A DNA stretch of 64,000 nucleotides, taken from positions 62,761 through 126,760 of the forward strand of contig JAHPZE010000010.1 of NCBI GenBank assembly GCA_019058365.1. The letters are read 5' to 3'. Shown here one piece after another: positions 1 through 64,000 of this stretch (position 1 is the stretch's first letter; each line of letters begins with the position of its first letter). The notes beneath the pieces were generated by a model. The model was not told the origin of the DNA. It was given only the letters and a program-made list of their open reading frames with translations, and made no database searches. A program made the translations under genes and the position numbers. Source of the DNA: Promethearchaeota archaeon (GTDB taxonomy: Archaea > Asgardarchaeota > Lokiarchaeia > Sigyniarchaeales > SOKP01).

Positions 1-2
1 TT

Positions 3-572
3 ATGATCAATAAAATTAAAACTAAAGCTGAAGTAGGCAAATTGGATATTGACTTATTACAATTTCTAATCAATTCTGCCAAAAATGAGCTTGGGGGTAA
101 ATGCTTTCTAATTGTATATAAATACAACGAGATTTATTTAGGGCTAATAAATAATAATACGATTATGAAAGGTTACTTAGAACTGAATAGAGTAAATGTT
201 AAAAATGAACTAAATATCAATCATATTTTAGATCTAAGAATGTTTTGCGAGAAAGGAGAACTTCATTTATGGAAATATAATGATACTCTCCAATGGAGAT
301 TAAGAAAAGATGGGGAGGGGGAAGATTGTGATATATATGAAGAGGATCATTATATTTGGGGGACTAAAATCTCAGATGAAGATGAATTTTCAATTATTGA
401 AGAATGTCGAGGTATGCAATTAACATTTCCCTTTTCTTTAAAAGAGCAACCTTTACCTTTAAAATATAAAGTCCGAAATTATATAAAATATGATGGTGAC
501 GGATTAATAAATTTTATTGATTCTCGCATTGTTCATTTTATCAATAATAATGGAGGTGTCTTAAATTCCTAG
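3..572 (+). CDS. csx19: Type III-D CRISPR-associated protein Csx19
   Basis: Motifs LRMFCEKGELHLWK, HYIWGT and KVRNYIKYD..G...FIDSR; lies directly upstream of a Cas7-insertion RAMP. Confidence 0.8.
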   Translation: MINKIKTKAEVGKLDIDLLQFLINSAKNELGGKCFLIVYKYNEIYLGLINNNTIMKGYLELNRVNVKNELNINHILDLRMFCEKGELHLWKYNDTLQWRLRKDGEGEDCDIYEEDHYIWGTKISDEDEFSIIEECRGMQLTFPFSLKEQPLPLKYKVRNYIKYDGDGLINFIDSRIVHFINNNGGVLNS

Positions 573-2454
573 ATATACAAAATCTAATGAAACATTTGTA
601 AATCCTTACTTTTTCATACCATTGGAGAATAAATGTATAAAAACTTATAATTTAGAAGATATAATGAAAGATAAAGGATTATTAACAGGATGGATAGAAT
701 GTGAATTAGAAACCAAAACACCAATATTTATCCCAAATACGACTAATAATGATATATTCCATTTTAGAACTAAAAATAATGAACAAGTACAGAGTTACGA
801 ATTCTACTCCTACGAGGATCTAAGTGAGGAGAACAATCCCGATCGAACACCCTCAAAAAAACCTATTATCCCTGGCAGTGAAATAAGAGGGATGATTCGC
901 ACTTCTTTTGAAGCTGTAACTAATTCTTGTTTATCAACGATAAATGAGGGGCAAATTCTTTATAGAAGAGTTAGTATTCCAGCCGAGCCAGGGCGTATTG
1001 AAAGAAAAGATGATAATGCTTGGCAAATACAACCTTGTAATAAATATAAACTTAATATAAGGCGATTTCAACAAGAGATAAATGGATTTGTTGAAGGAGA
1101 GCCGATATCTTTTACTGCCAATCAAAAATTATATATTACAAAAATAAATAATCAAGGAACTGGTATAAAAGGTTACTTCCATCAAGGAGAGAAAATGGAT
1201 AGAAAAAATAATGAATCTGTATTTGTGCCTAATCTCGAAAAGACAGCCTTTCCAATTAGTTCAGATGCTTTAAAAAATTATTTAGAAAACTTAAAATTAT
1301 ATAGTGATAAAAACGTGAACCTTCATTATAAAGATAAAGAGCATACTGGATATAACAAAATAACCGCTAAAAAAGAGAATGATTTAGATGGAGCATTGAT
1401 ATATTATAAAGAATACAAAATACAATCAAATAATAAGACTTTCAGAAAATTATATTTATGTCCTGCGCAGATTGGACGCGAAATTTTTTATATGACTCTG
1501 AGTAAAGTCATTGGTACATATACACCTTGTAATTTGATGAAGGAATTATGTCAAGCTTGTTTATTATTTGGTTTTACCAGTTCAGAAGATCAATTAGCAT
1601 CAAGGATTCGTTTTTGTGATGCATTTCCAATTAAAGATATAACAAAGGAGGATTATTTTACTCAAGGAATCATAGATGAATTAGCTTCACCTAAATTAAC
1701 AGCGGCAGAATTCTACCTTAAGAAGTCTAGCGCAAAAGATAATTCCGAAGTTCATCTTTGGAATTATGATTACGCAGGGGGTTGGAAAAAAGAAAACAAG
1801 AAATATACAAATGAATTTATTACAATGCCTAATTATAAAGCAATGATTAAAGGGAGAAAATTTTATTGGCATCAAAAAAACAAAAAAATCAATCTGAAAG
1901 GTAAAGAAAGTGAAACTATTACAATAAGAAACATTGGTATTCGTCCTTTAAAACAAAATATTAAATTCTCATTTAAAGTATATTTCAATCATATACGAGA
2001 AGAAGAACTTAAAAAATTAATTTGGGTTTTAGAAATAGGAAATTATCAAAATAATGCCCACAAAATTGGAATGGGGAAATCCCTCGGGCTTGGGAGTGTT
2101 AGGATTAATGTTAAAGAGATAAAAACTCGTCGTATTAAAATAAAAAATAAAACGATTAATTATAAAATAAAAAATGATCTCAATGTTCTAAATGAAGTAA
2201 GGACATCAGAACATCCAAATGAATTTTTAGGATGTGAGAGCAATGTTTTGAATGCTTTTATAAGAATGACTAATTTCGAAGACTCCCCTCAAAATGTAAG
2301 TTATCCCATAAATATAGGGGAAGAATTTCATTATAAATGGTTTGTAGTTAATAAGAACTTTTTACCAGGTAGTACTGGGATGAGACCTATAATTAACCAA
2401 AGTTTACCTGAGAATGTAAATAATCCAAATTTATATAAATACCTAAGAAGATAA
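565..2454 (+). CDS. cas7: Type III-D Cas7-group RAMP with large insertion; probable ATT start at 565
   Basis: LETKTPIFIP, IPGSEIRGMIR, C..C.LFG, GRKFYWH and G-rich loop IGMGKSLGLG. The conserved FVNPYFF motif lies upstream of the listed TTG start (622); GGAGGTG SD at 552-558. Confidence 0.85.
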   Translation: MPRYTKSNETFVNPYFFIPLENKCIKTYNLEDIMKDKGLLTGWIECELETKTPIFIPNTTNNDIFHFRTKNNEQVQSYEFYSYEDLSEENNPDRTPSKKPIIPGSEIRGMIRTSFEAVTNSCLSTINEGQILYRRVSIPAEPGRIERKDDNAWQIQPCNKYKLNIRRFQQEINGFVEGEPISFTANQKLYITKINNQGTGIKGYFHQGEKMDRKNNESVFVPNLEKTAFPISSDALKNYLENLKLYSDKNVNLHYKDKEHTGYNKITAKKENDLDGALIYYKEYKIQSNNKTFRKLYLCPAQIGREIFYMTLSKVIGTYTPCNLMKELCQACLLFGFTSSEDQLASRIRFCDAFPIKDITKEDYFTQGIIDELASPKLTAAEFYLKKSSAKDNSEVHLWNYDYAGGWKKENKKYTNEFITMPNYKAMIKGRKFYWHQKNKKINLKGKESETITIRNIGIRPLKQNIKFSFKVYFNHIREEELKKLIWVLEIGNYQNNAHKIGMGKSLGLGSVRINVKEIKTRRIKIKNKTINYKIKNDLNVLNEVRTSEHPNEFLGCESNVLNAFIRMTNFEDSPQNVSYPINIGEEFHYKWFVVNKNFLPGSTGMRPIINQSLPENVNNPNLYKYLRR

Positions 2455-2517
2455 TATTATTTTCAAATTTTTTAAATTCTTGTAATCGTAGAACTAATTA
2501 ATAATTGAAGAATCATT

Positions 2518-3534
2518 ATGGTACAGAAAGATAACGTTTTGTTAATATCCTTAGGTCATTCTCCAGCGGTTATCCCAGAGACGCTCGATGCGTTATTAAA
2601 AAAAGATATTTATATCAAAAGAACATATATAGTCACGACTTCAGATGAGATGATACTAAATGATTGTATTCCTCTTATTGAGAAAGATTTTGCGAAGCAT
2701 TATAAATATAAGAAGAATATGGAATTATTTGCTTATAATTGTATTTTAACTAAGAATGATATTTATACGGAAGAGGACAATCTTGAAATAATGATTAATG
2801 TCGCAAAGATTTTCAAAAAGGAAAAGCAAAATAATATCTATATAAGTATAGCAGGTGGTCGGAAAACAATGTCAGCAGCAATGTCGCTTTTAGCGCAGAT
2901 ATATAGTGCAAGAGCTATTACACACGTGCTTGTATCACCTGAAATTGAAAGCGAGGGTTCAATATTTAAATTAAAGGAACATTCTCCAAAAGAAATCGAA
3001 GAGATTTTCCACCCGGATCCTGAAAATATGCGGTTAATCTTTTTTCCGGTTATAGGTATATCTTGGATGCTTTCAGATATGATAAATGCATTGCTTGAGA
3101 GTAAGGATAAAGTAATTCGAACTGATGTGACAGATATACTTAGATTAAATGGGTTGTTGGATGAAAATAATAAGCCAACTTTTTTGGGGCTGCAACTTCT
3201 TAAATTGTTAGACGATATAGAGAAATTTCCAGATATTTCTTTTAAGGAACCTAATCTGAAATTTAAGAAGGATGAGGGATCACATGCCCCTAGAGATTAT
3301 AATAAATTTGTAGCACGCTTAGCAAATATCCCTTTTATTGAATCAATTATCGGTGTAAAATTCATTAATTCACCAAAAACACAGATAAATAATTGTTTAT
3401 CCAATGGAACTATTAACTGTCAATATTCTGATGGGGATAAAGCATATGTTTTAAAAATTCTTACAACTGCAACAACCAGCGGCGAAGTAGAATTAGTAAA
3501 GAATTATCTTAAAAAATTTTTTGTAAAGATCTAG
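2518..3534 (+). CDS. CARF (NE0113/ring-nuclease-like) + wHTH + C-terminal alpha/beta domain
   Basis: SLGHSPAVIPE and SIAGGRKTMS CARF motifs; PTFLG wing; ~95-aa C-terminal domain ending KILTTA..E..L. Confidence 0.8.
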   Translation: MVQKDNVLLISLGHSPAVIPETLDALLKKDIYIKRTYIVTTSDEMILNDCIPLIEKDFAKHYKYKKNMELFAYNCILTKNDIYTEEDNLEIMINVAKIFKKEKQNNIYISIAGGRKTMSAAMSLLAQIYSARAITHVLVSPEIESEGSIFKLKEHSPKEIEEIFHPDPENMRLIFFPVIGISWMLSDMINALLESKDKVIRTDVTDILRLNGLLDENNKPTFLGLQLLKLLDDIEKFPDISFKEPNLKFKKDEGSHAPRDYNKFVARLANIPFIESIIGVKFINSPKTQINNCLSNGTINCQYSDGDKAYVLKILTTATTSGEVELVKNYLKKFFVKI

Positions 3535-3791
3535 ATTAGAGCATTACATTTTCAGTATTTAGTTGCTAAAAATTATTAAAGAATAAATATATAAAGTATA
3601 AAAGGAAATAAAAATATAAAAAACCATTGAACTGTATTCTTTTCTATGCAGAAATGATTCTAGATTTTGGTTTTAAAATAATAGTTTGTGCTATATTGCT
3701 TATTCGATATTTCACCATAAAGTTTATTAGAAAGAAGTGATAATATTTATTTATACCACTAAATAAACTATTTCCTATCTCAGTTAAGAGA

Positions 3792-5071
3792 TTGGGAATT
3801 AAATCACTTCTCTCTAATGAATATATGCTGTCCTTTTTTAAAAGGTTTTGTGATGCAATCACATCTCGCATGCGGATATTCAAAAGGGCTAGAAATGCGA
3901 GATATGAGGTTATTGACTTTCTTGAAGTGTTTTTTCTCTCGAAAATTATTGGCAGATCCATTTATGACACCAGTAAGATGCTCAACAAGTACCTTTTAAG
4001 TAAGAAGAAAGGAAAACCAAAAATTTTTACGGACAGACGAAAAAAACGATCTATTCCACACCAAACTGGGGGCAATAAATATTTACGTAAGATTGGATTG
4101 AATAAAGCTCGCAATATTTTGCGAGAATGCCTGGATACCCAATTAAAGGAAGCTTTGGATCAAGGGTTGATGTCTAATAGAGTAAACGTTTTAATCAATT
4201 TTATAGAGCATCCTTACTATGGAATGAGAGAGGATAAAATGATTAAAGGCACAAATCGGCAGAAGAGGACAATAAGATGCGCCATTACCTAGAATTTTCG
4301 ATTTTATCGCGAGAAATCCATCTTTACGCAGGATTGGAGCAGGTCGAAACAGGTAGATCTAAGATTCCAATCATAATTAAGTTTTTTGATTATTTGCTTG
4401 ATTTAAGATTCGAGTTGAATTATGTGTTGATGGATCGAGAATTCTATCGGACCGAACTCTTGGATGAAATAAAGGGAATGGGCGGCAATGTTTTGATATC
4501 TGCTAAGGTATATAAGAAAGTTAAGAAAATCATTGAGGAATATTTGAATGGAGAAGGTAATCGGGTAAGAATTTACACGATTTCAAGCAATTCTGCTGCA
4601 AAACACCGATTTTTCCAGAATGTTTACTTGATAATAAAGGCAAAACGAGGGTTTTCCCTTCAGGGTATCAAGAAAGACTACCAGAGCGGAAGAATACCGC
4701 TAAAGGTTGGTCGGACTAGATTATTCACAATAATGATTACTTAGAAGCCAAAAGGAAAGACATGTTCTTGGGTGTCTCGAACATCATTCTTTTACAAACG
4801 AAGATGGCTAATTGAAACTGGTTTTTCCGACTTAAATCGAATTAATCGTCGATGGAAGTCAAATCATGATAATTTGAGATATTTAGATATATTAGCTCGA
4901 ACGCTTATTCATAATTCGTGGAAAATGAACAGAAAGCTAATCAGAATGAGATCAAGAAAAGGAGGAAAAATAAACAAATGGATGCTAGCTAAAAACCAAG
5001 ATTACCTAAGGCAAACTTTTCTTTCAATAGAGAAAAAATCATGGGGGGGTAATCTGATATCTTCAGAATAA
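3792..5071 (+). mobile_element. Inactivated IS4-superfamily (ISH3-like) DDE transposase in three fragments
   Basis: LMDREFY and YKRRWLIETGF motifs; frameshift near 4280 and stop at 4742-4744; element ends not identified. Confidence 0.8.
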
Positions 5072-5168
5072 TGTCGACACGCCGATCATGAGAAAATAAA
5101 TAAAAAAAAATAAATACTTAAATACTATATATAAAAAGACTTGAAAATAAGACAGAAGATGAGGTTTC

Positions 5169-5942
5169 ATGAAAAATATATTTCTAATTTCTTCATTAGG
5201 GCTTTCTCCTGGGGTGATAACGGGCACGATTGATGCCCTTCAATATGGAGAATTAGGGGAATCGTATAATCCAAAGTTTATAGCTATCATAACGACGGAT
5301 AATGAGTTAACGAGTTTATCTTTAGAGGTGGTGGAATATAATATTCAAAAGCATAACCCGCACATCCAAATTTGCCCTTATATTATAAAAGGACTTTCTG
5401 ACATAAATATCATTGAGGATAACAATAAAGTTATGCGAGAGTTCGTTGCAGCCATAAAAGGGGGTGAGTTAATGAAAAAAAGAGACGCTGTAGAAGAAAT
5501 TCATGTGAATATAGCTGGAGGGCGGAAGATTATATCGGGACTTTTTGCTACCTTATCGAATATATTTCCCGTGGATATGGTTTATCATTTAATAACGACT
5601 CCTGAAATTGAGCAGCAGGGATTTATTAAGAATTTTTTAAGTTCGGATAATTCTATAAATATAGAGAAGTTAGATTCGGAAGCCAGTAAAGGGATTTTTC
5701 ATCCGAAAACGAAAAATCTGCCCACATTCTCGGTGGAAATTCCTATATTACATTCGATAAATTTTGATGATCTATTGGAGCTTTCATCCCAAATACTGAG
5801 TAATAAGGCAATATCTGACCATTATCTCATAAATTTAATGTTGTGACAAGGAATTTTAATAAGACAGGCGCATAATAAATATAAGGTCACACAGAAGGGG
5901 AGGGTATTATTTGATCTTTTCATTAACTATAAGAAGGTGTAA
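5169..5942 (+). pseudogene. CARF + wHTH protein with in-frame TGA at 5844-5846
   Basis: SLGLSPGVIT and NIAGGRK; the frame continues past TGA as QGILIRQAHNKYKVTQKGRVLF (wHTH wing) to TAA 5940-5942. Confidence 0.7.
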
Positions 5943-6025
5943 GATTTTCGTAAGCTGAGAGCAAATTTTATTGAAGATTGTTACGCTATTTTTTATTGAA
6001 TTCTAAATTCTAAATGAATAATCGA

Positions 6026-6997
6026 TTAAGTTACTTTTTGTACATTGAAGGATGTAATTAGATCGCCTTGATATAAAATGTGCTTATTTTTAGCCCAATT
6101 TTTCCATTCAGAAAAGCTATCAACATCAATAGTGAGTTCAAGTTCTTTAATGATTTGGAAGCCATTTCCTTTGTAGACTTTTTCTTTATCCCTTAAATCA
6201 AAATTGATTAAATTAGCGGATTGCAGTTTTTTCAGATACTGATGATTAATTTTATAATGGTCTAAAATTTTTAGGATTTCCTTTTTGTTAATAATTAGGC
6301 GATTCAAAAAGAGATGTTCGATCTCTCGTAATATCTCGTGTTCTAACCCGATCCAGAAAAAGGGCAGTTCCTGCCAGTTTTTAGGGGGAATGGGAATTAG
6401 AGGATTCTCAAAATCTGGTTTTGCAATATCAGGATGAATTCTAGAGATCATTTCTTGAAAAATATAAATGAACTTCGTTCCTATTCCCGTTAGGCATGAA
6501 GATAAAAATAATGATAAATTAATCTGGTTTGCTCCACCAACCAAGTTTATCCATACTTCTTTTCTATTTAAAGCTTTTATTGTAGTATAAACTTTTTCAT
6601 AGCAGTCCTTAAAATCGTTATGATTTACAGCAACAAAAAAGATATCCTCAATTTTATTAAAAAGATCAGTAAGATCACATTTATTTATTAAAAAATTTAA
6701 AGATTTCAAAATTATATGAGGTACTTTTTTTTGTTTATTTATTCTAAGATTGAACCAATCATCTTGTAAGTCATCGAAAGGAGGTATAATCCCTTCAATT
6801 ACTTCTTTTGATGTAAAAAAGATGATACATTGAGGAGAACCTTTATCACTTTCATCAACTTCTCCTGAATGTTTAAAAAAATCAAGAGCCTCAGGATTTG
6901 CCTTTCTTGCCATTTTAAGCATGAGATAAATGTAATGAAGAGGGACAGTTGCAGAACCGGGGCTCCTTCCTACTCCTGATAGATAGTAAATACCCAT
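6026..6997 (-). CDS. Divergent CARF + wHTH protein
   Basis: SGVGRSPG N-terminal motif and VWINLVGGANQI CARF motif; C-terminal wHTH-like region. Confidence 0.65.
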   Translation of the reverse strand: MGIYYLSGVGRSPGSATVPLHYIYLMLKMARKANPEALDFFKHSGEVDESDKGSPQCIIFFTSKEVIEGIIPPFDDLQDDWFNLRINKQKKVPHIILKSLNFLINKCDLTDLFNKIEDIFFVAVNHNDFKDCYEKVYTTIKALNRKEVWINLVGGANQINLSLFLSSCLTGIGTKFIYIFQEMISRIHPDIAKPDFENPLIPIPPKNWQELPFFWIGLEHEILREIEHLFLNRLIINKKEILKILDHYKINHQYLKKLQSANLINFDLRDKEKVYKGNGFQIIKELELTIDVDSFSEWKNWAKNKHILYQGDLITSFNVQKVT

Positions 6998-7222
6998 TCA
7001 ATATTCACCTTTATCTTAAATTTATAAATTTAAATGGGATCAAATGGATTTAAATGTTTTTGTCTGTTAATTATGTTCTTATCTTTGCAGTCAGGTCATT
7101 CAGAATTATAGAAAAATTTTCAAAGTATAATAAGGTCTTGGGAGTTTTTAAATCTGAAATTCTTAAAGGAATAACCAAGTATCAATAATCATAATAGTAA
7201 AAAATAAACTTGATCTTAAACA

Positions 7223-8803
7223 TTGATATTTATGAATAATATAAATCCAAAAGATGAAATTTTACGATTGGATTCAGAAATTCGCAATAGGGTAAATCAG
7301 ATAAAAGAGTTGAAAGTGAATGACCCGCACGGAGACGATTCTCAATTACGGCATAAGTTATGGGAGCTCAGTAAAAAGAAATTTATTTTGGAATCAAAAA
7401 GCGATCCCGAGTTTAAGAAGTATCGAGCAATCATTTTTACGGTGGGTTTTTCACCGGAGCCGATTATCCTTAACATTTTAGCGAATGAGCTGGAATATAT
7501 TTATTTCATCTATACTAAGGAATCAGAGAAATATATCGATGTGGTGCTTGCAGAGACGGGGATTAAAGCATCGCAATATCAAAAAGCTCAAATCCCGCGG
7601 GAATCGGCAGCGGATTCTTATCGTCTTGTAAAAAAAGGAGTGAAATTTTTAATCGAGGAGAGAGGCTTAAAGAAGGACGAGATTGGATTGGATCCGACGG
7701 GAGGTACGAAAATTATGAGCGTGGGGTGTGGAATTGCGGCATCTATTTTTGATCTTAACATTTTATATATAAATAACGAGAAGTATAATCCCGAATCTCG
7801 CCGTCCTGAGCCTGGTTCAGAAATCTTGGTAAGCGTATCAAATCCGTTTGATATTTATCAAGATGATAAGATCTACGATGGTTTAAAATACTTGAATAGA
7901 TTAAATTTTAGTTTTGCAAGGGAGATTTTTTATTCTATAAAGGACTCGTCTAGTAATCCATTGTTTCCAGATCTAATTGCAACAATCGCGGAGATCTTGT
8001 ATAATTGGGATGCGATAAATTATTCTGGGGCTTTAAGTAGCATCGACAGAGCGCGGAAAATTATGAAGAAATTAAGCGTTAAAATTTCTAAAATATATGA
8101 TGCTCTTATAAATATTTTAGATTCGTGGAAGAAATATTTGAATATTATAGACGCTCAGATTAAGAGGGGTAGATCCGAAGTAGAAAAAATATCCTCTTTA
8201 TTAATATTTGACATAAAAGAAAATGCAGATCGAGAATTTTTCAAATCTAGTTATAATAATGCGGCGTTAAAGTATTATCGTGTGATGGAGATGATTAACC
8301 AATATATTTTGTTGAAACAATATAATCTGGATACCCAAGAACCGAAATTAGAGAATCTTCCTGAATCTGTTATTCAAAAATTATTAGGGGGAGCAGTTTC
8401 AAGAGGAATTGATCAAAAAAATCCTGAAAAGATAATATTAAAAAAATATAATGAAATATGGGCATATTTATATGAAAAAACTGATCAGAAAGAACCTTAT
8501 AAGGAAGGAACACTTCTTCCGCGGAAAATTGGGCTTCTTGCGGGAATAATACTAAGGTATATTTTTGGAGATGGACTGATCGGGCGAGATCTCATATTTG
8601 AGATATTAACTGCTATAGAAAAGCGTAATTTATCCATCTTTGCACATGGAATTGTCTCTGTCAGTAAAAAAGATTGCGAACGTTTAAAAAATATTGCAGA
8701 GACGATGATTCAAGGAATTGAAATCAATCAAGAGGTAAAAGCAATGGTGTTCAATATCTCCAGTATGAAGCAATTGACAGAGTTATTTAAAAAGATCATA
8801 TAA
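7223..8803 (+). CDS. Csm6/Csx1-like CARF-HEPN ribonuclease
   Basis: TVGFSPEPI and DPTGGTKIMS (CARF); KRNLSIFAHG (HEPN R-x-H motif). Confidence 0.85.
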   Translation: MIFMNNINPKDEILRLDSEIRNRVNQIKELKVNDPHGDDSQLRHKLWELSKKKFILESKSDPEFKKYRAIIFTVGFSPEPIILNILANELEYIYFIYTKESEKYIDVVLAETGIKASQYQKAQIPRESAADSYRLVKKGVKFLIEERGLKKDEIGLDPTGGTKIMSVGCGIAASIFDLNILYINNEKYNPESRRPEPGSEILVSVSNPFDIYQDDKIYDGLKYLNRLNFSFAREIFYSIKDSSSNPLFPDLIATIAEILYNWDAINYSGALSSIDRARKIMKKLSVKISKIYDALINILDSWKKYLNIIDAQIKRGRSEVEKISSLLIFDIKENADREFFKSSYNNAALKYYRVMEMINQYILLKQYNLDTQEPKLENLPESVIQKLLGGAVSRGIDQKNPEKIILKKYNEIWAYLYEKTDQKEPYKEGTLLPRKIGLLAGIILRYIFGDGLIGRDLIFEILTAIEKRNLSIFAHGIVSVSKKDCERLKNIAETMIQGIEINQEVKAMVFNISSMKQLTELFKKII

Positions 8804-9182
8804 TAAAAGGTCCACGGCCAACTCTTCTCCCAAGAGAGGTGGTAGTAAGGACCATAAGTTTTAGATGAGACCATGAAGAAAAAGATTTATTTAGATTTTA
8901 AATACCACCGTCTTTTTAGTTTTTTCTTCTGCTTCTTACTTTTCATTTTCTGCTTTTGAAGGAAGAATCTTTCAGAAAGAATTGAGATTTGACATCAATA
9001 ATTTTTGACGGTTTTGGCAATAAGATAAATATGATGGAGAGAAACCTTTATTTCAGGAATATCACAGCCAAAAATATGAATACTACTTAAATAATTTAAA
9101 TTGGTCGTATTACAAAATCAAAACGTAAATAGTTTTATATAAGCTCTTTACTTATGTATTAATATAGAGAGGTAGAATTGGA

Positions 9183-9920
9183 ATGAAATGGTTACCTAAA
9201 TGGATTGGTAAAGTGTATTGCAAAATATGGGCAGAGTTTGGTGAAACCTTGTTTTATTTCGAGGATATTCAAAAATTATGCGGGAAATATACACCCAATT
9301 ATCTGAGTGAACTTAAAAAAGCTCAAGTCCTTAGTATCTTTGGAAAAAGAGCAAGAAAGAAAGTCTATAGATTGGTGCCACCTGATTGTTATGTCTTTTC
9401 ATTGGCCAATGATATTGACTTAAAATGGTTAAAGCAAGGAATTTATACAAATCTTATTCTAAAACTTTTTATGGTGCTAAAAGAAAAATTTACATTAAAT
9501 ATACATTCTTTTGGTATTTTTGGCTCAGTCGCCAGAAATTGCGCTAAAAGAGAGAGCGATTTAGATATCATCATAATATTCAAAGATATTGAAGGAACTA
9601 TAAGTCAACGGTTAGATCTATTGAGTACAGTTGAGGATTCTGGAACTATTAGACAGGAGATTGAATTTTTAAGAGCACAGTCGCAATTTCCTAGAATTAG
9701 TTATTATCCGCGTAATGAGGCAGAATTAAGGTTAAATTTTTTTACCATTGATATAGCATTTGATTTGAAAATTTTATTTGACATAGGTATTCTTTCGAAA
9801 TTTTTATTAGCAATACAGAAAAAAATTGAGGAAAGAGGAATACAAAGAAAATATTTGGATAATGAGAAATATTATTTGGATTTAAATTTAAAATCAGGAG
9901 AGGTATTTGAATTTGAATAA
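9183..9920 (+). CDS. wHTH + minimal nucleotidyltransferase (MNT) antitoxin
   Basis: FGSVAR..AKRESDLD MNT motif; N-terminal wHTH-like ~75 aa; overlaps the HEPN gene. Confidence 0.8.
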   Translation: MKWLPKWIGKVYCKIWAEFGETLFYFEDIQKLCGKYTPNYLSELKKAQVLSIFGKRARKKVYRLVPPDCYVFSLANDIDLKWLKQGIYTNLILKLFMVLKEKFTLNIHSFGIFGSVARNCAKRESDLDIIIIFKDIEGTISQRLDLLSTVEDSGTIRQEIEFLRAQSQFPRISYYPRNEAELRLNFFTIDIAFDLKILFDIGILSKFLLAIQKKIEERGIQRKYLDNEKYYLDLNLKSGEVFEFE

Positions 9921-10362
9921 TAGAGAGTTTGCTAAAGATTATTTAAACGAATCAAAATTGAGATTGGAGACTGCGGAGTTAGCAATGAACAAAAAAGCGT
10001 ACGCTTTTTGCGTACGGCAATCTCAAGAAGTGGTGGAACTTTCCTTAAAAGCTGCTTTGAGAATGATTGGTATCGATTTTCCTAAATGGCATGATGTGAG
10101 TCCTGTATTAATAAATGAACAAGAAAAATTTCCTGATTTTTTTCAAGAAGGCATTTTAGAATTAAAAGATATTTCTATCGCTTTAGCAAAAAAAAGAGAG
10201 CTTTCCATGTATGGTGATGAAATAAGTGCTCGCTCTCCCTCAAAAGTCTTTAGTAATAAAGATGCTGAAGTGGCGTTAAGAGATGCAAAATTTTGTTATC
10301 AGAGAGTAGAAGAGTTGTTTGAGAAATTGCAAGATGTAAATAATAATGAAGATATAGAATAA
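9907..10362 (+). CDS. HEPN-domain protein (MNT-HEPN pair)
   Basis: SQEVVELSLKA, PKWHDV and RELSMYG motifs. Confidence 0.85.
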   Translation: MNLNNREFAKDYLNESKLRLETAELAMNKKAYAFCVRQSQEVVELSLKAALRMIGIDFPKWHDVSPVLINEQEKFPDFFQEGILELKDISIALAKKRELSMYGDEISARSPSKVFSNKDAEVALRDAKFCYQRVEELFEKLQDVNNNEDIE

Positions 10363-10399
10363 GCAAGAATTAAGAATACACGAGAGAATTAATCAATAA

Positions 10400-10842
10400 C
10401 GAAATTAATAGGACTCTAAAAATCTATTAAATATTTTTTTAAACATGGTAGAAAGTGATATAGATATGGCAATCTTAGATAGATATAATGAAATATAGAC
10501 GTTTATATATGATAAAAAAGGTTTGAGAGACGATTCTACGAAAGGAACGCTTTCTACCACGAAAAATTGGTTTAATTGCCAGATTGGTTATAAGACATAT
10601 TTTTAGAGAAGAACTATTAGATCAAGATTTTATTTTAAATGCTTACACGACAATATACAAATGAAATAAATCTATTTTTGCGCACGGGATTGTTTCTGTT
10701 AACAAGAGAGTGTGTGAACACCTTAAAAATATTACAGAAATTTTGCTTAAGGGGTTTAAGATTGAGCAAGACACTCAAAAAAAAATTGTGTAGCCAATCA
10801 AGCCTGAAGAAATTGACCGAGTTGTTTACAATGATTATATAA
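10400..10842 (+). pseudogene. Decayed 3' remnant of a paralog of the 7223-8803 CARF-HEPN gene
   Basis: Aligns by eye to ~8400-8803 (LPRKIGL, SIFAHGIVSV, SLKKLTELF); the HEPN Arg codon is TGA; several frameshifts. Confidence 0.8.
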
Positions 10843-10939
10843 AGAGAAGATTTAGCTGAAAATTGCTGTTTTTACAGGAGATTTCTAAGGTACAAAAAAT
10901 AGAATTAAAAGCGGGATGTTATTTTTAATAGAGCTAATA

Positions 10940-11279
10940 ATTCAAAAGTAAATAGCTTCAGAAAGAAGATTGAAATGTTGCAGAGGTAAAATTAGCAGCA
11001 GCTTCCACGGTTATCGTTGAAAAGTAAATAGCTTCAGAAAGAAGATTGAAATTTTTAAAGATAAAATAAGGAATGATGAAAGATTAAAATGTTGAAAAGT
11101 AAATAGCTTCAGAAAGAAGATTGAAATTAAAATTAAAATAATGTTCAACAAATTTATATAAAAGCGTTGAAAAGTAAATAGCTTCAGAAAGAAGCTTAAA
11201 ATTCCTTCCTTCATTTCCTTAATAGTAAAGCAATATTGATTCATGGTAAAGAATATAGCTTCAGAAATTAATCAATAGA
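10940..11279 (+). CRISPR. CRISPR mini-array with 37-bp repeat GTTGAAAAGTAAATAGCTTCAGAAAGAAGATTGAAAT, 5 repeats and 4 spacers
   Basis: Repeats start at 10940, 11016, 11091, 11166 and (degenerate) 11243; spacers are 39, 38, 38 and 40 bp; the ATTGAAAT 3' end and 3' decay give + orientation. Confidence 0.92.
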
Positions 11280-11346
11280 TTTAAAAATTAAAATATTATA
11301 AATAATTTTAAAAAAACTTAAATAAGGTAAACACCTTATTTCCCTT

Positions 11347-11631
11347 ATGACAAATGTTACTTTTAGTGTTGATGATGATATTCATAAAAAGATGAAAGAA
11401 CATCCAGAAATCAAGTGGACGGAAATTCTTAGGAATTCAATCATCGAATATCTTAAAAAAGTGGAAGAAATAGATGTGTTAGCAATTGAAGAATTCAGAA
11501 AAAACTTAGATCAAGATATTCTCAATATGATTGAAGAATTGGATGAAGGGGAAGAACTTAAATTCTATCAAAAAACAAAACAAAAGGAAAAGGAAAGAAT
11601 GGAGATACAACAAAAACTGGAACGGGGTTAG
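11347..11631 (+). CDS. vapB: RHH antitoxin (VapB-like)
   Basis: MTNVTFSVDDDIHKKMKEHPEIKWTEILR archaeal RHH pattern; upstream of a PIN gene. Confidence 0.75.
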   Translation: MTNVTFSVDDDIHKKMKEHPEIKWTEILRNSIIEYLKKVEEIDVLAIEEFRKNLDQDILNMIEELDEGEELKFYQKTKQKEKERMEIQQKLERG

Positions 11632-11637
11632 GATCTA

Positions 11638-12012
11638 ATGTGGCTTCTTGATACTAATATTTTAATTAAATGCAATAAGCTAAGACCTAGGCCTTTCAAA
11701 AAAGATCTTACATTTACAACTATTTTATCTATAATAGAATATCCATTTGCTTCTAAATTTGAAGAAATGTCTATTATATATCCTACTCTCTTACATTACG
11801 GACAAGCTTTAAAGTATGCACTTCTCTTGAGAAAGAATGGTACTCCAATTCCAGTAATTGATATTTTAATTGGTGTAATTACGGTGGAAAAGAATATGAT
11901 TTTAGTTTCTGAAGATTCTCATTTTGATGATCTTCAAGCTGTAGAACCGCGGTTAAAGCTGATAGGTTTAGAAATCTATATTGAAAGTCTTCAAAAATTT
12001 GATAAGATTTAA
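11638..12012 (+). CDS. vapC: PIN-domain toxin (VapC-like)
   Basis: LLDTNILI, IPVIDILI and LVSEDSHF motifs. Confidence 0.85.
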   Translation: MWLLDTNILIKCNKLRPRPFKKDLTFTTILSIIEYPFASKFEEMSIIYPTLLHYGQALKYALLLRKNGTPIPVIDILIGVITVEKNMILVSEDSHFDDLQAVEPRLKLIGLEIYIESLQKFDKI

Positions 12013-12334
12013 AAAAATAAAAAAGAATGAAATGTCTGATACTTAGAGTTATGGAGGAGAGATTATATATTATATTTCCTCTCTTTTAGTTAGAACTTCC
12101 TTTGTTGTAAAATTTGGGTGATAATATTTCATGAAAATTTCGAAAAACTCTAAGGCATCTGATATTAAATTTCAAATAAATTAGTTGTTCTTCATTTTTT
12201 TTTAATGGGAGGATAATAACAATACTCTTAATACGGACACTGAAAAGATAGTATCAAACAAGAAATAATTACCATTATTCAATAAAAAGTATTTAATAGA
12301 GAAACTTATAACTAAAAATTAGTTCTTAGATGGT

Positions 12335-13162
12335 TTAGATTAAATATCGGAAGATTTTAAGAATAGTTTTACCTTTTTCTGTGATAGTGATTTTCTTATT
12401 CTTTTTATCTTTAGAGATTTCTATATATCCAAGTTGATTTGCTAAGGGTTCAATGAATCTTTTGTTTACTTTCATATAGTAGCTTGACTGACGAGATCTC
12501 AAGTCATCGTGTTTTTTTTGGAGTTTTAGGAATCCCCTTTTAATAAGAATTTCAATAAATTTCTTTTTATAGATGAATTTTACTGGGAATCTGGTTACTT
12601 TTTCTGAATATTTATTTTGTATGGTTTTATAAAGGATTTTTAATACTTTAATAAGAATTTCTGGAGGCTTTATTATTGGAAAAATTGGGGGGAAAATTAT
12701 TATCATTTCACCCTGATGTCTTGGTCCTTCCACAGAAGGATTATATTTGGTAGAATATACATAATACACTTCACAATCCCATAATCTAGCCGCTTCTGTT
12801 GAGGCTAATGCTGTAATATTCGAACCTGTACCAATATTAATCATGATTTTGGATTTTTGTTCAATTTTTCTTTCAGCTCTAATAATTTTTGAAATTTCTT
12901 GAATTATTTCTATATAATTAGTATAGTCAATTTCATTTTGAATAATTATGATATTAGGCATTTTGAGCTTCAAGAATTCAATATTTTGGTGAAAATATTC
13001 CATATTTTCGTCTTTTTGATTAGTACTTTTGATATATGCAGTAAAGTAATATAATTTATACGGTACATAGTTAAGAATAGGTGTTGTGATTCTATAATCT
13101 TCTTTACAATTAAAAACAATATGAACCCGAGTATTATCAATTTTACCTTTGTTCTTAAACAT
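12335..13162 (-). CDS. Csa3-like CARF-wHTH transcription regulator
   Basis: RVHI, MINIGTGSNITALA, YYVY; C-terminal wHTH with ITITEKG wing. Confidence 0.75.
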   Translation of the reverse strand: MFKNKGKIDNTRVHIVFNCKEDYRITTPILNYVPYKLYYFTAYIKSTNQKDENMEYFHQNIEFLKLKMPNIIIIQNEIDYTNYIEIIQEISKIIRAERKIEQKSKIMINIGTGSNITALASTEAARLWDCEVYYVYSTKYNPSVEGPRHQGEMIIIFPPIFPIIKPPEILIKVLKILYKTIQNKYSEKVTRFPVKFIYKKKFIEILIKRGFLKLQKKHDDLRSRQSSYYMKVNKRFIEPLANQLGYIEISKDKKNKKITITEKGKTILKIFRYLI

Positions 13163-13555
13163 TTACTAGTATCATTTTATTTACTTATTTGTCTATTGTG
13201 ATTTTTAATTCAATTTCATATTTGATTTTTTACAATTTTGAGTTGAATATTATTGGAAAAAAATTTTTAACTGGATGCAAGATTAAGGATTTGTAAAGTT
13301 ATCGATTGAAACAACGCCTTTTTGATGTGCAACTGTTACAAGTGCTCCATAGATTTTTAGATATTTTTCATCCTTTATAAATGCCTTTAACTTTTCTTAC
13401 GATTCAAACTTAAAAATTATTGTAAGACTATTTTCAGGAATGTGTTTTCTCCTGTATGTTTTTTTTCCTTCTTTTTTAGCCACTTCAATTCCTCCATTTT
13501 ATCCTTATTTATTTAATAAGCATATTTATATCCATAATAATAAGAACAATAGTAA

Positions 13556-13903
13556 GTGGCAAATATTTCAGATTACAAGAGGTTGAGTTTTATATCAGAT
13601 TTTGATTTAATCGATTCAGAAATAGAATGTATTTCAAAAATTTGGGAATATTATTATAAGGAAATTATTACTCATGAAAATCAAGAGCTTCCAATAAGCC
13701 TTTTGATAATTAAATTAATGAATTTATTAAAGGAGACTAATAATAAGGCACTCATAACAAAAGCACTTCTGTTAACAATTTCCTTTTTTTTCACATATTC
13801 CTTCTGATTTTCATGATAATCGTTGTATTGAGATGGATTTATTATCATCAAAGTATAGAAAGAGAGCAATTTCGCTCTTAAGACAAGAATTTTTATTAAA
13901 TTA
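13556..13903 (+). pseudogene. Small hypothetical protein frameshifted in a T-run near 13785
   Basis: Alternative frame continues as HIPSDFHDNR..AISLLRQEFLLN*. Confidence 0.45.
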
Positions 13904-13991
13904 AATTAGAATTGGTGTAAATATGATTATACGAGTCAACATAGATAGGGATACACTGGATAAGCTTGATGAATCAGGAAAGCAGTTAAAA

Positions 13992-14183
13992 ATTTCCTTA
14001 TGAAATTATAATATACATCATATTTTTTATTCTCTTAGGGATTCTAATTATTTTCTATACAAAATTTAAAAAATAGGAAAAAAATTTTGGTCATAAAAAA
14101 ATAATTCAAGGTATTAAGAAAAGATGGAAATCATTGAAAATTACACTTTCAATAAAATTTTAAAATTAAATCTTTATGGACAT
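13992..14183 (+). repeat. Diverged third copy of the 43993-44304 / 48037-48351 repeat
   Basis: Shares tttcctt.tgaaatt..atata..atattt, agggatt.taatt.ttttctatacaaaatttaaaaaata and ttaagaaaa.atggaaa. Confidence 0.75.
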
Positions 14184-14298
14184 GTTTCAATAAATTGCTA
14201 TTTTATTCTTCTTAGTATATTTACTAAGATTATGGAAAAATCAATAATTCTTCGGAAACAACGAGAGTAATCTAAATTAACATACATTTAAGGAATTA

Positions 14299-14397
14299 CT
14301 ATTCCGCTTTTACTTCTTCTTTTTCTTCTCCTTTTACTTCTTTCTTCTCTTCCTCTTTCTTCACTTTCTTTTTCTTTTCTTTCTTTTTCTTAACCAT
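14299..14397 (-). CDS. 32-aa Lys/Glu-rich microprotein MVKKKKEKKKKVKKEEEKKEVKGEEKEEVKAE
   Basis: AGGTGA SD; shares the AAGTAAAGATTTAAA promoter (14489-14503) with module genes. Confidence 0.45.
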   Translation of the reverse strand: MVKKKKEKKKKVKKEEEKKEVKGEEKEEVKAE

Positions 14398-14666
14398 ATT
14401 TTTAATCACCTCTATTTTTGATTGGTTTTTATACACTTTTTAGAAATAATCTTTATTTTTGATCATTTAATATTTAGAGAAAACAAAATTTAAATCTTTA
14501 CTTTGATGTCCAAATGTCTATTATATCTATTAAGAATATAACCTAAATTAAAACCTAGAAAAGGTTGGACTATAATCTCTATTGTTCCATGAACGTTATC
14601 TAAATGATCATAGATATATTTACTCATATATTATATTTCTCTTTTAGTTGGGAATGGTATTTTATA

Positions 14667-14915
14667 TTACTCCTCTTTATTCAAGTTTGATACACATATA
14701 TAACCAAAGTCTGTTGAGGATTTTGGTTTTAATTCATCAAGGTTTACTATTTGAGTTCTATGTCCGCGATGTGTTTTCTCAAATTGCTGTAATAATTGTA
14801 TCGCTTCAAAATTATTAACATTAATAATGCAATATATATGGCAATCAAAATAAGCTCTCACTCTTACTTCTTTTAATTTATTATTAATCGAATTATTCAG
14901 AACCAATTTTATCAT
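14667..14915 (-). CDS. Hypothetical protein
   Basis: ORF only. Confidence 0.35.
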   Translation of the reverse strand: MIKLVLNNSINNKLKEVRVRAYFDCHIYCIINVNNFEAIQLLQQFEKTHRGHRTQIVNLDELKPKSSTDFGYICVSNLNKEE

Positions 14916-15010
14916 ATCCCTTTTTCAAAATCATTACGATTTTCATAGACCCCCTCACTATGAGCAATCTTTTTATGACATGCGTTTTTGAAAAAAAAGA
15001 TTAAAGAATT

Positions 15011-15667
15011 TTATTTAGAATCTAACTCAGAAAATAATTCTATGTGATTTTTTATAAAATTCCTAGTTCGGTGAGAGAACTTTTTTTCAAGCTTAGATTC
15101 ATCGTTAATATATTTTTTATAAACTAACCATTGTCCATAAAGCCATAAATATGAGTCTATCTCTTGATAAGAAGGTTTCCAACTTAAACTTACTATTAAA
15201 TCATCCAAATCTTTTTTAAATTGAGTATAATTGCTTTCATAACAGCTCTTCATGTTCCCTAAAAGATAACTCAGTGCATACCGTGAATATCTATCGTAAA
15301 TGGGAAATTTATTAGGGTAATGAAAATGACAATATTTACTTGAAAACACAAATCCAACCCGTCTTTTATAAGGTGAAGGCTGAATCTTTGCTATTTCTTC
15401 AACTAACTGTTCAAGGTTATTTTTATCGAATTTAGAATCAATTTCTAATTGCTGAATTTCATGGGCTATTAATCTCTTATCCATATTAAGATTACAATTA
15501 TATAATTTATTCACTAACTCTATTTTGTAGCCTATGTCATGAAAATCTTTATTTTCTTTCTTATTATTAAATTCACGCCTTAATAACTTGTTCACTTCAT
15601 TCCAACTAAGCATTTTATTCCTAATTTCTACTGCGGCCTCAATATTTTTTTGGTTAATCGTTTTCAT
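15011..15667 (-). CDS. HhH DNA-glycosylase-like protein
   Basis: FSSKYCHFHYPNKFPIYD and EIDSYLW resemble the HhH-GPD core. Confidence 0.5.
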   Translation of the reverse strand: MKTINQKNIEAAVEIRNKMLSWNEVNKLLRREFNNKKENKDFHDIGYKIELVNKLYNCNLNMDKRLIAHEIQQLEIDSKFDKNNLEQLVEEIAKIQPSPYKRRVGFVFSSKYCHFHYPNKFPIYDRYSRYALSYLLGNMKSCYESNYTQFKKDLDDLIVSLSWKPSYQEIDSYLWLYGQWLVYKKYINDESKLEKKFSHRTRNFIKNHIELFSELDSK

Positions 15668-15734
15668 TTTTCATCATTCTCTTTTTTATGTTTTTCTAAT
15701 GTATCAATATCCGCAGTATAAATATTTACAATAA

Positions 15735-16295
15735 CTAAGAATAATTTTCAATTTTCAGTATGGATCTCGTTAAAAATTCAAAAATCTGTTCAATATTTTC
15801 TCCAGTTTTAGAGGAACATTCGAAGTTTTTAACGATTTTATATTTTTTTGAGATTTTCTTAGCGTATTTTCTGGATATTACTCTTTCTTTATGGAGATCT
15901 AATTTGCCACCAACCATTAAGAGAGGAATTTTCTTTTTATCATTAGATAAATTATCTTTGAATAATGTTAACCATTTTTCTACGTTTTTTATACTGGAAT
16001 AATTAGTGATATCATACATAAAAATACCTCCTGATATACCCTTTATAAAAATTGGGAAAATAAATTGAAATTGAGGATCACTTCTAAGATTCCAAATTTG
16101 AAGTATAATTTTAGAAGAATTTATTGTTAAATTTTTAAGCGCAATATCTATGCATACTGGTGGCTTTACTTCCTTTTTTTGAATACCTGCTTGGGTTAAT
16201 GAAGTTTTTCCAACATTTCTTTCGCCAAAAATACATATTTTGAAGATTGAATCCTTGTTTATTTCTTGCACCTCCAATTTTTTAAAAGTTTCCAA
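15735..16295 (-). CDS. Rab/Ras-like small GTPase with degenerate switch motifs (copy 1)
   Basis: G1 GERNVGKTS, G4 GGKLD, G5 CSSKTG; G3 replaced by WNLRSDPQF. Confidence 0.85.
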   Translation of the reverse strand: METFKKLEVQEINKDSIFKICIFGERNVGKTSLTQAGIQKKEVKPPVCIDIALKNLTINSSKIILQIWNLRSDPQFQFIFPIFIKGISGGIFMYDITNYSSIKNVEKWLTLFKDNLSNDKKKIPLLMVGGKLDLHKERVISRKYAKKISKKYKIVKNFECSSKTGENIEQIFEFLTRSILKIENYS

Positions 16296-16402
16296 GTTTT
16301 CTTTTAACTATAGAATCTATTAATCACTTCTATTGGCATTTTTTTACTTAACTTAAAATTAAAGATAAATCCTTATACCTTATTTTATTATATCAGGGAT
16401 AT

Positions 16403-16474
16403 TTATAGGTGATTCTATAGAAGATCCTATATAACAATAAAATAGTCAAACATTTTGTATTTAAATCTTTACTT
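16403..16474 (-). promoter_or_regulatory. BRE/TATA (AAGTAAAGATTTAAA) plus three boxes at 12-bp period
   Basis: TTATAG 16403, CTATAG 16415, CTATAT 16427; promoter 16460-16474. Confidence 0.7.
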
Positions 16475-16644
16475 CTTTATTTTTTCTTTAAATTATTTTA
16501 ATATTATTGGTGATTTGCTTCATTTTCTATAATAGAAATACTAAAGTGATTAATTTAATAAAAGATAAATATCATAATATTATCTTATTTATAGTAAGAT
16601 TAAAAGCATAAAAATAGAATTTTAATTTAAGGAGTGTGAAATAA

Positions 16645-17187
16645 ATGTCAGAAGCAACAATTAATGAGGAATTTACTACTAAACTGAAAAATGAGCAATT
16701 TCTCTATTTTGCAGATAATTCTTATTTAGGAATTGCGTTAATCCAGAGAGGACATCTCATATATTCTAATACAAAATTTGGAGAAATCTTTGGCTATTCT
16801 CAAGAAGAGATCTCAAAATGGAAAAAGAGAGAATTCTATAACATTGTGCATCCTGAAGATTTAAAACATTTAGTAGAGACATTTAAGATTGAAAATGATA
16901 AAAGAACTATAACAATACGATTTAGAGGTATAAGGAAAGATAAAAGCATAATTAATATAGAAAATTATAATTGTCAAATTAAATATAATAATAAGTTTGC
17001 AGTTTTATCCAGTTATATTCCATTAGAAGAAACCTTTGAAGAAGAACCCTATACTCCTAAAATGATAAAGATAAAGAGAGAAAAAATAATTATATTGAAA
17101 TATCATTCAGATATAGAGAAACTCCTAAAAGATAGTAATCTGAAATTTGAAATTTATACCCATTCTTCATATCGAGAAGAAAATTAA
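16645..17187 (+). CDS. Single-PAS sensor with conserved C-terminal tail (module copy 1)
   Basis: N.KF.EIFGYS and IVHPED PAS motifs; paralog of 24877 and 28725. Confidence 0.85.
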   Translation: MSEATINEEFTTKLKNEQFLYFADNSYLGIALIQRGHLIYSNTKFGEIFGYSQEEISKWKKREFYNIVHPEDLKHLVETFKIENDKRTITIRFRGIRKDKSIINIENYNCQIKYNNKFAVLSSYIPLEETFEEEPYTPKMIKIKREKIIILKYHSDIEKLLKDSNLKFEIYTHSSYREEN

Positions 17188-17381
17188 TGTTCATTTTCTT
17201 GGATTTCTTCATTTTCTTTCGAGATTTCTTCAAAATGAACATTATATCTCTTTTCAGGATCAAGAACCTTATGCTTAATTAACGTTCTTGGGATATATAC
17301 GATTGTATCTGGTCCCATTGAGGCTAATTTTATATTCTCTAAGGTGAAGATTCTCTTCTCTCTATTCATACTTAATCGCAT
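17184..17381 (-). CDS. AbrB/SpoVT-like small DNA-binding protein (copy 1)
   Basis: KLASMGPDTIVYIPRTLIKHKVLDPEKRYNVHFEE swapped-hairpin pattern; three near-identical copies. Confidence 0.65.
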   Translation of the reverse strand: MRLSMNREKRIFTLENIKLASMGPDTIVYIPRTLIKHKVLDPEKRYNVHFEEISKENEEIQENEH

Positions 17382-18663
17382 TAAATTTCACTTTAAACAT
17401 TTTTTATTATATTTTATTGAGCTTTAAATATTTCCCTATAGAGGTTAATATTTTTACAAAACGACTTTAGTCATAAATTCGCATAGTATCATTCTTAATG
17501 TATTGATTATAATTATTCCTTTATATCTTTATCAAAATCTTTTATTTTTTTCTTAATTAAATTAGTAAATTAAAAATAATGTTATTATCTCCATTAAAAA
17601 ACGATGCTTTAGTTCCTATGATGGTTATGTTTATATATTTTCGAAAGAATGGAATGATAATAAATTGTAATCAGCAATATCGAGTCTTTGAAAATCTTCT
17701 CTTACCCCTAACGAACAATCTATTCAATTTCCTAATAAATTATGTCTTTTTCCCATATATTATAGTTATAATCTTGTTCTTGGTGTTCCTCCCAACTTAA
17801 TAGACACTCACTCTAATTTCCTTCAAATATATGAATCCATATAAGAATGTTATGATAGAGGGTTATCGTAACAAAAAATTTATATCATTTTATCAAGAAA
17901 AGAAGAAGAATAAAGAGTGAAGTTGTAATGGTGATTTTCATATTAAGGAACAGTGTAATAAACTTCTTTCATTATATCAGAAAATAATGGTTATTTTACA
18001 AGCCAAATCTTAATAATTCTATAATTTCATTACTATTTAAAGAAAAATTCTACTAAATATTGATAAAATCAGTCCTTTAAGATGGTAACATGCAAAGAGT
18101 TGCATAAGGATTTGCTTGACGGGACAATAATGACTATTAGTCGCATTCATAAGTATTTTGTGATTGTTGAAAATATCTATAAAAAGAAGAGGAATTATGA
18201 ACCGAGAAATAGTTATCGCTGGTGAATCAAAGAAAGAGAAAAAGACAGAGAAAAAAATGAATAACTGGAGAAGAATTAAGGAAGGAAACGATTATAGTTA
18301 TAACATTAAATGAGAAAGAAATATTACAATTTTTATCAGAAATATTTGACAATCCTAAGTAAGCATTGTAATTATCGATTTTTATAGAGTTCTTTTGACA
18401 TATTGCTTTAAAAAGATAACAAATTGCCGGTTAGGTAATATTTTCTCTATCTTAAACCAATACATAATTTTTAAATTATAAGAATTCTCCAGATTTTATT
18501 CTTATAAATCACTAATTTTTTCTGAAGTGAAGTAAAATAAATTTGCAGATTCAATTAATAGAATTAAAATTATGAAGAATTATAAGTTAAAATCGGTTTT
18601 AAGTAAATTTGAATTAATATATGGAGGAATTTACAGGTTAAAATGAGAATAATAAGAAAGGGA

Positions 18664-18783
18664 GACTCCTGCCAACAAGACGCAAAAACGCGTCGGAAAA
18701 ACAATATAGGGTAAGGAGGGCGAAATCAGAGTGTAAGAATTTACACTACCAAAAGACAAAAATCCAGGGTGTAGGCAGGAGTC
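18664..18783. ncRNA. Candidate 120-nt structured element (ncRNA or MITE)
   Basis: Perfect terminal inverted repeat GACTCCTGCC/GGCAGGAGTC; internal hairpins GACGC/GCGTC and AGTGTAA/TTACACT; GC-rich within an AT-rich gap. Confidence 0.45.
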
Positions 18784-18934
18784 ATTGTTTTCTATATAGA
18801 TTTAATATCTAGTTTACATGTTGCTATTATTGAAATTTATGAAAGATATGTGATTTAGAGTTTATATACTAATTCATAATCGTATTAATGTTTGATTTAA
18901 AGCACCTTTAATAATAGATTTTTGTAATTTCGTT

Positions 18935-19324
18935 TTAAATACATTTAAAGTAACTATTTACTTCTCCTTTGACTGCCTTTTCTATATTTTTTACCAGTTT
19001 TTTATTATCAAAGGGTTTTTTTATAAAACTTATTGCCCCAATCTCCTTGGTTATGTGTTCAATAGCCCAATCCGCACTTATAATTATAATTTTTGCTTTA
19101 TTATTAATTTGTAATATTTCTTTAGTTGCTTCAAGTCCATTTTTTAGCGGCATTTTATAATCCATGATGATGACATCTGGTTTTTTTGAAAATGATAGAT
19201 ATTTAATAACTGCTTCTTCTCCGTTCATTGCTTCATCTAAAATTTCAAACCCATTTGATTTTAATAATGAGTTGTAAAGTGTTAAAGTAGATAATTCATC
19301 CTCAACAAGAAATATGGTTGCCAT
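18935..19324 (-). CDS. Stand-alone CheY-like response regulator
   Basis: LVEDE, PDVIIMDYKMP.KNG, ISA and KPF motifs; likely ATG start at 19324 after a GGGGAG SD. Confidence 0.9.
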   Translation of the reverse strand: MATIFLVEDELSTLTLYNSLLKSNGFEILDEAMNGEEAVIKYLSFSKKPDVIIMDYKMPLKNGLEATKEILQINNKAKIIIISADWAIEHITKEIGAISFIKKPFDNKKLVKNIEKAVKGEVNSYFKCI

Positions 19325-19969
19325 TTTTCTCCCCTTATGAATGAAGCTGAAAAAGTCTAGACCGTTGGAATAGTAGTTTTTCATCTTTTTATATTATATT
19401 TCACATTTTTTACGTGTGTTATATCCCAAATCCTAGACTCTAAAAATAATCACATGAAATTATATATTCTTTCCTCAACCAAAAGAAATCAATTTTTTTT
19501 ATTAGACTATTGATTTTTTTGTCAAATAAAAAATAAGGCACATTTATTTTAAAATATTTTCATGAGGAAATGGTTTTCACGAATGTCCTGTGAAAAAATC
19601 GAAATTTATTTCAATAACTTTCTTAATTCTTTTATTAATAGAGTCTATTCTTTCAAGGGCTATTTCGAAACCATATTTGGATAAATATTGATTTTAAACT
19701 TTCAAAGAAATTATAGTTAAATATTCCCATATATTTTTTTTCGTTAGAAAATTGTTTATGTTAGCAAACCAATCTCTATTGTGATATATTTGAATTGGCG
19801 TGTTAGGTTTTTTATAAAAAATCTCTCCATAATTCGAATCTTTACTAAATAAAAATATACTTATAATAATCTCTTGGATATAATTTTTGTATTCCTAACG
19901 ATATTTTTTTACGATTAATCAATTTTACCCTCTTTTTTATCTAATTTATGATAAAGCGTAGTTGTATGT

Positions 19970-20200
19970 GTTTTTCTCTCTCTTCTTTTGTATCTTCCCA
20001 ATGCGTCTTAAGTTCTTTTTCTAAGGATACCATAAATTCACTTTTCTTTTTTGTCAATTTCCTTCTCCTTTTTTTTATTTTACTTTATTTTTATTGAATC
20101 TGAATTCTTACCCATAATATCAAGAATTAAAGTAGAAATAGGGATTTGTGAAATCTGTTTTATGATAAAACGAAGTACCTCAGAATTAGATTCTATCCCT
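19970..20200. repeat. ~230-bp near-identical copy of 26167-26397
   Basis: Direct alignment; contains the 3' half of an RHH gene and the start of a small ORF. Confidence 0.9.
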
Positions 20201-20703
20201 TCTATTTACAAAATCCCAAATGGGGTAATTTTGATCTCGTTATCCCTGTTGATGTTGAGGGAAGATAATAAAATTACCGTATCCAAAGCAAATATTAAAT
20301 ATTATATCCTTCCTGGAGGGATCCAAACATTTGATCCTATTACTTTTTTTGAAGATCAGGACCTAATAATTTCTTCTATCAACTAATTTTTCGCAGTTTT
20401 TTCTCTGTTTTTTTCATGAAGAAGCATAACATTCTAAGTATTAAATAATAAAGAGTATCGGCCTCCTATTATTATGTTCCTACACATATTCTATTATTAA
20501 TAGGAGTCTAAATAACAGTATCTAGAAAAAAACTTAATAGAAATTTTCAAAAGAACTTACAACCCTAACTCTCTCAATTTTCATCATTTTTCAAATGATT
20601 AAAATTGATCATTAGGTGACCAAAACTAATAAAAATACCCTTTCATTAAAAAATTACTTTATAAAATCTAGGTAATATAGAATTCTAATTTACAATAAAA
20701 ATA

Positions 20704-21018
20704 TTAACCAAACTTTCTCCGTACATCCCATAGATCAAGAGCTTCTTTTAAATCCTCATATTGTTTCGGTTCAAGATGACCTTGTAATTCAAATAATAAA
20801 CTTTGTATTAAAACTACTAATGATAACATTAGCCGACTGTCTATATTATGCATTTCAGCCTCCATAGAATCATAAATATTTGGGAAAAGTGTCTTATAGT
20901 TTTGCTTTATTTTTGATAATAATAGACTCTTAATTGTTGAATTCATCATTTCTGAATGTACGTGTTTAAGATATTGTTTTAATAATGCTAAAAAATCAAA
21001 TTTGTCCATAATTTCCAC
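20704..21018 (-). CDS. Hypothetical helical protein
   Basis: ORF with GAGGTG SD. Confidence 0.5.
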   Translation of the reverse strand: MEIMDKFDFLALLKQYLKHVHSEMMNSTIKSLLLSKIKQNYKTLFPNIYDSMEAEMHNIDSRLMLSLVVLIQSLLFELQGHLEPKQYEDLKEALDLWDVRRKFG

Positions 21019-21090
21019 CTCATTTTATTATTATATTTATATTTATAAACTAACTTAGTATAATGCGTTTTTTTTAAAAAAATAAAAAAA

Positions 21091-22038
21091 TTATTTTATT
21101 GGTGCCCCATATTTGGGGCAAAAAGCACTAATTTTGTCTAAAATCTCAACTCCACATGAGGAGCAATAAGTAATTTTTACCAATTCTTTTTCTTGTAATT
21201 TAACAGATTTGTCTTTAACAGGTGTATCTTTTTCAATCGATATAATTTCATTTGGAGTTCGTTTTCGGTATCTATAAATGAGAGCTATTGCAACAACTGA
21301 AGCAACACCTATAGAAGAAAAAATTAATAACCACCAAAATAATTGTACTCCAGAATTATCTGAATTACTAAGTGGTTCAATTTCGATAGTGAAGTAATCG
21401 CTAAATGTATAAATTGAATCATCGTAATAATCAGAGAGTTTAATTCGATAATTACTTCCATCATATGTATCACTTGAACTGAGATACCAAGAATAAGAGC
21501 CATCGTTATATTCCATAGTATCTATTACTTCTGAGAAAATAGCTCCTTTATATAATTCTATTCGCACATAATTTATATTCCCTGTTGTAGACCACGAGAT
21601 TTCATTATACCCATTATCAAAAGTATCTGTACTCTTTGGACTATATATTATAATACTCTTCGCATAAGTTATATCAAAGCTTATTTCAACAGTTTTTGAA
21701 GTAATAAGTGAGAATGTATTAGAAAAGTAAACTTTAAAATCATCATCATAAGGAGCATTAAAATGTATCGTTCCAGATATAACTCTACCATAATTTTCAA
21801 TTGTGTCTCCATTAGAATTTTTAATATAAAGATCAATATCTTTATTTCCTCCCGCAATTACTTCAAATTCAATTGTTAAAATGTCCCCTGCATTTAGATT
21901 GAACATGAAATAGAGATAACTTCCTGGGGGAATTGTCTCAGTATAATCAGGATCATCTATACCAATAGCTGAAATAATAAATGATGAACTAAATCCTAAA
22001 ACCATTGCCAATGTTAAGATTATATTTTTCTTTTTCAT
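21091..22038 (-). CDS. Secreted p24/TMED-type GOLD domain + Ig-like domain + TM + degenerate zinc ribbon
   Basis: Signal peptide; FEVIAGGNKDIDLYI and VYFSNTFSLITSKTV match the emp24/gp25L GOLD pattern; TM FWWLLIFSSIG; CSSC..CPKY. Confidence 0.7.
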   Translation of the reverse strand: MKKKNIILTLAMVLGFSSSFIISAIGIDDPDYTETIPPGSYLYFMFNLNAGDILTIEFEVIAGGNKDIDLYIKNSNGDTIENYGRVISGTIHFNAPYDDDFKVYFSNTFSLITSKTVEISFDITYAKSIIIYSPKSTDTFDNGYNEISWSTTGNINYVRIELYKGAIFSEVIDTMEYNDGSYSWYLSSSDTYDGSNYRIKLSDYYDDSIYTFSDYFTIEIEPLSNSDNSGVQLFWWLLIFSSIGVASVVAIALIYRYRKRTPNEIISIEKDTPVKDKSVKLQEKELVKITYCSSCGVEILDKISAFCPKYGAPIK

Positions 22039-22053
22039 ATCTTGATTTTTAAA

Positions 22054-23574
22054 TTAAAAATAAATATATTTTTTAATTTTAGTAATTAGACTAATTATTG
22101 AGAGAAACGATACAAGACCAAGCAATAATAATGGATATCCTATAATAACAGGTACCCTATTACCTCCAGGAGGAGGATAAGCAATATGTAAAATATTACT
22201 CCATTCTCCAATATTAGCATCTTCATTAGGATCTATTCCTATAGTATCTCTTGCTCTTATTTTATAATAATAATTTCCATATTCCATTTCAGTAAATTCC
22301 AATGACGTATAAGAAGATGTATTTGATTCTAACACCCAATATGTATCATAAATAGTGAAATTTTCTGATTCTGAAACTATCAACTCATAATCTTGAATCC
22401 CATTTAAATCTTCAGAATTCCACCATGTTACATACCAATTATCGACTGTATATATTGTTTCATTAATTAAACCCATCCATTCAATTTTCTCGGGAGGGTC
22501 ACAATCTCTTCCATTTATTATGAATAATCCATTAGTATCTCCCCAATAAACACCTAACTTATCATCTCTAAATTGCATATTTTGGGATTCTATTTTATCA
22601 GACCACATATTACCATTGGCTTCTGAAACTTTTGAATAGTAATGTATATCTGGGGAGCTATAATAATAGCTATAACGATAGATCATTGATGAACTACTCC
22701 AATAACCCCTTTCTAAAAAATAAATGTAATTTGCTGTACACCATACATCTTTAGGATAATCAAGATTTAAATAAATATAATCCACTAAAGTATTAGTATA
22801 GTCATACTGTACGATTTTTCCATCAGCATCATAATCATAATCATCATCCTGAGCATAAATAATATATTCTCGGCTAGTATCTAAAAAAGCACTTGTAATT
22901 CCAACATCGAAAATCATCGTTTTTATACTATCTGTTAAAGTATCATATAGATGAATTTCCGTAGAATTATAATATAAAACATATCTTTCACTATATTGAA
23001 CATCAATTACACCAAAAAAATCGGGACCAATATTTTCAATTATTTTATCATTTGAATTCCAGTAAAAAACATTGCTTGCTGTCCTCCATGCTAAATCAAT
23101 TCTTTCCCAACCAGGAATTTTAAAATATTCGACAGATAATTTTTGTGGTATCCAAGTAGAGGATACAACTTTTTGATATGTTAAAATAGATGTATTAAAT
23201 TTCATAATAGCATTATTATATTCTACTGTTGCTAAAAATATCAAATCTCCCTTGGGATCATAAACAGCATCAATATCGCAAACAACTCCAAGATTTCCCC
23301 TTACCAATAAAGGAGTAAATGGTTGACTATTTAGATTAACTCTATATATCGAACCATTATTAGTTGCGTTATAAAAATATAAATTATCATAACAAAGCTT
23401 GAAAATCCCATCTTTAGTTCCAGGTATATTCACTCCATAACTAATTCCATTAAAACTATTTGAATAAAGATCATTTTCATTGATCGTTTGAATCTCTTTT
23501 GGTTTATTAATATTAAAGCATATAGATAATGATAAAACTAATATTAACATTAAAATAATCTTTTTAAACCTCAT
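22054..23574 (-). CDS. Surface protein: beta-propeller + FnIII + Loki-CTERM-like anchor
   Basis: Signal peptide; YWTD-like blades; YYYKIRARD..GEWSN (FnIII); IIGYPLLLL..TM..KIKK. Confidence 0.7.
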   Translation of the reverse strand: MRFKKIILMLILVLSLSICFNINKPKEIQTINENDLYSNSFNGISYGVNIPGTKDGIFKLCYDNLYFYNATNNGSIYRVNLNSQPFTPLLVRGNLGVVCDIDAVYDPKGDLIFLATVEYNNAIMKFNTSILTYQKVVSSTWIPQKLSVEYFKIPGWERIDLAWRTASNVFYWNSNDKIIENIGPDFFGVIDVQYSERYVLYYNSTEIHLYDTLTDSIKTMIFDVGITSAFLDTSREYIIYAQDDDYDYDADGKIVQYDYTNTLVDYIYLNLDYPKDVWCTANYIYFLERGYWSSSSMIYRYSYYYSSPDIHYYSKVSEANGNMWSDKIESQNMQFRDDKLGVYWGDTNGLFIINGRDCDPPEKIEWMGLINETIYTVDNWYVTWWNSEDLNGIQDYELIVSESENFTIYDTYWVLESNTSSYTSLEFTEMEYGNYYYKIRARDTIGIDPNEDANIGEWSNILHIAYPPPGGNRVPVIIGYPLLLLGLVSFLSIISLITKIKKYIYF

Positions 23575-23615
23575 TTTTTACCTTTTTTGTCTAGAATTTT
23601 CAAATTTAAATATTT

Positions 23616-23695
23616 TTATAATATTTTTTATAAGGGATTCTATAAAAAACTCTATATAACTATCTAGTCCTCCAACAAAATATAAATCTTTACTT
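23616..23695 (-). promoter_or_regulatory. Same promoter plus four boxes at 12-bp period
   Basis: TTATAA 23616, TTATAA 23628, CTATAA 23640, CTATAT 23652; AAGTAAAGATTTATA at 23681-23695. Confidence 0.7.
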
Positions 23696-24040
23696 TTGTT
23701 CTCATCTTTTATAGAACTTTAAAAAATTGAAAAAGTAGGTCCTATCTCTTAAACTTGTCATTAAATTTAAATTCTAATTTATATTTATAAAAGAATTTCT
23801 CCATTTTTCTCTATCCACCACTTCTTCTTCATTTACAATTTGTACAGGATGACCGGAATGTGATGAATCAAATATTTTCAACTGATTTTGATTGATATAA
23901 TCATTTTCAATGATAGGTACATATTCATGACACTTGAAACATACTTTTAGTTTTATTTAATACACGTCCTTTAGATTTAATTACTAATTTGATTTTGTAC
24001 TAATTTTTAATTGGCCAGTATTAACAATTAAATTATAGTT

Positions 24041-24577
24041 CTAAATATAACCTCCAGAGTCCATCATTATTCTCGATAAAAATTTAAAAATTGTTTCAAC
24101 ATTTTCTCCAGTTTTAGAAGAACATTCAAAATGTTTAATGAATTTCAATTTTCTTGCTATTATCTTTGCTTTTCTTTGAGAAATTATTCTCTGTTCTTGG
24201 AGATCCATCTTTCCTCCAACTAGCAATAATGGAATTTTCTTTTCATCCTTGAATAAACTTTGTTTAAATATGGTAATCCAATTCTTTATATTCATTATAC
24301 TTGAATAATTAGTGATATCATACATCAAAATACCACCAGATGCGCCTCCAGTAAAAGAAGGGAAAAGAAACTTAAATTGAGGGTCACTCCTAAAAATCCA
24401 AATTTGAAGAGTAATTTTAACTGAATTTATGGTTAACTCTTTAATTGCAATATCTATACAGGTAGGTGGTTTTGTGTCTTTATTGAATATCTTATGAATC
24501 GCTTTTTGAATGAATGAGGTTTTTCCAACATTATTATCTCCAAAAAGACATATTTTGAAAATTAGATCTCTGCTAAT
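24041..24577 (-). CDS. Rab/Ras-like small GTPase with degenerate switch motifs (copy 2); probable ATT start
   Basis: Frame open from ATT 24577: ISRDLIFKICLFGDNNVGKTS..WIFRSDPQF..GGKMD..CSSKTG; AAGGTG SD 6 nt upstream. Confidence 0.8.
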   Translation of the reverse strand: MSRDLIFKICLFGDNNVGKTSFIQKAIHKIFNKDTKPPTCIDIAIKELTINSVKITLQIWIFRSDPQFKFLFPSFTGGASGGILMYDITNYSSIMNIKNWITIFKQSLFKDEKKIPLLLVGGKMDLQEQRIISQRKAKIIARKLKFIKHFECSSKTGENVETIFKFLSRIMMDSGGYI

Positions 24578-24689
24578 TTATAACACCTTATTAAGTTAAA
24601 TTCTTTCTATATCTTAATCAAAAAGAACAGGAGAATTTAATTTTAAACTATTACCCTTGCTTTCCCTTTATTATCACTTCAAAGTGATA

Positions 24690-24755
24690 TTATAGAATAT
24701 TCTATAAGGAACCCTATATAAAAATATAAAAAGAGATAGATTTAAATTTTTGTTT
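24690..24755 (-). promoter_or_regulatory. Promoter plus three boxes at 12-bp period
   Basis: TTATAG 24690, CTATAA 24702, CTATAT 24714; TTTAAA at 24741. Confidence 0.65.
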
Positions 24756-24876
24756 TTGTTCGTAAAGTGAGAACAACTTATAATTCTACAAAAATATATA
24801 AAACCACTTAAAAAATTATATTATTAGAGAAAATTTTAGACAAAATATCGCGTAAGAATATTTCAGAGTATAAACC

Positions 24877-25416
24877 ATGTCAGAAATCAAAGAAAATGAA
24901 GATTTTAGTACGAAATTAAAGGATGAGCAGTTTCTATATTTTGCAGATAATTCTAATCTGGGAATTCTGATAATTCAACAAGGCTATATAAAATATTATA
25001 ATCACAAATTTCCAGAAAGTTTTGGCTATTCTCCAGAAGAGATCTCGCAATGGAAAAAGAGAGAATTTTTCAAAATAATCCATCCTGACGATCTAAATCA
25101 ATTATTACAAAATCTTAATATTGAGGATGATAAGATGGTATCTTTTCGATTTAGAGCAATAACTAAATCACAGAGAATTGTTAACATAGAAGTTTATCTC
25201 TGTATAATACGATACAATAATGCAAGAGCCTATTTAATAAGCACTTCATCATTAGATGAAATCTCTACAGAAGAAGCATATCTTCCAAAAAAAATAACGA
25301 TAAATAAAAAGACAAAAATTATATTAGATTATCATTCAAATGTAGTTAAACTGTTAGATGACAATAATATAGCTTTTGAAATCATTAGAAATTGCTCATA
25401 TCGAGAAGAACAATAA
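24877..25416 (+). CDS. Single-PAS sensor with conserved tail (copy 2)
   Basis: FGYSPEE and IIHPDD motifs; paralogous tail KIILDYHSNVVKLL. Confidence 0.85.
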   Translation: MSEIKENEDFSTKLKDEQFLYFADNSNLGILIIQQGYIKYYNHKFPESFGYSPEEISQWKKREFFKIIHPDDLNQLLQNLNIEDDKMVSFRFRAITKSQRIVNIEVYLCIIRYNNARAYLISTSSLDEISTEEAYLPKKITINKKTKIILDYHSNVVKLLDDNNIAFEIIRNCSYREEQ

Positions 25417-25417
25417 G

Positions 25418-25600
25418 TTAATTTTCTGACCTCTTATTTGAGACTTCTTCGAAATGTACATTGTATATTTTAGTAAGATCAAGAACTTTATGCTTAATTA
25501 ATGCTCTAGGGATATATACGATTGTATCTGGTCCCATTGAAGATAATTTTACATTTTCTAATGTAAAGATTTTCTTCTCTTTTCTCATAAGGTATCGCAT
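25418..25600 (-). CDS. AbrB-like protein (copy 2)
   Basis: KLSSMGPDTIVYIPRALIKHKVLD. Confidence 0.65.
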   Translation of the reverse strand: MRYLMRKEKKIFTLENVKLSSMGPDTIVYIPRALIKHKVLDLTKIYNVHFEEVSNKRSEN

Positions 25601-26166
25601 TAAATTTGACTTTAAATATTTTACATTATATTTTATTGAACTTTAAATATTTGTATTAAAATAAAAATTTATAGAGTTCCCTATAGAATGAACTTTTATT
25701 TCCAATAGTATTTATTCCTATCTCAGATCCATCACACCATAGTATATGTTTTCTGATTTAGTGAAGTATTAAATAGTATTTTTCAATTTTTAATTATGGA
25801 ACTAATAATTTGACAAAAGCATCAATATAGGTGTAGAATTATATTAATAGAAATTGAATTTCCTAAAAAAATTTTCTATGGCAACAATCGAAAAAATAGA
25901 GAAAGAAAACAAGACGGATATTATTATTATATAAAAAAAATAGTTTTATTTTTCATTTATTCTACCTCTTTTAACTAACTAGTTCTAATTTATCTATAAT
26001 TTCTATTTTATTTCCTTTCCCATCAATTTTATATCTTCTTAATCCTTTTGGACTTTTCCCTTTTGAATAATCTATTAGCATTTTAATAAAACGTTTAAAT
26101 TCCTTTTCTTCTTTCATTTCAATTTACTCTTTTCATTTGATTTTTGAAGAAGTTTAGCTGTATGGG

Positions 26167-26397
26167 TTTTTTCTCTTTCTTCTTTTGTTTCTTCCCAATG
26201 CGTCTTAAGTTCTTTTTCTAAGGATACCATAAATTCACTTTTCTTTTTTGTCAATTTCCTTCTCCTTTTTTTTATTTTACTTTATTTTTATTGAATCTGA
26301 ATTCTTACCCATAATATCAAGAATTAAAGTAGAAATAGGGATTTGTGAAATCTGTTTTATGATAAACCGAAGTACCTCAGAATTAGATTTTATCCCT
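26167..26397. repeat. Source copy of the 19970-20200 duplication
   Basis: Direct alignment. Confidence 0.9.
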
Positions 26398-26486
26398 GAA
26401 GATTTTTTGATTTCTGAAAAGGGATGATATAGCGGGTCTTCTTGAGTAAGGGTAAGTCTTAGTTCAATATTTTCGTTAATAGTCAT
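26277..26486 (-). CDS. RHH-like regulator
   Basis: IELRLTL..FSEIKKSSGIKSNSEVLRFII beta-alpha-alpha pattern. Confidence 0.6.
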   Translation of the reverse strand: MTINENIELRLTLTQEDPLYHPFSEIKKSSGIKSNSEVLRFIIKQISQIPISTLILDIMGKNSDSIKIK

Positions 26487-26637
26487 ATTTTTACCTCTTT
26501 TATGCTAATTAATTTTTTTTTATCCAATTTTGTCATAAAAAAGATATTTTTTTATATATATAAATATTCGTGATAATTTAGGATAAATCTGGAGTAATTT
26601 ACAAAAAGTTATATTTTTCTCAAAATATAATATCTTT

Positions 26638-26835
26638 ATGGATAAACACAATGAAACTGAAGAAGAAATAGGTATTAGACTAAATCTTTCAAAAGAAGTA
26701 GATCAACCATTATATGATTATTTCCAACAAATAAAGAAAAATCTAGGCCTAAAAACCAATACAGAAGTAGCGAGGATATGTATAAAAAAAGCGTATGAAT
26801 ACTGGTTTAGTAAAGGGGATACAGAAATAATTTAA
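26638..26835 (+). CDS. RHH-like regulator (divergent paralog)
   Basis: IGIRLNL..FQQIKKNLGLKTNTEVARICI. Confidence 0.6.
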   Translation: MDKHNETEEEIGIRLNLSKEVDQPLYDYFQQIKKNLGLKTNTEVARICIKKAYEYWFSKGDTEII

Positions 26836-27052
26836 TTTTATTTAATTTTTTCCAATTTTTTTTAATTCCTCTTGGATTTCATTATCAGCCATAATAACAG
26901 TATTAATTTGTGATTTCAAATATCTAATACCTATTACTATTTAAATAATTTTTCTATAATACCGACATTTTTAAAATCTCTTTTTTTACTCTCAATCACC
27001 TCACCCTTTCTCTAGAGCTCAGAATTGTTTTATTTTAAAAAGTCTTATCTTC

Positions 27053-27673
27053 TTATTTTACAAGCTCTTTTAACTCAAAATAGATTTCATTGATTTTTTC
27101 TATATCCTCTGTGAGTTCCTCGTTATTGACGATATTTCTAATTCCTGATAAACCAATTTGATACTTACTCAATATGGTTATCAGATAGTTCATAGGATCA
27201 TCAAATCGGCATTCAATTTTTGCTAATTCAGATAGATTAAAGCTTCTCAAATTAGATATATGAAGCCTAATTATATCTACCAAATATCTTTCTTCTGTCC
27301 TTAGATCCCACTTTCCAAGAATACCAAATAATCGCTTATATTTACCACGTTCATTAAATTCCTTTAATACTCCTCTCAGCTCATAAATTTCTGATATTAA
27401 GGACATAATTCTCTCAATTATAATTCTTAAGTGTTCATTTCTTGCTTTCTTCTCTTTAATGTATTGAATATACAATATAATAAAAGGACTTAAAATTATA
27501 ATAAATTGGATTGTTTCAGTTAAATTAACAATGTTATGACCCCAATTCAAAATAATGAATATCCCAATGATCATTCCGATAAAAATAAATAATCCTAATG
27601 AATAAAAAACAAACCATCTTTTTAATTTTTTAAATATTACACGATAATTCTTTCTTTCGTTATTTATAACCAT
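27053..27673 (-). CDS. Two-TM membrane protein with cytoplasmic helical domain
   Basis: Two N-terminal hydrophobic segments. Confidence 0.55.
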   Translation of the reverse strand: MVINNERKNYRVIFKKLKRWFVFYSLGLFIFIGMIIGIFIILNWGHNIVNLTETIQFIIILSPFIILYIQYIKEKKARNEHLRIIIERIMSLISEIYELRGVLKEFNERGKYKRLFGILGKWDLRTEERYLVDIIRLHISNLRSFNLSELAKIECRFDDPMNYLITILSKYQIGLSGIRNIVNNEELTEDIEKINEIYFELKELVK

Positions 27674-27781
27674 AGTTTAATCATCATTCTTATATTGATT
27701 TTAGCTCTCTATTATTTAACCAATTATTAGTATTATCTCTAAATTTAAATGACTTTTTTACTTCTACTTGAAAAAAAAAAA

Positions 27782-28036
27782 TTATAGTTTTTGCGTTTCA
27801 TAATAAAATGAAACTAAGAAATATCCTCGTTTTTCTGTGTAAGTTGCCTTCTCCATTCCACATTCTTTTTTGATCGGATCATTCTCAGGAAGGGGAATTA
27901 TTAGAGGGGGAATATAGGTATGTTGAATAAATCTAATCTTTTTTTCCTTGTTTTCTAAAAGCCAATTATTAATTTTTAATTGAATATCATCCTCTAATCT
28001 TAACGTTAAGATTGTGTAACTCAACATTTTAATCAA
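27782..28036 (-). CDS. Hypothetical protein
   Basis: ORF overlapping the stop of the upstream gene. Confidence 0.45.
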   Translation of the reverse strand: MIKMLSYTILTLRLEDDIQLKINNWLLENKEKKIRFIQHTYIPPLIIPLPENDPIKKECGMEKATYTEKRGYFLVSFYYETQKL

Positions 28037-28511
28037 CTTTAATAAAGTAGACTTCTTGGATGAATTCTTCTATTTTTCTGATATCATCTCTTCTATTGAA
28101 GTGAAATTTCCAATCATCCCCATTAATCATGATATATCCGTATTGTTTTAGACCTTTTACAAGTAAGACAATCCCTATAATAATTAGAATAGGGCCTATC
28201 AGATATACCAGAGTAGATAAATTAACACTCAATGCAATCCCTACTGTTAAGAAGATTGCACCCAAAATTAAGAATAATTTATTTCTAGCGTGCCACGCAT
28301 TTTCGATATATGAGATTTTAGTAAGAGGTATATCTCGATAGATTCGGTCATACCCTTTCAACTTTTTAAAATGAAATATTCTTTTATTTGTAATCCCTAA
28401 AATATTCTGTTTAACTTTTTTCTGAGTAACAGAGCTAATTTCCCCCTTCGGTCCGATTTCCCATTTGAATAGAATCGATTCTTGATTATTTAAATAATTC
28501 TCTATTGACAT
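28029..28511 (-). CDS. PH-like domain protein with inserted TM hairpin
   Basis: LNNQESIL, LGITNKRIF and DIPLTKISYI PH pattern plus 2 TM; likely ATG 28511 after a GAGGT SD. Confidence 0.6.
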   Translation of the reverse strand: MSIENYLNNQESILFKWEIGPKGEISSVTQKKVKQNILGITNKRIFHFKKLKGYDRIYRDIPLTKISYIENAWHARNKLFLILGAIFLTVGIALSVNLSTLVYLIGPILIIIGIVLLVKGLKQYGYIMINGDDWKFHFNRRDDIRKIEEFIQEVYFIKVD

Positions 28512-28567
28512 ATTTATACCTCTTTTTATTTTTTGGTTACCAAATTTAAGTTTGATTTTCAATCTCT

Positions 28568-28635
28568 TTATAGAGTTCTCTATAGAAGGTAGTATAAATA
28601 AGAAGAATATTCCGTCAAAATATAAATCTTTACTT
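28568..28635 (-). promoter_or_regulatory. Same promoter plus three boxes at 12-bp period
   Basis: TTATAG 28568, CTATAG 28580, GTATAA 28592; AAGTAAAGATTTATA at 28621-28635. Confidence 0.7.
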
Positions 28636-28724
28636 TTATAAAAAGATTAAAATTAGATAGCAAATTATTATGTTCGGGAATAATGTAGACAAAAAATACT
28701 ACAAATCAGAAATGAGTGTAAGAA

Positions 28725-29264
28725 ATGTCAAAAGCAATAATAAATGAAGAATTTTCGACTAAACTAAGGAATGAAACATTACTTCATTTTGCCGAGAATT
28801 CAACTATAGGGGTTTTAATAATTCAGAGAGGATATTTACAATATTTTAACCAAAAATTTACAGAGATTTTTGGGTATACTAAAAAAGATATTCTACAATG
28901 GAAAAAAAGAGAATTCTATAAAATTGTTCATCCTGAAGATTTACCATACTTAATAGAATTCTTTAAGATTGAAACAGATAAAAAAACAGTATCAGTACGA
29001 TTTAGAGGGGTAAAAAAAGATAACCATATAATCGATATAGAGAATTATATGTGTTATATTAAATATAACAATAAAACAGCATGCTTATCAAGCTATATTT
29101 CTTTAGAAGAGTCCTTTGATGAAATCTATGTTCCTAAATTGAGCAAAAGAAAAATAGAAAAGAAAATCATATTAGATTATCATCCAGACATAGTTAAATT
29201 TTTAGGAGATAATACTATAAAATTCGAAATTATCAAATGTAGCTCATTTCGAGAAGAATATTAA
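28725..29264 (+). CDS. Single-PAS sensor with conserved tail (copy 3)
   Basis: EIFGYT and IVHPED motifs; tail KIILDYHPDIVKFL. Confidence 0.85.
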   Translation: MSKAIINEEFSTKLRNETLLHFAENSTIGVLIIQRGYLQYFNQKFTEIFGYTKKDILQWKKREFYKIVHPEDLPYLIEFFKIETDKKTVSVRFRGVKKDNHIIDIENYMCYIKYNNKTACLSSYISLEESFDEIYVPKLSKRKIEKKIILDYHPDIVKFLGDNTIKFEIIKCSSFREEY

Positions 29265-29449
29265 CCCTCTTTTTCATGATCCTCTCCAGATATCTCTTCA
29301 AAATGAACATTATATTTTTTTTCAGGATCAAGAATCTTATGCTTAATTAATGCACGGGGAATATAGACAATAGTATCTGGACCCATAGAAGCTAATTTTA
29401 CATTTTCTAACGTAAAAATATTCCTCTCTTTATTCATATTCTGTTCCAT
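29261..29449 (-). CDS. AbrB-like protein (copy 3)
   Basis: KLASMGPDTIVYIPRALIKHKILDPEK. Confidence 0.65.
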   Translation of the reverse strand: MEQNMNKERNIFTLENVKLASMGPDTIVYIPRALIKHKILDPEKKYNVHFEEISGEDHEKEG

Positions 29450-30149
29450 ATTGGATCACTTTAAATAATTTTTATTATATTTTATAGAACTTTAAATATA
29501 TTTTTTCAGATAGAGTTCTATAGGAGGCTCTATAGGGGACTTTAAACAATAATGTTAATGGTGTAAAGAATTAAGATTGAAATTGAAATACCTGATAAAG
29601 TATATAAATTCTTCAATGTTCGAGCTATCTTTAATAACAGAAAAATAAATGAAGAAATATCACAGTTTTTAGAAAAAGAATATGAAATCTTAAAAGATTT
29701 GTCATTTGATGAAGCTATAGCTTCTTAATTTTGTTTTTTATCTCTTTAGAATACTAAAAATCATAAGCTTTTTCAATAATAAATTTAATCACTTCTGCTG
29801 ATTTAATTGGAGAAAGAAAATCTTGTATCTCCTTAAGTTTTTTATAAATGGGGTTCCAAGATATCTGGTCATGATGCTGTTTATGGATAACTACAATCTG
29901 AAAATTAAGTTAATAGATTGCAGGCTAAATTTACTCTATCTAATTTTAAATTTGAAATGTAAAGCTCACTATTGCTCTTCTCCATATTTCAACTAAAAGT
30001 ATGATATATCCTTTTAAAATTCTTAGGTTGTGATTTAAGAATAATTTTTCAAAATAATGAAAGTTTAAAAACTAGGATATTATTTTCTTTATTAGACAAA
30101 AATGTAATAATGATTTTTATATTTTAATTTGAAAAAGTAGTTATTAAGG

Positions 30150-31621
30150 GTGAAAACAGAGCTGAAATCTGAGAATTTAATCTCAAAATGGAAGAAAGTA
30201 TTACTTATTAAACCAAATTACAAAAATAGTGATGCCTACATGTATTATATTAAGATGAACTTTCCTCCACTAAATTTAGCATACATCGCTAGTTATTTAC
30301 TAGATCTAAACATTGATGTTGAAATTCTTGATGCGAAAGTAAACAATTTTAATTGTTGGGAATTAAAGAGAAAAATTATGAAATTTAAACCAGACTTGAT
30401 TGGAATATCTGTATATCTCTCTGCAGTGATTAATGAAAGCTTTAAAATAGCTAAGATTATAAAACAAATTGATCCGAAAATAACGGTTGTATTTGGTGGT
30501 AGGCATCCTACATTTGAGTCTGAGCAAATTCTTAAAAGAAACGAAGTTGATATCATTGTAAGAGGGGAGGGAGAAATTACATTCAGAGAATTAATCACTA
30601 AAGGAAATCCTCAATGTATTGAAGGGATTTCTTATAGAGCAAATGGCATAATTGTACATAATCCAGATAGACAATTAATGAATTATTCAGACGTTAGGCT
30701 TCCTGCAAGATATCTTTTAAACGGTAATAAATATTGGATATATACAGTGAGACTAGAAACTGTTGAATCTTCAAGAGGATGCCCTACTCATGTAAATTTT
30801 GTATTACACCGAATTTTTATAAGCGTAGTTGGAGACCACGACCAGTTGAAAAAATTATTACGGAATTAAAAATGATCTCAAGAAATCGAAAAATTTCAGA
30901 TATCTTTTTTGTTGATGATAATATGACTGCTAATACAAGAAGAGTTGAACATCTATGTGAAAAAATAATCGAATGTAAAAAGAAAAATGAAATAAGAGAT
31001 TTTAAATTTTTTGCTCAAATTAGAGTAGATTCTGTGGTAAAATCTCCTCAAATGGTTAAAAAAATGGCTGAAGCCGGATTCTGGGTTGTATTGATTGGAA
31101 TTGAGAGTATATTTGAAGAAACCTTAAAAGAAGTAAGAAAAAATATGAACTTTCAGGCTGTTTTAGATGCAATTAAAATTCTACATAGAAATGACATCAT
31201 TGTTGTTGGAAATATGATCATTGGGGTAAATCTACATGAAAAAGAAGAAGATGTCAAAAAAGAAATAAAATATATGTCAAAGACAGATATCGATATATTA
31301 ACTTTTAGTATATTAACTCCTTTTCCAGGAACTATCACAATTCGGGAATTAGAAGAAAAAAAACTCATTATAAGTAAAAATTGGTCTAAATATACAATAA
31401 TTAAACCTGTAATTAAAACATACAAGTTGAGCCCTAAAAAGTTGAGTGAACTTCTTTTATATTCTTTTCAGAAAATAAAATATATCAATAATCAAAAAGG
31501 ATTGTTGTTAAGAATAATAAAGAAGCGTGGAATTCTATTTATATTAAATCCCGTTCGAATCGTATTATTACTGAAAGCTTTCATTAAGATGAGAATTTTT
31601 TTCAAAGCTCACAGAAAATAA
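30150..31621 (+). CDS. B12-binding (class B) radical SAM enzyme with a single frameshift near 30785
   Basis: PPLNLAYIAS and GEGE; SRGCP|YSCKFC CxxxCxxC is restored by adding one C in a C-run. Confidence 0.85.
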
Positions 31622-31840
31622 TGAAGGAAATACTATAAAGAAAATCGCTTTTATATTTAAAATTAGGATAAAACTCTTCATTTCTAAATTTAGTAAATAC
31701 TAAAAATAAATATACACAAGAGTCTCCATTATCTAAAAGGTGAATTCAATTTTTAAAAAAAGAGAGGAGAAAAGAAATTTGAGTTTTTAAGTTAAGATTA
31801 GGGAGAGATTAAATTCAATAGAGTCTAATAGAGAGCGAAA

Positions 31841-32236
31841 GTGTCAAAAATAGGATTAAGTTTAAGTATGATTGGTGGCATTCTGTTCTTTATTTTAACT
31901 TATTTTTTTGCTAGAGATTATTATTTCATGTGGCCGTTGGGTGGGGTTTTTGTACTAGGGTTTCTTTTTTATCTATTTATTAATGTGGGTGCTATAGTTG
32001 GAGCAATTTTAGGATTTATAGGGAAAAGAATTGGTTATTATTTATGTTTACTGATTGGAATCAGTTTTCCTCTGTTTGGGTTGTATTTATCTGGTCCATA
32101 TTTTTTTATTTATTTTTTTGAAGGTTTTATTGATACATTTTACATTTATATCCCATGGTCGATATTATTTATTGGTGGTATTACTGGTTTTATAGAATTG
32201 CGATTGGAACTTAGAAAAAATAACTTAATTCTTTGA
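31841..32236 (+). CDS. 4-TM membrane protein
   Basis: Hydrophobicity pattern. Confidence 0.55.
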   Translation: MSKIGLSLSMIGGILFFILTYFFARDYYFMWPLGGVFVLGFLFYLFINVGAIVGAILGFIGKRIGYYLCLLIGISFPLFGLYLSGPYFFIYFFEGFIDTFYIYIPWSILFIGGITGFIELRLELRKNNLIL

Positions 32237-32464
32237 AAAAAAATAATTTTGAGTTCTACTTGCTGGTCCTAGTGTTTGAATATATTTTTCCAAACAAAAT
32301 GGAAAATAATTTCTCTACAAGCAAAAAATTAGATAATTTCAATTCCATAAAAGATTCTTTAGACTCTAAAGTAATCTTACAATTCTTTTATAATAGTTTA
32401 AACCTTCTTAGATTTTTAAGAAAAATTAATGGATTAAATTAGATTTCTTTATTAAGAAAAAATA

Positions 32465-33040
32465 TTAAGAAAGAACATCATAAATTCCTTTTCGGGGTCT
32501 CGAAATTATTATCATCAATTGTAAAAGTGCTTCTAAGTATCTCTTGTCTCTTATTATCTGTGGGTCTTTATAATCTCCTTCAAGGTTTAAAATATCATTT
32601 AATTGTTTTAATGCGATGGTAATATGAGTAAAACTATATAAGTTTCTATTATATTTATGGATAAATTCTTTCAATATATTTAAAGCAAATTCTACCTTTA
32701 AAGATTCTTTTGGAGTCAAAAGCTCCATTGGGGCAATAATCTCAAAATATTTCCCCATTTTATTAATAATTTTATCATTTAGAACTTCTCTATGTTTATC
32801 TATAATATGGTGTAATTTATCGAGTCTATCAGTAAATAATCTGGAAGTTTCTCGAGTTAAATCCATAGAAATTGACATCCCTATTCTAGCTCCAGTTTTT
32901 AATTGACTTATATTCCATAACATAGTAAATAAAATATCTAAAGAATTTTCAAATTTTTCTACAATTATCTCATTTTTATGCCCATTTCTCACTTCTTTAG
33001 CGTATTTTGACCCTTTTCTTGAAGATAATTTCAAAAACAA
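32465..33040 (-). CDS. Hypothetical protein, probably 5'-truncated
   Basis: In-frame upstream hydrophobic segment separated by TAA. Confidence 0.4.
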   Translation of the reverse strand: MFLKLSSRKGSKYAKEVRNGHKNEIIVEKFENSLDILFTMLWNISQLKTGARIGMSISMDLTRETSRLFTDRLDKLHHIIDKHREVLNDKIINKMGKYFEIIAPMELLTPKESLKVEFALNILKEFIHKYNRNLYSFTHITIALKQLNDILNLEGDYKDPQIIRDKRYLEALLQLMIIISRPRKGIYDVLS

Positions 33041-33329
33041 TTGAAATAATTCCTCATCGTCAGTTATAATTTTTCCCCTTCGAGTCTTTAATTATTGAAA
33101 CTTAACAGCAATAATGGAAAAGATAATAGGTGAGATTGGGTTTTTAAGGATGGCTCACCAAATGTTTTGACAATAATTTAAGAATTTCTCATTATTATAT
33201 AATTATCTATTTTCCATTGAGTTATGTACTCAAAGAACAAAAAATAATAAATTAGGAATTACCTTTATAATTAAACTCTATTCTTAGATTTTCTGTAAAG
33301 CCACATTTTTTAAAGGATAGAAAAATTCC

Positions 33330-33784
33330 TTAAATATAAAAAGACTCAGGAGGATGTTTTTTGAGCCCTTTAGTATCTACAGAATGATTTTTAGTTATAC
33401 ATTCAATAGTTTTTTTCATATCTTTAATAAACTGATCTACTTCCATATTTATTAGACTTTTATTAGGAGGAGAAACCAATCTAGGTCCGAAATCCCCGAT
33501 GTTTAGATTTGTAATATTCACAAATTTTTTTTTAATTTTTTTCGATAATTTTTGGCAATTCTTATAATATTTCAGAGAATCTTTTAGACATTTAAAAAAA
33601 TAATTGATCCGATTATAAAATATTTCGATATGGTCTAAATCGTTAAATTCTTTGATATAAATCTTTCCAAACATAACACAGGTTCAAATTCTTCTGTTAT
33701 ATAATCTTGAAAATGAATTTTATAGTCCCCAAAATCAATATTTCTTTCATAGAAGATCAATCGCTTATGTTCCATTGGTACCAT
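33330..33784 (-). CDS. Hypothetical protein with frameshift near 33670
   Basis: MVPMEHKRL..EPVL joins FGKIYIKE by adding one T in a T-run. Confidence 0.45.
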
Positions 33785-33944
33785 AATTAACCATCCTCAA
33801 GTTAATATATTTATAAATCTTCTAAGGAACTTCGCATAGACCTATTCAATAAAGTTAAATATGATAATTTATTCGTTTTTATTGAAGAAAAAAATAAATG
33901 TAATATTTTGATTCAGGAAATTGATATAAAAAAATTAACGTGAA

Positions 33945-34535
33945 GTGAAAATTTTTATGTCAGAAGAGATAAATAATAGTTTAAATACGAAAATTGATGG
34001 GTTAAAGAGATTGTTAGAAGATGCTAATGCTATAATTGCCAATCTTGAGAAGAATTTGAAAGATAAAGAAAAAGAATTATCAGATTTATCCAAATTTACT
34101 AATGAAAAGATTTCAAGTCTATCAACTGAATTAGAAAACGGAAAAAGAAAGTTTGATAATTTAAAGAATAAAATTTCTATAGTAGAGGAAGAAAACGCTA
34201 AATTAACCTCTCAACTCGCTGAATTAAATAATTTACTTTTACAAAAAGATTCTGAGATTGAAGAACTTAACAAAACTATTTCTAAAAAAGATAAATTTAT
34301 AGAAGAACAGATTGCACATATTGAAAAACTCAAAGCTGAATTATTCGTGTTAGAACCTCCAGAAATGCTTACAGATGATATTACGACTGAAGGGCGAATA
34401 AAATGCGTGAGATGTGATGCTGTCGGTAAAGACATAAAGGTCGTAGAAGATAAATCAAAAGTCTTAAGTTATGTGGGTAATATTCCAATGTATGCCAGGA
34501 AACATGTCTGCAAAAAATGCGGATATGAATTTTAA
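33945..34535 (+). CDS. Coiled-coil protein with C-terminal zinc ribbon
   Basis: Heptad pattern; CVRC..CKKCGYEF. Confidence 0.7.
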   Translation: MKIFMSEEINNSLNTKIDGLKRLLEDANAIIANLEKNLKDKEKELSDLSKFTNEKISSLSTELENGKRKFDNLKNKISIVEEENAKLTSQLAELNNLLLQKDSEIEELNKTISKKDKFIEEQIAHIEKLKAELFVLEPPEMLTDDITTEGRIKCVRCDAVGKDIKVVEDKSKVLSYVGNIPMYARKHVCKKCGYEF

Positions 34536-35148
34536 CATACATTTGGAAAATGGAATGGAATGATTTTTATTAAATCAATTATTACATTCCAATCGGATGA
34601 TGATCAGAAAATCCTAGTTCCATTAGGAATTAATAGTATAGATGGTTACTTAATTAAACAACCAGAAATTAATCAGGCGATTTTTAGTAGTGAACGGGTG
34701 GAATTGATATATAATATTAACATCTTTGATGATTATTTTCAATTAAAAAAATTTTTCAATAAAAAATTTTTTGTTAAATCATAAAGGGAAAGAATGCGAT
34801 CTTAACTGAAGTACTAGCAGAACAAATAGATATTGATCTTGAACCTTCAAGAGTAATCATCAGAGATTTGATCACGTAAATAATTAGCACTTATCGATTA
34901 ACTGCGACATCAACTAATAGTTCCTTTAGCCAAAGTATTATATATGAACAGAAATGTTATGATATACCGTTAAGTTATAATCTTTATTAAAGATTTTTTA
35001 AAACTTTTAATTATAATTCATAGAACTTAAAGATTTTGTATATATAAAGGCAATATCCTTTAAAATAAAATTATAAAAGAGATTATTTTTATTAATTAGT
35101 ATGAAATTTTCATGAAATAATTTCATTATAATCTCTTTATAAAATTCG

Positions 35149-35811
35149 ATGGTTTTTATGGATGAAAAATTTGAAAATCAAATCGCAGAAATGATAGATA
35201 ATGCGGAGAAGATGGCCAGAGATTACGAGTTAGCCATTAAAAAAAGTAAATATGAGACTAAGTGTCCTTATCCCAAAATAATTAAAATCTATGAAGATAT
35301 AAGACAAATGCTCATTGATTGTAGTTGGAATGAGCAAGCCATGAATTTTGATGAACAAATTAAGTTTTATCGTGAAAAATTAGAGAAAGATAAAAAATTA
35401 CGCGAAATTGAAGCTCAAAAAGTTCAAAAACAGAAAGAATTTGAAGAATTTCATAAAATTAAGGAAATAGAGGCAATTAGAGCAGTAATCCTCTCTCTCA
35501 ATAAAGAGGAGGAAATTTTAGATTTTGAAGCGAAAAAGAAAGAAAAAGTTGAAGAGTCTGAAGAAATTTTTAATATGATTAGTAATGCTGAAAGAATGGC
35601 AAAAGAATATGAACAAGAAATAAAAATGAGTAGCATCATTCATCTTGATTGTCCGTACGAAAAAATAATAGAAATTTACAAAGAAGGTAGAAAAAGATTC
35701 GAAAATGCTGGTTGGAAAGAAGAATCACGTAAATTGCTAGATTCAATCAGATATTATAATGACAAACTCGAAAAAGATAAAAGATTAAGAGAAATTGAAG
35801 AGAGAAAATAA
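35149..35811 (+). CDS. Helical protein of two ~105-aa internal repeats
   Basis: MI.NAE.MA..YE..IK..CPY.KII.IY..W.E..KLEKDK.LREIE occurs twice. Confidence 0.7.
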   Translation: MVFMDEKFENQIAEMIDNAEKMARDYELAIKKSKYETKCPYPKIIKIYEDIRQMLIDCSWNEQAMNFDEQIKFYREKLEKDKKLREIEAQKVQKQKEFEEFHKIKEIEAIRAVILSLNKEEEILDFEAKKKEKVEESEEIFNMISNAERMAKEYEQEIKMSSIIHLDCPYEKIIEIYKEGRKRFENAGWKEESRKLLDSIRYYNDKLEKDKRLREIEERK

Positions 35812-36318
35812 TTAATCTCTGTTAAGATTAATTTTCAATTCATTAAAAACTAATTCTAACAAAATCTTAAAGAGTTAATGATTTTAAAAAATCAGAATTT
35901 TAATTTCATTAAATTATGTTTTTTCAATTTCAAGCTTTTCATATATAAATGCATTTAATTCTGCTTTATTTTCAGATTTAATTAAACTAATAAAATTATC
36001 CTGTTCAAAGGGAAAATTCATCTACATAATTAATATTATAAAGATTATATAGATAATTAGCATAATTTTCAACAGATTTTATTTTTTCCATATATGAATA
36101 ATATTCACTCCATATTTTCGAACCAACCTTGTGATCATCGTTCTTATTAGCTAAATTACTGAAATCTTTAAATAAACAAATAATTCATTTTTTAGACTCT
36201 GAGGAGAATCTTTTAAATACAAAATCTTCTTCTGACGTGTAGTTTTTATTTTTATATATATTATAGAATTCAGAATCAATACCAAATTAAATAAGGATAT
36301 TTATTTTGTAATTTCTTT

Positions 36319-37329
36319 TTAGAGAGAATTTAAATATTTTTTATACTTTTGGGCAAGAGCTCCTCTATAATAAGGCTTTCCACTTTCTTTTTGTTGAAAT
36401 CCTTTATGCATTTTTAATTTCCAATTTTCAAAAGCCTTAGTTATTCTTCCACCATATATAGCATTCTTCCCTGTGATTTTTTTATAAATTTTAGCTTCTA
36501 AATTTAATGATTTTAGCTTTTTAGCAGGTGACTTCTGCTTATCTACACGTTTTTTAGTAATAGGTTTTCTAACAATAGGTTTTTTAGCTTTAGACTTGTT
36601 AGGTGGAGTTTTTTTAAAGACAGGCTTTTTGATGAGATTATTTAAGTATAATTCATATTTCTGAGTAATTTTTCCCTTATAGTATGGAAAACCGCCTGTT
36701 CTCTCCCGAAATTCTTTATGAACTCTCATTTTCCATTTTTGAAAAGCTTTCGTTTCATTCCCGTTCCATATAGCATTTTTCGTAGTTATTTTCTCATAAA
36801 TTCCGACTTCTGATTTGAATGTCTCTAGTTTTTTAGGTGGTTTTGGTTTTTTTATTTTTTTGTGTGCTTGTGGTTTGAATTTATGTATAATTTCCATTAT
36901 TTCGTGACATTCAAAGACATTTCCTTTATTATCACTAAAATAGGGAAGATCAAAACTATCTAAATAAATGGCAAAATCGAAGTAATTAGTATGATCAATC
37001 TCAGGTCCCATATATTGAGCAGTTAAAACGATTACATTCTTATCTTTGGAGATATTGATTATATTTCTTTTATATTCAGAGTATTGATAAAGAGAGATTT
37101 TTTCAAAATCAGTGATGGAAGATAATAATTTAATTTGAGCTTTAGATTTAATTTGAACATCGTATTCTTCATATCTTTTATTATTAATAAAGGCATTAAG
37201 AACAATTAAGGAATATTGTTCTTCTGAATTAAGGGTCATTTCTAACAGAGCTTTTATAAACTGTTTTATATGATCCCATTCTGACGCATAAGCGATTCCA
37301 ATGATTTCCTTGGGTATACTTTCAGACAT
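36319..37329 (-). CDS. Basic protein with two ~55-aa repeats and a Lys/Pro-rich linker
   Basis: IYEKITTKNAIWNG.ETKAFQKWK and IYKKITGKNAIYGG.ITKAFENWK repeats. Confidence 0.65.
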   Translation of the reverse strand: MSESIPKEIIGIAYASEWDHIKQFIKALLEMTLNSEEQYSLIVLNAFINNKRYEEYDVQIKSKAQIKLLSSITDFEKISLYQYSEYKRNIINISKDKNVIVLTAQYMGPEIDHTNYFDFAIYLDSFDLPYFSDNKGNVFECHEIMEIIHKFKPQAHKKIKKPKPPKKLETFKSEVGIYEKITTKNAIWNGNETKAFQKWKMRVHKEFRERTGGFPYYKGKITQKYELYLNNLIKKPVFKKTPPNKSKAKKPIVRKPITKKRVDKQKSPAKKLKSLNLEAKIYKKITGKNAIYGGRITKAFENWKLKMHKGFQQKESGKPYYRGALAQKYKKYLNSL

Positions 37330-38217
37330 GGACTCTTAGCCTAAAAAATTGAAGTATTCTAAAAAATTATCAATAAAAAGCTTTTCGTATCCTTATAAAA
37401 AATAAAACTAATGTTTATTATATATTTGGATAATTCCTAAACTTTATATTGATTAAACCTTTAATAATGTTTAGCCACATACACTCTTTACTTAAGGCAA
37501 GTTTTCGTGCTAATTCTTTATTATTATTTCTTATTGTTTCTTGATACCATCTTTCAATAAAAAGAAAATCTTTTAGCTAGTCTTTGGTTATCACTTTTTT
37601 AAGTTCAGACTCTTTTCCATCAAAACAGGAAATAGGGAAAATTTTTTTGGAATAATAAAAGTTCACTCGATACAGTAGGTCATATAAGTGAGAGATTGGT
37701 TGTTGTGTTCGGTCTAAAATTAATTAAACGTAATATTAATTCTATTTATAGATGGTGGCTGAGAGAAAAAATTGACCAAAAGAATTTGATTGAACCGGAA
37801 ATTTATCTATACAACTCCAATTTGATCCTGATATCGAAAGAAATAAAATGCTTAAATGGGGCTCAAATACAATGGATATGCTTATTAATAAAATCTGGTC
37901 TAAATTAAAGCGAAAAAAAAAGAATTGAAAGAAGAAAAAAGAGACTTCAAGAATTAAAACACATACATGAAAAAAAGTTAGAAGAATAACAAAGAGAACA
38001 AGTTAAATTAGACATTGAACAACAAATTAATACTGATTTGAGTAAATTTCATTGTAAGACTGAAGAAATGTAAATCATTGAAATTATCCGTAAGCAAAAA
38101 GAAGGAGTTTGGTTAAATGTAAACTGGGATATTAATATTTTCTTAGAAGCAAAAAAAGGAACAAAATATAAAACCATTCATATAGATTATGAAAATATCA
38201 ATACAGAAGAAGGAATA

Positions 38218-38601
38218 TTGGTTATAATTAAAAAAATCGAGGGGAAAATTAACCGAATTAACGGTAAATTATTAGAGGATGCTTTTGCTGATTACTTGGA
38301 ACATCTAAAATTATTTGATAAAGTCGTGAAAAATGGCGCAAATGGAGAATTTGATGTAATTGCCTATAAAGGGAAAATTTTATTTGTATTTTCTTTAAAA
38401 AACATTAAAGTTGATAAAAGACATTATAATAAAATTCCTGTAGATAAATTTTATCCTGAATTAATTTTTGCTAGAGAACAACAAGAAAAAAATAATATGA
38501 ATGTATATTGTTATTTAGCGATAAATGATAAGCTAATAGATACCTTCTTTTTAAAACCAATTGATTTATCATTTCCATCAAACCCTATTAAAATCGTCTA
38601 A
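38218..38601 (+). CDS. PD-(D/E)xK nuclease-like domain; upstream part appears decayed
   Basis: GKLLED..FDVIAYK..FVFSLK. Confidence 0.6.
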   Translation: MVIIKKIEGKINRINGKLLEDAFADYLEHLKLFDKVVKNGANGEFDVIAYKGKILFVFSLKNIKVDKRHYNKIPVDKFYPELIFAREQQEKNNMNVYCYLAINDKLIDTFFLKPIDLSFPSNPIKIV

Positions 38602-39061
38602 TTTTTCATCGAAAATTTAAATTCAGATATATTCTTCATAACTATTTTTATTTCAAATTTTTCTTATTTAAGTCGACTTTTTTCATACACTATAAGTGAA
38701 TTTTGAATTTTTTTGATGATAAAGCCCATCCCTTCAAAGAAGGTACTCAAATTAAGATTAGAGTAGGAAGCTTCTACTCTTAGTTTTCAAAAAGTAGATA
38801 TCATAAAAATAATAATTGTATGACCATGCATTTTTTCTTTCTTGGAGAAAATTTTAGCAACTAAATATAATTCTGAAACAAAAATTATTATTCCAGGATA
38901 AAATTCATAAAAGAATAAAAGATCTAAATTTTGAATTTTGTCGGATAGCCTTTTTCAACTCTAACCTAAGAAAATGTTCTAGCTTCTTTATTTTCATAAA
39001 TAAAGATTTAATAGGTATTTTTCTCTTATATTTAATATTAGAATGAAATTTATGGATTATT

Positions 39062-39271
39062 ATGAATGAAGTAAAAACAGCTAAAGAAGCTATAAAAGTA
39101 GCTAAAGACTTTCTTGATGAAATCTTACCAATTTATCTCATTACAAAAATCATTTCTCAGAATGGATTATGGTATATTGAGATTAATGCTGCAGGAATCA
39201 AATTTTCTGTGGAAATAGATAAAAACACAGGAGAAGTTCTGGAATATTCCCAGCTTAGCAAAAAAGAATAA
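39062..39271 (+). CDS. Small PepSY-like protein
   Basis: EAIKVAKDFL..WYIEI..VEIDKNTGEVL. Confidence 0.6.
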   Translation: MNEVKTAKEAIKVAKDFLDEILPIYLITKIISQNGLWYIEINAAGIKFSVEIDKNTGEVLEYSQLSKKE

Positions 39272-39279
39272 ATGGTACT

Positions 39280-39708
39280 TTGCCAATGGAAGGACATGAA
39301 AATCTTGAGCAAATTCATAAATATGTGTCTCACTCTAAAACTTATCTTAAAAATGCCGAATTATTATCTAAAAAGAAAGAATTTCATAAAGCAGGAGAAA
39401 TGCTCTGGGGATCAATTGCATTACTTTTAAAAGCAATTGGTATAATTTATGATCATCCTACTGGTAATCATAAACAACTTATAAAACTTGCTCAGCATAT
39501 CTATATTATTACCAATGATGTAGACTTAAGAAAGGGTATTAAAGAATATGGTGAAGCTTTACATTCTAATTTTTATCAACATTTTATTGATGAAGAAAGA
39601 TTTTATGAATATAGAACACCTGTTATTGAAAGTTATAATAAACTATTTCAAATTTTAAATGATGCTCTTGGAGAAAAGTTAAGGGTTAAATCAGAATACA
39701 ATGATTAA
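39280..39708 (+). CDS. PaREP1-family HEPN-like protein
   Basis: KAGEMLWGS and LHSNFY motifs. Confidence 0.75.
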   Translation: MPMEGHENLEQIHKYVSHSKTYLKNAELLSKKKEFHKAGEMLWGSIALLLKAIGIIYDHPTGNHKQLIKLAQHIYIITNDVDLRKGIKEYGEALHSNFYQHFIDEERFYEYRTPVIESYNKLFQILNDALGEKLRVKSEYND

Positions 39709-40294
39709 CTAAATTTACTTTAACTTTCTTACTCAGACCTGAGAAAATTTTAGCAGCTAAATACTGAACTTTAAATAATCTTTAAAATGATCCTATTTTC
39801 TTGAGGAGAAATTTATCTTAAGAATCTTTTATATTTAAAGAAGCTCTAATTAATCAGACGAATAAGGTGTAAAATTCGTGTATAGCATGATACCTCACAT
39901 TAAAAAACATATGTGAGCTATCTTTTTTTAAGGAAAAAATATCTTTCAATTCATATATTAAATAAAGGTAATAATTATGAGTGAGGGTAAAGTATTATCA
40001 AAACGGCAATTACGAAATTTTGGAAATAAAAGAAACTTTTGGAAAAAGTGGATAATAAAATGGGTTTTGGTTGTAATTATAGGGACTATATTTATGGCAT
40101 TACTACTCTTGTGGATCATATCTATACTTTAGAGATTTTTAACAGCTAAATTATAGTTCTGGAACAAAATTTAAAAATACTCATAAAATTCATTTCAAAA
40201 ATAAATATATCTTTTTTGAAAATAGTAGTCCTAATATTTGGATTTTATAGCACTTTTTGAATATAACATTTATATATTTGTTTTTTTAATTAAT

Positions 40295-40668
40295 TCATAT
40301 ATCTTCTATTTCTTCAATAACTTGTTCTGCTATTATGATGCATTTATTACAAAGTGAATCATTAATTGATTTATTCACTGAGTTACCAAGATAATAATCT
40401 GCATCTCTTCTATAATCGAATAATGCTTTTAATTGGTCAGCCATATAGTTCATTCCAATCGATTTTAAGGAGTTTCTAACTTCTTTATGCTGTTTTTTTT
40501 TTCTCCAAATTTTATTCCTTTTCTTTCTAGTCTTATGCGGGTTAGTAGAAAAGCAGAATAATAGGCTCTTCCAATTGACGTCCTAAATTTTGCTTTTTCA
40601 TTTAAGTCATCAATAAGTAATAATTTCTTTGCTATATCTAAGAAATCCAAAGGATTAAAACCGTTAAT
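40295..40668 (-). CDS. HEPN protein with probable ATT start and a frameshift in an A10 run (40493-40502)
   Basis: FNPLDFL, SIGRAYYSAF; the -1 frame gives QHKEVR..YRRDADY; GGTGAT SD 6 nt before ATT. Confidence 0.7.
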
Positions 40669-40679
40669 TAAGATATCAC

Positions 40680-41243
40680 CTATGCTAAATCAAGTTTAAT
40701 ATAAAAGTCCTTGTTATATTTAATAAATTCTTTAGAGCCAAGAAAATCTTCTGATATTTGTAATCCTTCTCTAACAAGAAGAGAAAGCTTTTTCCATAAC
40801 TTTAGTTCCTTATTAAAAGGAATATAATTAAATTTTATAAGAAGTATTATATTTCTTAAATCTTCAATTTCCCAATCTTGTTGAAAACTTATTTTAACAG
40901 TAAAAGATATTTTATACTTTTCTTCAAATAGAAAAAGGTTTTTTTCTATTTCACTAATAAACCTCCGAAATGAGCCCTTTTCAAACATTGCTTCTTTTAC
41001 ATCCCTATCAAAAGAGATTAAAGAAGCAGGTTTTAAACTTGGATATTTATAATTTTCAGAAATTTCATCTGAATCTATAAATATAAGTTTTTGAGAGGAA
41101 GAATCATCATTTCTTGTTTTCGGAATATTAATTGAGCTTTTTGCTGAAATACCATAATTTTTATATAGATATGATTCATTTGAGGTTAATTCTTCAACGT
41201 TTTCATCTAAAGAAGTACCTTCATAACTTATTTCATAACTCAT
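40680..41243 (-). CDS. HEPN-partner (antitoxin-like) protein
   Basis: Immediately upstream of HEPN; C-terminal DWEIED..IILLI..ELKLW domain. Confidence 0.45.
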   Translation of the reverse strand: MSYEISYEGTSLDENVEELTSNESYLYKNYGISAKSSINIPKTRNDDSSSQKLIFIDSDEISENYKYPSLKPASLISFDRDVKEAMFEKGSFRRFISEIEKNLFLFEEKYKISFTVKISFQQDWEIEDLRNIILLIKFNYIPFNKELKLWKKLSLLVREGLQISEDFLGSKEFIKYNKDFYIKLDLA

Positions 41244-41260
41244 AATTCTGAATTGTAAAA

Positions 41261-41923
41261 TTATTTGTGTTCATCAGATTTAATTTGTTTTAAACCAAGA
41301 GGAAGAAATAATTCCCCACTTTTTAATCCAGCTACTTTATAGAAAATATACATTTCTCTCCATCTTTTTACTATTTTCCAGAGATTTTTATTAAAATCAT
41401 AAATATCAATTTTTTCTTTTTCCTTTAAGGAAATAATAAATTCAAGATAATCAGATAAATCTTTTTTTAGTTTTTCTTTATTTAATTGATTATTACTAAA
41501 ATTTTCAAAATAAAGATATTGATATAAAAAATCAAGGAATTTAATGTAAAGATAAACCATTAATTCCTTATGATTAAAATAATGATTTCGAATAACTCTT
41601 GACATAATCGTGAGAATACTTTCAAGAAAACGGTTATTAATCTTATATAAATAATCTATATTATTTTCAATATAGTTTAATAAAAAATTAAACGATTGAG
41701 AAGAAAATGGAGGATTTTTTAGATAATGCGCATCAATTTCGTCCCTTAAGAATTCATTAATATTAATATTATATTTATAGAAATCATTCCAAAGATTTTC
41801 TTCATTTTGTTCTTTTAAAAAATTTTTAACATCTGAGATCAGTCTTTCTCCAACCACTTTTGCTGAATTTATCTTTTTAGATTTATCTGGATGATTAATA
41901 ATACTAAGATAATCGTTAGCCAT
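41261..41923 (-). CDS. Hypothetical protein
   Basis: ORF in operon with the HEPN pair. Confidence 0.5.
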   Translation of the reverse strand: MANDYLSIINHPDKSKKINSAKVVGERLISDVKNFLKEQNEENLWNDFYKYNININEFLRDEIDAHYLKNPPFSSQSFNFLLNYIENNIDYLYKINNRFLESILTIMSRVIRNHYFNHKELMVYLYIKFLDFLYQYLYFENFSNNQLNKEKLKKDLSDYLEFIISLKEKEKIDIYDFNKNLWKIVKRWREMYIFYKVAGLKSGELFLPLGLKQIKSDEHK

Positions 41924-42754
41924 ATCCTTAATAAAAACTTCTGGAAGACAGAGTTTATAATCATCAAAAATAAGACAATTTTCTAAATATCAGTCAGCAA
42001 TAATATTAACAAGTACAAAATTGTTTTTCTCAAATGAATCAAGACAAGCACTTATATCTTGATTTAATATGGTAATTGCTAATTCTATATTTTTGTCGTT
42101 CATAAAATCTTTCATATATTATTATTTAAAATAATTCTACTTAATATATTAAAATATTTCAAATTTTTTTTTTTACTTTTTATTCTCTTTATCTTTTCTT
42201 TGAACTAAATTTTTAATTTTATTGTATATTCTTAAGGAAAATTATCATTGTCTCTATAAATCTCATATTCTCTTTTTATATTAATTAGAATATATCGTTG
42301 ATTCTTGAAGAATAATTCAAAGAGAATCATAATTAGTGTCCTTATTGTGAAATAAAAATCAAAATTTAATAAAAAAACCAATAGGTGTAATAATATGCAT
42401 AGAAATTCTACATATAAAAGGCCAAAAATTGTATTTGAATTTCATTTATTAATTATAAATGATTTGGAGGTCTAAAAAATTAACAAGTCCACCGAACTAC
42501 CGAACCGAACTAGTGAACTCTACCTTTAAAAAGGATTCTTTTTTATATTATAACAATCTATTAAAAATTTAAAACCATCTTATGCTCTAACAATAGGTTA
42601 CTTCAACTAATTTTTAATTTTAAAATGATTTAATTCAAATTTTAAATGAAATTCACTTCATTATCAAAAAGATACTTTAAAATAGATAAAGAAATAATTC
42701 TCATATATTAAAAAATATTAACTTAAAAAATTAATTTGAGTATTGTGATAGAAA

Positions 42755-43660
42755 ATGACAGTAAATTATAAGGAAATATGTAAAAATATATTTTCTGAAA
42801 CAGAATTTATTGAAAATTCATTACTAGGAATTGGAGTTATTCAAGATGGTAGCATCATTTATGCAAATAACACAGTTCTAAAACATTTTGGATATTCTTT
42901 TGATGATATTCAAGAAAAAAATTTCTGGATGAAGGTAATACATCCTAATGATTTACCTATAGTTAAAAGAAAAATTGAATTTAAACTAAAAGAGAAGATA
43001 TACAACACAACAAGATATAAATGTCGAATTCTATTAAAATCAGGTGAATCCAAATGGATTGAAGTGTTTTCAAAAAATTTTTATCACAATGATAGAATAG
43101 CAATCCTATTCACCATTATCGAAATTCCTGAACCAACTCCTTTAATTGAAATTTCTACAATTGATATGGCAAAGCTTAATGTAATGGAAGAATTATTAAA
43201 AAGATTTAAAATCGCATATCGTATTTTAAAAACAGGAGATTTCCAAAAGGATTTAGAAGAGAAGTTATTAAAAGAAAAAATTGCTTTTAAAGATGCAGAC
43301 CAAAAGTTCAACCACTTGTTTGAAACATCTCCATCTTCAATTATATTACTCAATTTTGAAGGAAGAATAATTGAATGTAACTGTACAACTGAAAATTTAT
43401 TTAATTATAAAAAAGACGAGTTAATTGGAAAAAAGTTTCTCGAATTTATCAATTTCCCACCTAATTCCCTTTCTATACTTGAAGATGTGTATGAACACCT
43501 AACAAAAGGAGAAAAATTATTACCCATTGAAACTCAGTGCTTTACAAAAGAAGGGAGAACAATTTGGGTTAAATTGTCTAACACATTAGTCAGGTTGTAT
43601 AATGAAATATTAATTCAAGTTATAATTCAAGATATTACTCAAATAAAATTAAATAAATAA
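42755..43660 (+). CDS. Tandem PAS-PAS protein without kinase output
   Basis: FGYS and IHPND; LFETSP, LFNYKKDELIGK and IQDIT. Confidence 0.85.
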   Translation: MTVNYKEICKNIFSETEFIENSLLGIGVIQDGSIIYANNTVLKHFGYSFDDIQEKNFWMKVIHPNDLPIVKRKIEFKLKEKIYNTTRYKCRILLKSGESKWIEVFSKNFYHNDRIAILFTIIEIPEPTPLIEISTIDMAKLNVMEELLKRFKIAYRILKTGDFQKDLEEKLLKEKIAFKDADQKFNHLFETSPSSIILLNFEGRIIECNCTTENLFNYKKDELIGKKFLEFINFPPNSLSILEDVYEHLTKGEKLLPIETQCFTKEGRTIWVKLSNTLVRLYNEILIQVIIQDITQIKLNK

Positions 43661-43992
43661 ATTTTGAGTCTCCCTTCTTTAGCTAGGTTGCCAAATTGTG
43701 ATAACATTTTAACAGATTCTTCTACTTTTTCAAAATTTGGAAAAAGAATAATAAAATGAACTTTTTTGATTTTTAAATTGTTTTTCCAAATAGCCTATGG
43801 ACAAAATCCCCATATTCTGTTTATTATATAATCTACAATTCATCAGACTTCATTACAGAAATAAATAATTCAATATCTATTTTACTCAATTTTACTCCCT
43901 CTTTAGATTTTCCTTCATATATATATAATATCTGCTATAAATAATAGAACATAATACTATAAAATTATTGCCTTTAACCAATATGGAAATTA

Positions 43993-44304
43993 TTCTACAG
44001 ATTGTATTCAGGTAAAAGTTGCATTTCCTCCTATATCAGAATCAGATGATAAGGATGATTATGTATTTCCTTTTGAAATTATGATATATATCATATTTTC
44101 CCTTTTTTAGGGATCTTAATTGTTTTCTATACAAAATTTAAAAAATAAGAAGAGAATATGGGCATTAACAAAAATTTTAAGTTATTAAGAAAAAATGGAA
44201 ACATAGAGAATATTAAAATAAAATTTTCATGGTCATTATCATTTATTTAGTGAATTTCATTATAAGTCAAAATGAACATATGATGCAATTTTTTAGCTCC
44301 TATA
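43993..44304 (+). repeat. Direct repeat, left flank of the SMC cassette
   Basis: Matches 48037-48351; last 103 bp (44202-44304) identical; includes the 3' end of a decayed TM-anchored surface-protein gene. Confidence 0.92.
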
Positions 44305-44326
44305 CCCGATATCTTAATTAGACAAT

Positions 44327-46231
44327 TCATAATTTATATTTCTTAATACTTGGAAGAGATATTATATTTATATCTTCTGAAGTTACATATTGGCGTGTGA
44401 GAGATTCTTCAAATGTTGTAATAATTAATTGACTTATTAACCCTTTTTTATGGATGTCGATTAAATAATTAATTATATTAATTCTATTCTCCAAATTGAG
44501 ATGTTCTAAAGGCTCATCTAAGATAAGAAAAGGTATTTTTGTATATTTCCTTAAAAGTAGAGTTTTTATTAGTATCATTAAAATCATTTTCTCACCAGCA
44601 CTCACATTTGTAAAAGGTATTTCGCTACTTGATTTTTTAAAATAAGGATAATATTTATTATCAATCGAAAGAATTCTCTCCTCATATGGAAAAAAAGCTT
44701 CCCAGATCTCTTGAATATCTATAATTAAATTGTTTAAATTAATATTCCTCTGGTTTTCTAAGACTTCATCTAGAGCATTTATTGTTATATCGCAAATAAG
44801 AGAACCTTTTATACTCTCCTTATACTTTTTCTCATATTTCAATGCATCTTTGACTTTTTCAGCAGCTTTATACTCTCTGAGAGATTGTTCAACATCCAAT
44901 AATTTCTGTTCTTTCTCATCTTGTTCTTTTCTGAGCACCATTACTCTCTGTTCTCCTAATTCTATTTTTTTATCTATTTCTTTTATTGAATTTCTGATTC
45001 TCTTTAGTCTATTTTCATCGATATTAGAAAGTATTTCTAATGAATTAAGCACTTCTTCAAGAGATTTGACTTTATTTTTTAATGATCTTAAATTAGTCTC
45101 TTTCTTTTGAATAGTCTCCTGATTATTTTGGATTTCTTCTTCTAATTTAGAAATCTCATTAACATTATCTTCATGAATTTTAATAAATTCATCTTTCCGC
45201 AAGGACTTTTTGCATAATGGGCAAAAAACCTTTATATCTACTTGAAAATTTATTTCCAACTTATTAATAATTTCTTTAATTTCATTTCTTTCAGCTAATT
45301 TAATATTATTCTGCATTTTCTGCTCTTTTAATTGTTGGATATTACTCTCGATTAATTCTATCTCATCAATAAATCCTTTATTTTTATTGCAGATTTGATT
45401 AATATTATTGATTAATTGTTGTAAATTTAACTGTTTAAATCCTATTTCTGAAAATAATTCTGTAGTTTGTTCATACAATTCTTTTATTTTCGAAGATGCT
45501 TTATTATAATCATAATTCTCACTAAAATCAATATCTTTAGTTTTTCTAAAATCTGATAACTCATGTTCCATTCTATTCTTTTCATTCCTAATAGAATCTA
45601 GCCTTTGCTTTAAAACCTCCCTTTTTTTCTCCAGTTCAAATTTATCTCCAATATCCTCCTTCAATTCAAATTTTTTAAGAGTTTCTATTAACTTTCTATT
45701 ATCATCTCGTTTATTATTAAAAATTTTTTTTAAATCTTTTATTAAATTTTTAAAGTCATTAATCTTACCAATCCCTATTAATTGTTCTAAATAATTTAAT
45801 AGTTGGTTTTGATTTAATTTAAGGAATTTATAAGTTTCACCTTCAGAAGAATATAGAATATTTTCAAGAAATACTTTATCTGAGTTAAAAATCTTTTCAA
45901 TAAACTCAAGAATCGAGTCTTCAGTTGTAAGTTCTATATCTTTTCCTACTAATTTTGATTTTGAGACTCCATTAAATTCTCTTGTAATCTGATATTGGTT
46001 ATTATTTTGCTTGAAATTCAGAATTACTTTTGTTCCTTCAGGAGAATCAATATTGATGAACTCTTTTTTATCTTTAGTTCTAACACGTCCAATCAAACCA
46101 AATATTATTGCTTCCAATACAGCAGTTTTTCCAATTCCATTAAAACCTATAATAAAATTTACACCTTCTTTAAAAGTCAAGGGTAAATTAAAATGACATT
46201 TCCAATTTTTGAGAGTAATTTTATTTATCAA
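44327..46231 (-). CDS. Short Rad50/SbcC-like SMC ATPase
   Basis: Walker A GFNGIGKT, coiled coils with CPLC zinc hook, VSAGEK signature, LILDEP Walker B. Confidence 0.9.
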   Translation of the reverse strand: MINKITLKNWKCHFNLPLTFKEGVNFIIGFNGIGKTAVLEAIIFGLIGRVRTKDKKEFINIDSPEGTKVILNFKQNNNQYQITREFNGVSKSKLVGKDIELTTEDSILEFIEKIFNSDKVFLENILYSSEGETYKFLKLNQNQLLNYLEQLIGIGKINDFKNLIKDLKKIFNNKRDDNRKLIETLKKFELKEDIGDKFELEKKREVLKQRLDSIRNEKNRMEHELSDFRKTKDIDFSENYDYNKASSKIKELYEQTTELFSEIGFKQLNLQQLINNINQICNKNKGFIDEIELIESNIQQLKEQKMQNNIKLAERNEIKEIINKLEINFQVDIKVFCPLCKKSLRKDEFIKIHEDNVNEISKLEEEIQNNQETIQKKETNLRSLKNKVKSLEEVLNSLEILSNIDENRLKRIRNSIKEIDKKIELGEQRVMVLRKEQDEKEQKLLDVEQSLREYKAAEKVKDALKYEKKYKESIKGSLICDITINALDEVLENQRNINLNNLIIDIQEIWEAFFPYEERILSIDNKYYPYFKKSSSEIPFTNVSAGEKMILMILIKTLLLRKYTKIPFLILDEPLEHLNLENRINIINYLIDIHKKGLISQLIITTFEESLTRQYVTSEDINIISLPSIKKYKL

Positions 46232-46982
46232 GTTTTTCCTCTTTATATACTTTTAATTTCCTAATTATTTCATCTATATCTGTAATATCAATTTCTTCTT
46301 TCATATATTCATTAAAAAGAAAATAAACAGGTTTGATGTCTTCCTTAACCAACTTTTCCATGACTTCTTTTTTATCCCCACGAAATGATCTTGATTTGTA
46401 ATACATGAATTTATCTTTTAAGCTTTGATTAAAATCCTCTAGTATTTTAGGCTTCTCTATTTCTTTAATATCTTTAATTGGGGCTTTAATTACCTTAAAG
46501 AATCTTTCTCTTAATTCTACTTCATGTTTTATTATATCATTTAGAGGTTGACGCTCTTTTTGTACAGTCTTTAGGATTTCGTCATTGTCTTTATATAATT
46601 GTTCTTTCTCTAATTTAACTGCGTTTAATTGTCCATCATTCCATACAATTATAATTCCTAATTGAGAGGGATTCTCTAAAAAGATACTCTTATATTCCTC
46701 TAATTCTTCTACTGTTAAATTATTTTCTTCAGTATTGATAACAAAAAGTAGGAATTCCCTAGAATTAATCAATATTATAAAAGTAAATGGTAAAATTTTA
46801 AATGATTTAGAGAAATCTTGAGGAGGATTAACTTCTTTAACTTTTAAATTTTTATTTGATCTTAAGAAATCATCTAATTTTCTAAAAAAAATAATAAATT
46901 TATTCATTTCCTCATAATCATCTATGAAATATCCCTCTAAATTAATAAGCTCATCTGGATATTCCGAATCTTTTTCCCCCAT
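46221..46982 (-). CDS. Unknown protein translationally coupled to the SMC gene; possible degenerate restriction-endonuclease fold
   Basis: Overlaps both neighbours; PFTFIILINSREFLLFV..GIIIVW alpha/beta pattern. Confidence 0.5.
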   Translation of the reverse strand: MGEKDSEYPDELINLEGYFIDDYEEMNKFIIFFRKLDDFLRSNKNLKVKEVNPPQDFSKSFKILPFTFIILINSREFLLFVINTEENNLTVEELEEYKSIFLENPSQLGIIIVWNDGQLNAVKLEKEQLYKDNDEILKTVQKERQPLNDIIKHEVELRERFFKVIKAPIKDIKEIEKPKILEDFNQSLKDKFMYYKSRSFRGDKKEVMEKLVKEDIKPVYFLFNEYMKEEIDITDIDEIIRKLKVYKEEKLDK

Positions 46983-47886
46983 TATGCTTCAACCCTCTTT
47001 TTTCCATTTAAATCTTTTTCGCCTTTTACTTTAGGATATACTCTCTGAAGCCATTTATAGTGTGCCAGACATTTCTGAATTCTCATTCTTTCATTTCCAA
47101 TCTTAAGTTCTTTTTTAAATAAAAATTCATCAAATTCTTGGATTTTTTGAAATTTACAACATTTAAAAATAGTTGTCAGGTACGAGACAGCAGTGATAGG
47201 TATAATATTAAAATTGGTATACTTCATACAAGATAATTCAATCTCACCAATATCTTTTTGATAATTAATAAAATCATATAAACTAACATCATCTGTAACT
47301 AATAAAAACTTATGATCTGGATTTATTTTCATTCCTTCAAGTGCTAATAAAAATAATGAGAGATCTGGTTCTTCAATTTCCCTTTTTTTTTTTTTATTGT
47401 ATATTGATCAGCAATAACCTTTAATTCATCAAGTCTTTTTTTGTCAACAGAATTATAATTAAGATATTTTTTATACTCTGCTTTAATCTTATTCTTATTT
47501 TCAATAAGATAGCGTTTAGCAGTCTGATTCTCTAATTTTAATAAAAATTTTACCTTTTTATAAATAGTCTCGTTGAACTCTTTATCATATACTGATTTCG
47601 AACAAAAGAATTTATCTCCTTCACAACATTCACAGACCATTTTTAATAGATGGCTGAAAATCTTAAAAAAATCTTTAAAATCGAGTTGCTTTTTTAAATT
47701 AGTGCAAAAATTCAAAAAATTAATTAGGAAATTGGAATCACATATAGTATATCTTTTATTTTCACATTTCTCATTAACTCTATCACAAAAACTCATAAAA
47801 AGACTCTGATTCTTATCTTTATTATAAAATTTCTTCTCTATAAAGATTAATGTATAATTTTTATTTAAATTTAGACTATTCTGCAT
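46982..47886 (-). CDS. PIN-like nuclease split by a frameshift in an A13 run (47383-47395)
   Basis: ICDSNFL, VYDKEF; the -1 frame gives EIEEPDLSLFLLALE..LLVTDD, completing the PIN acidic residues. Confidence 0.65.
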
Positions 47887-48036
47887 TGCACATCCCTTGG
47901 CTTCTTGGTTACTTTTATATCATTTAAAGACATAGAGTAGTACAATTTTATAGAAAATATTAGAATCTTAAATAATTTTTTATTAAATATTGAAAAACCA
48001 TGTAAAATGTATTTTAAGACTTTATTGAATCCTTAT

Positions 48037-48351
48037 TTCTACAGACTGCATTCAAGTAAAAGTTACATTTCCTCATATATCAGAATTAAAAGATAAGGAA
48101 GATAATGTATTCCCTTATTGAAATTGTGATATATATAATATTTTTCGCTCTTTCAGGGATTGTAATTGTTTTCTATGCAAAACTTAAAAAATAAGAAGAG
48201 AATATGGGCATTAACAAAAATTTTAAGATATTAAGAAAAAATGGAAATCATAGAGAATATTAAAATAAAATTTTCATGGTCATTATCATTTATTTAGTGA
48301 ATTTCATTATAAGTCAAAATGAACATATGATGCAATTTTTTAGCTCCTATA
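48037..48351 (+). repeat. Direct repeat, right flank of the SMC cassette
   Basis: See 43993-44304; similarity ends abruptly after TAGCTCCTATA. Confidence 0.92.
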
Positions 48352-48397
48352 AGAGCAATTGCATAATTTTATAATAATTATATAACTTTCTAATAAT

Positions 48398-48892
48398 ATG
48401 ACTGAACAAACTAGCCTCGATGAAATTTCCGAATTAGATTTTGAAATCATAAAGAAATTAAGTATAGATGGAAGAATCTCGCATAGACAACTTGCTAAAG
48501 ATTTGGGTAATAAATCCCCTGTAACAATTAAAAATCACGTTGAGAATTTGGAAAATCTGGGTATTATCATAAATTATGGAGCCAAGATTAATTATGAAAA
48601 GTTAGGGTATGGAATCATGGGTATTATCGAAGTAACAATTTCTAAAGGAAAAATGTTTGAAGTAGAAGAAAAGATCGCTGAGAATCCTAACGTTTTTGGG
48701 GTTTATGATATTACAGGAACTTATGATGCCCTCATATTAGCAAGATTTAAAACACGAGAAGAACTAAGTAAAATGATAAAAGAAATTCATAAATCTCCTA
48801 ATGTAGAGCGTACTAATACCCATTTTGTATTAAATACCATTAAAGAGGCTAGTTCTTTTGTCACTTTAATAGAAAAAGGTGAAACGAAATAA
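48398..48892 (+). CDS. Lrp/AsnC family regulator
   Basis: LDFEII..DGRIS..LA HTH; VYDITGTYD RAM domain. Confidence 0.92.
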   Translation: MTEQTSLDEISELDFEIIKKLSIDGRISHRQLAKDLGNKSPVTIKNHVENLENLGIIINYGAKINYEKLGYGIMGIIEVTISKGKMFEVEEKIAENPNVFGVYDITGTYDALILARFKTREELSKMIKEIHKSPNVERTNTHFVLNTIKEASSFVTLIEKGETK

Positions 48893-49222
48893 ATTAACAT
48901 ACACTTCGTTAAAAGAAAGATTTTTTCCATTAATCTACTATTTTATTTCTTATTTGAGAAAAAGATCTTTATATAATTTTTCTGAATATTGTGAATTAGG
49001 TGTTTTGAGTTCATTTTTTGTTTGTTTAGTTATTTAGATGTATTTTATAACATTGTTTAGTCTTGAGAAACAAAAGTAATTGATTTTTATAAGAGTCTTC
49101 ACAAATATTAAGAAAAACTGAATGATTGTTTAGATCCAATATTTAAAGTTTACAGAAATGTTTAGATTCTTAACCGATAAATTTATAAATGTATATAATT
49201 TTATATAATATAAATAAAAAAT

Positions 49223-49236
49223 GGGAACTATTTCCC
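49223..49236. promoter_or_regulatory. Palindrome GGGAA-CTAT-TTCCC
   Basis: Also found at 50505 and 55961, each ~40 nt after a TATA-like box. Confidence 0.55.
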
Positions 49237-49302
49237 GCATCCATAAAATAATTAACAAATAAGGAGGTTAATAGTTAAAATTACCAAAAATTACAATTTA
49301 AT

Positions 49303-49524
49303 GTGATTATCATGACTTTACAAAAAATGTATCGAACATATGAGCAAATATGTTTGGACAAATTAAAAGAAATAGGAAATTCTTCAGGTGCAGAATGGTC
49401 AATGGCAATGGGTTATAGTAGTCCTAATGGTTTGATTAAAGTAATAAAAAGAATTCAAAAAACAATGCCAGATAAGTTAAAAGTGGAGAATGAGAAAAAA
49501 CCACGACGATATGAAGCGATTTAG
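49303..49524 (+). CDS. Small wHTH-like protein
   Basis: Helix-turn-helix-wing pattern ending KPRRY. Confidence 0.5.
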   Translation: MIIMTLQKMYRTYEQICLDKLKEIGNSSGAEWSMAMGYSSPNGLIKVIKRIQKTMPDKLKVENEKKPRRYEAI

Positions 49525-49553
49525 TATAAAATTAAATATGAGGGAAGAAATTA

Positions 49554-49847
49554 ATGATAAAATGTCTTAATTGTGGAGAAGAATTTTCATATGGCAGGAA
49601 AATTTCTTGCTGTAATTCCACATATTTCGGTATGATATTTAATGAACACAAAAAGAATCATAAATGGAATTGCTATACTATTATGACTAGTAATAACTCT
49701 TATGAATCATTCGCAGAAGATTTTCCAGAAACAAGAATTGTTGATTATGAACATTTCATTGATTATAATTGGAATTGCGAAACTTCTATGAGGCTTAAAA
49801 TCCAAAAAGATTTGCTAGAAAGAGATTATGTTCTACTCTATGAATAA
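49554..49847 (+). CDS. Small Cys-containing zinc-ribbon-like protein
   Basis: CLNC..CC; WNC motif occurs twice. Confidence 0.5.
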   Translation: MIKCLNCGEEFSYGRKISCCNSTYFGMIFNEHKKNHKWNCYTIMTSNNSYESFAEDFPETRIVDYEHFIDYNWNCETSMRLKIQKDLLERDYVLLYE

Positions 49848-50072
49848 AAAATTTGGAGGTGGATAACAAGAAAAATAGGTAAAGACTTAAATAAGATTTG
49901 GAGAATAGGTGGATGGATTGACCTTCCAGAGTTTTCATAAACGGAAAGCAGTGATTCTAATAAATGAAGGATCAACTCCTACACCTCAAATAAATTTAAA
50001 AAAACATTACATACCCATATTCCTTCAACTCAAACCCATAGGACATTGCGAATAAAATGCCATTTGTTCACT

Positions 50073-50112
50073 ACTCTTGCCATGGAATTTCCCTACTTTC
50101 CATGGCAAGAGT
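50073..50112. terminator. Perfect 15-bp inverted repeat (hairpin)
   Basis: ACTCTTGCCATGGAA, 10-nt loop, TTCCATGGCAAGAGT; function uncertain. Confidence 0.45.
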
Positions 50113-50504
50113 TCCACTTCAAATAATTGATTAATAACCTTTTTATTTTTCTCATAGAAAAGAACTTTAAATAATTAAATCTAACATCTCTTGACATTTT
50201 TCAGTAATGTCTAATCTTATGTTTTATATAAAAATTTCACTAAAGAGAAGATCCATTGCTAATTTCATCTAATATTTACGTTTATAAATTTAAAATTTGT
50301 TCAGCAAAAAACACTAAGTTTTAATACTAGTTAATATAAATAAAAAATTCTTTCATCGAATTGCATTAAAATCTTTAGAATGTTCATGCTTTTTCTTTAA
50401 CTTCTAAAAAAATATATTAAAAAATTTGCAAAAAATTATATAATTGTTTAATTAATTACCCTAAAATTTATAAATAACGTTGATGAAATATTATCAAATA
50501 GAAT

Positions 50505-50518
50505 GGGATTTATTTCCC
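50505..50518. promoter_or_regulatory. Palindrome GGGAT-TTAT-TTCCC upstream of the glutamate synthase-family gene
   Basis: Repeated motif. Confidence 0.55.
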
Positions 50519-50561
50519 CTAAAAATTAAATTAATAATAAAAATTTGAGTGTATAATAAAA

Positions 50562-52208
50562 ATGACGAAATTTTCGATGGTTACCCATCAATCAAGTCTG
50601 ATTGGGTCTAGAACAAGAGTAGAAGATTCATGTGAGAGTGGGTTATGTCCAATCTGTATAGCAGATTGTCCTATTTTTTGTGAGGTTTCGAAGTCTGCTC
50701 TCAGAGGTCGAGAAGTGCTATATCCCCAAAGGGAATATTTTGGAAACTCTACAGCTGGATCACCAAAAGATTTTGGATTTTCGTATGGTGATTTTCAAAT
50801 TCAGTTTGAAGTTCGAGGGGCTCAAGGGATTGAACCTCATGAAGATAAGGTTATCTTTCCTAATGTTAATCTAACAACTAAATGGGGAAACATTAAACAG
50901 AAGTATCCTATTGTTATAGCAGGATTAGGTAGCACTTATGTGGCAAAGCGAAATTGGGAAGGATTAGCGAAGGGAGCAGCATTAGCAGGTTTAAGTATAA
51001 CAGTTGGGGAAAACGTCGTAGGAATGGATCCCTATGCTAGATTTGCAAATCATAGCGTATACCCAAAAGTTATTGATACCCAGGATATGAAATTTAGAAT
51101 TGAGACATATAGAGAATTATGGGATGGTAAGTATGGTGATGTCATTGTACAGAAAAATGTTGAGGATACTCGATTAGGAGTTTTTGATTATGTAATGTCA
51201 AAATTAGAAGTGAAGTCGCTTGAAATTAAATTTGGTCAAGGGGCAAAAGCAATTGGTGGTGAAGTAAGATTAGAATCTTTAGAGAGAGCACAGTTATTGC
51301 AAAATAGAGGATATTTAGTATTTCCAGATCCAACTGATCCTAGAATTATTGAACAATGGAAGGAAGGTTTGATTCCAGATTTTGAAAGACACAGTAGAGT
51401 GGGATTATCAACTACTAACGATGTTTTAGAAGAAATTGATCAAATACGTTCAAGTGGAGCTAAAAATATTTTTATAAAAACAGGAGCTTATAGACCAGCA
51501 GCTACAGCTTGGATTCTACGACTAGGTGTTGAAGGGAAGGTAGATGGAATGACTTTTGATGGAGCTGGTGGAGGTACCGGTATGAGCCCTGTAAGTATGA
51601 TGAATGAAGGATCAATTCCCACAGCCTATTTAGAAGCTCTAGTAGTTGGCTGTTTAGATCTGATTAAAGAAAGAAAACCAAGTACAGTTATTCCCACTAT
51701 AGCTATTGCTGGAGGGATTGCCAATGAAACTCAAATATTTAAAGCACTAGCTATGGGCGCACCATATGTTAAATGTATCGCCATGGCAAGGGCTCCTATC
51801 ACTGCTGCAATGAAAGCAAAATATATGGGTGAAGTTATTAAAAAAAACCAAGCTACACCCGCAATACTAAGAAATTTAGGGATTCCAAAGGATAAAAATC
51901 CTAAGACCTTGACACTTAATGAGGCTTTTGTTGAGTATGATAATTTACACAGAATTCACAATGGAAAAAAAATCCTTCCTTCGGTAGTCGGAGTATATAC
52001 ATATTTAGCTAGTAAATTAGGTATTGGTTTAAAACAATTACTAGCGGGAGTAAGAAAATTTAAATTGGATTTAATTGATCGCCATGATATTGTGTATATA
52101 TCTCAAAGAGCAAAAGATGTATGTGAAAAGTGGAATTTAGGGATAGAATCTCAAGAATCCCTCGACTACGAGTCAATAAAGAGTGAAATTTATTACGGAA
52201 ATTATTAA
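50562..52208 (+). CDS. FMN-binding glutamate synthase family protein
   Basis: EIKFGQGAKAIGGE, DGAGGGTG, IAGG and KALAMGA motifs. Confidence 0.9.
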   Translation: MTKFSMVTHQSSLIGSRTRVEDSCESGLCPICIADCPIFCEVSKSALRGREVLYPQREYFGNSTAGSPKDFGFSYGDFQIQFEVRGAQGIEPHEDKVIFPNVNLTTKWGNIKQKYPIVIAGLGSTYVAKRNWEGLAKGAALAGLSITVGENVVGMDPYARFANHSVYPKVIDTQDMKFRIETYRELWDGKYGDVIVQKNVEDTRLGVFDYVMSKLEVKSLEIKFGQGAKAIGGEVRLESLERAQLLQNRGYLVFPDPTDPRIIEQWKEGLIPDFERHSRVGLSTTNDVLEEIDQIRSSGAKNIFIKTGAYRPAATAWILRLGVEGKVDGMTFDGAGGGTGMSPVSMMNEGSIPTAYLEALVVGCLDLIKERKPSTVIPTIAIAGGIANETQIFKALAMGAPYVKCIAMARAPITAAMKAKYMGEVIKKNQATPAILRNLGIPKDKNPKTLTLNEAFVEYDNLHRIHNGKKILPSVVGVYTYLASKLGIGLKQLLAGVRKFKLDLIDRHDIVYISQRAKDVCEKWNLGIESQESLDYESIKSEIYYGNY

Positions 52209-52282
52209 TACCTTTCATTTTCAGCAATTTATTCAAAAAAAGAATAAAGTTTAGAAAGTATATACAGAGGTGTTAACTTTTT

Positions 52283-54082
52283 TTAGATCATTAGTTTTTC
52301 CAGTTGATTTACAAAATCTTCATATTGTTTAATTCCTAAGTTCCAAAAATCTTTTTTCGTTATATCTAATCCCACAATTTCACCCAGTTCTTCAGGTGAA
52401 ACACTACCTCCTGCAGCGAGGAGTTTCTTGAATTTTGGAACAAATGCTTTACCCTCTTTTTTATAGGTTTGATATAAGGCATAAACAAAAAGTTGGGCAT
52501 AAACATAGGGATAATTGTAAAATCGAAAATTGGGGATAAAATAGTGTGGTTTCATGGTCCATTCCCAATCCATCTCTTCAAACCATTCTACAGAATCTCC
52601 ATATATTTTATCTCTTCCCGCACACCAATATTTTGAAATCGTTGTACCATCTAAATTCTCACCCTTTTCGATAGCTTTATATAAATCCTGTTCAAACCAA
52701 ACTCTCGCACTAACTTGAAAAGCAGCCTGTCCTGCATCATCTAATACATGGGCTAATATAGCCATTTTTTCTTCATTTGATTTTGCAGTTTCAAGAAGGA
52801 GATCTGTTAAGAGTAGCTCCCCAAATGTCGATGCGGTTTCTGCAACCGTGTAACCGGGATGTATATTAATGTAAGTTTGGTTTTGGATGGCTAAATAATC
52901 ATGGATACCATGTCCAAGTTCGTGAATAAGAGTGAATATTTCATTCAATTCGCCAGTATAAGTCAAAAGAATAAAAGCAGATGCACCTTTATACCAAGAC
53001 GCACAATTTGCTCCATTTCTCTTACCTCTTCTAGGACTTGCATCAATATGATTTCGATTAAACATATCATTTACATCTTTCATAAATTCAGAATCAAATC
53101 TTCCATAAGCTTGAATTACAAGTTTTTTTGCCTCGTCCCATGAATATGTTCTATGAGGTGCTATAGAAAGCGGAGCACGAATATCAGCACAATTTAATTT
53201 TGGAAAACCCAAAATTTTCGCCTTGAGATTTAAATATTTGCGATATACTCCTGCTCCTTCTTCAATTGCTTTCATTAAATTATCAATAATTTCTTGAGTA
53301 GTGTCATTTACTATAAGACTATCATGCATAGGGCTATCGTATTTCCGTCTTTTTGAATTATTAAGCCAATCTCCACAAACACTTCGTAGAGCGGATGAAA
53401 AAACATATTCTTCTTTACCTAATAATCCATAAATAGATTTATTTGCTGAAATTCTTGTTCCTCTATCTGGGTGGTTAAGAAGAGCATTAGCTTCTCCATA
53501 TGATAATTCTTTTTCCTTACCTTCAACATTTACTACTATTTTTCTTGTATTTAACCATTTTGATTGTAGATTGCTCCATGCTCTTACCCCATATTGATCT
53601 TTTTCAAGGATTAATTGTTCCTCCACTTCAGATAAATAATGAGGGTATGCTCTTTTAATATTTTCTAATCGATGTGTATAATTAGAGAGAATTGGATCAT
53701 CGATTATTTTAGCATTCTCATATACATATTTAGCAACTTCTAATTCCAAAAATGCTAAATCTTTTGAAATTTTAGTGTCAAAATCCTCAACACGATTTTT
53801 TAACGCTTCATTTTCTGGAATTGTCATGTTACCACTATACAATCTATTCGAGTAAAGTTCTATTTCACTAAAGTCCGCAAGAAAATTCTCTTGTTTTTTG
53901 AATAATTCTAATAATTTCTGAGGAGTAAAATCTGGAGTATTAATTTTTCCTTTATAGTCATTTATGAATTCATCAGCTTCTTTCGAAAGTTTATTCATAT
54001 TTTCAGTGATTTTTGGGTCATCATGCCCTAAATATATTTCTGTTAAATCCCACGCAATTTCTTCATTTGTCATTTTAATCAA
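52283..54082 (-). CDS. pepF: M3B oligoendopeptidase F
   Basis: WDLTEIY, HELGHGIH, AETASTFGE and FYNYPY motifs. Confidence 0.92.
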   Translation of the reverse strand: MIKMTNEEIAWDLTEIYLGHDDPKITENMNKLSKEADEFINDYKGKINTPDFTPQKLLELFKKQENFLADFSEIELYSNRLYSGNMTIPENEALKNRVEDFDTKISKDLAFLELEVAKYVYENAKIIDDPILSNYTHRLENIKRAYPHYLSEVEEQLILEKDQYGVRAWSNLQSKWLNTRKIVVNVEGKEKELSYGEANALLNHPDRGTRISANKSIYGLLGKEEYVFSSALRSVCGDWLNNSKRRKYDSPMHDSLIVNDTTQEIIDNLMKAIEEGAGVYRKYLNLKAKILGFPKLNCADIRAPLSIAPHRTYSWDEAKKLVIQAYGRFDSEFMKDVNDMFNRNHIDASPRRGKRNGANCASWYKGASAFILLTYTGELNEIFTLIHELGHGIHDYLAIQNQTYINIHPGYTVAETASTFGELLLTDLLLETAKSNEEKMAILAHVLDDAGQAAFQVSARVWFEQDLYKAIEKGENLDGTTISKYWCAGRDKIYGDSVEWFEEMDWEWTMKPHYFIPNFRFYNYPYVYAQLFVYALYQTYKKEGKAFVPKFKKLLAAGGSVSPEELGEIVGLDITKKDFWNLGIKQYEDFVNQLEKLMI

Positions 54083-54176
54083 ATTATAAAAGTATAATTT
54101 TATAGGATCTAATTTACATAAAAATTAAAAGCTAATAGAAAAAATTTGAAAATAGGTATTATCAATATTGAATCAT

Positions 54177-55736
54177 TTATTCATATTCTATTGTGCTTGG
54201 AGGCTTGTTTGAAATATCATAGACCGTGCGGTTTATTCCTTTAACTTCATTAACAATTCTAGTTCCAATTCTTTCAAGAAGATCCCAATCTAATTTCGAA
54301 AAATTTGCTGTCATAGCATCCATTGATTCAACTATTCTTATAGAACATATATACTCGTAAGTTCGATAATCACCCATTATTCCGACAGTCTTCAAAGGAA
54401 GAAATACACAAAAAGCTTGCCAGATTTTATCATAAATCCCTGCCTTTCTAATCTCTTCTATTAGTATCTCATCTGCATTCCTTAAAATTGTAAGTTTCTC
54501 TTTATCGATTGGACCTATTATTCTTACTGCTAATCCAGGTCCAGGAAATGGATGACGATTTATTATATAATTTGGTAAACCTAATTCTAAACCAACTTTC
54601 CTAACTTCATCTTTATATAAATCTCTTAAGGGTTCTATTACCTTTAATTTCATATTATCTGGTAGGGTAATGTTATGATGAGATTTAATCTTAGCTGAAA
54701 CTTTACTTGTAGTACTAGTTTCAACACGATCAGGGTAAATTGTACCCTGCGCGAGATACTTAATATCTGGATAAACCTTCTCTAAATCAAGAGTTTTAGT
54801 TTCAAAAACTTCTATGAATGTGTGTCCAATAATACGACGTTTTTCCTCTGGATCTTCAATATTTATAAGCTTTTTTAGAAAAAGATCTTCAGCATCAACA
54901 TAATGAAAATTTTTAAATTTTAATTTTTCTCTAAATGTTTGCTGAACTTCATTTTCTTCATTCTTTCTTAATACTCCATTATTCACAAAAATGCAATGTA
55001 ATCGATCACCTATTGCTTTATGAAGAAGAACGGCAGTTACGGAAGAATCAACCCCTCCACTTAATCCTAAAATGACTTTATTATCGGGACCAATCTCTCT
55101 TCTTATTTCTTGGACAGACCTATCAATCCATCCTTTCAGTTTCCATTCTTTTTTGCAATTAGCAATTTTAAAAATGAAATTTTCTAATATTTTATTTCCA
55201 TTTGGAGTATTTGAGACTTCTGGGTGGAACTGAATACCATATAATAATTTTTCTTGATTTCCATAAGCTGCTACTGGACATGTATCAGTTTTAGCATATT
55301 CTTTAAATCCATCAGCAATCTTGGTGATTTGGTCACCATGAGACATCCACACTATTTGTTCTTTTTCTAATGAATCAAATAGTAAATTTGGTTCTAAAAT
55401 TATAAGATTTGATCTTCCATATTCCTTAGTTTCTTTAGATTCAACCTTGCCTCCTAATAAATGCATAATTAAATGATGACCATAACAAATTCCTAAAACT
55501 GGAATTTTCTTTTCAGTTGTAAATTGAAAAAATTCTTGGTCCAATTTTGGGTCATTCTTATCGTAAACACTGCCAGGACCACCTGAAAGTATAATAGCTT
55601 TAGGATTCTTTTTTTTCAATTTTTCAAGATTTACATCAAAAGGTAAAATTTCAGAAAATACTCCCAAATCTCGTATTCGGCGAGTAATCAAATGTGCATA
55701 TTGACCACCAAAGTCTAATACGATAATAATATCCAT
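54177..55736 (-). CDS. guaA: GMP synthase (glutamine-hydrolysing)
   Basis: DFGGQY, GICYG, QFHPE, SGGVDS, HPFPGPG and KPPSTIEYE motifs. Confidence 0.97.
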   Translation of the reverse strand: MDIIIVLDFGGQYAHLITRRIRDLGVFSEILPFDVNLEKLKKKNPKAIILSGGPGSVYDKNDPKLDQEFFQFTTEKKIPVLGICYGHHLIMHLLGGKVESKETKEYGRSNLIILEPNLLFDSLEKEQIVWMSHGDQITKIADGFKEYAKTDTCPVAAYGNQEKLLYGIQFHPEVSNTPNGNKILENFIFKIANCKKEWKLKGWIDRSVQEIRREIGPDNKVILGLSGGVDSSVTAVLLHKAIGDRLHCIFVNNGVLRKNEENEVQQTFREKLKFKNFHYVDAEDLFLKKLINIEDPEEKRRIIGHTFIEVFETKTLDLEKVYPDIKYLAQGTIYPDRVETSTTSKVSAKIKSHHNITLPDNMKLKVIEPLRDLYKDEVRKVGLELGLPNYIINRHPFPGPGLAVRIIGPIDKEKLTILRNADEILIEEIRKAGIYDKIWQAFCVFLPLKTVGIMGDYRTYEYICSIRIVESMDAMTANFSKLDWDLLERIGTRIVNEVKGINRTVYDISNKPPSTIEYE

Positions 55737-55959
55737 GATTACATAATTTTGAGGAGTTATTAAGATATGATGCTAAAAATATTTAAATTATATTTAATAT
55801 TCTGGAAACAATTTATTCTTAATATTATAAAGGGTTTTTTAGAAAATAAATTTTTTCAATTAGTCAATGACTTTTTTTTAAGTAATGCTTTTAATTACTT
55901 TGACATACAATAATAAATCACTTTAAATTGATTTCTATATTCAAATCGTAAGCGAAATT

Positions 55960-55975
55960 GGGGAAGGAATTCCCC
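55960..55975. promoter_or_regulatory. Palindrome GGGGAA-GGAA-TTCCCC upstream of sudB
   Basis: Repeated motif. Confidence 0.55.
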
Positions 55976-56089
55976 TAACTATTGGATATAAGAAAATATT
56001 TTTTTAAATTAAATTATACCTTCAATTAGAGAATGATTTTTTATTTAATATTAAATGAGGATTAATACCATAAATTAAAATGATTTATA

Positions 56090-56959
56090 ATGCCTTATAA
56101 AATTTTAAAAAAAGTCTCGCTTGGAAACAGTGGTACATTATTTGAAATGGATATATTAGCACCATTAATTGCTAAAAAAGCATATGCAGGGAATTTTATA
56201 TTAATGAGAATTAATGAGACAGGTGAGAGAATTCCTCTTACCATTGCGGATTATGACAGAGTAAAAGGGGTTATTACGCTTGTAATTCAAGTGGTTGGAA
56301 AATCAACTTTATTACTTTCTCATCAAAATGAAGGGGATGAGATTTTAGATGTAGTAGGGCCTTTAGGTAATAAAATACATATAGAGAAATATGAACACCC
56401 AATAATAATAATCGGTGGTGGTGTAGGGATTGCTCCTTGTTATCCTCAAGCAAAAGAATTAACACAAGCGGGTAATAAAATCATCTCAATATTAGGAGCT
56501 CGAACGAAAGATCTCATATTTTGGAGAGAACGAATGGCTGATGTTAGTGAAAAAGTTATAATTTGTACTAATGATGGAAGCGAAGGAATTGAAGGATTTG
56601 TTACTGAACCACTAAGAAATATAATTAGTAAAGATAAAATTAGCTTAGCCATAGCAATAGGTCCAATGATAATGATGAAAAACGTTGCAAAACTAACAAG
56701 TGGGATTGAAGAATTACCACGTGTAAAAACCTTCGTATCTTTAAATACTATAATGATAGATGGAACTGGAATGTGTGGAGGATGTCGATTTCCTGCAAAA
56801 GATGGTCAAATTCATTTTGCTTGTGTTGAGGGTCCCGATGTTGATGGACATATTGTAAACTTTGATATTTTATTAAACAGAGAAAAAAGATTTGCTGAAT
56901 TTGAAAAAAAATCCTATGATATCTATAAAAGAGAATGCAAGAATTTAAAAATAGGATAA
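56090..56959 (+). CDS. sudB: SudB/NfnA electron-transfer subunit
   Basis: ERIPLTI, GGGVG and DGTGMCGGCR..ACVEGP motifs. Confidence 0.9.
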   Translation: MPYKILKKVSLGNSGTLFEMDILAPLIAKKAYAGNFILMRINETGERIPLTIADYDRVKGVITLVIQVVGKSTLLLSHQNEGDEILDVVGPLGNKIHIEKYEHPIIIIGGGVGIAPCYPQAKELTQAGNKIISILGARTKDLIFWRERMADVSEKVIICTNDGSEGIEGFVTEPLRNIISKDKISLAIAIGPMIMMKNVAKLTSGIEELPRVKTFVSLNTIMIDGTGMCGGCRFPAKDGQIHFACVEGPDVDGHIVNFDILLNREKRFAEFEKKSYDIYKRECKNLKIG

Positions 56960-56974
56960 AAGAGGAATTATAAA

Positions 56975-58363
56975 TTGAAGATTCCAAGACAAAAAATGAG
57001 AGAACAGGATCCATCAGAAAGAATTCATAATTTTTCAGAAGTTGCTTTAGGTTTTACTGAAGAGATGGCTAAAATAGAAGTAGAAAGATGTCTACAATGT
57101 GGTGACCCCAAATGTGTTAATGGATGTCCTGTCAATATTGACATCCCAAATTTTATCAGATTAATTAAGGAAGATAATTTACTAGAAGCAATTCGCAGTA
57201 TAAAAGATTATAATATTTTACCTGCGATATGTGGAAGAGTTTGTCCTCAAGAAGTCCAATGTGAAAAAGCTTGCATCTTAAGTAAAAGGTGGGAACCCGT
57301 AGCAATCGGGGCACTTGAGAGATATGTTGCAGACTGGGAAAGAAAGAATCAATTAAAGGAATGTCCCGACTGTGAGGCTCCAAATAATATAAAAGTTGCA
57401 GTAATCGGATCAGGACCTGCTGGTCTCACTTGTGCTGCTGATCTTGCTAGATATGGATTTGATGTAACGATTTTTGAAGCGTTTCATAAAGGGGGTGGTG
57501 TTTTAGTTTATGGGATACCAGAATTTCGACTTCCTAAAGAGATTGTTGAGGATGAAATCGAGACTTTAAAAATGCTAGGGATTAAGGTGGAATATAATAA
57601 GATTATTGGAAAAACATTGATGATTGAGGATTTGAAGGAAATGGGCTTTAAAGCATTATTTATTAGTGTGGGAGCAGGATTACCTTTAATGAGAAAAATT
57701 CCAGGAATGAATTTAAATGGCGTTTTAACGGCGAACGAATTCTTGACACGAACGAATTTAATGAAAGCATATAAATTTCCGGAGTATGATACTCCCATCA
57801 AAATAGGAAAAGTTATCACCATCATTGGTGGGGGCAATACTGCTTTAGATTCTGCTCGTGTTGCATTACGACTCGGTGCAGAAAAAGTTATTATCGTATA
57901 TAGACGAACTGAATCTGAAATGCCAGCTAGAAAAGAAGAATATCATCATGCCGTTGAGGAGGGGATCGAATTTCAATTTTTAACAAATCCAGTAAGATTT
58001 TTGGGAGATAATAGTGGAAATGTAGAGAAAATCGAAGTTCTTAAAATGAAATTAGGTGAACTAGATGCTTCTGGAAGACCAAGACCAAATCCTATTGAAA
58101 ATTCAGAATATTTAATAAATTGTGATACTGTCATTATAGCAATTGGTACAAATGCAAATCCAATTTTAACAAAATCAATCCCGAAATTAAAATTAACTAA
58201 ATGGGGTTATATTGATGCTGATGAAGAAGGTAAAACAAATATAGAAGATGTTTTTGCCGGTGGAGATATCGTAACAGGGTCAGCAACAGTTATTAGTGCT
58301 ATGGGCGCTGGAAGACAAGCAGCTAAAGCTATGAATGCATTTTTGAGATCTAAATTTCTGTGA
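56975..58363 (+). CDS. sudA: SudA/NfnB (GltD-like) oxidoreductase
   Basis: RCLQC..CVNGCP, CGRVCPQE.QCE, GSGPAG, GGGNTA and FAGGD motifs. Confidence 0.9.
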   Translation: MKIPRQKMREQDPSERIHNFSEVALGFTEEMAKIEVERCLQCGDPKCVNGCPVNIDIPNFIRLIKEDNLLEAIRSIKDYNILPAICGRVCPQEVQCEKACILSKRWEPVAIGALERYVADWERKNQLKECPDCEAPNNIKVAVIGSGPAGLTCAADLARYGFDVTIFEAFHKGGGVLVYGIPEFRLPKEIVEDEIETLKMLGIKVEYNKIIGKTLMIEDLKEMGFKALFISVGAGLPLMRKIPGMNLNGVLTANEFLTRTNLMKAYKFPEYDTPIKIGKVITIIGGGNTALDSARVALRLGAEKVIIVYRRTESEMPARKEEYHHAVEEGIEFQFLTNPVRFLGDNSGNVEKIEVLKMKLGELDASGRPRPNPIENSEYLINCDTVIIAIGTNANPILTKSIPKLKLTKWGYIDADEEGKTNIEDVFAGGDIVTGSATVISAMGAGRQAAKAMNAFLRSKFL

Positions 58364-58572
58364 AAATTTAAAATCAGATGCTTTACTATTGGAACATACT
58401 TTCTGTGTGGGAAAGATCTGGGAAATCCACCAAAGTAAACTTTAATTTCTATTACTTTATTTAATTAATTATTATTTAATTTAATTAAATAGAAATATAA
58501 AATTTCTTCAGAAAAATTATATTTAATGTTTCTAAAATTGAAAAAAATTCAATTCAGACACAAATAAAAAAA

Positions 58573-59835
58573 GTGAAATCTAAGATGAGTGAAATTTTAG
58601 ATCCCTTCAAAATTTCTCAAAAACAACTTTTTAACGCATGTAAATTGGCTAATTATGAAAGTGAAATTTATAACGCTTTAAGTGAACCCGAGAGATTCGT
58701 TGAGATTAAAATTACAATGAAAATGGACGATGGGACATTAAAAACCTTTAAAGGTTTTAGATCTCAATATAACTCAGCAAGAGGTCCTATGAAAGGAGGT
58801 ATTAGATGGCATCCTGAAGAAAGTGCTTCCCTTGTTAAAGCTTTATCCGCTTGGATGACATGGAAGACAGCTTGCGTTGATATTCCCTTAGGAGGTGCAA
58901 AAGGAGGAATCATCTGTAACCCTAAAGAAATGAGTAATCGAGAACTTGAAACTCTTGCTAGAAGTTATATTAGACACCTTGCTGATTTTATTGGGCCTAA
59001 CATTGATGTTCCAGCGCCAGATGTTTACACAAATCCACAGATCATGGCCTGGATGATGGATGAATATGAAAATGTAGTCCGTAGGCATGCACCTTCAGTT
59101 ATCACAGGAAAACCTTTACCTATAGGGGGTAGTGCTGGTAGATCAATCGCTACAGCCAAAGGAGGAGTTTTTACGGTTAGAGAAGCGGCGAATGATATTG
59201 GTTTAAAGTTAAATGGTGCAACCGCAGTAATTCAAGGATATGGAAATGCAGGGTCTTGGGCAGCAAAACTACTTAATGATGATTTTGGCTGTAAAATAAT
59301 AGCAGTTTCTGATTCTAGAGGAGGAATTTATAATAAAGATGGAATAGATCCTCATGCTGCAGCAGAATTTAAAGAAAAAACAAGATCAGTTGTTGGGTTA
59401 AAAGGCACTAATGAAATTTCAAATGAAGAATTATTAGAATTAGAATGTGACGTATTAATACCTGCTGCACTAGAAAATGTTATCACAAGGAAAAATGCTA
59501 ATAACATTAATACAAAAATAATAGCGGAACTTGCTAATGGACCAACAACACCCGATGCTGATCAAACTTTATTTGAAAAAGGAGTACTTATGATTCCGGA
59601 CTTCCTTTGTAATGCTGGTGGAGTTACAGTATCTTATTTTGAAATGGTTCAAGGTTATTATCTATATTTCTGGACAGAGAAAGAAGTTTTTGAAGCTTTA
59701 GATCGCGTAATGACACGAGCTTATCGATCAACAGTTGAACAAGCTCAAAATTTCAACACTCACAATCGTATGGGTGCTTACATGATATCTCTCGAAAGAG
59801 TGTTGACAGCAATGCGCCTGAGAGGGTGGATTTAA
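58573..59835 (+). CDS. gdhA: Glutamate dehydrogenase
   Basis: [27 protein letters not shown] and [11 protein letters not shown] motifs. Confidence 0.95.
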
Positions 59836-59889
59836 ACATATATTAATTAATTTTTTAATTTTACTTTTTCTCTCTTATTTAAATTTATT

Positions 59890-61191
59890 TTATCCAAAAA
59901 TAGATACAAGGATTAATAAAAATATTATAGAAAGCACGAGATGAATTAATGCAAAAGAACCACCCATCTTCAATAAACGTTTATAACTCATATTTTCCAC
60001 ACCTGAATCTCTTGCTATTTTTAGAGTCATCATATCACAAGCAGCTCCTTGGGGTATGAAATTCCCTCCTAGATTAATTCCAATAATAAAGGCAAAAAAC
60101 AAAGGAACAGAAGAAAAATAAAAGGGGGCACTTATTAGTGTTCTTATGATTGGTATGAAAATTAAAGCTGTGGGTGTATTAGCTACAACACCAGAAATAA
60201 AGCTGATAATGATTAGTATAAGAAATGATAACAAAAAGGGATTAAAAGCAGCAAAAGGAATTAATTCAAATAATTCTTGAAATCCCGCTTTTAACATGCA
60301 ACCTATTACAACATATAAGCTTATAAAGAAAAAGATAATTTCCCATTCAATATCCTTTAAAAGATCGCTCATGGATTTCTTTGTATAACGTTTATTAGCC
60401 AAAACTAATATTAAGGCAGAAATTACGGCTGTTAAATATAAAATTGGAAGTATCGCAAATAACACAATTGTTATTATAATTGTAATACCATTAAAATAAA
60501 ACATTTTTTTATTTTTTACCATAATATCTGTGTCAATTAAATCTATTACAAATTTTTTTTGAAGATCGTCAATTTTTGGCTCTTTCCTCAAAATATATCT
60601 GTCTATGAGAAAAATTGTTATAAACAATAAAAAAAAAGAAAAAATCCAATAAAATTGTATGAAATAGAGAGTATCTAAGTTAAATGCTGTAGAGATTATA
60701 ATATTTTCTCCACTCGAGAATGGTGTGATAATTGAGCCAATATTAATACAAATTGTCATCCCTAACAAATATGTTCCGGCTCGAATTTTTAAGAAATGAC
60801 AAAGTCTCACTACTATAGGAGCTAAGATTAAAACAACTACAACATCACTTATTATTGATGCTAATAAAGTAGTGATTATGCAGAGGAGCCAGAAAAAAAT
60901 TCTCTGTTCTCCTTTTGATAATTTAAAAAGTTTTACAGCTACAAATTCTAAAATATTGGAATCTTGAGCTATTTTAGTTATAAGACTCATACTTAAAATT
61001 ATTATGATAGCTTCCCATTGAATAACACCAATAAAGTAGTTAATTCCTATACCTTTTACTAAACCTGTAATGGTGGCAGCAATAAAACAACAGATTAGAG
61101 AAATAGCAACGAAATCAAGATTAGATTTCGAATAACTTAGAATTATTAAAATGAATAATACAAAAATGATTATTAGTAGTACAAGGTCCAT
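59890..61191 (-). CDS. ArsB/NhaD/SLC13-family anion permease
   Basis: Multi-TM; INIGSIITP, SGVVANTP and NLGGN motifs. Confidence 0.85.
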   Translation of the reverse strand: MDLVLLIIIFVLFILIILSYSKSNLDFVAISLICCFIAATITGLVKGIGINYFIGVIQWEAIIIILSMSLITKIAQDSNILEFVAVKLFKLSKGEQRIFFWLLCIITTLLASIISDVVVVLILAPIVVRLCHFLKIRAGTYLLGMTICINIGSIITPFSSGENIIISTAFNLDTLYFIQFYWIFSFFLLFITIFLIDRYILRKEPKIDDLQKKFVIDLIDTDIMVKNKKMFYFNGITIIITIVLFAILPILYLTAVISALILVLANKRYTKKSMSDLLKDIEWEIIFFFISLYVVIGCMLKAGFQELFELIPFAAFNPFLLSFLILIIISFISGVVANTPTALIFIPIIRTLISAPFYFSSVPLFFAFIIGINLGGNFIPQGAACDMMTLKIARDSGVENMSYKRLLKMGGSFALIHLVLSIIFLLILVSIFG

Positions 61192-61364
61192 TGTTTTTAT
61201 AAGTTAATCATTAGAAGTCAATTAATAAGTTAAATAAATATCTTCTAATAAATCTATTTGAAAGAACACAGTTTTACTTTTAAAAGGAATTCATTAAAAT
61301 TTTCAATGTGACTATCGAAATCTTATTTTTAAATCTTGGTAATGAAAAATTGATTGAATTAAAC

Positions 61365-62210
61365 TTATTTTATTAAAAAAAGTTTCAGTAAAAATGTAAA
61401 CAAATTCAAATCATTTAAAAGGTTAAAATTTGATAATAAATAATCAAAAATATTTTCTTCAATGAAATATTTTAAACTTGAGTAATACCCTTCTACACTT
61501 TTAAGTATTTCAACAATTCGCCTAATTAGATTTATAATTTGTTTTTCTACAAGGTACATATCACTATTCATTGGATTAATGCCAATAATATTGAATCCTG
61601 TTTTTCGTTCAAAAGTTATATTGCTCAATTCAGGATTTTTCTTTACAATTTCCAGATTTGAATAGGTTTTAAACATGTCCTCAATTCTTTCATAAATAAT
61701 TTGCTTTTTCTCTTCGGGCAAATGACCCTCTATTACATTGATGACTAAATTTAATATTTGCTGAAAAATTCCTAGAATGTCAAAGAATTCAGCAACATCT
61801 GTGATACGTTCTGCTTGTTTCCACTGAGTATAATATTCATCAATAATGTATTCAAAGGGTTGATATACGTCAACATTTCCTGCCCATTTACCTTTCCAGC
61901 GGTTTTTTTCATTCGCATATTGCTGAATAAATGTATACCTTATCACATCTAAGCGAGCTCTTAACATATCACTAGTTACTTCTTTAGAATCTGCTGCTAT
62001 AAACAACAAATTTGTTTCCTTATCACTTATATAGACCCATCTAAGGCCTCCCATTTCAATTGAATCTATTCCTTGTTTAAATTCAACAATAGTGAATTGA
62101 TTTAGAGCAGTAAGGAGTCCCGATACTAAATCTTCATTTACAGGAAAATCCATATAAGATTTATAAACCAAAGTAATTCCTGAGTCCCCTTCCATAATCC
62201 AGATATTCAT
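61365..62210 (-). CDS. Longin-like N-terminal domain protein
   Basis: IWIM..SGITLV..DLVSGLLTAL..IDSIEMGG..LFI pattern. Confidence 0.55.
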   Translation of the reverse strand: MNIWIMEGDSGITLVYKSYMDFPVNEDLVSGLLTALNQFTIVEFKQGIDSIEMGGLRWVYISDKETNLLFIAADSKEVTSDMLRARLDVIRYTFIQQYANEKNRWKGKWAGNVDVYQPFEYIIDEYYTQWKQAERITDVAEFFDILGIFQQILNLVINVIEGHLPEEKKQIIYERIEDMFKTYSNLEIVKKNPELSNITFERKTGFNIIGINPMNSDMYLVEKQIINLIRRIVEILKSVEGYYSSLKYFIEENIFDYLLSNFNLLNDLNLFTFLLKLFLIK

Positions 62211-62285
62211 TATTCAACCCTATTTTTTCAAATCACACCAATAAATGTTAATCCTTTATATTAATTAATATCTTATATATTAAAT

Positions 62286-62777
62286 CTATAATAAATCATC
62301 TAAAGAATGTATTTTTAACCATCGGTCTAGATTTCGCAACATATCTGTAATTTTAGTTCTCAATGCGAGTTCTGCTGCGTTTTTTCCGATTAAACCAAGA
62401 AAATCACTACTCAGTCTAAAATTGGTTATAAAAACCCCAATTTTTGATTTATTATTCGAAATTGCCTTTATCCGCATGTGTCCCTCTAATTCTTTGATGT
62501 CCTTGTTGTTTCGAACATTTAATTCGATTAACCGTCCTTTTCCTCCTTCTTGTTCACCTTTGTCTTGTAAAACTAATTCTCCTTCCATCTCAATTTTAAT
62601 ATTGATAATCTCGTCTATAATTATAGTATGTAATACATTAGGGGCAATAAACTCTGCATTCATTTTTTTGGCAGGATTAACAGTAAGCCAAAACGCTGGT
62701 TTATAAACAGCTTTTATAAATGAATCTTTATTGCAGTTTTCTATTTCCACAACTTTTGAAATTATGTTATTTGACAC
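62286..62777 (-). CDS. Hypothetical protein, possibly SRPBCC/CoxG fold
   Basis: Beta-rich body with a long C-terminal helix. Confidence 0.4.
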   Translation of the reverse strand: MSNNIISKVVEIENCNKDSFIKAVYKPAFWLTVNPAKKMNAEFIAPNVLHTIIIDEIINIKIEMEGELVLQDKGEQEGGKGRLIELNVRNNKDIKELEGHMRIKAISNNKSKIGVFITNFRLSSDFLGLIGKNAAELALRTKITDMLRNLDRWLKIHSLDDLL

Positions 62778-62951
62778 AGAAAATCTAACTTTAATTTGTT
62801 TATATAGGTATAATGATGAATGCTTTTTAGCTTTTTGAAATTTTAATATTTAGATGATGGCTCAGTCTTCCTCAATTTTATCACAGTGGAATCATTTTAA
62901 AAATATTTTTCATCATAGCCAATATCGATCTGCTATTATATATATAAACAA

Positions 62952-63155
62952 TTAAGGAGTTCGAAATAATTTACTTCCTTCTATATCATTTTCTTCTTTA
63001 CAATGAGGACATATCCAGATTTCATTATTTTTCTTAACAGAATTAATACAATCATGACAAATAGCGATATCACATATACAATAATGAGTGTTTTCCATAT
63101 TATTAGCACAACTTTTACCACAGCTAAAACAAACAGGAGGCGTTCTTTCTGACAT
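62952..63155 (-). CDS. Small RING/zinc-finger protein
   Basis: CFSC..C..CIC..CHDC..CPHC. Confidence 0.65.
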   Translation of the reverse strand: MSERTPPVCFSCGKSCANNMENTHYCICDIAICHDCINSVKKNNEIWICPHCKEENDIEGSKLFRTP

Positions 63156-63251
63156 TTTTTTTGTAATATTCGTTTTTAATTATTCTTTATTATACTTTTA
63201 ATTTTAAGTATTATATTATTTTAATTATTAAATATAAGTTTTTTATGAATC

Positions 63252-63446
63252 ATGGATAAGACAAGATCGGTAATTCGATTACTAGCTTTATTCAGTATTT
63301 ATTTTATTTATAAAGCGATTACGGGGGCAATTCATAATAATAATAATGAAATTTTTTTATGGTCATTAATTACAATATTATATATAGTATCGCTGATTGT
63401 CTTATATTTTGTTGTTAAGAGATGGGAAACGGAGAAAAACATTTAA
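63252..63446 (+). CDS. Small 2-TM protein
   Basis: Two hydrophobic segments. Confidence 0.5.
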   Translation: MDKTRSVIRLLALFSIYFIYKAITGAIHNNNNEIFLWSLITILYIVSLIVLYFVVKRWETEKNI

Positions 63447-63449
63447 CAA

Positions 63450-63728
63450 TCATTTCTTTTTTTTAAGAAAATCTGGAATCATTCCATCAATTCCGAGACT
63501 CTTTAGTACTGTATCTCTAATATTCATCTGTATAGTTAAATCTGACATTTTTTTCATAGTATCCTCTAATGCTTTAGAAAAAATTTCACTTGCCTCTCTA
63601 ATCGTTTGAGACGTTAACTTTAAAGATTCCCTTATAGCTTTATTTGTTTCGTGCAATTCTTCAGTTAATTTTTCCATGCTATTTCGCATTTCAGAAAGTT
63701 CATTTTTTAATTCTTTTATTCCTGCCAT
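63450..63728 (-). CDS. Small coiled-coil protein
   Basis: Heptad pattern; SD present. Confidence 0.6.
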   Translation of the reverse strand: MAGIKELKNELSEMRNSMEKLTEELHETNKAIRESLKLTSQTIREASEIFSKALEDTMKKMSDLTIQMNIRDTVLKSLGIDGMIPDFLKKKK

Positions 63729-64000
63729 TTTTCTTATTAACCTCGTTGTTAAGCTAAATAAATAATTAATATTTATTAAAATTATTAACTAGTACCGAAT
63801 ATAAGCTTAATTTAAAAAAGAAAATTAAAATAAAAATAGCTGCATATAAATTGAAGTTAAGGAGAGTTTTTGTGAGTGATATTTGTTTCGAAGTGAGTGT
63901 TAATATTTTTTTATATAAATAAAATAATGTGATTTTTACTTTTTGTTTTGGGTAGTTACAAAACCCAGTGATGGGTTTTAAATATTTCGGTATCTTGGTT

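What the first reader, a model, noticed from the sequence alone, without database searches (positions are those of the whole stretch)
16403..29535. Operator arrays with exact 12-bp period define a predicted regulon
Seen: YTATAR-like boxes at 16403/15/27, 23616/28/40/52, 24690/702/714 and 28568/80/92. Each array begins 22-28 nt downstream of a shared minus-strand BRE/TATA (AAGTAAAGATTTAWA), i.e. over the expected start site. The same boxes lie upstream of the AbrB-like genes' TATA (17436; 25669/81; 29518/30). Known: AbrB-family proteins bind phased AT-rich sites cooperatively. Inference: repression of two GTPases, the propeller/GOLD operon and the PH-like protein, plus autoregulation.
Basis: partly seen in the sequence, partly recalled or inferred. 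Interest (0 to 1): 0.75.

Follow-up and report, generated by a model that had tools for sequence, protein, structure and literature searches.

The report
Phased operator boxes beside Asgard GTPase genes
In an Asgard archaeon, short palindromic boxes spaced exactly 12 bp apart lie over the predicted start sites of Ras-like GTPase and other membrane-protein genes and upstream of a 58-residue barrel protein gene, and this layout is kept across related genomes, so the boxes are probably the binding sites of that protein.

Summary
YTATAR boxes (fuller consensus Y-CTATAG-R) sit at an exact 12-bp period at all four stated arrays. The only flaw is that the third box of array 4 is GTATAA. One or two boxes lie upstream of each small gene.

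- **Significance:** the loose triplet pattern is not enriched genome-wide (6 hits against 9 for a reversed control). A matrix trained only on other genomes still puts its five best three-unit hits in this 4.74-Mb genome inside the 13-kb interval.
- **Period:** in 195 kb of homologous loci, box-to-box distances peak at 12 (45 pairs), 24 and 36, against 0-6 elsewhere.
- **Conserved layout:** Ras-like GTPase, then array, then PAS gene, then a convergent small gene with its own box pair. This recurs in several genomes, although the intergenic sequence is otherwise unalignable.
- **The small protein:** it is not a Pfam AbrB/MazE member. A natural tandem-duplicated relative folds as a cradle-loop barrel (PhS018 and PG0164, Z 9.3-9.7), the metafold that contains AbrB.
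- **Likely binder:** boxes also flank solo small genes in genomes with no cassette PAS gene, which points to the small protein.

Repression and autoregulation are inferred from position only. No RNA or binding data exist. The regulon is local to this cluster, not genome-wide. I rate it a new variant of a known kind, closest to MraZ and MetJ phased operators.

The parts
16403..16434 (.). Array 1: three boxes at a 12-bp period (TTATAG, CTATAG, CTATAT)
   Evidence: Read. Matrix score 27.7 against a best control of 20.0. Orthologous arrays in G015, G018 and G020.
16458..16474 (-). Predicted BRE/TATA (GTAAAGA + TTTAAATA) driving GTPase 1; predicted start near 16435 at the edge of the first box
   Evidence: Assigned by fit to the general archaeal BRE/TATA consensus (inference).
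15735..16295 (-). Ras-family small GTPase 1. It is followed on the same strand by a 218-aa ORF (15011-15667) and an 82-aa Cys/His-rich ORF (14667-14915).
   Evidence: Pfam Ras 1.4e-28. Relatives of the 82-aa ORF follow the GTPase in other genomes.
16645..17187 (+). PAS protein 1 (180 aa): one PAS domain plus a conserved tail of about 45 aa
   Evidence: PAS_3 9e-11. Tail alignment.
17184..17369 (-). Small barrel protein 1. The likely true start is the conserved Met at 17369. Its stop overlaps the stop of PAS 1.
   Evidence: most homologues start at this Met.
17436..17441 (.). Single CTATAG box upstream of the promoter of small gene 1
23616..23657 (.). Array 2: four boxes at a 12-bp period
   Evidence: Matrix scores 27.3 and 21.9.
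23680..23696 (-). Predicted BRE/TATA for the 506-aa surface protein, GOLD-domain protein and 104-aa ORF operon (20704-23574)
   Evidence: GOLD 1e-12.
24041..24577 (-). Ras-family GTPase 2: open frame, but no ATG/GTG/TTG near its N-terminus
24690..24719 (.). Array 3: three boxes at a 12-bp period. A TATA (TTTAAAT, 24740-24747) follows, with a different BRE.
   Evidence: Matrix score 31.0, the best in the genome. G008 has the orthologous array.
24877..25416 (+). PAS protein 2
25418..25588 (-). Small barrel protein 2
25669..25686 (.). Box pair (TTATAG, CTATAG) 12 bp apart, upstream of small gene 2
28568..28597 (.). Array 4: two good boxes plus a degenerate third (GTATAA)
   Evidence: Matrix score 21.7.
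28620..28637 (-). Predicted BRE/TATA for the 177-aa membrane protein with a weak bacterial-PH match and two downstream ORFs (27053-28562)
28725..29264 (+). PAS protein 3
29261..29437 (-). Small barrel protein 3 (58 aa from the conserved Met)
29518..29535 (.). Box pair CTATAG/CTATAG 12 bp apart, upstream of small gene 3. A further CTATAA lies 36 bp on, next to the proximal TATA.

Best explanation
The boxes are operator sites. Each is a short palindrome, roughly YY-CTATAG-RR, repeated two to four times at a rigid 12-bp centre-to-centre distance.

The most likely binder is the 58-residue protein encoded in the same cassette. I predict that it pairs into a small cradle-loop beta-barrel and that neighbouring dimers touch each other along the DNA, which would explain why no 11- or 13-bp spacing is seen.

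At the GTPase, surface-protein/GOLD and PH-like promoters the array begins at the predicted transcription start, just after the BRE/TATA. Bound protein there should block RNA polymerase, giving repression. At its own gene the pair lies about 55-70 bp upstream of the TATA, with one more box next to the BRE. This implies autoregulation of unknown sign.

The stand-alone PAS protein encoded tail-to-tail with the small gene is proposed to be the signal sensor that modulates the small protein.

Shown here: the boxes, their period, their conservation and their linkage to the small gene. Inferred: start sites, which protein binds, repression, and the PAS role.
For: - **Period:** exact 12-bp period with harmonics at 24 and 36 in 195 kb of cassette loci from about 12 genomes. 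The reversed control is flat.
- **Specificity:** a matrix trained on other genomes picks this interval as the top five hits of the genome.
- **Selection:** paralogous cassettes are only 70-74% identical in coding DNA. Their intergenic regions do not align, yet boxes and TATA persist.
- **Linkage to the small gene:** 12 of 36 non-redundant upstream regions of family members hold a strict pair at exactly 12 bp. Expected values are 1.5 for random windows and 0.16 for shuffles. No other spacing is enriched.
- **Triplets in relatives:** those in G001, G008, G012, G014, G015, G016 and G018 lie within about 3.5 kb of a small-gene homologue.
- **Another genus:** G193 has two divergent family genes with 3+3 boxes between them.
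- **Solo genes:** solo small genes keep the boxes. Five such genomes have no cassette-type PAS gene.
- **Rival binders:** the RHH genes in the window are not co-conserved.
- **Fold:** the tandem relative P0126 has core pLDDT about 90. It matches PhS018 (Z 9.3) and PG0164 (Z 9.7), and the next match is 6.4. PhS018 is treated as kin of AbrB-like DNA binders in PMC4333400.
Against: - No binding, start-site or expression data exist; no RNA run was listed.
- The monomer model is poor (pLDDT 58.6).
- There is no significant sequence link to any known DNA-binding family.
- G020 keeps an intact array and GTPase without a detectable small gene (92% complete). G023 has a triplet with no family member nearby.
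- The loose triplet pattern is not enriched genome-wide.
- The boxes are TATA-like and palindromic, so another factor or weak RNA hairpins cannot be excluded.
Confidence: 0.6

Rival explanations
1. The boxes are operators, but for another factor. Candidates are the PAS protein through its conserved 45-aa tail, or an unlinked regulator. On this reading the small gene is just one more target.
For: The PAS tail is strongly conserved. G020 and G023 carry arrays without a detectable small gene. The small protein has no sequence link to a known DNA binder.
Against: The only gene always next to the boxes is the small gene. Solo small genes keep boxes in genomes with no cassette PAS gene. The PAS tail shows no profile similarity to the small family or to AbrB proteins. 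The RHH genes are not co-conserved.
Confidence: 0.17
2. The boxes are core-promoter elements: extra or decoy TATA boxes, or an initiator region read by TBP/TFB paralogues. They are not repressor sites.
For: The core is TATA-like. The box nearest the TATA is always CTATAT(A), a fair TATA. All arrays lie in promoter regions.
Against: The conserved flanking C and G, the palindromic Y/R flanks and the rigid 12-bp period are not properties of TATA boxes. The genome's evident TATA boxes read TTTAWAT. The arrays are confined to this cassette family.
Confidence: 0.08
3. The arrays act in RNA, as 5'-leader hairpins formed by neighbouring self-complementary boxes. Alternatively they are merely inherited remnants of segmental duplication with no function.
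For: Arrays downstream of the TATA would be transcribed. The leaders fold weakly, with z-scores of -0.7 to -2.8. The cassettes are paralogues.
Against: The boxes at the small genes lie upstream of the TATA and would not be transcribed. The predicted pairings differ between arrays. At 70-74% coding identity the rest of the intergenic DNA is unalignable while boxes and period persist across genera, so neutral inheritance does not fit.
Confidence: 0.05

Closest known systems
MraZ and its phased repeats at the dcw promoter
   Same: A protein of the AbrB/MazE/MraZ barrel superfamily binds three or more short repeats at a fixed period at a promoter and autoregulates. The Mollicutes site is (AAAGTGKN3)3, bound by one octamer (PMC5282649).
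   Different: The period here is 12 bp, not 10. The boxes are palindromes, not direct repeats. The protein is a single half-barrel of 58 aa, not a tandem duplication. It is archaeal, has no dcw context and shows no sequence similarity.
AbrB / SpoVT / MazE (Pfam PF04014) swapped-hairpin regulators
   Same: Small beta-alpha-beta half-barrels that dimerise, bind AT-rich promoter DNA cooperatively (AbrB at phyC, bioRxiv 10.1101/2024.08.12.607668) and autoregulate. A similar G..(I/V)xIP..hR motif appears in the aligned register.
   Different: There is no PF04014 match and no significant profile similarity. AbrB has no strict box or period. There is no toxin partner, unlike MazE or VapB.
PhS018 (2glw) and PG0164 (2d9r) single-chain cradle-loop barrels
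   Same: These are the best structural matches to the tandem-duplicated relative (Z 9.3 and 9.7). PhS018 is described as an archaeal intermediate between swapped-hairpin and double-psi barrels (PMC4333400, PMC11258233).
   Different: Both are single chains of unknown function. The window's protein is one half and would have to homodimerise.
MetJ met-box arrays (from my own knowledge, not checked here)
   Same: Two to five abutting palindromic boxes at a rigid period over a promoter, read by dimers that contact each other.
   Different: MetJ has a ribbon-helix-helix fold, an 8-bp period, is bacterial and uses the corepressor SAM.

Membership tests
SpoVT/AbrB/MazE (Pfam PF04014) | Match to the family HMM above its cut-off | tested here: not met
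   No hit at E<=0.1 for the window's proteins. A genome-wide scan finds 9 other PF04014 loci but none of the four small genes.
SpoVT/AbrB/MazE (Pfam PF04014) | Significant profile-profile similarity to bona fide members | tested here: not met
   hhalign probability 1.5%, E 0.034. This equals the negative control, PAS N-terminus against the small family, at E 0.045.
Cradle-loop barrel metafold (swapped-hairpin / RIFT) | Duplicated beta-alpha-beta element forming a small barrel | tested here: met
   Shown for the natural tandem relative P0126. Each repeat is strand-strand-strand-helix-strand with pLDDT about 90. Z is 9.7 and 9.3 to 2d9r and 2glw, clearly above the rest. It is not shown for the 58-aa protein itself, whose monomer model has pLDDT 58.6.
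Cradle-loop barrel metafold (swapped-hairpin / RIFT) | Homodimerisation of the single-repeat form | not testable with these tools
   No multimer prediction was available. It is implied only by the tandem-duplicated relatives P0119, P0125 and P0126.
MraZ-type phased operator | Three or more short repeats at a fixed period at the regulated promoter | tested here: met
   Three or four boxes at exactly 12 bp.
MraZ-type phased operator | Tandem two-domain MraZ protein encoded first in a dcw cluster | tested here: not met
   The protein has a single 58-aa domain. Its neighbours are PAS and Ras-like genes.
Toxin-antitoxin module with AbrB-fold antitoxin | Co-transcribed toxin gene next to the small DNA-binding gene | tested here: not met
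   The small gene stands alone and converges on a PAS gene. There were no PADLOC or NCBIfam hits.
Archaeal repressor operator | Site overlapping or just downstream of the TATA and transcription start | tested here: inconclusive
   The position fits a predicted BRE/TATA 20-26 nt from the last box. No start-site data exist.

The most novel reading that the evidence does not exclude
A lineage-specific signal switch in Asgard archaea. A stand-alone PAS sensor would gate a 58-residue homodimeric cradle-loop-barrel repressor. That repressor would polymerise on 12-bp-phased palindromes and so control eukaryote-like trafficking genes (Ras-like GTPases, a GOLD-domain membrane protein, a PH-like protein). 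This would be the first defined transcription circuit for eukaryotic signature genes. It would also be a natural homodimeric form of a barrel type said to survive only as single chains (PMC11258233).
Probability: 0.3. Interest if true: 0.75.

Novelty: new variant of a known kind. Interest (0 to 1): 0.58.

Why it matters
How Asgard archaea regulate their eukaryote-like genes is almost unknown. Here a 58-residue protein and 30-45-bp DNA sites give a concrete pair that can be tested at the bench. The targets include Ras-like GTPases and a GOLD-domain protein. The protein family has no Pfam or NCBIfam model and is confined to one order, found in 47 of 400 phylum genomes searched. It may also be a living homodimeric member of the ancient cradle-loop barrels. 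The rigid 12-bp period is unusual and implies a defined protein-protein lattice on the DNA.

Tried and rejected
- **RNA evidence:** no RNA holder was listed for window 21000-30000, so no start site could be mapped.
- Contexts of the most distant family members came only from the genome search.
- **Monomer structure:** the prediction was unusable.
- **Sequence searches:** PDB, Pfam, NCBIfam and PADLOC gave nothing for the small protein. The ESM Atlas gave only a weak lead: a cluster in which 17% of members carry PF04014, score 0.84.
- **PAS tail as a half-barrel:** hhalign gives probability 0.2%. I reject it as unsupported, but it is not excluded structurally.
- **RHH proteins as binder:** rejected because they are not co-conserved.
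- **Box and protein co-variation:** GTATAC boxes in one subfamily and CTATGA boxes in another. Only 2-3 loci each are known and the spacing is inconsistent, so this stays anecdotal.
- **Other scans:** the bacterial promoter and terminator scan is at chance and irrelevant for an archaeon. No Rfam family was found. Leader RNA folds are weak and inconsistent.
- **Extra candidates elsewhere in the genome:** C26:9121, C16:280757 and C21:70035 score at or near control level and were not pursued.
Full report
**Setting.** The window is G000:C24:62761-126760 of a 4.74-Mb, 54-contig genome with 29.5% G+C. Homologues of its proteins are named by their sources as Promethearchaeota and other Asgard archaea. 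The 16-30 kb interval holds three paralogous cassettes.
- Each cassette has a 180-aa PAS protein on the plus strand: 16645-17187, 24877-25416 and 28725-29264.
- Each also has a convergent 60-65-aa ORF on the minus strand: 17184-17381, 25418-25600 and 29261-29449.
- A fourth, solo copy of the small gene lies at C29:33462-33629.
- Divergent from the PAS genes lie two Ras-family GTPases (15735-16295 and 24041-24577) and a 177-aa membrane protein with a weak bacterial-PH match (28029-28562).
- A further array precedes an operon that encodes a 506-aa surface protein and a GOLD-domain protein.

**The observation.** Reading the sequence confirms every stated box except one: the 28592 box is GTATAA. 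On the minus strand each array follows a TATA/BRE by 20-26 nt. Arrays 1, 2 and 4 share AAGTAAAGATTTAWA. Array 3 has TTTAAAT with a different BRE. That 15-mer occurs five times in the genome. Four are in this window, including one at 14503 that has no boxes.

**Is it more than chance?**
- The loose pattern YTATAR-N6-YTATAR-N6-YTATAD gives only 6 strand hits in the genome, 5 of them here. The reversed, uncomplemented control gives 9. Genome-wide enrichment of the loose pattern therefore fails as an argument.
- I then trained a 12-mer matrix only on arrays from other genomes and scanned G000 for three consecutive units. The five best hits all fall in the interval: 31.0, 27.7, 27.3, 24.7 and 23.5. 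The best control score is 20.0.
- In 195 kb of homologous loci from about a dozen genomes, distances between YTATAR boxes show 45 pairs at exactly 12 bp, 12 at 24 and 12 at 36. Every other distance has 0-6 pairs, and the reversed control is flat.
- The flanks are biased to Y before and R after the box, so the unit is a palindrome of 8-10 bp with a 2-4-bp gap.

**Conservation.**
- The order GTPase, array, PAS gene, small gene, box pair recurs in G008, G012 (twice), G015 and G018. Parts of it recur in G002 and G014.
- Within the window the cassettes share 70-74% DNA identity across the genes. The alignments stop before the arrays.
- Anchoring on the TATA shows the boxes and the TATA/BRE as the only conserved islands.
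- Upstream of the small gene, nearly every homologue has a pair CTATAR-N6-CTATAG. It is followed by a conserved TTTAAAG-TT-CTATAAAATATAAT block and a proximal TTTAAA 23-28 nt before a conserved Met.
- That Met is residue 5 of the annotated ORF and is the first residue of most homologues. The gene is therefore probably 58 codons long and nearly leaderless.
- Among 36 non-redundant upstream regions of family members, 12 carry a strict pair at 12 bp, against 1.5 expected in random windows and 0.16 in shuffles. No other spacing is enriched.
- In another genus (G193), two divergent family genes flank 3+3 boxes at 12 bp.

**Who binds?**
- The one gene always found beside the boxes is the small gene.
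- Solo small genes carry pairs upstream (C29, G001, G005, G014, G016). In three of these genomes (G001, G014, G016) there is also a triplet just downstream, in front of unrelated genes.
- Five such genomes have no cassette-type PAS gene. Their best PAS hits are about 30-34% identical, apart from one short broken fragment at 47%, and lie inside multi-PAS proteins of 500-1400 aa.
- Two RHH-like genes in the window (26277-26486 and 26638-26835) do not recur at other loci.
- Against this reading, G020 keeps an intact GTPase array with no detectable small gene, and G023 has a triplet with no family member nearby. Both assemblies are incomplete.

**What is the small protein?**
- It has no Pfam, NCBIfam, PADLOC or PDB sequence match.
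- The family is small and narrow. It has 113 clusters at 90% identity and 24 representatives among 1.84 billion proteins. It is present in 47 of 400 phylum genomes, all within one order.
- The genome has nine true PF04014 loci, and none of them is one of these genes.
- Profile-profile comparison with those proteins aligns the expected G..IP motif but at probability 1.5%, the same as a negative control.
- The monomer model failed.
- Several distant relatives are natural tandem duplications. One of them, P0126, folds with core pLDDT of about 90. It forms two strand-strand-strand-helix-strand repeats.
- Its best structural matches are PG0164 (2d9r; Z 9.7, rmsd 2.2 Å over 81 residues) and PhS018 (2glw; Z 9.3). 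The next match scores 6.4.
- PhS018 is the RIFT-type cradle-loop barrel discussed as kin of AbrB-like DNA binders (PMC4333400, PMC11258233).
- 'AbrB-like' therefore holds only at the metafold level, and only by proxy.

**Mechanism proposed.** Dimers of the 58-aa protein each read one palindrome. Lateral contacts fix the 12-bp register. An array starting at about +1 occludes polymerase at the GTPase, surface/GOLD and PH-like promoters. The pair at about -95/-83, plus the box beside the BRE, autoregulates the small gene. The PAS protein supplies the signal. Only the cis-architecture and its linkage are shown; the rest is inference. The sign of autoregulation is open, because archaeal factors bound upstream of the BRE often activate (my own knowledge).

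**Rivals.**
- Another binder, either the PAS tail or an unlinked factor, remains possible.
- Core-promoter or decoy-TATA roles fit poorly with the conserved C/G flanks and the rigid period.
- An RNA role fits poorly because the boxes at the small genes are not transcribed and the predicted folds are weak and inconsistent.
- Neutral inheritance is contradicted by the pattern of divergence.

**Comparison with known systems.** The closest working analogue is MraZ: same superfold, three repeats at a fixed 10-bp period, bound by one oligomer (PMC5282649). MetJ met-box arrays are similar in logic (my own knowledge). Cooperative multi-tetramer binding by AbrB is reported in bioRxiv 10.1101/2024.08.12.607668. 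Literature searches found no description of this family, these boxes or any operator for Asgard GTPase genes.

**Earlier notes in this scan.** Other first-stage readers noted the same cassette, boxes and GTPases, so the scan had seen this stretch before.

**Verdict.** This is a real, conserved and statistically robust cis-element tied to a new small-protein family. The regulon is local. The regulatory reading is plausible but untested.

Noticed in passing
window 24041-24577 (-): GTPase 2 has an open frame through the P-loop but no ATG/GTG/TTG near its N-terminus. An ATT follows an AAGGTG Shine-Dalgarno-like site directly after an in-frame stop. It either uses a non-canonical start or is a decaying gene.
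   Followed up: partly
window 17184-17187, 29261-29264, 25416-25418: The PAS and small genes converge with overlapping or abutting stop codons. The tail-to-tail layout, with gaps of about 8 to 40 nt, is kept in all related loci. This suggests overlapping 3' ends or transcriptional interference.
   Followed up: partly
window 15735-16295 and 24041-24577: Both Ras-family proteins read W-x-x-R-S-D-P-Q-F where the DxxGQ switch II motif is expected. They may be atypical or pseudo-GTPases.
   Followed up: no
window 14667-14915 (-) and 23765-23956 (-): An ORF of about 80 aa, rich in Cys and His, follows the GTPase on the same strand. Relatives do the same in G008, G012, G015 and G018. In G012 it has its own box triplet 30 nt upstream.
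   Followed up: partly
window 26277-26486 (-), 26638-26835 (+); 19934-20200 vs 26130-26397: Two divergent genes whose products look like ribbon-helix-helix proteins by eye. Neither is found at related cassette loci. A 268-bp segment that overlaps one of them is duplicated at 94% identity 6 kb away.
   Followed up: partly
window 14489-14503 (-): A fourth copy of the promoter 15-mer AAGTAAAGATTTAAA with no boxes after it. Its target gene was not identified.
   Followed up: no
window 18646-18785: An element of about 140 nt with 82-96% identical copies on contigs C9, C37, C54 and C46. No Rfam match.
   Followed up: no
P0119, P0125, P0126, P0130, P0131, P0133: Natural tandem duplications of the 58-aa domain in one chain. 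They are useful as a proxy for the dimer and may interest people studying barrel evolution.
   Followed up: partly
L107 (G193:C37:4973-8122), about 1657-1780: Two divergent members of the small family with two box triplets at a 12-bp period between them. This is the clearest array outside the genus.
   Followed up: partly
L068 (G020:C38) 5528-5900: The orthologous GTPase, array and TATA are intact, but the PAS and small genes are replaced by unrelated sequence. No family member was found in this 92%-complete assembly.
   Followed up: partly

Follow-up and report, generated by a model that had tools for sequence, protein, structure and literature searches.

A repeat-flanked cassette of a PIN protein, a degenerate PD-(D/E)xK protein and a Rad50-like ATPase in an Asgard archaeon: a candidate immune system of the Lamassu kind

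In RloC, one polypeptide joins a Rad50-like zinc-hook ATPase to an anticodon nuclease of the PrrC type; it contains neither a PIN domain nor a middle component, and it couples a DNA sensor to an RNA-cutting output, as we propose here for a three-gene cassette of an Asgard archaeon. In Lamassu systems, the layout is that of an effector (LmuA), a middle component (LmuC) and an SMC-like ATPase, LmuB (PMC10586767, PMC12663957). Nine effector domains are given for Lamassu, and PIN is not among them (PMC12663957). It has been proposed that LmuB is a slow switch (PMC10586767). In a survey of RefSeq, Lamassu was found in only seven archaeal genomes, all of them from Euryarchaeota or Thaumarchaeota (PMC12663957).

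The cassette that we describe resembles Lamassu in its gene order: an effector gene, a small middle gene and the gene of a Rad50-related coiled-coil ABC ATPase of about 600 residues with a CxxC hook follow one another and are translationally coupled. In the family of its effector, as in LmuA, an enzymatic N-terminal domain precedes C-terminal helices, a likeness that is analogous only. As in Lamassu, changes in the motifs of the ATPase point to slow hydrolysis, and the cassette is patchy in distribution and linked to defence islands. An earlier, sequence-only reading of this DNA had concluded that the locus matches no system that it could recognise. This was too strong a statement, since the layout is that of Lamassu and ABC-3C systems and the ATPase weakly matches an LmuB model over its full length (1.1e-18). 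The layout is Lamassu-like, yet the two partner proteins, A and B, appear to have no counterpart in catalogued systems: the comparison with PADLOC suggested by the same reading was run, and none of the models of PADLOC 2.0 matches either of them.

Layout and insertion of the cassette

The window is the whole stretch of DNA that was analysed, 64,000 nucleotides in length. The genes run on its minus strand in the order A (PIN), B, SMC-like ATPase (Table 1); A and B overlap by 1 nt, B and the ATPase gene by 11 nt, and this cassette of about 4 kb is bracketed by direct repeats. A TATA-like element, ATATAAAA, is read directly from the sequence about 30–37 nt 5' of the ATG of gene A. The neighbours of the cassette in the window are a PAS gene and an Lrp/AsnC gene, neither of which is a defence gene.

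Table 1. Features of the cassette and of its flanks, in window positions
Feature	Position	Strand	Remarks
Left direct repeat	43993..44304	+	312 bp
Junction between left repeat and ATPase stop codon	44305..44326	none	22 nt; 44326 is the last position homologous to the orthologous cassette L046
ATPase stop codon	44327-44329	-	separated from the left repeat by 22 nt
Rad50-like zinc-hook ABC ATPase, 634 aa	44327..46231	-	TTG start; Walker A GFNGIGKT, CPLC hook 337-340, signature SAGEK, Walker B LILDE
Middle gene B, 253 aa	46221..46982	-	N-terminal domain of PD-(D/E)xK fold and C-terminal helical domain
Gene A, 3' part (116-aa frame)	46982..47332	-	VTDD motif (fourth acidic residue), CC pair, C-terminal helices
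Gene A, 5' part (180-aa frame)	47344..47886	-	CxRxNxxCENKR motif, first Asp (ICDSNF), second acidic residue
Run of 13 A (coding strand), frame shift in gene A	47383..47395	-	T run on the + strand
Cassette promoter region	47887..47949	-	common to the orthologous cassette L046
Right direct repeat	48037..48351	+	315 bp
Lrp/AsnC promoter and gene	48398-48892		downstream flank of the right repeat; adjoins the single repeat copy of the empty site

The flanking repeats of about 310 bp, the identity of their last 103 bp and the distance of 22 bp between the left repeat and the ATPase stop codon, all noted in the sequence-only reading, are real. The two repeats are identical at 291 of 315 positions (92%, with three indels), and the differences lie in the first ~212 columns, which are 88.7% identical. 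The left repeat combines what is left, after decay, of the 3' end of a gene for a surface protein (FN3-like strand, FPFE motif, TM anchor, KFKK) with the sequence downstream of it. We rejected the idea that the repeats are a multi-copy mobile element, since both derive from the 3' ends of surface-protein genes, now decayed, and only two full copies exist in the 4.74-Mb genome, with a partial third at window positions ~13992-14161. No tRNA or known RNA was found at the repeats.

In a congener (G230, same genus), the corresponding site (L036) is empty: a single copy of the repeat adjoins the Lrp gene, and the sequence upstream of our left repeat is contiguous with this single copy. The empty site with one repeat makes the cassette a discrete indel, an insertion relative to the congener. 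The two repeat copies are 75% and 73% identical to the single copy of the congener, which is about equal, so that the native copy is not distinguishable. The nucleotide homology to the cassette of another genus (L046) amounts to 83% over 44326-47949 and stops at the promoter and at the stop codon. The idea of a recent acquisition as a 4-kb unit holds in part: the unit is an insertion with respect to the congener, but its recent date is doubtful, because the repeats have diverged by 11% over their first two thirds.

The PIN protein and its frameshift

The assignment of the first gene to the PIN family stands, since both the fold and the conserved acidic residues at the strand ends agree with it. 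In structure, A is matched best by VapC toxins, with which it shares the fold and four acidic residues. Unlike VapC, A is twice as long and has insertions, C-terminal helices and a conserved set of cysteines (C38, C45, C91, C247/C248); no gene for a VapB-like antitoxin is present, and A invariably occurs together with B and the ATPase. The "PIN RNase" activity of A is predicted, with RNA as the presumed substrate. A search of PDB sequences with the profile of A, and likewise with that of B, returned nothing significant, and neither the Pfam defence families nor the PADLOC models match A. At E≤0.1, the LmuA models of PADLOC match none of 64 members of the A family; Pfam gives no match to an ABC-3C C-terminal domain either.

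The sequence-only reading had taken A for one gene of about 300 aa. It consists instead, in the window, of two frames of 180 and 116 aa, which are split at a run of 13 A. With fourteen A, a frame of about 300 aa would be restored, colinear with an intact orthologue of 305 aa; in the restored frame, the third acidic motif (DLSL) comes directly after the run, which means that the frameshift precedes the third catalytic Asp. The orthologue on contig L006, to which the 5' part is 61% and the 3' part 81% identical, has an interrupted, in-frame sequence at the position of the run, and the frameshift is absent from it. An alternative genetic code was rejected, since the reading frame differs between the two parts and the break falls at a homopolymer. 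A programmed frameshift is unlikely, given that an 83%-identical orthologue is in frame without the homopolymer. A general artefact of the assembly is also unlikely, because only 6 of the 208 runs of at least nine A located inside long frames, genome-wide, shift the frame. Since gene A is out of frame at the run, the copy in the window is probably inactive, or expressed only after slippage.

It may be that this copy is a decaying relic, whatever the function of the family, its effector being dead and the rest drifting towards loss by recombination between the flanking repeats, which could indeed delete the cassette. The position of the frameshift ahead of a catalytic residue, its absence from the orthologue and the rarity of such events in the assembly are consistent with this, and a copy from Bathyarchaeota is broken too; but we consider decay of the whole cassette to be rather unlikely, considering that B and the ATPase are intact and 76–80% identical to their orthologues. 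Slippage by one base at a run of 13 A can be reversed, and polymerases slip in this way during transcription as well, so that some full-length A may be produced, and an error in a single read or in the assembly is possible at this run.

The ATPase, its middle partner and their distribution

The description of the third protein as an SMC of 634 aa with a zinc hook is confirmed. The hook lies in the middle of the protein, and 17 relatives show no variation at its residues C337, P338 and C340. Walker B is a canonical DE, unlike that of Lamassu. At the position of the His switch of Rad50 (ITTF), Phe replaces His, and the Asp of the D-loop is replaced by Asn, which suggests that the ATPase is a slow switch.

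Among the matches listed, archaeal Rad50 is the nearest to the ATPase (2.6e-28 in the PDB, 1.1e-27 in NCBIfam); the PDB matches listed are to Rad50, not to LmuB, and the head is nearer, among them, to archaeal Rad50 than to the solved chains named LmuB. The protein is not a Rad50 equivalog, since it scores 96 bits against the NCBIfam Rad50 model, for a cut-off of 700; the ASRP model NF045487 gives 69 bits for a cut-off of 300. Its best match in PADLOC is LmuB (PDLC03859, 65.7 bits), which is weak for a model of 611 positions, and on the N-lobe it is exceeded by the Rad50 models (96 bits); a relative of the ATPase from Anaerolineales reaches 108 bits against the LmuB model. Nor is it the only Rad50 of the genome: contig C30 carries a separate pair, made of a Metallophos (Mre11-like) gene and a Rad50 of 900 aa with Rad50_zn_hook, compared to which the coiled coil of the cassette ATPase is about 270 residues shorter. 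The cassette shares with Mre11–Rad50/SbcCD the zinc-hook coiled-coil ABC ATPase, but it has no Mre11/SbcD phosphoesterase (no Metallophos match was found in A or B), it contains an additional PIN gene and its ATPase has lost the His switch.

Protein B consists of a domain of PD-(D/E)xK fold (residues ~25-160), followed by a helical domain (~157-250). The fold of the former is that of Holliday-junction resolvases; its motif has degenerated to PF...ExL, the PD and K catalytic residues are missing, and the domain is apparently inactive. B matches no LmuC model, and this fold with added helices appears to set it apart from LmuC: the short LmuC models are HTH-like, while the long ones resemble the C-terminal domain of SbcD. 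The Pfam models of defence families and middle components and the PADLOC models do not match B.

The predicted complex of B with the ATPase has a score of 0.65, versus 0.00 for the best control. Of 80 solved complexes, 58 attain the mark set for this score, as do 2 of 110 mismatched pairs; since our own alignments served for the prediction, this calibration applies only roughly. The runs share at least 86% of the contacts, and the pLDDT of the partner is at least 72. The helical domain of B is predicted to contact the head-proximal coiled coil of the ATPase, and the predicted contacts on the latter involve residues 156-171, 469-515 and 561-615. B would thus bind where Mre11 binds Rad50, and, like Mre11, it is encoded directly upstream and would use helices to bind the base of the coiled coil; in the solved short Lamassu, on the contrary, the middle component sits at the apex. 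The score may partly reflect a likeness to solved Mre11–Rad50 complexes.

One may ask whether the three proteins form a host complex for DNA repair or processing, in which a Rad50 paralogue, an Hjc-like binder of branched DNA and a PIN/FEN-like nuclease would act on breaks or stalled forks. The proximity of the ATPase to archaeal Rad50, the resolvase fold of B and its predicted position in the place of Mre11 are compatible with such a role, and PIN-like folds include flap nucleases. This is unlikely, however, in view of the loss of the catalytic residues of B and of the presence of a canonical Mre11–Rad50 pair on C30, and also in view of the distribution of the cassette. A full-length match of A was found in only 5 of 399 other Asgard genomes, all five of which carry the ordered triad; a search of 40 relatives at E≤1e-20 gave no relative of the ATPase, and the site is occupied in one member of the genus and empty in another. 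The same genome contains a second, intact cassette on contig C41, in which the order A–B–ATPase is kept and the ATPase has diverged to 43% identity. The same order occurs on contigs L006 and L008-L013, with an ATPase identity as low as 27%, and in a triad with a distant member of the A family. The triad, which the sequence-only reading proposed to look for in other genomes, is conserved there and extends across domains and to hosts of very different GC content: it is present in MAGs of Anaerolineales (53% GC), in another archaeon and, as the broken copy, in Bathyarchaeota.

A word-indexed search returned 2 proteins for A and 6 for B, and an exhaustive profile search 100 clusters of the A family. 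Actinobacterial relatives of the ATPase, of about 600 aa, were not counted as the same system, their upstream genes being unrelated and without any Pfam or PADLOC match.

The neighbours of the triad also argue against a repair complex. They include a C5 methylase, HATPase_c_3 and MNT/HepT, and in other cases Mrr_cat, a pAgo Piwi, PglZ and large ParB_N proteins, the genes of the last adjoining the triad in four contexts. Defence genes are frequently beside the cassette, and its distribution is patchy.

A possible immune function

The cassette could also serve a mobile element as a module for addiction or stabilisation, in which B and the ATPase would keep a VapC-like PIN toxin in check and loss would be lethal. 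This is very improbable in spite of the structural likeness of A to VapC, of the behaviour of the cassette as a mobile indel and of the large ParB_N genes alongside it. Neither within the cassette nor next to it does the window contain a gene for integration, replication or transfer; VapBC pairs do not include a zinc-hook ATPase of 634 aa; and the broken gene is that of the toxin, not that of the presumed antidote, the other two genes being intact.

The conservation of the triad, its status as an indel, its patchy spread, the defence genes around it, the folds of A and B, the predicted interface of B with the ATPase and the altered motifs of the latter lead us to a different reading, to which we give a probability of roughly 0.55: the cassette is probably a nucleic-acid-sensing immune system of the abortive-infection type and of the Lamassu kind. 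In such a system, the ATPase would dimerise through its CPxC zinc hook and sense foreign DNA, probably ends or replication intermediates. B, with its degenerate PD-(D/E)xK domain and its helices, would occupy the head and the head-proximal coiled coil of the ATPase, the place of Mre11 on Rad50; this interface is a model and not a measurement. Upon sensing, the complex would release or activate the PIN nuclease A, which would cut RNA or DNA and so stop the infected cell or the invader. We infer what triggers the system, what the PIN domain cuts, how A is restrained and set free, and also that the role is one of defence.

A more specific proposal, possible but doubtful, is that the cassette is an independent immune machine derived from Rad50, and not a descendant of bacterial SbcCD or Lamassu, in which a mini-Rad50 impaired in hydrolysis, with a nuclease-dead, Hjc-like B in the place of Mre11, gates a PIN nuclease. 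DNA-end sensing would then have been recruited to immunity at least twice, and the module would have moved between archaea and bacteria.

If the cassette does work in defence, SMC/Rad50-based immunity would gain a PIN effector and a middle subunit of a new kind, and its known range would come to include the Asgard archaea, for which there is no report of Lamassu. It would also provide a compact model of a Rad50-type sensor rewired from repair to immunity. The pair formed by the empty and the occupied site, together with the probably switched-off effector, illustrates how such a cassette is gained and silenced.

Gene layout and a split PIN gene

The cassette lies in a genome of 4.74 Mb and 29.5% GC, on contig C24, of which the window is a part. 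The sequence-only reading had described three minus-strand genes, for a PIN protein (gene A), an unknown protein (gene B) and a 634-aa SMC protein (here the ATPase). All three are there, but the PIN gene is split into two frames by a frameshift in a run of A. The two frames are one gene, as they align end to end with intact proteins of 256–305 aa from related loci; compared with the closest intact relative, the longer frame is 61% identical and the shorter one 81%. In the closest orthologue of gene A, the run is interrupted and the sequence is in frame.

Features of the cassette and its flanking repeats (window positions)
Feature	Positions	Strand	Remarks
Left repeat	43993-44304		291/315 identical to right repeat, three indels
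ATPase gene	44327-46231	minus	634 aa, TTG start
Gene B	46221-46982	minus	253 aa
Gene A, 116-aa frame	46982-47332	minus	upstream of B
Gene A, 180-aa frame	47344-47886	minus	upstream of the 116-aa frame
A-run at frame break	47383-47395		13 A on coding strand; 14 A would restore the gene A frame
Right repeat	48037-48351		partner of left repeat

Genome-wide, 6 of the 208 runs of at least 9 A found within long open frames shift the frame, so the assembly is not riddled with homopolymer errors; the run in gene A is one of two such runs of at least 13 A, and a lone assembly error is a possible source of the frameshift. The break falls just ahead of the third acidic residue of the PIN domain, so that no active PIN domain could form from either half alone. 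The window copy may be a silenced relic, which we consider unlikely and which would be compatible with a defence role of the cassette.

An exhaustive profile search groups the relatives of gene A in 100 clusters of about 260–300 aa. D54, D179, D204 and C248 are invariant in the 64 aligned members, and conservation reaches at least 90% at C38, C45, C91 and E107. Structure prediction gives a confident model (pLDDT 88, pTM 0.84), in which the PIN core is followed by helices at 253–304.

Direct repeats and limits of the cassette

Alignment bears out that direct repeats flank the three genes, that they match without a difference over the last 103 bp (identity over the first 212 columns is 88.7%) and that 22 nt separate the left repeat from the ATPase stop codon. 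The genome has no other full copy; a partial third copy is present at about 13992-14161 of the window. In each repeat, a surface-protein gene has left its decayed 3' end together with the sequence downstream of it. The remnant, interrupted by stops and frameshifts, retains an FN3-like last strand, an FP[FY]E motif, a hydrophobic anchor and KFKK. Sorting-signal-like tails of this type (FP[FY]E, hydrophobic helix, KFKK) are found at 44065-44160, 48110-48205 and 13992-14161, which suggests a family of surface proteins that have a PEF-CTERM-like anchor and whose gene 3' ends survive as dispersed pseudogene fragments.

In another genome of the genus (G230, locus L036 on contig C707), an Lrp/AsnC gene, a single repeat and the left flank of the window form one unbroken stretch; what adjoins this repeat on the left corresponds to the flank of the left copy, and what adjoins it on the right to that of the right copy. 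The window therefore has a 4.05-kb insertion relative to G230, or G230 has the corresponding deletion. Homology with the orthologous cassette of another genus (83% at the nucleotide level) is confined to 44326-47949, from 63 nt ahead of the start of gene A through the ATPase stop codon. In the last third of the repeats, the full identity resembles the outcome of recent gene conversion, since this segment is barely alignable in G230.

Two other features of the window are worth recording. A stretch of about 140 nt (43657-43796), directly 3' of the PAS gene (42755-43660), recurs at 80–98% identity across most genomes of the genus, which often carry several copies each; the host has a second copy on contig C35. 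It may be a small AbrB-like gene, though no intact ORF of such size is open there. On the minus strand, 62857-62921 gives a borderline Rfam match to SNORD36, a C/D-box family (30.7 bits for a gathering score of 30, E 0.71), which may reflect an archaeal C/D sRNA or mere chance.

The ATPase and its predicted contact with gene B

Archaeal Rad50 is the best match of the ATPase profile, both in solved structures (2.6e-28) and in NCBIfam models (1.1e-27, over the N-lobe only, at 96 bits for a cut-off of 700). A PADLOC LmuB model is matched along the full length, though weakly (1.1e-18, 65.7 bits); the relative from Anaerolineales reaches 108 bits on this same model. Walker A, Walker B (LILDE) and the CPxC hook do not vary among the relatives. 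In the alignment with Pyrococcus Rad50, the signature reads SAGEK instead of SGGER, the D-loop Asp is replaced by Asn and the His switch by Phe (ITTF versus VSH). ABC ATPases that lack this His bind ATP yet hydrolyze it poorly, which makes a switch-like sensor role plausible. The SMC protein is not the only Rad50 of the genome: a Mre11-like gene and a 900-aa Rad50 with a Rad50_zn_hook domain are encoded on contig C30. That the cassette itself codes for a repair complex appears improbable.

About 70 bacterial loci (L054-L123; e.g. L065 1627-5791, L083, L095, L117), mostly from Actinomycetota, code for relatives of the ATPase of about 600 aa, with a common DEPLEHL motif and about 20% identity over the full length; the best PADLOC match of the three that were scanned is mad3 (about 1e-21). 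Ahead of them stand two conserved genes (e.g. 320 and 460 aa), for which Pfam and PADLOC gave no match in the scanned loci; this is possibly another uncharacterised three-gene family.

Searches of Pfam, NCBIfam, PADLOC and PDB sequences assign gene B to no family, and its model is of moderate confidence (pLDDT 67.7). The family has PF...ExL at the positions of the PD...(D/E)xK motif, and the protein is therefore probably not catalytic. The prediction of the B–ATPase complex, which scores 0.65 (runs 0.67, 0.65, 0.65; best control 0.00), supports binding; 58 of 80 solved complexes reach the mark that it passes, as do 2 of 110 mismatched pairs, a calibration that holds only roughly for custom alignments. 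The runs have at least 86% of contacts in common, with partner pLDDT of at least 72. In the model, the C-terminal helices of B (157–247) contact residues 156–171 and 469–515 (head-proximal coiled-coil strands) and 561–615 (head) of the ATPase. This modelled site is that where Mre11 binds Rad50, and it may be that the pass is partly owed to likeness with Mre11–Rad50 complexes.

Relation to Lamassu, distribution and proposed role

The closest known kind is Lamassu (ABC-3C, DdmABC). Its Rad50-related ATPase is about 600 aa long and often has a CxxC hook, its effector joins an enzyme domain to a docking domain, and its middle subunit is small (PMC10586767; PMC12663957). The earlier statement that the cassette matches no recognised system is overstated: the gene order, the size and kinship of the ATPase, the enzyme-plus-docking type of effector and the small middle subunit are shared with Lamassu. 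Profiles of LmuA and LmuC match neither A nor B. The putative effector has a PIN domain, which is not among the listed Lamassu effector domains (PMC12663957), the fold of B is unlike that reported for LmuC, and the ATPase head lies closer to archaeal Rad50. The prediction puts B on the coiled coil near the head, a position also proposed for long Lamassu and SbcCD, whereas the middle subunit of the solved short Lamassu sits at the apex. Given these differences, membership in Lamassu is not established; an independent origin from Rad50 is conceivable, if doubtful.

The triad is conserved elsewhere in the same order, as the sequence-only reading had proposed to check. The same genome has a second complete triad on contig C41 (277, 251 and 636 aa; ATPase 43% identical to that of the window). 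Five other Asgard genomes, of the 399 scanned, hold a full-length relative of A, with the triad in all five. Metagenome contigs keep the order A–B–ATPase while ATPase identity goes from 80% down to 27%, a distant member of the A family is also adjoined by the triad, and further triads occur in two Anaerolineales MAGs (53% GC) and in another archaeal chromosome. In 24 genomes of the same genus and 16 of the same order, no relative of the ATPase was found at E≤1e-20. In a Bathyarchaeota MAG (L063 2359-5850) the triad is broken: A is in two pieces of 123 and 175 aa, and the ATPase gene is spread over three frames; this is a second example of cassette decay.

The neighbours of the window cassette are the PAS and Lrp/AsnC genes, with no defence gene among them. 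No integrase or transposase was found within or beside it, and that it is an addiction module of a mobile element is very unlikely. In other loci, the triad neighbours pAgo (Piwi), PglZ, Mrr_cat and PAPS reductase genes. The island on contig C41 (L004 1862-13447) contains an HATPase_c_3 protein (734 aa), a C5 DNA methylase (432 aa), a DUF1802 protein and a MNT/HepT toxin–antitoxin pair. A divergently encoded ParB_N protein of about 820–840 aa adjoins the triad four times, in independent contexts (with HTH_ParB, at L009 3524-5995, L010 201-2672, L011 3328-5850 and on an ENA 108-kb contig), and is absent from the window and from C41; it could be an optional fourth component or a separate system.

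In the mechanism we propose, two ATPase subunits joined through the hook and carrying B on their neck would survey DNA; binding of a foreign DNA structure (ends being the Rad50-type default) would change the state of the head and coiled coil, which would free or activate the PIN nuclease A to degrade RNA or DNA. The parts list, the folds and the modelled B–ATPase contact come from the analysis, and we infer what triggers the system, which substrate A degrades and how A docks. We put the probability of a defence role at roughly 0.55. The spread of the triad and its neighbours are those of an accessory module that moves horizontally, often in defence islands.
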